A DNA stretch of 16,777 nucleotides from an uncultured bacterium (lineage in GTDB: Bacteria; Hydrogenedentota; Hydrogenedentia; Hydrogenedentales; JAEUWI01): NCBI GenBank assembly GCA_963977445.1, contig CAXBPH010000147.1:1-16777 (forward strand), given 5' to 3'. The first letter of the stretch is position 1; the number at the start of each line of letters is the position of its first letter. The notes under the pieces were generated by a model that ran no database searches, was not told where the DNA came from, and saw only the letters and a program-made list of their open reading frames with translations. Positions 1 to 16,777 of the stretch are shown here, piece by piece. The position numbers and the translations under genes are program-made.

Positions 1-202
1 GGTCATGTTTGCTTCAAGACGTGGTGCTGTCGGTGCAGTCCCCGGTCCCCCCGAGTGTGAATTGGCCCTCAGGGGGACGGCCCCGACGGTTGGATTCTTC
101 TCTCGTGGGGTTTGTTCGCATCTGGCACCAGGGAGTCAAGTTCGCTTCAAATCGTGGTGATGTCGGTGCAGTCCCCGGTCAGTCGACGGTTGGGTTTTCT
201 CT
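1..202 (+). repeat. Tandem array of repeat arm A: partial unit ending at 43, hairpin linker, full unit 73-176, start of another unit 184-202; continues beyond the window edge
   Basis: The unit GGGGACGGCCCCGAC...TGGCACCA...GCTTCAA...GTCGGTGCAGTCCCC matches copies at 1136-1239, 1268-1371 and ~1379-1471. Unit ends at 43 and 176 give a 133-nt period. Confidence 0.95.
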
Positions 203-209
203 GGCTCTT

Positions 210-815
210 CTATGGTTTTTCGCGTGGAAATCGGGGAAAGAATCGTCCCACACGGGCCATGTAGTTTTGATACGCCACGCCGAAGGTCCCGATGAGCCGT
301 GCCTCCTCCATGGGGGTTCGCCATGCGACGAAGGCCCAGAAGAGGGCCGCGAAGGCCGCCACGGCCATATTGCCCACGAGCAAACACACCCCGAGGGATT
401 CGACCATCCCACCCACATAAAGCGGATGACGGACCCATGCGAAGGGCCCCGTGGTCGTGAGGGTATGCCCTTCCCGGGTGACGATGGTGATGGTCAAATT
501 GTTACCGAGGTGGTGCATACCCCAGATGTGGAGGGCGGCGCCCAACGCCATGAGCACCGCGCCCATCCAACGCACCGCGACATGCAGTGGCAAAGCCGAC
601 CAATCCATCCAATGGGGATTCAAGAGGTATACCAAGACCGCCAACCCGTAGGCGACGTAGGAAACGCCGAGGGCCACGGTCAGAAGAATACCTTCCGCTC
701 GCCCTTGCAATTGATTTGCCCCCGCACCCGTCCGCTTCATATAGCGACGGCTGATACTGAGTTGACACGTCGCAATGAGGATAAGCGCAAGGCGGTAGGG
801 CCAGTCTATGAACAT
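210..815 (-). CDS. Isoprenylcysteine carboxyl methyltransferase / PEMT-family membrane methyltransferase
   Basis: Several hydrophobic helices and the motifs 'HLGNNLT...GHTLTTTGPFAWVRHPLYVG' and 'EEARLIGTFGVAYQNYMARVGRFFP', typical of the family. GAGGA lies 7 nt upstream of ATG 815; GTG 821 is the alternative start. Confidence 0.88.
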   Translation of the reverse strand: MFIDWPYRLALILIATCQLSISRRYMKRTGAGANQLQGRAEGILLTVALGVSYVAYGLAVLVYLLNPHWMDWSALPLHVAVRWMGAVLMALGAALHIWGMHHLGNNLTITIVTREGHTLTTTGPFAWVRHPLYVGGMVESLGVCLLVGNMAVAAFAALFWAFVAWRTPMEEARLIGTFGVAYQNYMARVGRFFPRFPREKP

Positions 816-832
816 GTTCACGTCCTCATTTT

Positions 833-976
833 GGTAGATTCAATCACCACGTGCAACGATGGCCGCTTGGAGGACCGAGTATGGTGTCCGGTCGTAAGGC
901 GGCATTCCGGGTCTATTGTTGAGCCTTTCTACGATGGCGTTCAAGGTGACGGCTTTGACGTTGGAGACAGCTGTTG
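833..976 (-). mobile_element. IS30-family remnant: terminal inverted repeat plus degenerate transposase C-terminus
   Basis: 833-858 GGTAGATTCAATCACCACGTGCAACG resembles the 26-bp IS30 end (recalled as TGTAGATTCAATTGGTCAACGCAACA). The minus strand reads 'VTLNAIVERLNNRP', then after a frameshift 'RTPYSVLQAAIVARGD*'. This matches the IS30 transposase tail 'LNNRPRK.L...TP.E', which runs into the IR. Confidence 0.8.
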
Positions 977-1485
977 GCTTCAAGACGTGGTGGTGTCGGG
1001 GCGTTCTCCGGGGACTGCACTGACCTGGAGTGCGTGGTGGTAGGGTGATGCCGTCTTGGTGCCGGGGAAGTCGTGGGTAAGCTGGGAGTCTTTTCAGGTC
1101 GGGGCCGTCCCCCCCGAGGGTGAATTGTCACTCAGGGGGACGGCCCCGACGGTTGGGGTTCTCTTTAGTGGGTTGCGATTGCATCTGGCACCACGGGGTC
1201 AAGTTTGCTTCAATACGTGGTGCTGTCGGTGCAGTCCCCGGTCCTCCCGAGGGTGATTGGCCCTCAGGGGGACGGCCCCGACGGTTGGGGTTTTCTTTCG
1301 ATGGTTGCGTTTGCCTCTGGCACCACGGGGTCGTGTTTGCTTCAATACGTGTTGGTGTCGGTGCAGTCCCCGGTCACCCGATGGTTGGGGTTTTCTTTCG
1401 TGGGGTTTGTTTGCCTCTGGCACCACGGGGTCCAGTTTGCTTCAAGACGTGGTGCTGTCGGTGCAGTCCCCGGTGTCCCCACGGT
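977..1485 (+). repeat. Composite array: degenerate A end (977-1009), arm B (1010-1112), linker, A (1136-1239), linker, A (1268-1371), 5'-truncated A (~1379-1471)
   Basis: Unit ends GTCGGTGCAGTCCCC at 1239, 1371 and 1471 give periods of 132 and 100. There is a perfect 16-bp IR at the B/A junction: GTCGGGGCCGTCCCCC (1098-1113) / GGGGGACGGCCCCGAC (1135-1150). Confidence 0.95.
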
Positions 1486-1580
1486 TGCGCTCCTGTCCCA
1501 TGTGCGATGGTGGCCGTCTCTTCGTTACACTCAGTGAGTTAACCCACTGTTTGAACACGTCTACCCCGGGAGCCCTGCGC

Positions 1581-4500
1581 GTGCGACTTAATCCATTGAA
1601 CGAAAATCGTGGCCTTGCGCTGTTCTTGTCTGTCTTTGTGCTGTTGGGCATGGGGGCGATGGCCGCCGAGGGCGATGGGCCCAATCTGCTCGCGAATCCT
1701 TCGTTTGAAGGGGCCGTGGGCGAGACGGGCTTTCCTGAGGCGTGGAGCACCTATGGCGGTCTCGATGGGCAGCGCAGGGTCACCGTGGTTGAGGGCAACA
1801 TCGATGGTGTCCATGTCCTTCGCCTCGAAGATGAGGACAGTCAGGGTGAAACGGGCCTTCGCCAGGAGGTACCGGCGGAAGGGGGATTGGCCTATATGGC
1901 TTCCGTCTCCGTCATGGCGCTGGACGAAGCGTCGCCGGGCGGCTCCTATCTTCAACTTCGTTTTTCCCCGTCGGGCGAATTTACCCAGCGCGCCTTGATA
2001 CCGGGGCTGGCGGGTGAGGCGGCAACAATCTCGGTGGGCAAGGTGGCACCGCCGGGCACCACGTCGGCCATGATCTATATCTATTCCCACAACGGGCCCA
2101 CGCCCAAAGTTATGGTGGACGAGGTCAAGCTTTACACGGTAGCGGCGTTGCCTGCGCTGATGGATTCGGCGGGGGCGGCCGTCGCGCCCGAAATTGGCTC
2201 GTTGAAACCCCTCTATCTGGAGACGGCGCTGGTGGCGGGTGGGGTGGCCGCACCGATTGTTGTGCCCGCGGACGGGCGTTATGACGGTGCGGCCAATCGC
2301 ATTGCCGATGCCATCGAAATCAGGACCGGCGTTCGGCCCGAATTGGTCCGGGACACCGCGTATGATGCCTCCTTGACCCTCGATACCCACGCCATCGTGC
2401 TGGGCAATCGCTCGACCAATAGTCTCATCGGCACCCTCTACGAGCGCTATTACACCCTCCTCGATCTGCGCTACCCCGGAGTCGGCGGCTATGTAGCCCG
2501 CACACTTCACAACCCCACGGGTAGCGGCAAGAATCTGGTCCTTCTTGGCGGCAGTGACGATAACGGCGTGGAGGGCGCAACAAACGTCTTTTCGCTCGTG
2601 ATTGGGAACGCCCCGCCGAGCGACGGTGAACTTACCATCGGCCGACTTATGGAAATCCAACTGGGGGATGAAGTTCAGGATTCTTTTGACACCGACCGCA
2701 TCCCAACCTGGGAAGATTCGGCGGGCTACGGCTCCATCGGTTATTTCGGGTGGAACAGCATCAGTAAGCACATGGCCCTCTACTACATGACGGGCAATCC
2801 CTTTCACGCGCGGGAGTTTATTCGCCTCGCCTTTCCCGACGAAAAGGCGAAGGCCGAGATCAGCGAAATCGACGGCGAGCGCATCGAAAACACGGACGCG
2901 CCCCTGAGCGGTCCCTATCACTACAACGCCCACATGATGATTCTCTACTGGGACCTCATTGAGGAGAGTCCGCTTTTCACCGACGAAGAGCGGCTCCGGG
3001 TGTGCAACGCCTTTGCGAAGCAACTAGAGCACCCCGGCATTAAGAGCGCCTATCTCGGGCCCTATGCGGCGACGCCCAGCGCGGTGGGCTCCCGTCATGG
3101 CCAGTGGACCGCCATCAGCCTCTACACCCTGGGCCGTTACTTCGCCAAAGATTACGATGATCCCATCTGGCCCGTGTGCGAAGAAAATGGCGCACTCCAC
3201 TTCAAATCCCTCCACGACCATGCGTGGGTAATTGGGGAGAGCGACAACCTCTTCTGGTACAACACGGCCACGGCACCCATCCTCACCTACATGATGCTCT
3301 CGGGAGACCGCGTGCCGCTGGAGAATGGCGTGTTGGCGACCTTGCTGCGGGGCCAGGAAGCCCTGCTCGCGGGTAAACAAAACGACTGGGCGTTGCGCTA
3401 TGGGTCTATCGGTTACTACCACAAGGCGGCCGACCTCACGGGCGATGGGCGCTGGCTCGACTATGTGGCCCATTCGGGCATCAGCCTCAAGCCCTTTCGC
3501 CTCGGTCAGTCCTATTGGCCCAAAGCGGACCTAACGCCAACCTTGCCGGTGGACCTCGTCGACAAATGGACCGTCCACCCCGTGCCCGAGGGGATGTGGC
3601 AGCAGCGTAAGAGCGGCTTGCCCCTCGAGGAATCCTTCCAGTTTGCGAGTTATCGCACGGCCGCCAATGCCACCGGTGATTTCATCTTGCTCGATGGCCT
3701 CAATGGGGCGTCCCGGAATCCCTACCACACCTTCGCCCTGTTGGAATTGCGACAGGACGGCGAAACCATCCTCGAAGGCTACCTCAACCAACTCCGCACC
3801 CGTGCCGATGGCCTCACCGAGCCGGTGGTGGCCATGGATGCGGCGTTGAAGAAAGTGGAGGTATTGGGCGACGTGGCTATCGCCGTGGCGGAAGTGCCCA
3901 ACATGCCCTACGCCAGTTGGAAGCGGACCATCGTCAGTAAGAAGGGGGCGTACACAGTCATAGCTGATGCAGTGACACCCCGAATCGATACGGATAACTT
4001 CGAGATCGAGCTTTCCTGGGAGACCAAGGCGAGCGATTGGAAAGTGGACCCCGCGTATTTCAGTCGTATCATGGCGACTAAGGCGGATGACCCTGCCAAG
4101 ACAGCGACGATTGCTTCATCACGCGTTATGAAGACTACAGTGAACGGCATGAACGCCACCATGAGCTGGGTGGGGCCCGTGAAGGCGGGGAAGACGGAGT
4201 ATGTCTACTCGGTGGTGGGGCGGGGAAGTGCAGATCCAGAAGATGGAGGCGTCTTTGCCGTAGAGCGTCTTGCCGCTGGTTTCCTGCGATCGCCGGAGGC
4301 AGCAAACATTGATTCGGGTTCCCATGGTCAGCGCCGTGAAGTCGAATTCATGCTATATGAGAAGGAATTTATTATTTGCTTGGGAGTCAGGCAACTGGAT
4401 GGCGTGTTCGAGTGGGACAACCCCGTCGATCTTTATTGGGACATGATATCTGGAGAACTCCACGTGAAAACAGAAGTAACTACGGCTATGAAGATTGTTG

Positions 4501-5879
4501 AAGGGAGTCGGGTAACGGTCCTTGCGCGTGAAACCCCGCCCGGCTCGAATTCGCCCAACGATAAAGGAAGTTGGACACTTGGGGTGGGCAGTCACCATCT
4601 AGCGGTGAATATCACCGACCCCAAGATAGCCACTAATGTTGTTGGGATTAGCCCCAAGCATGTCAACGAATCTGTACTAAAGAATGAGGAACTAAAGTCC
4701 AATCGTGAGTTCGCCGAGTCGTTGCCCCTCGTATCGAATTCAACCTATTATTGTGGCGAACCCGTGGTCGACCTCATCGCAATTCCCCATGACGACGGCC
4801 CCCTCATAGCGGCGGCCGCGGGCAAGACCATTCACCTCATCACCCCGGAGGGCACGCCCGTCCGCACGATGAATACCGACGGCCCCATCCGCATGCTCCG
4901 TTGGTGGCCGGAACATAAACTCCTCGTCGCGGGCTGTGCGGACGAAAAGGTCATCGCCTTCAACGAAGCGGGCGAACGGCAGTGGGAGTTCGTCAGTGAG
5001 ATGGACCCGGCGGTCTTCCGCGCCGCCAAGACCTACTGGTTCAAATCCGCGCCGGGACACGAGGGCATCCATGGCCTCCACACGGACGTCTTCCTCGATG
5101 GCAAGAGCCAGGCCTTTGTGGGAAGCGCGTGCACGCTGGAAATCATCGACGAGCACGGCCAGCTCATCAAGCGTATGCCCCAGTTCTGGGGGAAGGTGTC
5201 CCTCTTCAAGATAATCCCCACGGGCAGCGATACCCTGACCCTGCTGGCTGCCCGGAAATACAACGGCACCAACACGGTCGCCATGATCGACAACAAATCC
5301 CTCAACCCCGACGCCCGGGGCTTCTACGACGTGCCCAAAGGGCACACCTATATCGGCGGCTGGTCCAGCATGAACCGCCACCACCTTTTCTTCGAAGACT
5401 TCGACGGTGACGGCGAAAACGAGGTCATGTCCGAAATCAACGGCTCCTGGAACCGCGTCTCCGTGTGGGACACTTCCGGTGCGCCAAAATACGACGTGAG
5501 CTTCGGTCCCGGCGACCGCATCCCCGCGCTGAACATCCGCGACATGGACACCGCCGATCTCGATGGCGACGGCATGCCCGAGATACTCGTGGCCGAAAAG
5601 TCCGGGCTCGTGGTAGCCCTCACCGGAAAATGCGAACGGCTCTGGGGCGTGAATGTGGGCGGAGCGCCGGTGTTGATGAACGCCGTGACGCCTGCAGATG
5701 GTGGTGGGCCCGTGATTGTTGTGGCGTTGGAGGATGGGACGGTGAAGGTGCTGGATGGCACCGGGGCATTACTGAAACAAGGAAACGTGGAGGGCGAACC
5801 GGTGTGCCTTGAAAAGCTGGGTGATGGGCGCGTGGCGCTGGCACTGGATAGCGGCACCGTAGCAGTATTCAGGCTATAA
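1581..5879 (+). CDS. Large secreted multidomain protein (~1432 aa), probably carbohydrate-active: CBM4/9-like N-terminal domain, GH20/GH67-N-like domain, helical and beta region resembling heparinase II/III-type lyases, C-terminal FG-GAP-like beta-propeller
   Basis: GGGAG precedes GTG 1581. Signal peptide 'MRLNPLNENRGLALFLSVFVLLGMGAMA' is followed by 'NLLANPSFE', then 'IVVP...AANRIADAIEIRTGVRP...IVLGN', and near the end 'DFDGDGENEV' and 'DLDGDGMPEILVA'. The ORF-track start at 1257 lies inside the repeat array and was discarded. The coding call is secure; the domain labels are tentative. Confidence 0.75.
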   Translation: MRLNPLNENRGLALFLSVFVLLGMGAMAAEGDGPNLLANPSFEGAVGETGFPEAWSTYGGLDGQRRVTVVEGNIDGVHVLRLEDEDSQGETGLRQEVPAEGGLAYMASVSVMALDEASPGGSYLQLRFSPSGEFTQRALIPGLAGEAATISVGKVAPPGTTSAMIYIYSHNGPTPKVMVDEVKLYTVAALPALMDSAGAAVAPEIGSLKPLYLETALVAGGVAAPIVVPADGRYDGAANRIADAIEIRTGVRPELVRDTAYDASLTLDTHAIVLGNRSTNSLIGTLYERYYTLLDLRYPGVGGYVARTLHNPTGSGKNLVLLGGSDDNGVEGATNVFSLVIGNAPPSDGELTIGRLMEIQLGDEVQDSFDTDRIPTWEDSAGYGSIGYFGWNSISKHMALYYMTGNPFHAREFIRLAFPDEKAKAEISEIDGERIENTDAPLSGPYHYNAHMMILYWDLIEESPLFTDEERLRVCNAFAKQLEHPGIKSAYLGPYAATPSAVGSRHGQWTAISLYTLGRYFAKDYDDPIWPVCEENGALHFKSLHDHAWVIGESDNLFWYNTATAPILTYMMLSGDRVPLENGVLATLLRGQEALLAGKQNDWALRYGSIGYYHKAADLTGDGRWLDYVAHSGISLKPFRLGQSYWPKADLTPTLPVDLVDKWTVHPVPEGMWQQRKSGLPLEESFQFASYRTAANATGDFILLDGLNGASRNPYHTFALLELRQDGETILEGYLNQLRTRADGLTEPVVAMDAALKKVEVLGDVAIAVAEVPNMPYASWKRTIVSKKGAYTVIADAVTPRIDTDNFEIELSWETKASDWKVDPAYFSRIMATKADDPAKTATIASSRVMKTTVNGMNATMSWVGPVKAGKTEYVYSVVGRGSADPEDGGVFAVERLAAGFLRSPEAANIDSGSHGQRREVEFMLYEKEFIICLGVRQLDGVFEWDNPVDLYWDMISGELHVKTEVTTAMKIVEGSRVTVLARETPPGSNSPNDKGSWTLGVGSHHLAVNITDPKIATNVVGISPKHVNESVLKNEELKSNREFAESLPLVSNSTYYCGEPVVDLIAIPHDDGPLIAAAAGKTIHLITPEGTPVRTMNTDGPIRMLRWWPEHKLLVAGCADEKVIAFNEAGERQWEFVSEMDPAVFRAAKTYWFKSAPGHEGIHGLHTDVFLDGKSQAFVGSACTLEIIDEHGQLIKRMPQFWGKVSLFKIIPTGSDTLTLLAARKYNGTNTVAMIDNKSLNPDARGFYDVPKGHTYIGGWSSMNRHHLFFEDFDGDGENEVMSEINGSWNRVSVWDTSGAPKYDVSFGPGDRIPALNIRDMDTADLDGDGMPEILVAEKSGLVVALTGKCERLWGVNVGGAPVLMNAVTPADGGGPVIVVALEDGTVKVLDGTGALLKQGNVEGEPVCLEKLGDGRVALALDSGTVAVFRL

Positions 5880-5982
5880 GGTGTGGCGCATAGAATGAAT
5901 GACGTCCAACTTAGATCGACGGGAGGCCGAAACTAAGACGGTTTGTATCACAAAGGAGGAAGACATATCTGGACGGACCAAC

Positions 5983-6165
5983 AGGGGGTTGACCATTCCT
6001 GGTCGACACAAGGCCCTCATCAGTTTTCACAGGGCCCGTGATGTTGTTCAGGTGATGGGATGCTTGGAGGTGGTTACCCTTGGTATTCACCGTGTTTTGT
6101 GTTCGCCGGAGTGAGCCGGGGGTAATTCCGTGCGCGTTGTGTCGACCAGGAATGGTCAACCCCCT
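5983..6165. repeat. REP doublet / REPIN- or MITE-like element with perfect 29-bp inverted repeats and a 125-nt spacer
   Basis: AGGGGGTTGACCATTCCTGGTCGACACAA (5983-6011) is the exact reverse complement of 6137-6165. Each arm contains the hairpin GTTGACCA-TTCC-TGGTCGAC. Confidence 0.93.
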
Positions 6166-6248
6166 ATATCTCCCGTTCCCAAGCTCCGCTTCGCCCACGA
6201 TAAGGTCATCATTGCGAAAAAGCACCGACAACAGGAAGGACATAGAAC

Positions 6249-7430
6249 ATGCATCTCAATCGACGTGAATTCATTGCGGCGTCATCCGCCGTGGCCCTTG
6301 CCGCGACCGCAAATGGCCAAACGGAGAAGAAATACAAGGCCTGCATCATCGGGGACAGCAAGCTCGGCGGCTATGGCCATCAGATTCAGAATGCCTTCAA
6401 GTATCGAGATGACGTGGCTATCGTAGGCCTGGCAGACCCCGATGAGGCGGGCCGGGCGCGCTATGCCAACGGGGTGGGGGCCGAGCGGAGCTACGGCGAC
6501 TATCGGGAGATGCTGGAAAAGGAACGGCCTGATCTGGTGGCCATTGGGCCCCGCTGCACGGTGAATCATCGGGAGTATCTGCTGGCGTGTGCCGAGGTGG
6601 GGGCCCATGGCCTCATCGAGAAACCGCTCTGTGACAATTTGGCCGATGGCGACGCAATGGTGGCCGCCGTGGATGCGAAGAACCTGAAGTGGTCCATCGC
6701 CTACAACTTTCGCGGTATGTCGCTGCTGCAACATGCCCGGAAATTGATTCACGAGGACGGCCTTATCGGAACCGTGCTGGAAGCCCGTGCACGGGGCAAG
6801 GAAGATCATCGCGCCGGTGGGGAAGACCTGATTGTTCTCGGAACACACGTGCTCGACCTCATGCGCTTTCTCATGGATGGCTCGCCCCAGTGGTGCGCGG
6901 CCGATATCACCATGGAAGGACGGCCCGCGACGCCCGCCGATGTGCGGCAGCCTACCGAACCCCTCGGGCCCATCGTAGGCGACCGCGTTCACGCCATGTA
7001 TGGTTTTCCCGGCGGTGCCGTGGGCTACTTTGATTCCATGAAGAACCCCGACGGAAACGGCGGACGCTTCGGCATCGATATCTATGGCACCCGTGGCGTG
7101 ATTTCCGTGCGTGTGTTGAAAGGCGATTCCACGGTGGACGTGGGCTGGCTCGATGCGCCCAACTGGGCCCCTGTCGGGTCCGAAAGCGCTTGGAAACCTC
7201 TGCCCGAAATGCCCGTGACGGAACCGCCCATAGCCGCCGAGGCCCGAAACAGAATCATTGCCGACGACCTTATCGCCGCCATCGAGGAAGACCGTCGTCC
7301 CCATTTCAGCGTCCACGACGGCTTGGCCTCGTGGGAGATGATCCAGGCGGTGTTTGAATCCTGTGTGCAAGGGGGTCGCGTGGCACTGCCGCTGGCGGAG
7401 CGCACCCATCCCCTGAAGCGCTGGGAGTGA
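6249..7430 (+). CDS. Tat-exported Gfo/Idh/MocA-family oxidoreductase
   Basis: Twin-arginine signal 'LNRREFI...ANG'; motifs 'YGDYREMLEKERPDLVAI', 'IEKP', 'AYNFR' and 'LIVLGTHVLDLMRFL'; AGGA-rich RBS upstream. Confidence 0.92.
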   Translation: MHLNRREFIAASSAVALAATANGQTEKKYKACIIGDSKLGGYGHQIQNAFKYRDDVAIVGLADPDEAGRARYANGVGAERSYGDYREMLEKERPDLVAIGPRCTVNHREYLLACAEVGAHGLIEKPLCDNLADGDAMVAAVDAKNLKWSIAYNFRGMSLLQHARKLIHEDGLIGTVLEARARGKEDHRAGGEDLIVLGTHVLDLMRFLMDGSPQWCAADITMEGRPATPADVRQPTEPLGPIVGDRVHAMYGFPGGAVGYFDSMKNPDGNGGRFGIDIYGTRGVISVRVLKGDSTVDVGWLDAPNWAPVGSESAWKPLPEMPVTEPPIAAEARNRIIADDLIAAIEEDRRPHFSVHDGLASWEMIQAVFESCVQGGRVALPLAERTHPLKRWE

Positions 7431-7570
7431 GGGCGAGCCAGGGAGCTTGCGCGTGGAGGGATGACGTTCCGACGACATACCCCGCAGGGCCATCCACGCG
7501 ACCGTGATCTGTGCCACGCGATTAGGCCCCGCCTATTCGTGTGCGTGGAGCAAGGTACTATGCCGTGCCT

Positions 7571-7704
7571 GTGAATGAGTACTATTTCGAGCGTGTGCCC
7601 CGGACAAGAACGAGTGGCTCAAGCGCGAACGAAATAACTTCTTGATGACGGTGATTCCCGGCAGAAAAGCGACAAAGATGTATTTGTCTGAAAAGGACTC
7701 CTGA
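7571..7704 (+). pseudogene. BrnT-like type II toxin remnant (frameshift plus internal deletion)
   Basis: GTG 7571 reads 'MNEYYFE'. After a frameshift near 7591-7600 the sequence reads 'PDKNEWLKRERNNFLMTVIPGRKATKMYLSEKDS*'. This joins the family's N-terminal 'KNEWLK.ER' motif directly to its C-terminal 'FLKT.IPSRKATK.YL' motif, so the middle is missing. Confidence 0.78.
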
Positions 7705-7705
7705 T

Positions 7706-7840
7706 ATGAACTATGACCAGGAAGAACAAGCGATACTGCAGGCGCTCGAAGACGACCGGTTGGCGCTCAGGAAGCCGGACGAAGCCGAGCTGGCCCTTTT
7801 TAAGGCTGCTGCCACCAGCACGTTAAAAACAGGGGGTTAG
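7706..7840 (+). pseudogene. Truncated cognate antitoxin (N-terminal ~41 aa; C-terminal RHH/CopG-like part missing)
   Basis: The ATG lies 1 nt after the toxin stop, with AAGGA upstream. 'MNYDQEEQAILQALEDDRLALRKPDEAELALFKAAATSTLK' resembles 'D.EE.EIL...E.......AA..TLKK' antitoxins. It then runs into the REP arm (TGG*) instead of the usual 'RINIRL...YQTLI' tail. Confidence 0.72.
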
Positions 7841-8006
7841 GCATTCCTGCCTGACAGAAAGTGCAACACAAACATTCAGGACAAACGCGATTCGGGCGAA
7901 GGGCACGACGTCTCGCCGACGATTAGGTGCGGGAGGTTGAATAGGTCCAAGTGCCCTTTGGCGTTTACGCGTGCTTTGTGTCAGGCAGGAATGCCTAACC
8001 CCCTGT
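7829..8006. repeat. Second REP doublet with perfect 28-bp inverted repeats and a 122-nt spacer
   Basis: ACAGGGGGTTAGGCATTCCTGCCTGACA (7829-7856) is the exact reverse complement of 7979-8006. Internal hairpin GTTAGGCA-TTCC-TGCCTGAC. The spacer also pairs: CGAAGGGCAC/GTGCCCTTTG and AAACGC/GCGTTT. Confidence 0.93.
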
Positions 8007-8023
8007 GCCGAATTTACCCTACA

Positions 8024-9130
8024 CTACTCCTGATAAAACCAATCCACCCCGACCCGCAATACATGCAACCCATCGCGCTTGTGGTAGCTGATGATAGCCA
8101 CGTCGTCGAGGAACATCAGGCTGGGGTAGCCGTAGTCGTCGTCGGGGTCGCCCTGGATAACTTTTTCGCTCACCCAGGTTTCGCCGTCGTCTTTGGAGAT
8201 GACGGAGACGAAGGGGGTGCGTCGGTGGGGTTCGGGGGCCGCCGTTACAACGCAAAACGAGGAGGTCGCCCGTGGAGGGGATACGGGCCACGTTGAGGGC
8301 GGAGGAGGTGTGGGTGGGGAGGGTCAGGGCATTGACCATCTCGCCTTTGGACCAGGTCTCGCCTCGGTCTTCGGAATAGGAGCGGGCGATGAAGTGGCTG
8401 TAGGTCCGCATGAGCATCAGGAGGCGACCGTCTTTCAATTCGACGATGTGGGGCTCCTGGGCCTCGATGGGCAACATGTTCACGCTGTTCTTGCTCTCCC
8501 ACCACGTGTATCCGTTGTCGTCGGAGTGCATCACGAAACTCACATAGCCCGAGTGGTCACCGCCCTCGCTCCGAGCCTGCCGTTCACCGGGTGCGACGAG
8601 CCGCCCGTCGGAGAGCTTGAGCAATTTGTTGTTGTGGATGATGTTGTAGCCGGCGTGGGGCGTGACGATAAGCTGGTCGCCCCAGGTCTCGGTTTCGTTG
8701 GCGCTGCGGCGTAGATAGTTGTGCCCGAAAAGGGCTCCATGCTGCTGCGGTAAATGTAGGTCACCAGGATCTGGTCGTTGGCCGTCCGGACGAAGCTGGG
8801 GTGGCAATAGACTTCCAGATCGTACTTGGGCGTGTTCGCCGGGATGAGGATGAACTCCTCTGCCCAAGTCTTTCCCTGGTCGGAAGAATAGCGGGCCGCG
8901 ATAGACCCGTCGGCATTGCCCGCCCCGTCCATACGCGTGTAGGCCAGGAGGAGGCGTCCGTCTTTCAGGGCAATGATGTCGCCCGGCATGTTCCGGTAGC
9001 CATAGGTCTTCACGGGCAGTTTCACCACGTGGGTATCTTCGAAAAGCGGGGCTTCGGCGGCGGCCGTGCCTGTTATTGCATGGGTGGCGGCCAACAGAAT
9101 TGCCATCATCAGAATAGTGGTGTATTTCAA
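8024..9130 (-). pseudogene. Secreted BNR-repeat (Asp-box) sialidase-family protein, ~368 aa if repaired; two frameshifts (true pseudogene or sequencing error)
   Basis: Signal peptide; Asp boxes SSDQGKTW, SDDNGYTW, SEDRGETW and SKDDGETW; 'QEP', 'RTP' and 'YGYPS' motifs. These are spread over ORF 8540..9130, ORF 8019..8867 and a third segment 'EPHRRTPFVSVISKDDGETW...YGYPSLMF...DWFYQE*' ending at 8024. Shifts occur at ~8728-8734 (1 nt missing) and 8234-8238 (1 nt extra). Confidence 0.85.
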
Positions 9131-9191
9131 GATTTCAGTTCCTTTGCGTCCTGGCCCGTGAAGACATTCTTAGTAACTTTTTCCAAGCTGT

Positions 9192-9220
9192 ACCCTACGC
9201 ACGGCGGCGGCAAATGTCAA
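9192..9220 (-). promoter_or_regulatory. Candidate sigma70-type promoter of the sialidase gene
   Basis: Minus strand TTGACA (9220-9215), 17 nt, TAGGGT (9197-9192), about 60 nt upstream of the TTG start. Confidence 0.5.
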
Positions 9221-9366
9221 CGGGGCCTTTTCGTAATTCCGTGTGTTTTCCCAAAGAAGGGCCGACCCTGTCGCGGGAGGAATTGCCTCGCCCGACCCGT
9301 GTAGGCGATACTCACGACTTAGCATCACTACGGTCGAATTTCGCTACGTCCCGCAGGAGTCTGAAC

Positions 9367-10266
9367 ATGCCCATCCATCTGCCCGCACAAAACCGCCGCC
9401 AGTTTCTCTTCACCGTGGGGGCGGGCCTTGTTGCCTGCGCCACGGAGTCCTTCGGTAACGAGGTCGACGGTGATTTGGTTTGCTTGTTGAACGACACCCA
9501 CATTGGTGAGAAGCAGCTTCCCGATTCACCGGTGCCAAGTCATTTGCGCCAGGTGGTGGCGGAGCTGGTGGGGCTGAAGCAAAAGCCCGCGTGTGTGTTA
9601 ATCAATGGTGACCTGGCCCTGACCGACGGACAGCCGGGGGACTACCGCCATTTCGCCAAGCTCATCGCACCCTTGCGGGAAGCCGGCATGGATTTGCACC
9701 TCACCCTGGGCAACCATGACAATCGCGAGGTCTTTTACAACGTTTTGACGGACGAGCGACCCGAAGCCGCCGCCGTTGAGTCCCGTCATATTTCCGTGGT
9801 GGAAACACGCTTTGCCAACTTCTTCCTGCTCGATTCCTTGCAGGAGACCATGGTCACACCGGGCACCTTGGGTGAAGCACAGCGGCAGTGGTTGGCCGAT
9901 GCCCTCGATGCGCGGCGCGACAAGCCCGCCCTCATCATGACCCACCACAATCCGCGCCTGGGTGGCGACCCCATCCACTTCCCCGGCGGCCTCACCGATT
10001 CGGCGGAACTCTGGAAATTGCTCGTGCCCCGCACGCAGGTGAAGGCCTATATCCACGGCCATATTCACGACCGTAATTTCTTCGAACACGAAGGCATCCA
10101 CATCCTCAACATGCCCGCCACCTCCTACGTGGCCGACCCCAAGCTGTCGACCACCGGGTGGACGTTGGCCCGTCTCACCGCCGAAGGGATAACACTGACC
10201 ACGAAGACCACAGCGGCCGACCATCCGTGGAATGGCGAAGCGAAGACCCTGAGCTGGCGGACCTGA
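9367..10266 (+). CDS. Tat-exported calcineurin-like metallophosphoesterase (Icc/CpdA-like)
   Basis: AGGAG precedes ATG 9367; 'NRRQFL' Tat motif; metal-binding motifs DTH, NGDL, GNHD, HH and GHIH. Confidence 0.9.
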   Translation: MPIHLPAQNRRQFLFTVGAGLVACATESFGNEVDGDLVCLLNDTHIGEKQLPDSPVPSHLRQVVAELVGLKQKPACVLINGDLALTDGQPGDYRHFAKLIAPLREAGMDLHLTLGNHDNREVFYNVLTDERPEAAAVESRHISVVETRFANFFLLDSLQETMVTPGTLGEAQRQWLADALDARRDKPALIMTHHNPRLGGDPIHFPGGLTDSAELWKLLVPRTQVKAYIHGHIHDRNFFEHEGIHILNMPATSYVADPKLSTTGWTLARLTAEGITLTTKTTAADHPWNGEAKTLSWRT

Positions 10267-10394
10267 GACCGGTCCCGGATTTCTGTCATCCCCTTCCTGA
10301 GTTTCGTCACCATCGCTTGCAACCCTCCATGCGTCTTCCCTACACTGACGTTTCGGGGGGAATTACACCCATGGGGTTCAAGGAGCGTTTTCTG

Positions 10395-11915
10395 ATGGTA
10401 CTTCGCCTGTTCATGCCGTTGATGTTGACTCTGGCCGCGCCTGCCGTTGCCGAAAATGTGTTTGCCGGTGCTTTGGACGGGTTGACCCACAAGCAGCATT
10501 TTACCTCCATGCGGGCGAGCAGTTCGGCGGAGGAACTGGACAGCAATGGCGATTCGCGGAGCATCATGCCGGGGGACACACTGGTGCTCCTTGATGCGGA
10601 TGGTCCGGGAATCATCACCCATTTTTGGAACACCATTGCGGCTTTCGACCCCTTCGCAGGCCGTTCGGTTGTGCTCCGCGTTTACTACGACGGCAACACG
10701 GAGCCGAGCGTGCAGGCACCCCTGGGCGATTTCTTTGGGGTGGGCCACGGGGCCAACAAAACCTTCACCTCCATGCCCGTGGCCGTATCCGCCAAGGGGT
10801 TGGCGCGCACTTGTTACTGGCGCATGCCCTTTCACAAGCACGTGAAGGTGACGGTGACCAACGAGTCGTCCGTCTACCCCGTGGTGGATTTCTATTTCTA
10901 CCTCGACTGGCAAAAACACGAGAGCCTGCCGGAAGACACCCAGTACTTCCACGCCACCTATCACCAAGCCATGCCCGCGACACCGGGTAACTACACCATC
11001 CTCGAAACGGAAGGGGAAGGACTCTATGTCGGCACCGTTTACTCGGCCCAGCAGGTGGAGTTGGGTTGGTTCGGCGAAGGCGATGACTTCTTTTACATTG
11101 ATGGTGCGGAAGCGCCCCAACTCAAAGGCACGGGTACGGAGGATTATTTCAACGACGCCTGGGGCTTTCGGGAATTCTCTACGCCCTTCCACGGGGTGTC
11201 ACTCTACGAGGGCGAGTTTCCCGGCGACCGCGTCACGGCCTACCGCTGGCACATCATGGACCCCATCGCCTTCAAGAAGTCCCTCCGGGTCACCATCGAG
11301 CATAGGGGTAGTGTAATGGACGAAACCAGGCCCGTCGACGAGGCCAGCTTGAGTGGCTCGGGTGAACGGCCTGATTGGGTCAGCTCCGTGGGTTTCTGGT
11401 ACCAGTACCCGCCCGTGACCATTTCCGAGCCCCTGCCCCCCGCCGAAAAACGGCTCGCACCCTATCGCGTACTGCCGGTTGGCAAGCTGCTCCAACGAAC
11501 CGACGAGGCATCCCGGCTCTTGCCATCCCACGTAGGCGTCCAACACCTGAGCAGTAACGCGGAGGGATTCCTGGAGATCGACTTCGAGGTCAGCGAGCCG
11601 GGGCGCTACCAGATTACCGGCCTTTTCAACGATAACCTGGCCAGCGCCATTTACCAGCCCATGCTCGATGACCAACCCATCGGCCAGCCCGTCAACATGG
11701 CCGCAGCCGACCCGGGCTTCACCTGGCACGGCTTTGACCTCCACGATCTCGATGCAGGCACCCATACCCTCCGCTTTGAGAAGGTGGCCGCCCAATCGGC
11801 CAGCCAGCGATCCATCGATTTCACCGAAGACGTATTGACCATCGAATACCTCGTACTCCTTCGGCTGGAAGACATGGAAGGCTACCACGTGGAATTTGAT
11901 CGGCGGAAGAAGTAG
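10395..11915 (+). CDS. Secreted DUF2961 / glycoside hydrolase family 172-like protein with an extra C-terminal beta domain
   Basis: AAGGAG lies 9 nt before ATG 10395 (alternative start 10371). Signal peptide ends 'APAVA'. Motifs: 'GPGIITHFW', 'PSVQAPLGDFFG', 'CYWRMPF', 'WFGEGDDFFYIDG', 'GTGTEDYF', 'YRWHIMDPIAF'. Confidence 0.9.
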   Translation: MVLRLFMPLMLTLAAPAVAENVFAGALDGLTHKQHFTSMRASSSAEELDSNGDSRSIMPGDTLVLLDADGPGIITHFWNTIAAFDPFAGRSVVLRVYYDGNTEPSVQAPLGDFFGVGHGANKTFTSMPVAVSAKGLARTCYWRMPFHKHVKVTVTNESSVYPVVDFYFYLDWQKHESLPEDTQYFHATYHQAMPATPGNYTILETEGEGLYVGTVYSAQQVELGWFGEGDDFFYIDGAEAPQLKGTGTEDYFNDAWGFREFSTPFHGVSLYEGEFPGDRVTAYRWHIMDPIAFKKSLRVTIEHRGSVMDETRPVDEASLSGSGERPDWVSSVGFWYQYPPVTISEPLPPAEKRLAPYRVLPVGKLLQRTDEASRLLPSHVGVQHLSSNAEGFLEIDFEVSEPGRYQITGLFNDNLASAIYQPMLDDQPIGQPVNMAAADPGFTWHGFDLHDLDAGTHTLRFEKVAAQSASQRSIDFTEDVLTIEYLVLLRLEDMEGYHVEFDRRKK

Positions 11916-11982
11916 ACGGGGTGGCGGTAGGATATTGGAAGGCAGCTTGGCCTTCTTGAATGATACGCGCGAATACGACATG

Positions 11983-12108
11983 GCCAATCTCCATTTACTT
12001 TTCTGGCTCTCGCTCATTCCCTTTGTCACCGGGTGGATGGGCGAGAGCCATTTTGGCACCTGGCCCGTGGTTGCCTACGGCGTGGTCTTGCTCATGGCCT
12101 CCGTAGCG
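11983..12108 (+). pseudogene. Internal fragment (~42 codons) of a TMEM175/DUF1211-family membrane protein
   Basis: 'ANLHLLFWLSLIPFVTGWMGESHFGTWPVVAYGVVLLMASVA' matches the conserved core of DUF1211 proteins. The N-terminal 'RLEAFSDGV.AI' region is absent and the 3' side is replaced by repeat arm A. Confidence 0.78.
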
Positions 12109-12288
12109 TGCGTTTGCATTTGGCACCAGGTCGACAAGTTTGCTTCAAGACGTAATGTTGTCGGTGCAGTCCCCGGGGACTGCACTGACCTCGAATGTGT
12201 GGTGGTAGGGTGATGCTGTCTTGGTGCCGGGGAGGTCGTGGGTATTTTGGGTGTCTTTTCCGGTCGGGGCCGTCCCCCCAGGGTCATT
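12109..12288 (+). repeat. Repeat element: 3' part of arm A (12109-12174) joined to full arm B (12175-12277) plus part of the linker
   Basis: Arm B closely matches 1010-1112 (both 103 nt). The junction is a loopless 30-nt palindrome, GTCGGTGCAGTCCCC|GGGGACTGCACTGAC (14 Watson-Crick pairs and 1 G.T). Confidence 0.95.
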
Positions 12289-12332
12289 CGCACTCGCACG
12301 CGCGCTCAGCAAGCGTTGCTGGCACCTGTGTC

Positions 12333-12366
12333 GTGGGACCTGTGGGACGGGTGAGACCGGTGGGAC
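12333..12366 (+). repeat. Degenerate 9-bp tandem repeat (GTGRGACnn x4)
   Basis: GTGGGAC at 12333, 12342 and 12360; GTGAGAC at 12351. Confidence 0.7.
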
Positions 12367-12462
12367 ATTTTGTCACGGCGCGCGGTCTCCTCGGTGGCGC
12401 AATTCCAGCCCATGACGCCAGGGCCCGCTACACCGAGTTATCCCTATTCTGGTGTGGGACTG

Positions 12463-13308
12463 TCAGGAGGGTGTTACGGGTTCCCGCTCGACCAGGGCCT
12501 TGAATTCGGGGTTGTCCTTGATTCCGGCCAGATCGGGGTCGTTCATCGCTTCCAGGCGGAAGAGATCGGAGCGTTGGAAGGCCTCCCGGAGGTAGTCGAG
12601 GCTTTCCCGGGTTCGTCCACGGAGGCTGTAGAGGCAGGCGAGGTTGTAGTAGGGCTTGGGATGGTCCGGGGAGCGTTCGATGGCTTTCCGGAAGTAAATT
12701 TCGGCCTCATCATAGCGTTCCAGGTCGACGAGCAGATTGGCGTAGTTGTTCAGCGGTGAGATGTCGTCGGGCATGATTTTGAGGGCTTTTTCGGCCTCGA
12801 CACGGGCCTCTTCGTAGCGCCCCTGGGCCCGCAGTATCACGGCCATGATGTTGTAGGGGCGACCCCATTCCGGATCCAGGGCTACGGCCTTGCGGAGGTC
12901 ATCCATGGCTTCGTCGGTGCGGTTGTAGCTGTTTCGGCCCAGCAGGTTCCCCAGTTCGGCGTAAGACCAGCTCCAATTGGGATCGAGGGCAATGGCGTGT
13001 TTGAACGAGGCTTCCGCTCCCTGGAAATTCTGTTCGTTTTTGTATTGCAGGGCCAGGACCAGGGCCTCCTGGGCCGTGGTGACGGAGCCGGCTTCAACGA
13101 TAGCTGCAGCCATGCGAATGGCGGACCGGGTCTCCTGATGCAGCATATTGCCGTCATCTTCAAGCAGAGTGATGGCCCGAGCCACAAGGGCATCGACCGA
13201 TTCGGTCCCAACGGGGCTATCCGAACGTTGGGTGCGTGCCATAAACACGGCGGACGCCATGAGAACGATGCCCAGGGTCACGGACCAGAGCATGATATGA
13301 CTCTTCAT
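12463..13308 (-). CDS. Tetratricopeptide-repeat protein with N-terminal membrane anchor or signal
   Basis: Hydrophobic N-terminus; successive TPR units ('AEASFKHAIALDPN', 'LRKAVALDPE', 'AEKALKIMPD', 'AEIYFRKAIERSPD'); terminal 'YNLACLYSLRG...A.NDPDL' module; GGGGGA RBS. Confidence 0.9.
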   Translation of the reverse strand: MKSHIMLWSVTLGIVLMASAVFMARTQRSDSPVGTESVDALVARAITLLEDDGNMLHQETRSAIRMAAAIVEAGSVTTAQEALVLALQYKNEQNFQGAEASFKHAIALDPNWSWSYAELGNLLGRNSYNRTDEAMDDLRKAVALDPEWGRPYNIMAVILRAQGRYEEARVEAEKALKIMPDDISPLNNYANLLVDLERYDEAEIYFRKAIERSPDHPKPYYNLACLYSLRGRTRESLDYLREAFQRSDLFRLEAMNDPDLAGIKDNPEFKALVEREPVTPS

Positions 13309-13400
13309 TTGTTCCCCCCTGTTCTGGCGTTATTTTGAGCTCTCATTGCCGCGTATCTATCGTCCATAACGCCTTACCGTAGTGGTTGCTGCCGAAATAG

Positions 13401-13440
13401 ATTGTAAGCTTATTATGGAAATAGGGCAAGTCTCTTGCAA
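13401..13440 (-). promoter_or_regulatory. Two overlapping candidate sigma70 promoters for the TPR gene
   Basis: Minus strand TTGCAA (13440-13435)-17-CATAAT (13417-13412) and TTGCCC (13429-13424)-17-TACAAT (13406-13401), in an AT-rich patch. Confidence 0.5.
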
Positions 13441-13702
13441 GCGGGCGGGGGCGCCAGCGGGCAATTTCGGGGGGACAAGGTTGCGCTACGGCAATCGGGG
13501 AAGGTATCCTTATGGGCTAAGATGGTCAGATAACGTACCCAAAGCACGCCCAGATACGTCGTTGGGCGTGGTGGTATCGCATCTTTCCCTGTCCCCCCTT
13601 TCTGGCAATCGGTTCGATTTTGTGTCTCGCTGCAATCAATCAGGCAGCCCCCATTTCGACCCGGTGCCCCGACTTCACAAACCGAAACCGAGTGGAAGCG
13701 TA

Positions 13703-14488
13703 ATGGAAGTTATAATCAGAAAAAGCGAAGACGATGCAGCTCAGCTTACTGCAGCCCTTATCGGCGCGGCCCTTCAGGATCGTCCCAATCTGGTATTGGG
13801 ACTTGCTACAGGCCGTACGATGGAAGGCCTCTACGCCAAGCTGGCGCAGAAGCATGGTGACGAAGGACTGGATTTTTCCAAGGCGACCACCTTCAATCTG
13901 GACGAGTACATTGGTCTCCCCCCGGAAGATCCGAACTCCTACCGCAGCTACATGAACGCCCACTTGTTTAATCGGATCAACATTGATCTGGCCAATACGT
14001 ACCTGCCCAACGGGGTCGCCCCCGATCTGGAACAGGAATGCCTGGATTATGAAGCCAAAATCGAGACGTGTGGGGGCATTGACCTCCAGTTGCTCGGTAT
14101 CGGCAGCACGGGCCACATTGGTTTCAATGAGCCCCTGTCGGCCCTCCGGAGTCGCACCCGGTGCAAGGCCCTCACCCCGGGGACCATCGCACAGAATTCG
14201 CCCCTCTTCGACAACCCCGAAGACATGCCCAAACGGGCCATGACCATGGGTGTTGGCACGATTCTCGACACCCGCCGATGCATCATGCTGGTTACCGGTG
14301 CGGCCAAGGCCGACATCGTGTCCAAGGCGGTAGAAGGCCCGATTACGTCGATGATTTCGGCCACGGCCCTCCAGCTTCACCCGAAGTGCACGGTCATCGT
14401 AGACGAAGCAGCGGCGGCGAAGTTAGAGAACCGTGGATACTACGAATGGATCTTCAATAACGAGCCTGAATGGGAATCATTTCGGTAG
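13703..14488 (+). CDS. nagB: Glucosamine-6-phosphate deaminase
   Basis: Motifs 'VLGLATGRT', 'TFNLDEYIGL', 'GGIDLQLLGIGSTGHIGFNEP', 'AMTMGVGTIL', 'EGPIT...SATALQLH'. The homologous region starts at 'MEVII' (13703); the 13382 extension was discarded. Confidence 0.97.
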   Translation: MEVIIRKSEDDAAQLTAALIGAALQDRPNLVLGLATGRTMEGLYAKLAQKHGDEGLDFSKATTFNLDEYIGLPPEDPNSYRSYMNAHLFNRINIDLANTYLPNGVAPDLEQECLDYEAKIETCGGIDLQLLGIGSTGHIGFNEPLSALRSRTRCKALTPGTIAQNSPLFDNPEDMPKRAMTMGVGTILDTRRCIMLVTGAAKADIVSKAVEGPITSMISATALQLHPKCTVIVDEAAAAKLENRGYYEWIFNNEPEWESFR

Positions 14489-14492
14489 TCAC

Positions 14493-14521
14493 TTGACAAG
14501 TGGGCCGATCCCCCAGATAAT
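14493..14521 (+). promoter_or_regulatory. Near-consensus sigma70 promoter upstream of the 230-aa gene
   Basis: TTGACA (14493-14498), 17 nt, GATAAT (14516-14521). Confidence 0.7.
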
Positions 14522-14534
14522 ACATAGACACGCG

Positions 14535-14576
14535 AAATTACACCATGCCAGACGTATGGTGTAATTTTGTTTTTGT
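14535..14576 (+). terminator. Hairpin followed by a T-rich tract: intrinsic terminator/attenuator, or palindromic operator
   Basis: AAATTACACCAT (14535-14546) / ATGGTGTAATTT (14556-14567) is a perfect 12-bp IR, followed by TGTTTTTGT. Confidence 0.55.
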
Positions 14577-14621
14577 CCGAGCCGTGCAGTATTTCGGCAT
14601 AAACCAGGGAGATCGAGGAAG

Positions 14622-15314
14622 ATGAGACTTACGAAAAACGCATTGGGAATCTGTGGCATGGTGCTTTTGGGTGCTACGGCCATGGTGTTGTCCCCGGTGG
14701 CCCAGGCCCGTGAGTGGAAGGTCTATGAAAACAAGAAGTATGGCTATTCGCTGAAAATCCCGGCAGAATTCGCGATTCAGAGCGAAGATAAGACCACCTC
14801 GTGGATTTATCAGCCCGGTTCTGCGGCTTCCGGTGTAGAGTCCAAGACCAAGAAGAAAAAGGGATTTTCCATTGGTGCCAAGATTAAGGGCATCAATATC
14901 GGGACTTCCCAGTCCGAGGAGACCTCTACCGACGGCAGCAGTGGTGGGGGTGGTCTGGAAAGCGCCCTGAGCATTCATGTGACCTGGGTGTGGATGCCCG
15001 ATGTCGCACCGGCAACGCTGTTTAATGCCAACATGGATTCGGTGAAGAAAGACATCGGCTCTCCCGATCCCAGCTACACGGATCCCATCGTATTCTCCAA
15101 GAAAAAGGGCTATGATTACGAGGGAAACACCTTCTGGTACAAGGAAGTGGACAAGAGCAAAAGTGACGAAATTCACCGTTGGCTCATCCACTCATCCGGC
15201 AACAAGAGTGACTATGGCGTCATCCTGGGCGGCGTTTATGGCCAGTTCGAGGAGTGGGGCCCCGTCTACGAGGAAATCGTAAAGAGCTTCAAGCTTATCC
15301 CCATCGAAAAATAA
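14622..15314 (+). CDS. Secreted hypothetical protein, possibly PsbP/Mog1-like fold
   Basis: GAGGA RBS; signal peptide ending 'AQA'. 'WKVYENKKYGYSLKIPAEF' at the N-terminus and 'YEEIVKSFKL' at the C-terminus are typical PsbP-like termini. Confidence 0.7.
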   Translation: MRLTKNALGICGMVLLGATAMVLSPVAQAREWKVYENKKYGYSLKIPAEFAIQSEDKTTSWIYQPGSAASGVESKTKKKKGFSIGAKIKGINIGTSQSEETSTDGSSGGGGLESALSIHVTWVWMPDVAPATLFNANMDSVKKDIGSPDPSYTDPIVFSKKKGYDYEGNTFWYKEVDKSKSDEIHRWLIHSSGNKSDYGVILGGVYGQFEEWGPVYEEIVKSFKLIPIEK

Positions 15315-15368
15315 GCGTTTTATAACGAGAATCTTGAATTGGGTCCGCACCACGGTGCGGGCCCATTT

Positions 15369-16625
15369 TCATTTGCGTCGACGGGCCGGTCGTCGTCGTG
15401 GGGGATTGAATACGCCATGCCAGCGGGCGGCACTTACGATGGCCGGAATAAGAAAGAGGGCCAGGGCCAGGGCAATCATTTTTATCTTGACCGGGGTAAG
15501 GGGCAGGAAGGTCCCGGATTCCTCAGGCGTAGCCGCCGCCTCTGCGGCAACCTTGCCGTCGGCCCGGAGGGCCAATAGGGAAGCCCGTCGCGCGAGGGCC
15601 TCTTCCGGGGTCACGAGGGTATCTGTGGTGGATTCGCTCGTATCGCTACTTCCTCCGCTATTGCCCTGCTGTCCCGCAGGCAATTGGGTCGACGGACGAT
15701 TGCCCCCCAAGGCGATTCGGGGCATGTTGAGGGCAATGTTATCACCCCGATTGCCGCCCCGTGAACTTCCCGACGCGCTACCATTTCCGTCACCACCACC
15801 TGCAGACGGCATGCCCAACGCGGGCGGCCCGGTCGGCGTTGACGGTTCGTTTGGCTCTTCGGTGACCACAATCACTTGCACCTCCCGCGAAACCGCGTCG
15901 GCGCGGTTGCCTGCACTGTCCACGACGCCAAAGGTCAGGGTGTAGGTGCCGACTTCGCTGACGTCCACATTGCCCGCCCGTTCCACCTTTGCCGAAATAT
16001 CGCCATCTTCCTTGTCCTGCGCCGTGACTCCAGGGTCCTGATAAGGCTGATTGGCGGGCCACGTGAGGCTTGGGGCGCCCTGGAGGGTCAACACGGGCGC
16101 TTCGTCGGGGATTCCGACAATCTGGGTCAACACGGGGGCAGAATTGCGTTTAGGGTCCGATTCCAGCCGGTACTCCACCTGTCCGGTCAGAAATCGCGCG
16201 CCTCCCTCACTGGCGGGCACGCGGAGGGCATAGCGGAAGGAGACGGGCACGGTGGGCGTAACCCAGCCGAACTCCAGCACGCCGGAAGCGCCCATAGGAG
16301 GAAGAATATCCGGTTGGGGTCCTGCATCGACATAGAGCCCCTCAAAAGTCCAGCCATCGGGCGGGGATTCGTAGAGCCCAAGGGCAAAAAGACGGGCTTC
16401 GGTGTTGGCTGAGATGGTAACCTGGACCAGGATCTCGCTGCCACCGACGAAGCCTTCCTTGTGGTCCCGTCGCAATACGATTCCGGCCGGGTTGGGATTG
16501 GAATTTTCGGTGGAATTGCCTTCCTGGGCAAATCCCGGACTGATCAGCGTAAGAGCAGCCAGCAGGAGGAGAGGGCCCCAGATTCTTTGGCCCCGGTCAG
16601 GGTGCCTGTCGCATGTAGTTATCAT
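15369..16625 (-). CDS. Exported, C-terminally membrane-anchored protein: beta-sandwich domain, DUF5011 (HYR/Ig-like) domain, low-complexity linker, TM helix and basic tail
   Basis: Signal 'LLLLAALTLISPGFA'; DUF5011 pattern 'PVLTLQG...YQDPGVTAQDKEDGDIS...GNVDVSEVGTYTLTFGVVDSAGNRA...REVQV'; C-terminal 'MIALALALFLIPAIVSA...RRRPARRRK'. Confidence 0.85.
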   Translation of the reverse strand: MITTCDRHPDRGQRIWGPLLLLAALTLISPGFAQEGNSTENSNPNPAGIVLRRDHKEGFVGGSEILVQVTISANTEARLFALGLYESPPDGWTFEGLYVDAGPQPDILPPMGASGVLEFGWVTPTVPVSFRYALRVPASEGGARFLTGQVEYRLESDPKRNSAPVLTQIVGIPDEAPVLTLQGAPSLTWPANQPYQDPGVTAQDKEDGDISAKVERAGNVDVSEVGTYTLTFGVVDSAGNRADAVSREVQVIVVTEEPNEPSTPTGPPALGMPSAGGGDGNGSASGSSRGGNRGDNIALNMPRIALGGNRPSTQLPAGQQGNSGGSSDTSESTTDTLVTPEEALARRASLLALRADGKVAAEAAATPEESGTFLPLTPVKIKMIALALALFLIPAIVSAARWHGVFNPPRRRPARRRK

Positions 16626-16631
16626 GCTCGC

Positions 16632-16660
16632 ATTATACGATATTCTGCGCTATTCTGCGG
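16632..16660 (-). promoter_or_regulatory. Perfect -10 box 6 nt before the ATG, with a 10-bp-period direct repeat over the -35/spacer region
   Basis: Minus strand TATAAT (16637-16632), GCGAGC, ATG (16625). The + strand reads TATTCTGCGC TATTCTGCGG at 16641-16660. Confidence 0.5.
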
Positions 16661-16670
16661 CACCAAATGC

Positions 16671-16777
16671 TCAGGAGTCGGTGCGCGCCACGGTGGAGGT
16701 GAGGGTGTCGGTTTGTGCCGCGCCACCGTTGCCTTCGCGATATTCCACATGGCCCGCTAACGTCACGGTGCTGGGGG
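16671..16777 (-). CDS. 3' end of an upstream gene (partial, not in the ORF track), similar to the N-terminal domain of the 418-aa protein
   Basis: Reads 'PSTVTLAGHVEYREGNGGAAQTDTLTSTVARTDS*' (TGA at 16673-16671), versus 'ARFLTGQVEYRLESD' in the downstream protein. Confidence 0.7.
   Translation of the reverse strand, partial: PSTVTLAGHVEYREGNGGAAQTDTLTSTVARTDS

Follow-up and report, generated by a model that had tools for sequence, protein, structure and literature searches.

Region 1010–1239 of the stretch of DNA analyzed here (16,777 nt; "the window") carries two inverted arms, A and B, both rich in G and T on the + strand, and raises the question of whether these arms form a single strand-specific structure or are separate copies of a repeat. 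An earlier note on the letters alone had read them as the two arms of one element, i.e. reverse complements recoded by A>G and C>T that pair through G.T wobbles. In our analysis, the region is instead likely to be a head-to-head pair of one mobile repeat, located inside a short array of copies, and the repeat family is probably of a known kind of mobile DNA, the REPIN/TIR repeats, spread by a dedicated Y1 (HUH) transposase.

A polar repeat unit with paired ends

Arms A and B are the same polar, non-coding unit of about 103 nt in opposite orientations, not two arms of one recoded element. When the nhmmer models of A and B were iterated, they converged on each other's reverse strand, indicative of one family; A/B calls by nhmmer score were unreliable and were replaced by polarity calls from the ends. 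The unit has a leader hairpin of about 21 nt (CTGAGKG-N7-CMCTCAG); the left end L (GGGGACGGCCCCGAC, 15 nt) and the right end R (GTCGGTGCAGTCCCC, 15 nt) enclose a spacer of 72–76 nt that is nearly free in sequence apart from a weak CCA[AC]G motif at its center. Of the 15 positions, 13 pair between L and R, and two fixed mismatches give the hairpin its polarity. The main form of L is GGGGACGG, and the variant GGGGACAG occurs in 40 of 222 units.

The window contains five full units, all G+T-rich on the + strand (spacer G+T 0.65–0.78), together with truncated ones (Table 1). What the earlier note had described of the region was borne out with respect to the extent of both arms, their 15-nt ends, the central TGGCACCA / TGGTGCC and the common G+T-richness, as was the recurrence of both subtypes about 11 kb away (973–1114 vs. 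12138–12279, 87% identity).

Table 1 Repeat units and leaders in the 16,777-nt window.
Feature	Positions	Strand	Remarks
3' part of unit, cut by contig start	1–43	+	R at 29–43
Leader mini-hairpin (CCGAGTG-N7-CCCTCA) of next unit	51–71	+	
Full unit, standard orientation, A type	73–176	+	Spacer G+T 0.65
A-type unit remnant (3' part), degenerate right end, tail to tail with next unit	973–1009	+	Within 973–1114, which matches 12138–12279
Full unit, reverse orientation (arm B, 103 nt)	1010–1112	-	Spacer G+T 0.73 on + strand
Head-to-head linker (overlapping leaders of both units)	1113–1135	.	
Full unit, standard orientation (arm A, 104 nt)	1136–1239	+	Spacer G+T 0.68
Leader mini-hairpin of next unit	1246–1267	+	
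Full unit, standard orientation	1268–1371	+	Spacer G+T 0.73
Unit without left end	1377–1471	+	R at 1457–1471
Truncated A-type unit (3' part), tail to tail with next unit	12097–12174	+	
Full unit, reverse orientation, B type	12175–12277	-	Spacer G+T 0.78 on + strand
Leader of unit 12175–12277	12278–12295	-	

The genome to which the window belongs holds 136 full units (158 loci by nhmmer), 133 of which have a spacer of 72–76 nt. The units are mostly extragenic: across three genomes, only 5 of 113 clusters fell inside a called gene. Exact L/R ends were found in 3 of the 41 related genomes searched, all of one genus (the reversed-pattern control yielded 0), and 3 of 9 genomes of that genus carry units. 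In a species-representative collection, exact ends occurred in two other genomes only, both Hydrogenedentota metagenome-assembled genomes of the same genus (34 loci). Among public runs, a single DNA run and no RNA run is listed with part of the window. The DNA run contains a tenth of the words sampled, in short contigs from a relative, with one joint (88 to 1438) that lies between repeat copies and has a 23-nt side; no excision or insertion of a unit was seen. No Rfam family matched, either at the gathering score (20 bits vs. 32 for the top weak match) or in an E-value search; weak Guanidine-II matches at the linker appear on both strands and were discarded as chance.

Among 222 distinct units, compensatory change keeps each unit's own L-R stem. 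The L14/R2 pair is A-T in 175 units and G-C in 32; L11/R5 is C-G in 201 and T-A in 8; and L15/R1 is C-G in 198, T.G in 7, A-T in 5 and G-C in 3. At the two fixed mismatches, bases that can pair occur in 3 (L7/R9) and 1 (L10/R6) of the 222 units.

Pairing between the arms and composition of the spacers

Covariation also bears on the possibility that B, linker and A make up one element of about 230 nt, a structured RNA or single-stranded DNA substrate that would fold into a G.T(U) rod on the + strand only, the G/T recoding being a footprint of selection for one-strand folding. Of 52 inverted neighbor pairs, 19 differ at L14/R2, and in these the bases pair within the unit in 37 of 38 cases but from arm to arm in 20 of 38; what is conserved is the within-unit stem, and not the wobble rod that the earlier note had proposed. 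A difference in folding between the strands was confirmed and speaks in favor of the rod: predicted energies are lower for the + strand than for the - strand, both with RNA parameters (-134.7 vs. -93.5 kcal/mol) and with DNA parameters (-57.6 vs. -46.0). When the ends and the linker were held fixed and both spacers shuffled (150 shuffles), the + strand rod was about 10 kcal/mol below the controls (z = -2.44, with 4 of the 150 shuffles as good), whereas the - strand rod was no better than its controls (z = -0.15). This gain is small, so that most of the predicted stability and of the strand asymmetry comes from the conserved ends and from composition. In single units with the ends fixed, the spacers folded no better than shuffled ones (136 units, mean z = -0.05 and -0.19).

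Nor do the spacers of A and B look like recoded versions of each other. Their unit-oriented alignment comprises 29 identities, 20 transitions towards G/T, 2 reverse transitions, 21 transversions (12 + 1 + 8; 21 of the 43 differences) and 3 gaps, and composition-preserving shuffles of B realigned to A gave, on average, 28.7 identities, 14.6 transitions towards G/T and 14.4 A/C-to-G/T transversions. Given this similarity to the control, the spacers are barely alignable; an excess of A>G and C>T transitions exists, as had been claimed, but it is small, and the differences are not "largely" of this kind. A relationship between the A and B spacers through local inversion of motifs (CGTGGG vs. CCCACG) was also considered and rejected: intermediate members, e.g. 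C46:18238, connect the two subfamilies without a change of orientation. Inverted neighbors do tend to share their G+T-rich strand (21 of 24 skewed pairs; 14 of 16 independent pair families, p = 0.004), which would fit a rod; however, three pairs are discordant (e.g. C6:74–410), and single units and same-orientation tandem arrays, both of them common, have this skew as well. A tie of the G+T-rich strand to transcription was not found (sense-strand G+T 0.539 in 26 co-directional clusters, p = 0.15), and many arrays lie between convergent genes. With no Rfam match either, we consider the one-element rod very improbable.

The skew itself is real, element-specific and common to neighbors whatever their orientation. 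Spacers that deviate by at least 0.15 from a G+T fraction of 0.5 account for 30.6% of 222 units, compared to 4.0% among 74-nt windows of ordinary intergenic DNA (3122 windows, 1561 pairs). One might attribute this skew to a passive mutation bias between the replication strands, with C>T and A>G on the lagging-strand template, acting on the unconstrained spacers of REP-type units and perhaps amplified because formation of the L-R stem leaves the spacer exposed as a loop. A strand skew of the replication type is present in the genome (r = 0.75 between third-position G+T of + and - genes on one contig, 147 contigs). Raw skew at four-fold sites is confounded by gene-strand codon preference (GC -0.19, TA +0.14) and was corrected by averaging over + and - genes; with this correction, unit and regional skew were correlated (r = 0.35, n = 113), and the sign agreed with the region in 38 of 50 strongly skewed units. 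Repeat-masked coding flanks yielded r = 0.33–0.35, or 0.40–0.42 with one unit per contig (n = 61), and the correlation within subfamilies was 0.49 and 0.59; a value of 0.61 from unmasked 2-kb flanks was inflated by neighboring repeat copies, and the masked values replace it. Singleton C>T changes on the regionally G+T-rich strand (19 of 596 sites) exceeded T>C changes (9 of 784).

However, extreme G+T or A+C spacers are 8–12 times commoner than in ordinary intergenic DNA, and the standard deviations of unit GC and TA skew (0.28 and 0.34) far exceed the regional ones (0.12 and 0.07). The skews of the two main subfamilies are opposite at all their locations, and the subfamilies are oriented at random with respect to the regional skew (12 of 24 and 9 of 23). 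Recent singletons show no net G/T flux on the G+T-rich strand of the family (35 towards, 63 away, with similar per-site rates), the overall regional test was not significant (36/1021 vs. 40/1607, p = 0.15), and A>G did not exceed G>A. Thus, local leading-strand bias, which the earlier note had named as a possible full explanation, accounts only partly for the sign of the skew, and the magnitude is far above background; mutation bias as the whole account is possible but doubtful. We read the skew as a compositional trait of fast-evolving spacers, in part inherited within subfamilies and in part due to replication-strand mutation bias, and do not regard it as the signature of a wobble-paired rod.

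A somewhat more speculative proposal is that the skew is made in the single-stranded state, whereby formation of the L-R stem on one template strand would leave the 73-nt spacer as a naked loop, either hypermutated by deamination or selected for an unstructured A+C-rich strand for the transposase. An A+C-rich strand cannot pair with itself. In the portions of the literature on REPIN-type elements available to us, we found no description of neighbor-concordant skew arising from single-strand exposure. The REPIN/TIR model does not account for the spacer skew.

A Y1 transposase gene and the genomic context of the units

In a sister genome (G003, contig C58, locus L009), a gene for a 208-aa, RAYT/TIRYT-like Y1 transposase (1483–2109, - strand) is bracketed by inverted units, one at 1365–1466 (+), 17 nt from the stop codon, and the other at 2158–2261 (-), 49 nt before the start; further units lie beyond these two. 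The predicted enzyme scores 47.8 bits against Pfam Y1_Tnp (cut-off 23) and 76.3 bits against NCBIfam NF047646, REP-associated tyrosine transposase, which is just under the cut-off of 80 with the whole profile covered. Its translation contains HVH and YVEVNPVRAG, which we take to be the HUH and tyrosine motifs. This gene-flanked arrangement was seen at one locus of one genome. The fragmented assembly of the window's own genome yielded 16 Y1_Tnp matches, none of them cognate: with the exception of C184, neither L nor R lies within 2.5 kb of a match when up to 2 mismatches are allowed, and the repeat in the flanks of C184 is related but not the same. Identity to the G003 enzyme is 59% for the best homologue. 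No homologue of this enzyme was found in the fragmented assembly of G007, though G007 has units. Because the Y1 gene is flanked by units in a relative and no cognate one turned up in the own, fragmented assembly, we file the units as a REPIN/TIR-repeat family. The earlier suggestion of a non-coding, non-autonomous single-stranded DNA (HUH/RAYT) repeat with its enzyme encoded elsewhere is thus supported by the gene flanked in the sister genome, whereas its other option, a non-coding RNA, lost ground with the lack of an Rfam match, of a spacer structure and of any relation between the skewed strand and gene direction.

Units are enriched downstream of genes. The 40 clusters of the own genome with both neighboring genes called comprise 17 convergent, 6 divergent and 17 co-directional cases, compared to expected fractions of 0.136, 0.141 and 0.723 (chi-square p = 4 × 10−7); these counts are noisy because the gene caller (dicodon log-odds) is imperfect, e.g. 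the BNR gene region 8019–8867 was missed or mis-stranded. The arrays turn over between species: the ICMT ortholog in G003 has units on its flanks as well, yet the spacers are unalignable and the arrays differ from those of G000. Among six more distant congeners, four show nothing similar to L or R out to about 1.5 kb from the ICMT locus, and the other two have isolated 3-mismatch matches and no unit.

The analogy with REP/REPIN-RAYT and TIR-TIRYT systems suggests a scheme in which the L-R stem would form on single-stranded DNA, chiefly on the lagging-strand template. A dedicated tyrosine transposase of the Y1 (HUH) type, with its gene at a single fixed locus, would recognize the stem and then cut and rejoin the unit. 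Units would thereby spread to intergenic DNA, mostly downstream of genes, and the resulting layouts would be single, head-to-head, tail-to-tail and tandem. Both the processing as a single strand and the relation between this enzyme and its putative substrate are what we infer by this analogy. Two other scenarios fit some of the observations: the arrays could be immobile sites retained by the host for protein binding or for protection of RNA ends, like the gyrase- or IHF-bound BIMEs of E. coli, or the units could be MITEs of a DDE transposase that recognizes the 15-nt terminal inverted repeats. Enrichment downstream of genes, ends and a spacer length that are very highly conserved while the spacer sequence varies freely, and the failure to find a cognate transposase in the own assembly are all compatible with these scenarios. 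However, the unit-flanked Y1 gene of G003, the restriction to one genus with different arrays at the same locus in different species, and a flank consensus (left ..CCCTCAG, right GG..) with no apparent target-site duplication on inspection of the consensus all argue against them, and they appear unlikely to a degree close to that of the rod.

With units spread by a Y1 transposase as the preferred reading, a candidate for a new structured RNA or single-stranded DNA rod is removed, and a well-defined REPIN/TIR-type family with a candidate enzyme is added in Hydrogenedentota, an uncultured phylum. The case shows how a polar repeat whose spacers are skewed in composition comes to look like a wobble-paired hairpin when two copies are inverted. 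The remaining puzzle is the combination of fixed length, free sequence and extreme skew in the spacers, on a strand common to inverted neighbors. Should the skew report single-strand exposure, the units would record naturally which strand becomes exposed, and with what frequency, and could be used to read replication or repair asymmetries in uncultured genomes.

Comparison with known repeat systems

Integron attC sites have conserved paired ends, fixed unpaired bases that mark one strand and a variable middle of limited length, and are active as folded single strands. The units resemble them in the paired ends with fixed mismatches and in the variable middle of limited length. Unlike attC sites, the units have no cassette ORFs between them, occur in both orientations and are associated with a Y1 HUH transposase instead of a tyrosine recombinase.

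As to whether the units belong to an already described REP, BIME or MITE family, the kind is a known one, but no published description of this unit family was found in our literature searches, including for Hydrogenedentota. The REPs of E. coli are stem-loops of 20–40 nt (Ton-Hoang 2012, Quentin 2018; PMC6006769); REP/BIME arrays are alternately oriented with short conserved linkers, there is one repeat-flanked transposase gene per repeat type, and the REPtron enzyme class acts on single-stranded DNA at the lagging-strand template (PMC6006769). The units share the alternately oriented arrays and the short conserved linkers, but differ in their length of about 103 nt with an unpaired middle of 73 nt.

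In REPINs, which are found next to a RAYT, two invariant 16-mers in inverted orientation enclose a less conserved spacer, the length of which matters (PMC3116915); in the GI REPINs of Pseudomonas fluorescens SBW25, the 16-mers start 71 bp apart (Bertels & Rainey 2011, PMC3116915). Like REPINs, the units combine nearly invariant inverted ends with a variable spacer of maintained length (72–76 nt), keep their stem by compensatory change, are present in hundreds of extragenic copies, single or clustered, and flank a Y1 transposase gene, in this case in the sister genome only. Unlike REPINs, their L and R are not REP palindromes and lack the GTAG tag, the spacer has no hairpin beyond what composition predicts and is strongly skewed to G+T or A+C, and the unit has two fixed stem mismatches, a leader hairpin and a central motif.

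Classical REPs end in a GTAG or CGTC tag. In the units, GTAG is absent from L, R and the flank consensus, and CGTC is present only within the stem, on the strand complementary to L; the missing tag fits the untagged TIR type and not the GTAG REPs. RAYT-like genes can have flanking TIR repeats, some with GGGGWSAS, which also occur in dimers and clusters (Di Nocera et al. 2013, PMC3733652). In the present family, the flanking element is a whole unit of about 103 nt with both ends and a spacer, unlike a single TIR. The likeness to TIRtrons/TIRYT lies in a RAYT-like gene located between inverted repeats that are unrelated to GTAG REPs, in an L variant, GGGGACAG, that fits GGGGWSAS, the main form GGGGACGG being one position off, and in a moderately abundant family that forms dimers and clusters.

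Unit anatomy and the pairing kept by evolution

Iterated nhmmer models run over the window's own genome (7.1 Mb in 464 contigs, 56.4% G+C) returned 158 loci, and the models built from the two arms, A and B, converged, each on the other's reverse strand. When 139 near-full copies were brought into a common orientation and aligned, they shared one architecture, namely a left end L (GGGGACGGCCCCGAC), a right end R (GTCGGTGCAGTCCCC) and a variable middle with a central GGCACCA(A/C)G-like motif. When polarity was called from the ends, 136 full units were obtained in this genome, of which 133 have a spacer of 72-76 nt. A leader of ~21 nt (CTGAGKG-N7-CMCTCAG; conservation 0.56-0.90 over its last seven positions) precedes L, single copies included. 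Among 222 distinct units pooled from three genomes, CCA[AC]G lies at spacer offset 36-40 in 116 and its reverse complement at offsets 30-48 in 26; the spacer outside the central motif carries <0.7 bit per position. A and B are one polar unit in opposite orientations, not two arm types.

Features of the window and of the transposase locus L009 in the related genome G003
Feature	Position	Strand	Remarks
Copy cut by contig start	window 1-43		
Additional copy	window 73-176		
ICMT-family methyltransferase gene	window 210-821	-	
Remnant, A-type 3' end	window 973-1009		left of B-A pair
B arm, unit reversed	window 1010-1112	-	GGGGACTGCACTGAC ... TGGTGCC ... GTCGGGGCCGTCCCC
Linker between B and A			23 nt
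A arm, unit in standard orientation	window 1136-1239	+	GGGGACGGCCCCGAC ... TGGCACCA ... GTCGGTGCAGTCCCC
Further full unit	window 1268-1371		right of B-A pair
Unit without left end	window 1377-1471		right of B-A pair
Truncated A abutting full B	window 12097-12277		
Two more units near Y1 gene	L009 1121-1222, 1242-1345		
Forward unit flanking Y1 gene	L009 1365-1466	+	
Y1 transposase gene, 208 aa	G003:C58 (L009) 1483-2109	-	between two units
Reverse unit flanking Y1 gene	L009 2158-2261	-	

The B-A pair is a member of a longer array (973-1471) flanked by the start of the ICMT-family gene and by a large plus-strand gene, and positions 12138-12279 are 87% identical to 973-1114. The truncated unit at 12097-12174 begins within an open frame (11896-12213) with a low coding score (10.7) and no Pfam hit, the upstream part of which resembles a membrane-protein C-terminus; the repeat may have replaced a gene's end. 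Elsewhere in the window (8019-9130), the coding score is low for a minus-strand ORF with BNR repeats (sialidase-like; 8019-8867), where overlapping frames compete with it; this gene may have decayed or suffered a frameshift.

The earlier note envisaged a 230-nt rod held by arm-to-arm pairing, a proposal that the covariation analysis does not support. Inside one unit, L and R pair at 13 of 15 positions, and among the 222 distinct units pair-keeping double changes were found at L14/R2 (A-T 175, G-C 32), L11/R5 (C-G 201, T-A 8), L15/R1 (C-G 198, T.G 7, A-T 5, G-C 3) and L13/R3 (G-C 209, C-G 4); two mismatches are fixed, L7/R9 (G.A 170, A.A 40) and L10/R6 (C.T in 213 of the 222). The arms differ at L14/R2 in 19 of 52 adjacent inverted pairs, and in these 19 the within-unit pair is retained in 37/38 cases vs. 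20/38 for the arm-to-arm pair. The conserved structure is the own stem of each unit, not the rod.

At 70% identity the spacers clustered into an A-type subfamily of 24 units from 16 contigs, with an average G+T of 0.61 in the standard orientation, and a B-type subfamily of 23 units from 17 contigs, averaging 0.33, the two being bridged by intermediate members in the same orientation; several further subfamilies are compositionally neutral. A short tandem repeat of CCAAATT units (G000:C385:2401-2450) directly adjoins a single B-type unit. Immediately before another unit, the start of contig C56 (positions 1-17) resembles the tail of an Illumina adapter (..GCTCTTCCGATCT) and is probably an untrimmed adapter left in the assembly.

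Strand folding and spacer composition

The observation reported in the earlier note is partly confirmed: it holds for the arms and their skew; the recoding of one arm into the other by A>G and C>T is weak. In the unit's own orientation, the aligned spacers of B and A are identical at 29 positions and differ by 20 transitions towards G/T, 2 in the opposite direction, 21 transversions and 3 gaps. The excess of A>G/C>T is modest, given that shuffled B realigned to A yields 28.7 identities, 14.6 transitions towards G/T and 14.4 A/C-to-G/T transversions.

The plus strand of 1010-1239 is indeed predicted to fold better than the minus strand, as claimed, both with RNA parameters (-134.7 vs. -93.5 kcal/mol) and with DNA parameters (-57.6, z = -6.78, vs. 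-46.0, z = -5.03); shuffled controls trace the asymmetry mainly to composition. When the ends and linker of the B-A pair were fixed and both spacers shuffled (150 shuffles), the plus strand retained -124.4 of -134.7 kcal/mol (z = -2.44; 4/150 equally good; RNA parameters) and the minus strand showed no excess stability over the spacer shuffles (z = -0.15); with DNA parameters, z was -1.87 (+) and -0.71 (-). Single units, with L and R fixed, folded no better than their spacer shuffles (mean z = -0.05 in the standard and -0.19 in the reverse strand, 136 units), and their more stable strand was always the G+T-rich one. The asymmetry is mainly a consequence of composition: the G+T-rich strand can form G.U/G.T pairs, whereas its A+C-rich complement cannot.

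The compositional skew itself is large. Individual spacers have a G+T content between 0.21 and 0.79, with a standard deviation of 0.135, vs. 0.074 in ordinary intergenic 74-nt windows and 0.058 under the binomial; deviations of at least 0.15 occur in 30.6% of units vs. 4.0% of intergenic windows, and of at least 0.20 in 15.3% vs. 1.3%. The claim that both arms are G/T-rich on the same strand generalises: where both arms of an inverted pair are skewed, 21 pairs are concordant and 3 discordant (14/16 concordant after collapsing related pairs, p = 0.004), and direct pairs with skew agree in all 14 cases, so that the G+T-rich strand is common to neighbours regardless of orientation.

A relation to transcription, raised in the earlier note, did not emerge: in 26 clusters between co-directional genes, sense-strand G+T was 0.539 (p = 0.15), and the sense strand was G+T-rich in 10 of the 17 strongly skewed ones. 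The skew does not follow transcription direction. The other candidate, replication-type strand bias, is marked in this genome (third-codon-position G+T of about 0.41-0.61 across contigs; r = 0.75 between plus- and minus-strand genes per contig, 147 contigs at least 15 kb long), and could help to establish the direction of contigs with respect to the replication fork. Unit skew correlated with the orientation-corrected skew of four-fold sites within 20 kb (r = 0.35, n = 113; the sign being the same in 38 of the 50 units with strong skew), with that of coding flanks after repeat masking (r = 0.33-0.35; 0.40-0.42 when each contig contributed a single unit, n = 61), with regional skew inside the A and B subfamilies (r = 0.49 and 0.59) and with the immediate flanks (r = 0.43 at 100 nt, 0.22 at 400 nt); for ordinary neighbouring intergenic windows, r was 0.23.

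The skew partly follows replication-type strand bias in sign. Strand bias is not, however, the full explanation, given that the A and B subfamilies are placed at random relative to regional skew (12/24 and 9/23). Singleton changes between close paralogues showed no net flux to G/T on the family's G+T-rich strand (35 towards, 63 away; per-site rates 0.163 vs. 0.149). On the regionally G+T-rich strand, C>T exceeded T>C (19/596 vs. 9/784) and A>G equalled G>A, the overall test being non-significant (36/1021 vs. 40/1607, p = 0.15). Together with the random subfamily placement, these results argue against a purely passive origin. The skew thus appears to be partly inherited with the subfamilies and partly shaped in place; it is real, element-specific and neighbour-concordant.

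Distribution and candidate transposase

The exact L...R pattern had 60 hits in the window's genome (G000) and 25 and 15 in the related genomes G003 and G007, but none in the other 38 relatives searched; the reversed-pattern control gave 0. The 34 loci with L...R in a one-genome-per-species collection all belong to two Hydrogenedentota MAGs. For 40 own clusters both neighbouring genes were called; these genes are convergent in 17 cases, divergent in 6 and co-directional in 17, against expected fractions of 0.136, 0.141 and 0.723 (p = 4 × 10−7). The G003 ICMT gene (protein 83% identical) is likewise flanked by units; the gene alone aligns between the two loci, and the spacer strand that is G+T-rich in the window is A+C-rich in G003. 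Near this gene in 6 more distant congeners, 4 have no L- or R-like match and 2 have isolated 3-mismatch matches and no units. The G003 orthologue (G003:C63:147-734, L056) contains one in-frame TAG in the genome search.

The proposal of a ssDNA-type element with its enzyme encoded elsewhere is supported by the Y1 gene located between units in G003, found by searching the genus with the protein of contig C184 from the window's genome. The G003 protein scores 47.8 bits against Pfam Y1_Tnp (cut-off 23) and 76.3 bits against the NCBIfam 'REP-associated tyrosine transposase', with the whole profile covered, just below the cut-off of 80. On the sense strand of this gene all 4 units of the locus are rich in G+T, and one additional unit starts at the contig end. 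The closest homologues elsewhere are 69% (related genome G005) and 59% (own C184) identical; none was found in G007. The own genome has 16 Y1_Tnp matches, and neither L nor R occurs within 2.5 kb of any of them at ≤2 mismatches, except for C184:13476-14129, whose flanks carry a repeat that is related but distinct and includes an R-like GCCGGTACAGTCCCC. As these repeats are where contigs break, we infer that the own cognate gene may be missing from the assembly.

The C184 locus (L001, G000:C184:12900-14254) encodes a 218-aa Y1 transposase, 59% identical to the G003 enzyme, flanked by a different repeat module of ~258 nt in which the R-like GCCGGTACAGTCCCC occurs together with a hairpin, GGGACAGCCT..AGGCTGTCCC; repeat and enzyme look like a sister pair in this genome. 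On either side of a GFO/IDH/MocA oxidoreductase gene in the window (5976-6170 and 7825-8010) lies a second repeat family, unrelated to the units, with inverted arms of 32-33 nt (ACAGGGGGTT..CATTCCTG..) 112-119 nt apart, and is present on 30 contigs (BLAST). Its copies flank a Y1_Tnp match on C435 (2329-2508), and this is thus probably another REP/RAYT-type family.

Comparison with known systems

Searched in full text, the end motifs matched only one unrelated virology paper, and Hydrogenedentota is not mentioned among the literature matches listed for REPIN/RAYT-type repeats. According to Bertels & Rainey (PMC3116915), REPINs consist of two invariant inverted 16-mers separated by a less conserved spacer, the length and hairpin capacity of which matter; compensatory changes occur, REPINs adjoin RAYT genes and excision was observed in reads. 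TIRtrons (TIRYT), as described by Di Nocera et al. (PMC3733652), are RAYT-like genes flanked by inverted repeats unrelated to GTAG REPs, some sharing GGGGWSAS, with families arranged in dimers and clusters; REPs are described there with the same downstream-of-genes habit as the clusters of our units. The REPtron is defined by Quentin et al. (PMC6006769), who also note that Y1 enzymes use single-stranded DNA at the lagging-strand template as their substrate; the word 'skew' is absent from that paper. The present family fits with the REPIN/RAYT and TIRtron/TIRYT systems. The earlier interpretation is partly supported: the single-stranded DNA element with a distant enzyme survives from it, and the readings as a recoded wobble rod and as a new kind of element do not. 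The unit differs from those systems in its unstructured and skewed spacer, the fixed mismatches of its stem, its leader and its central motif.
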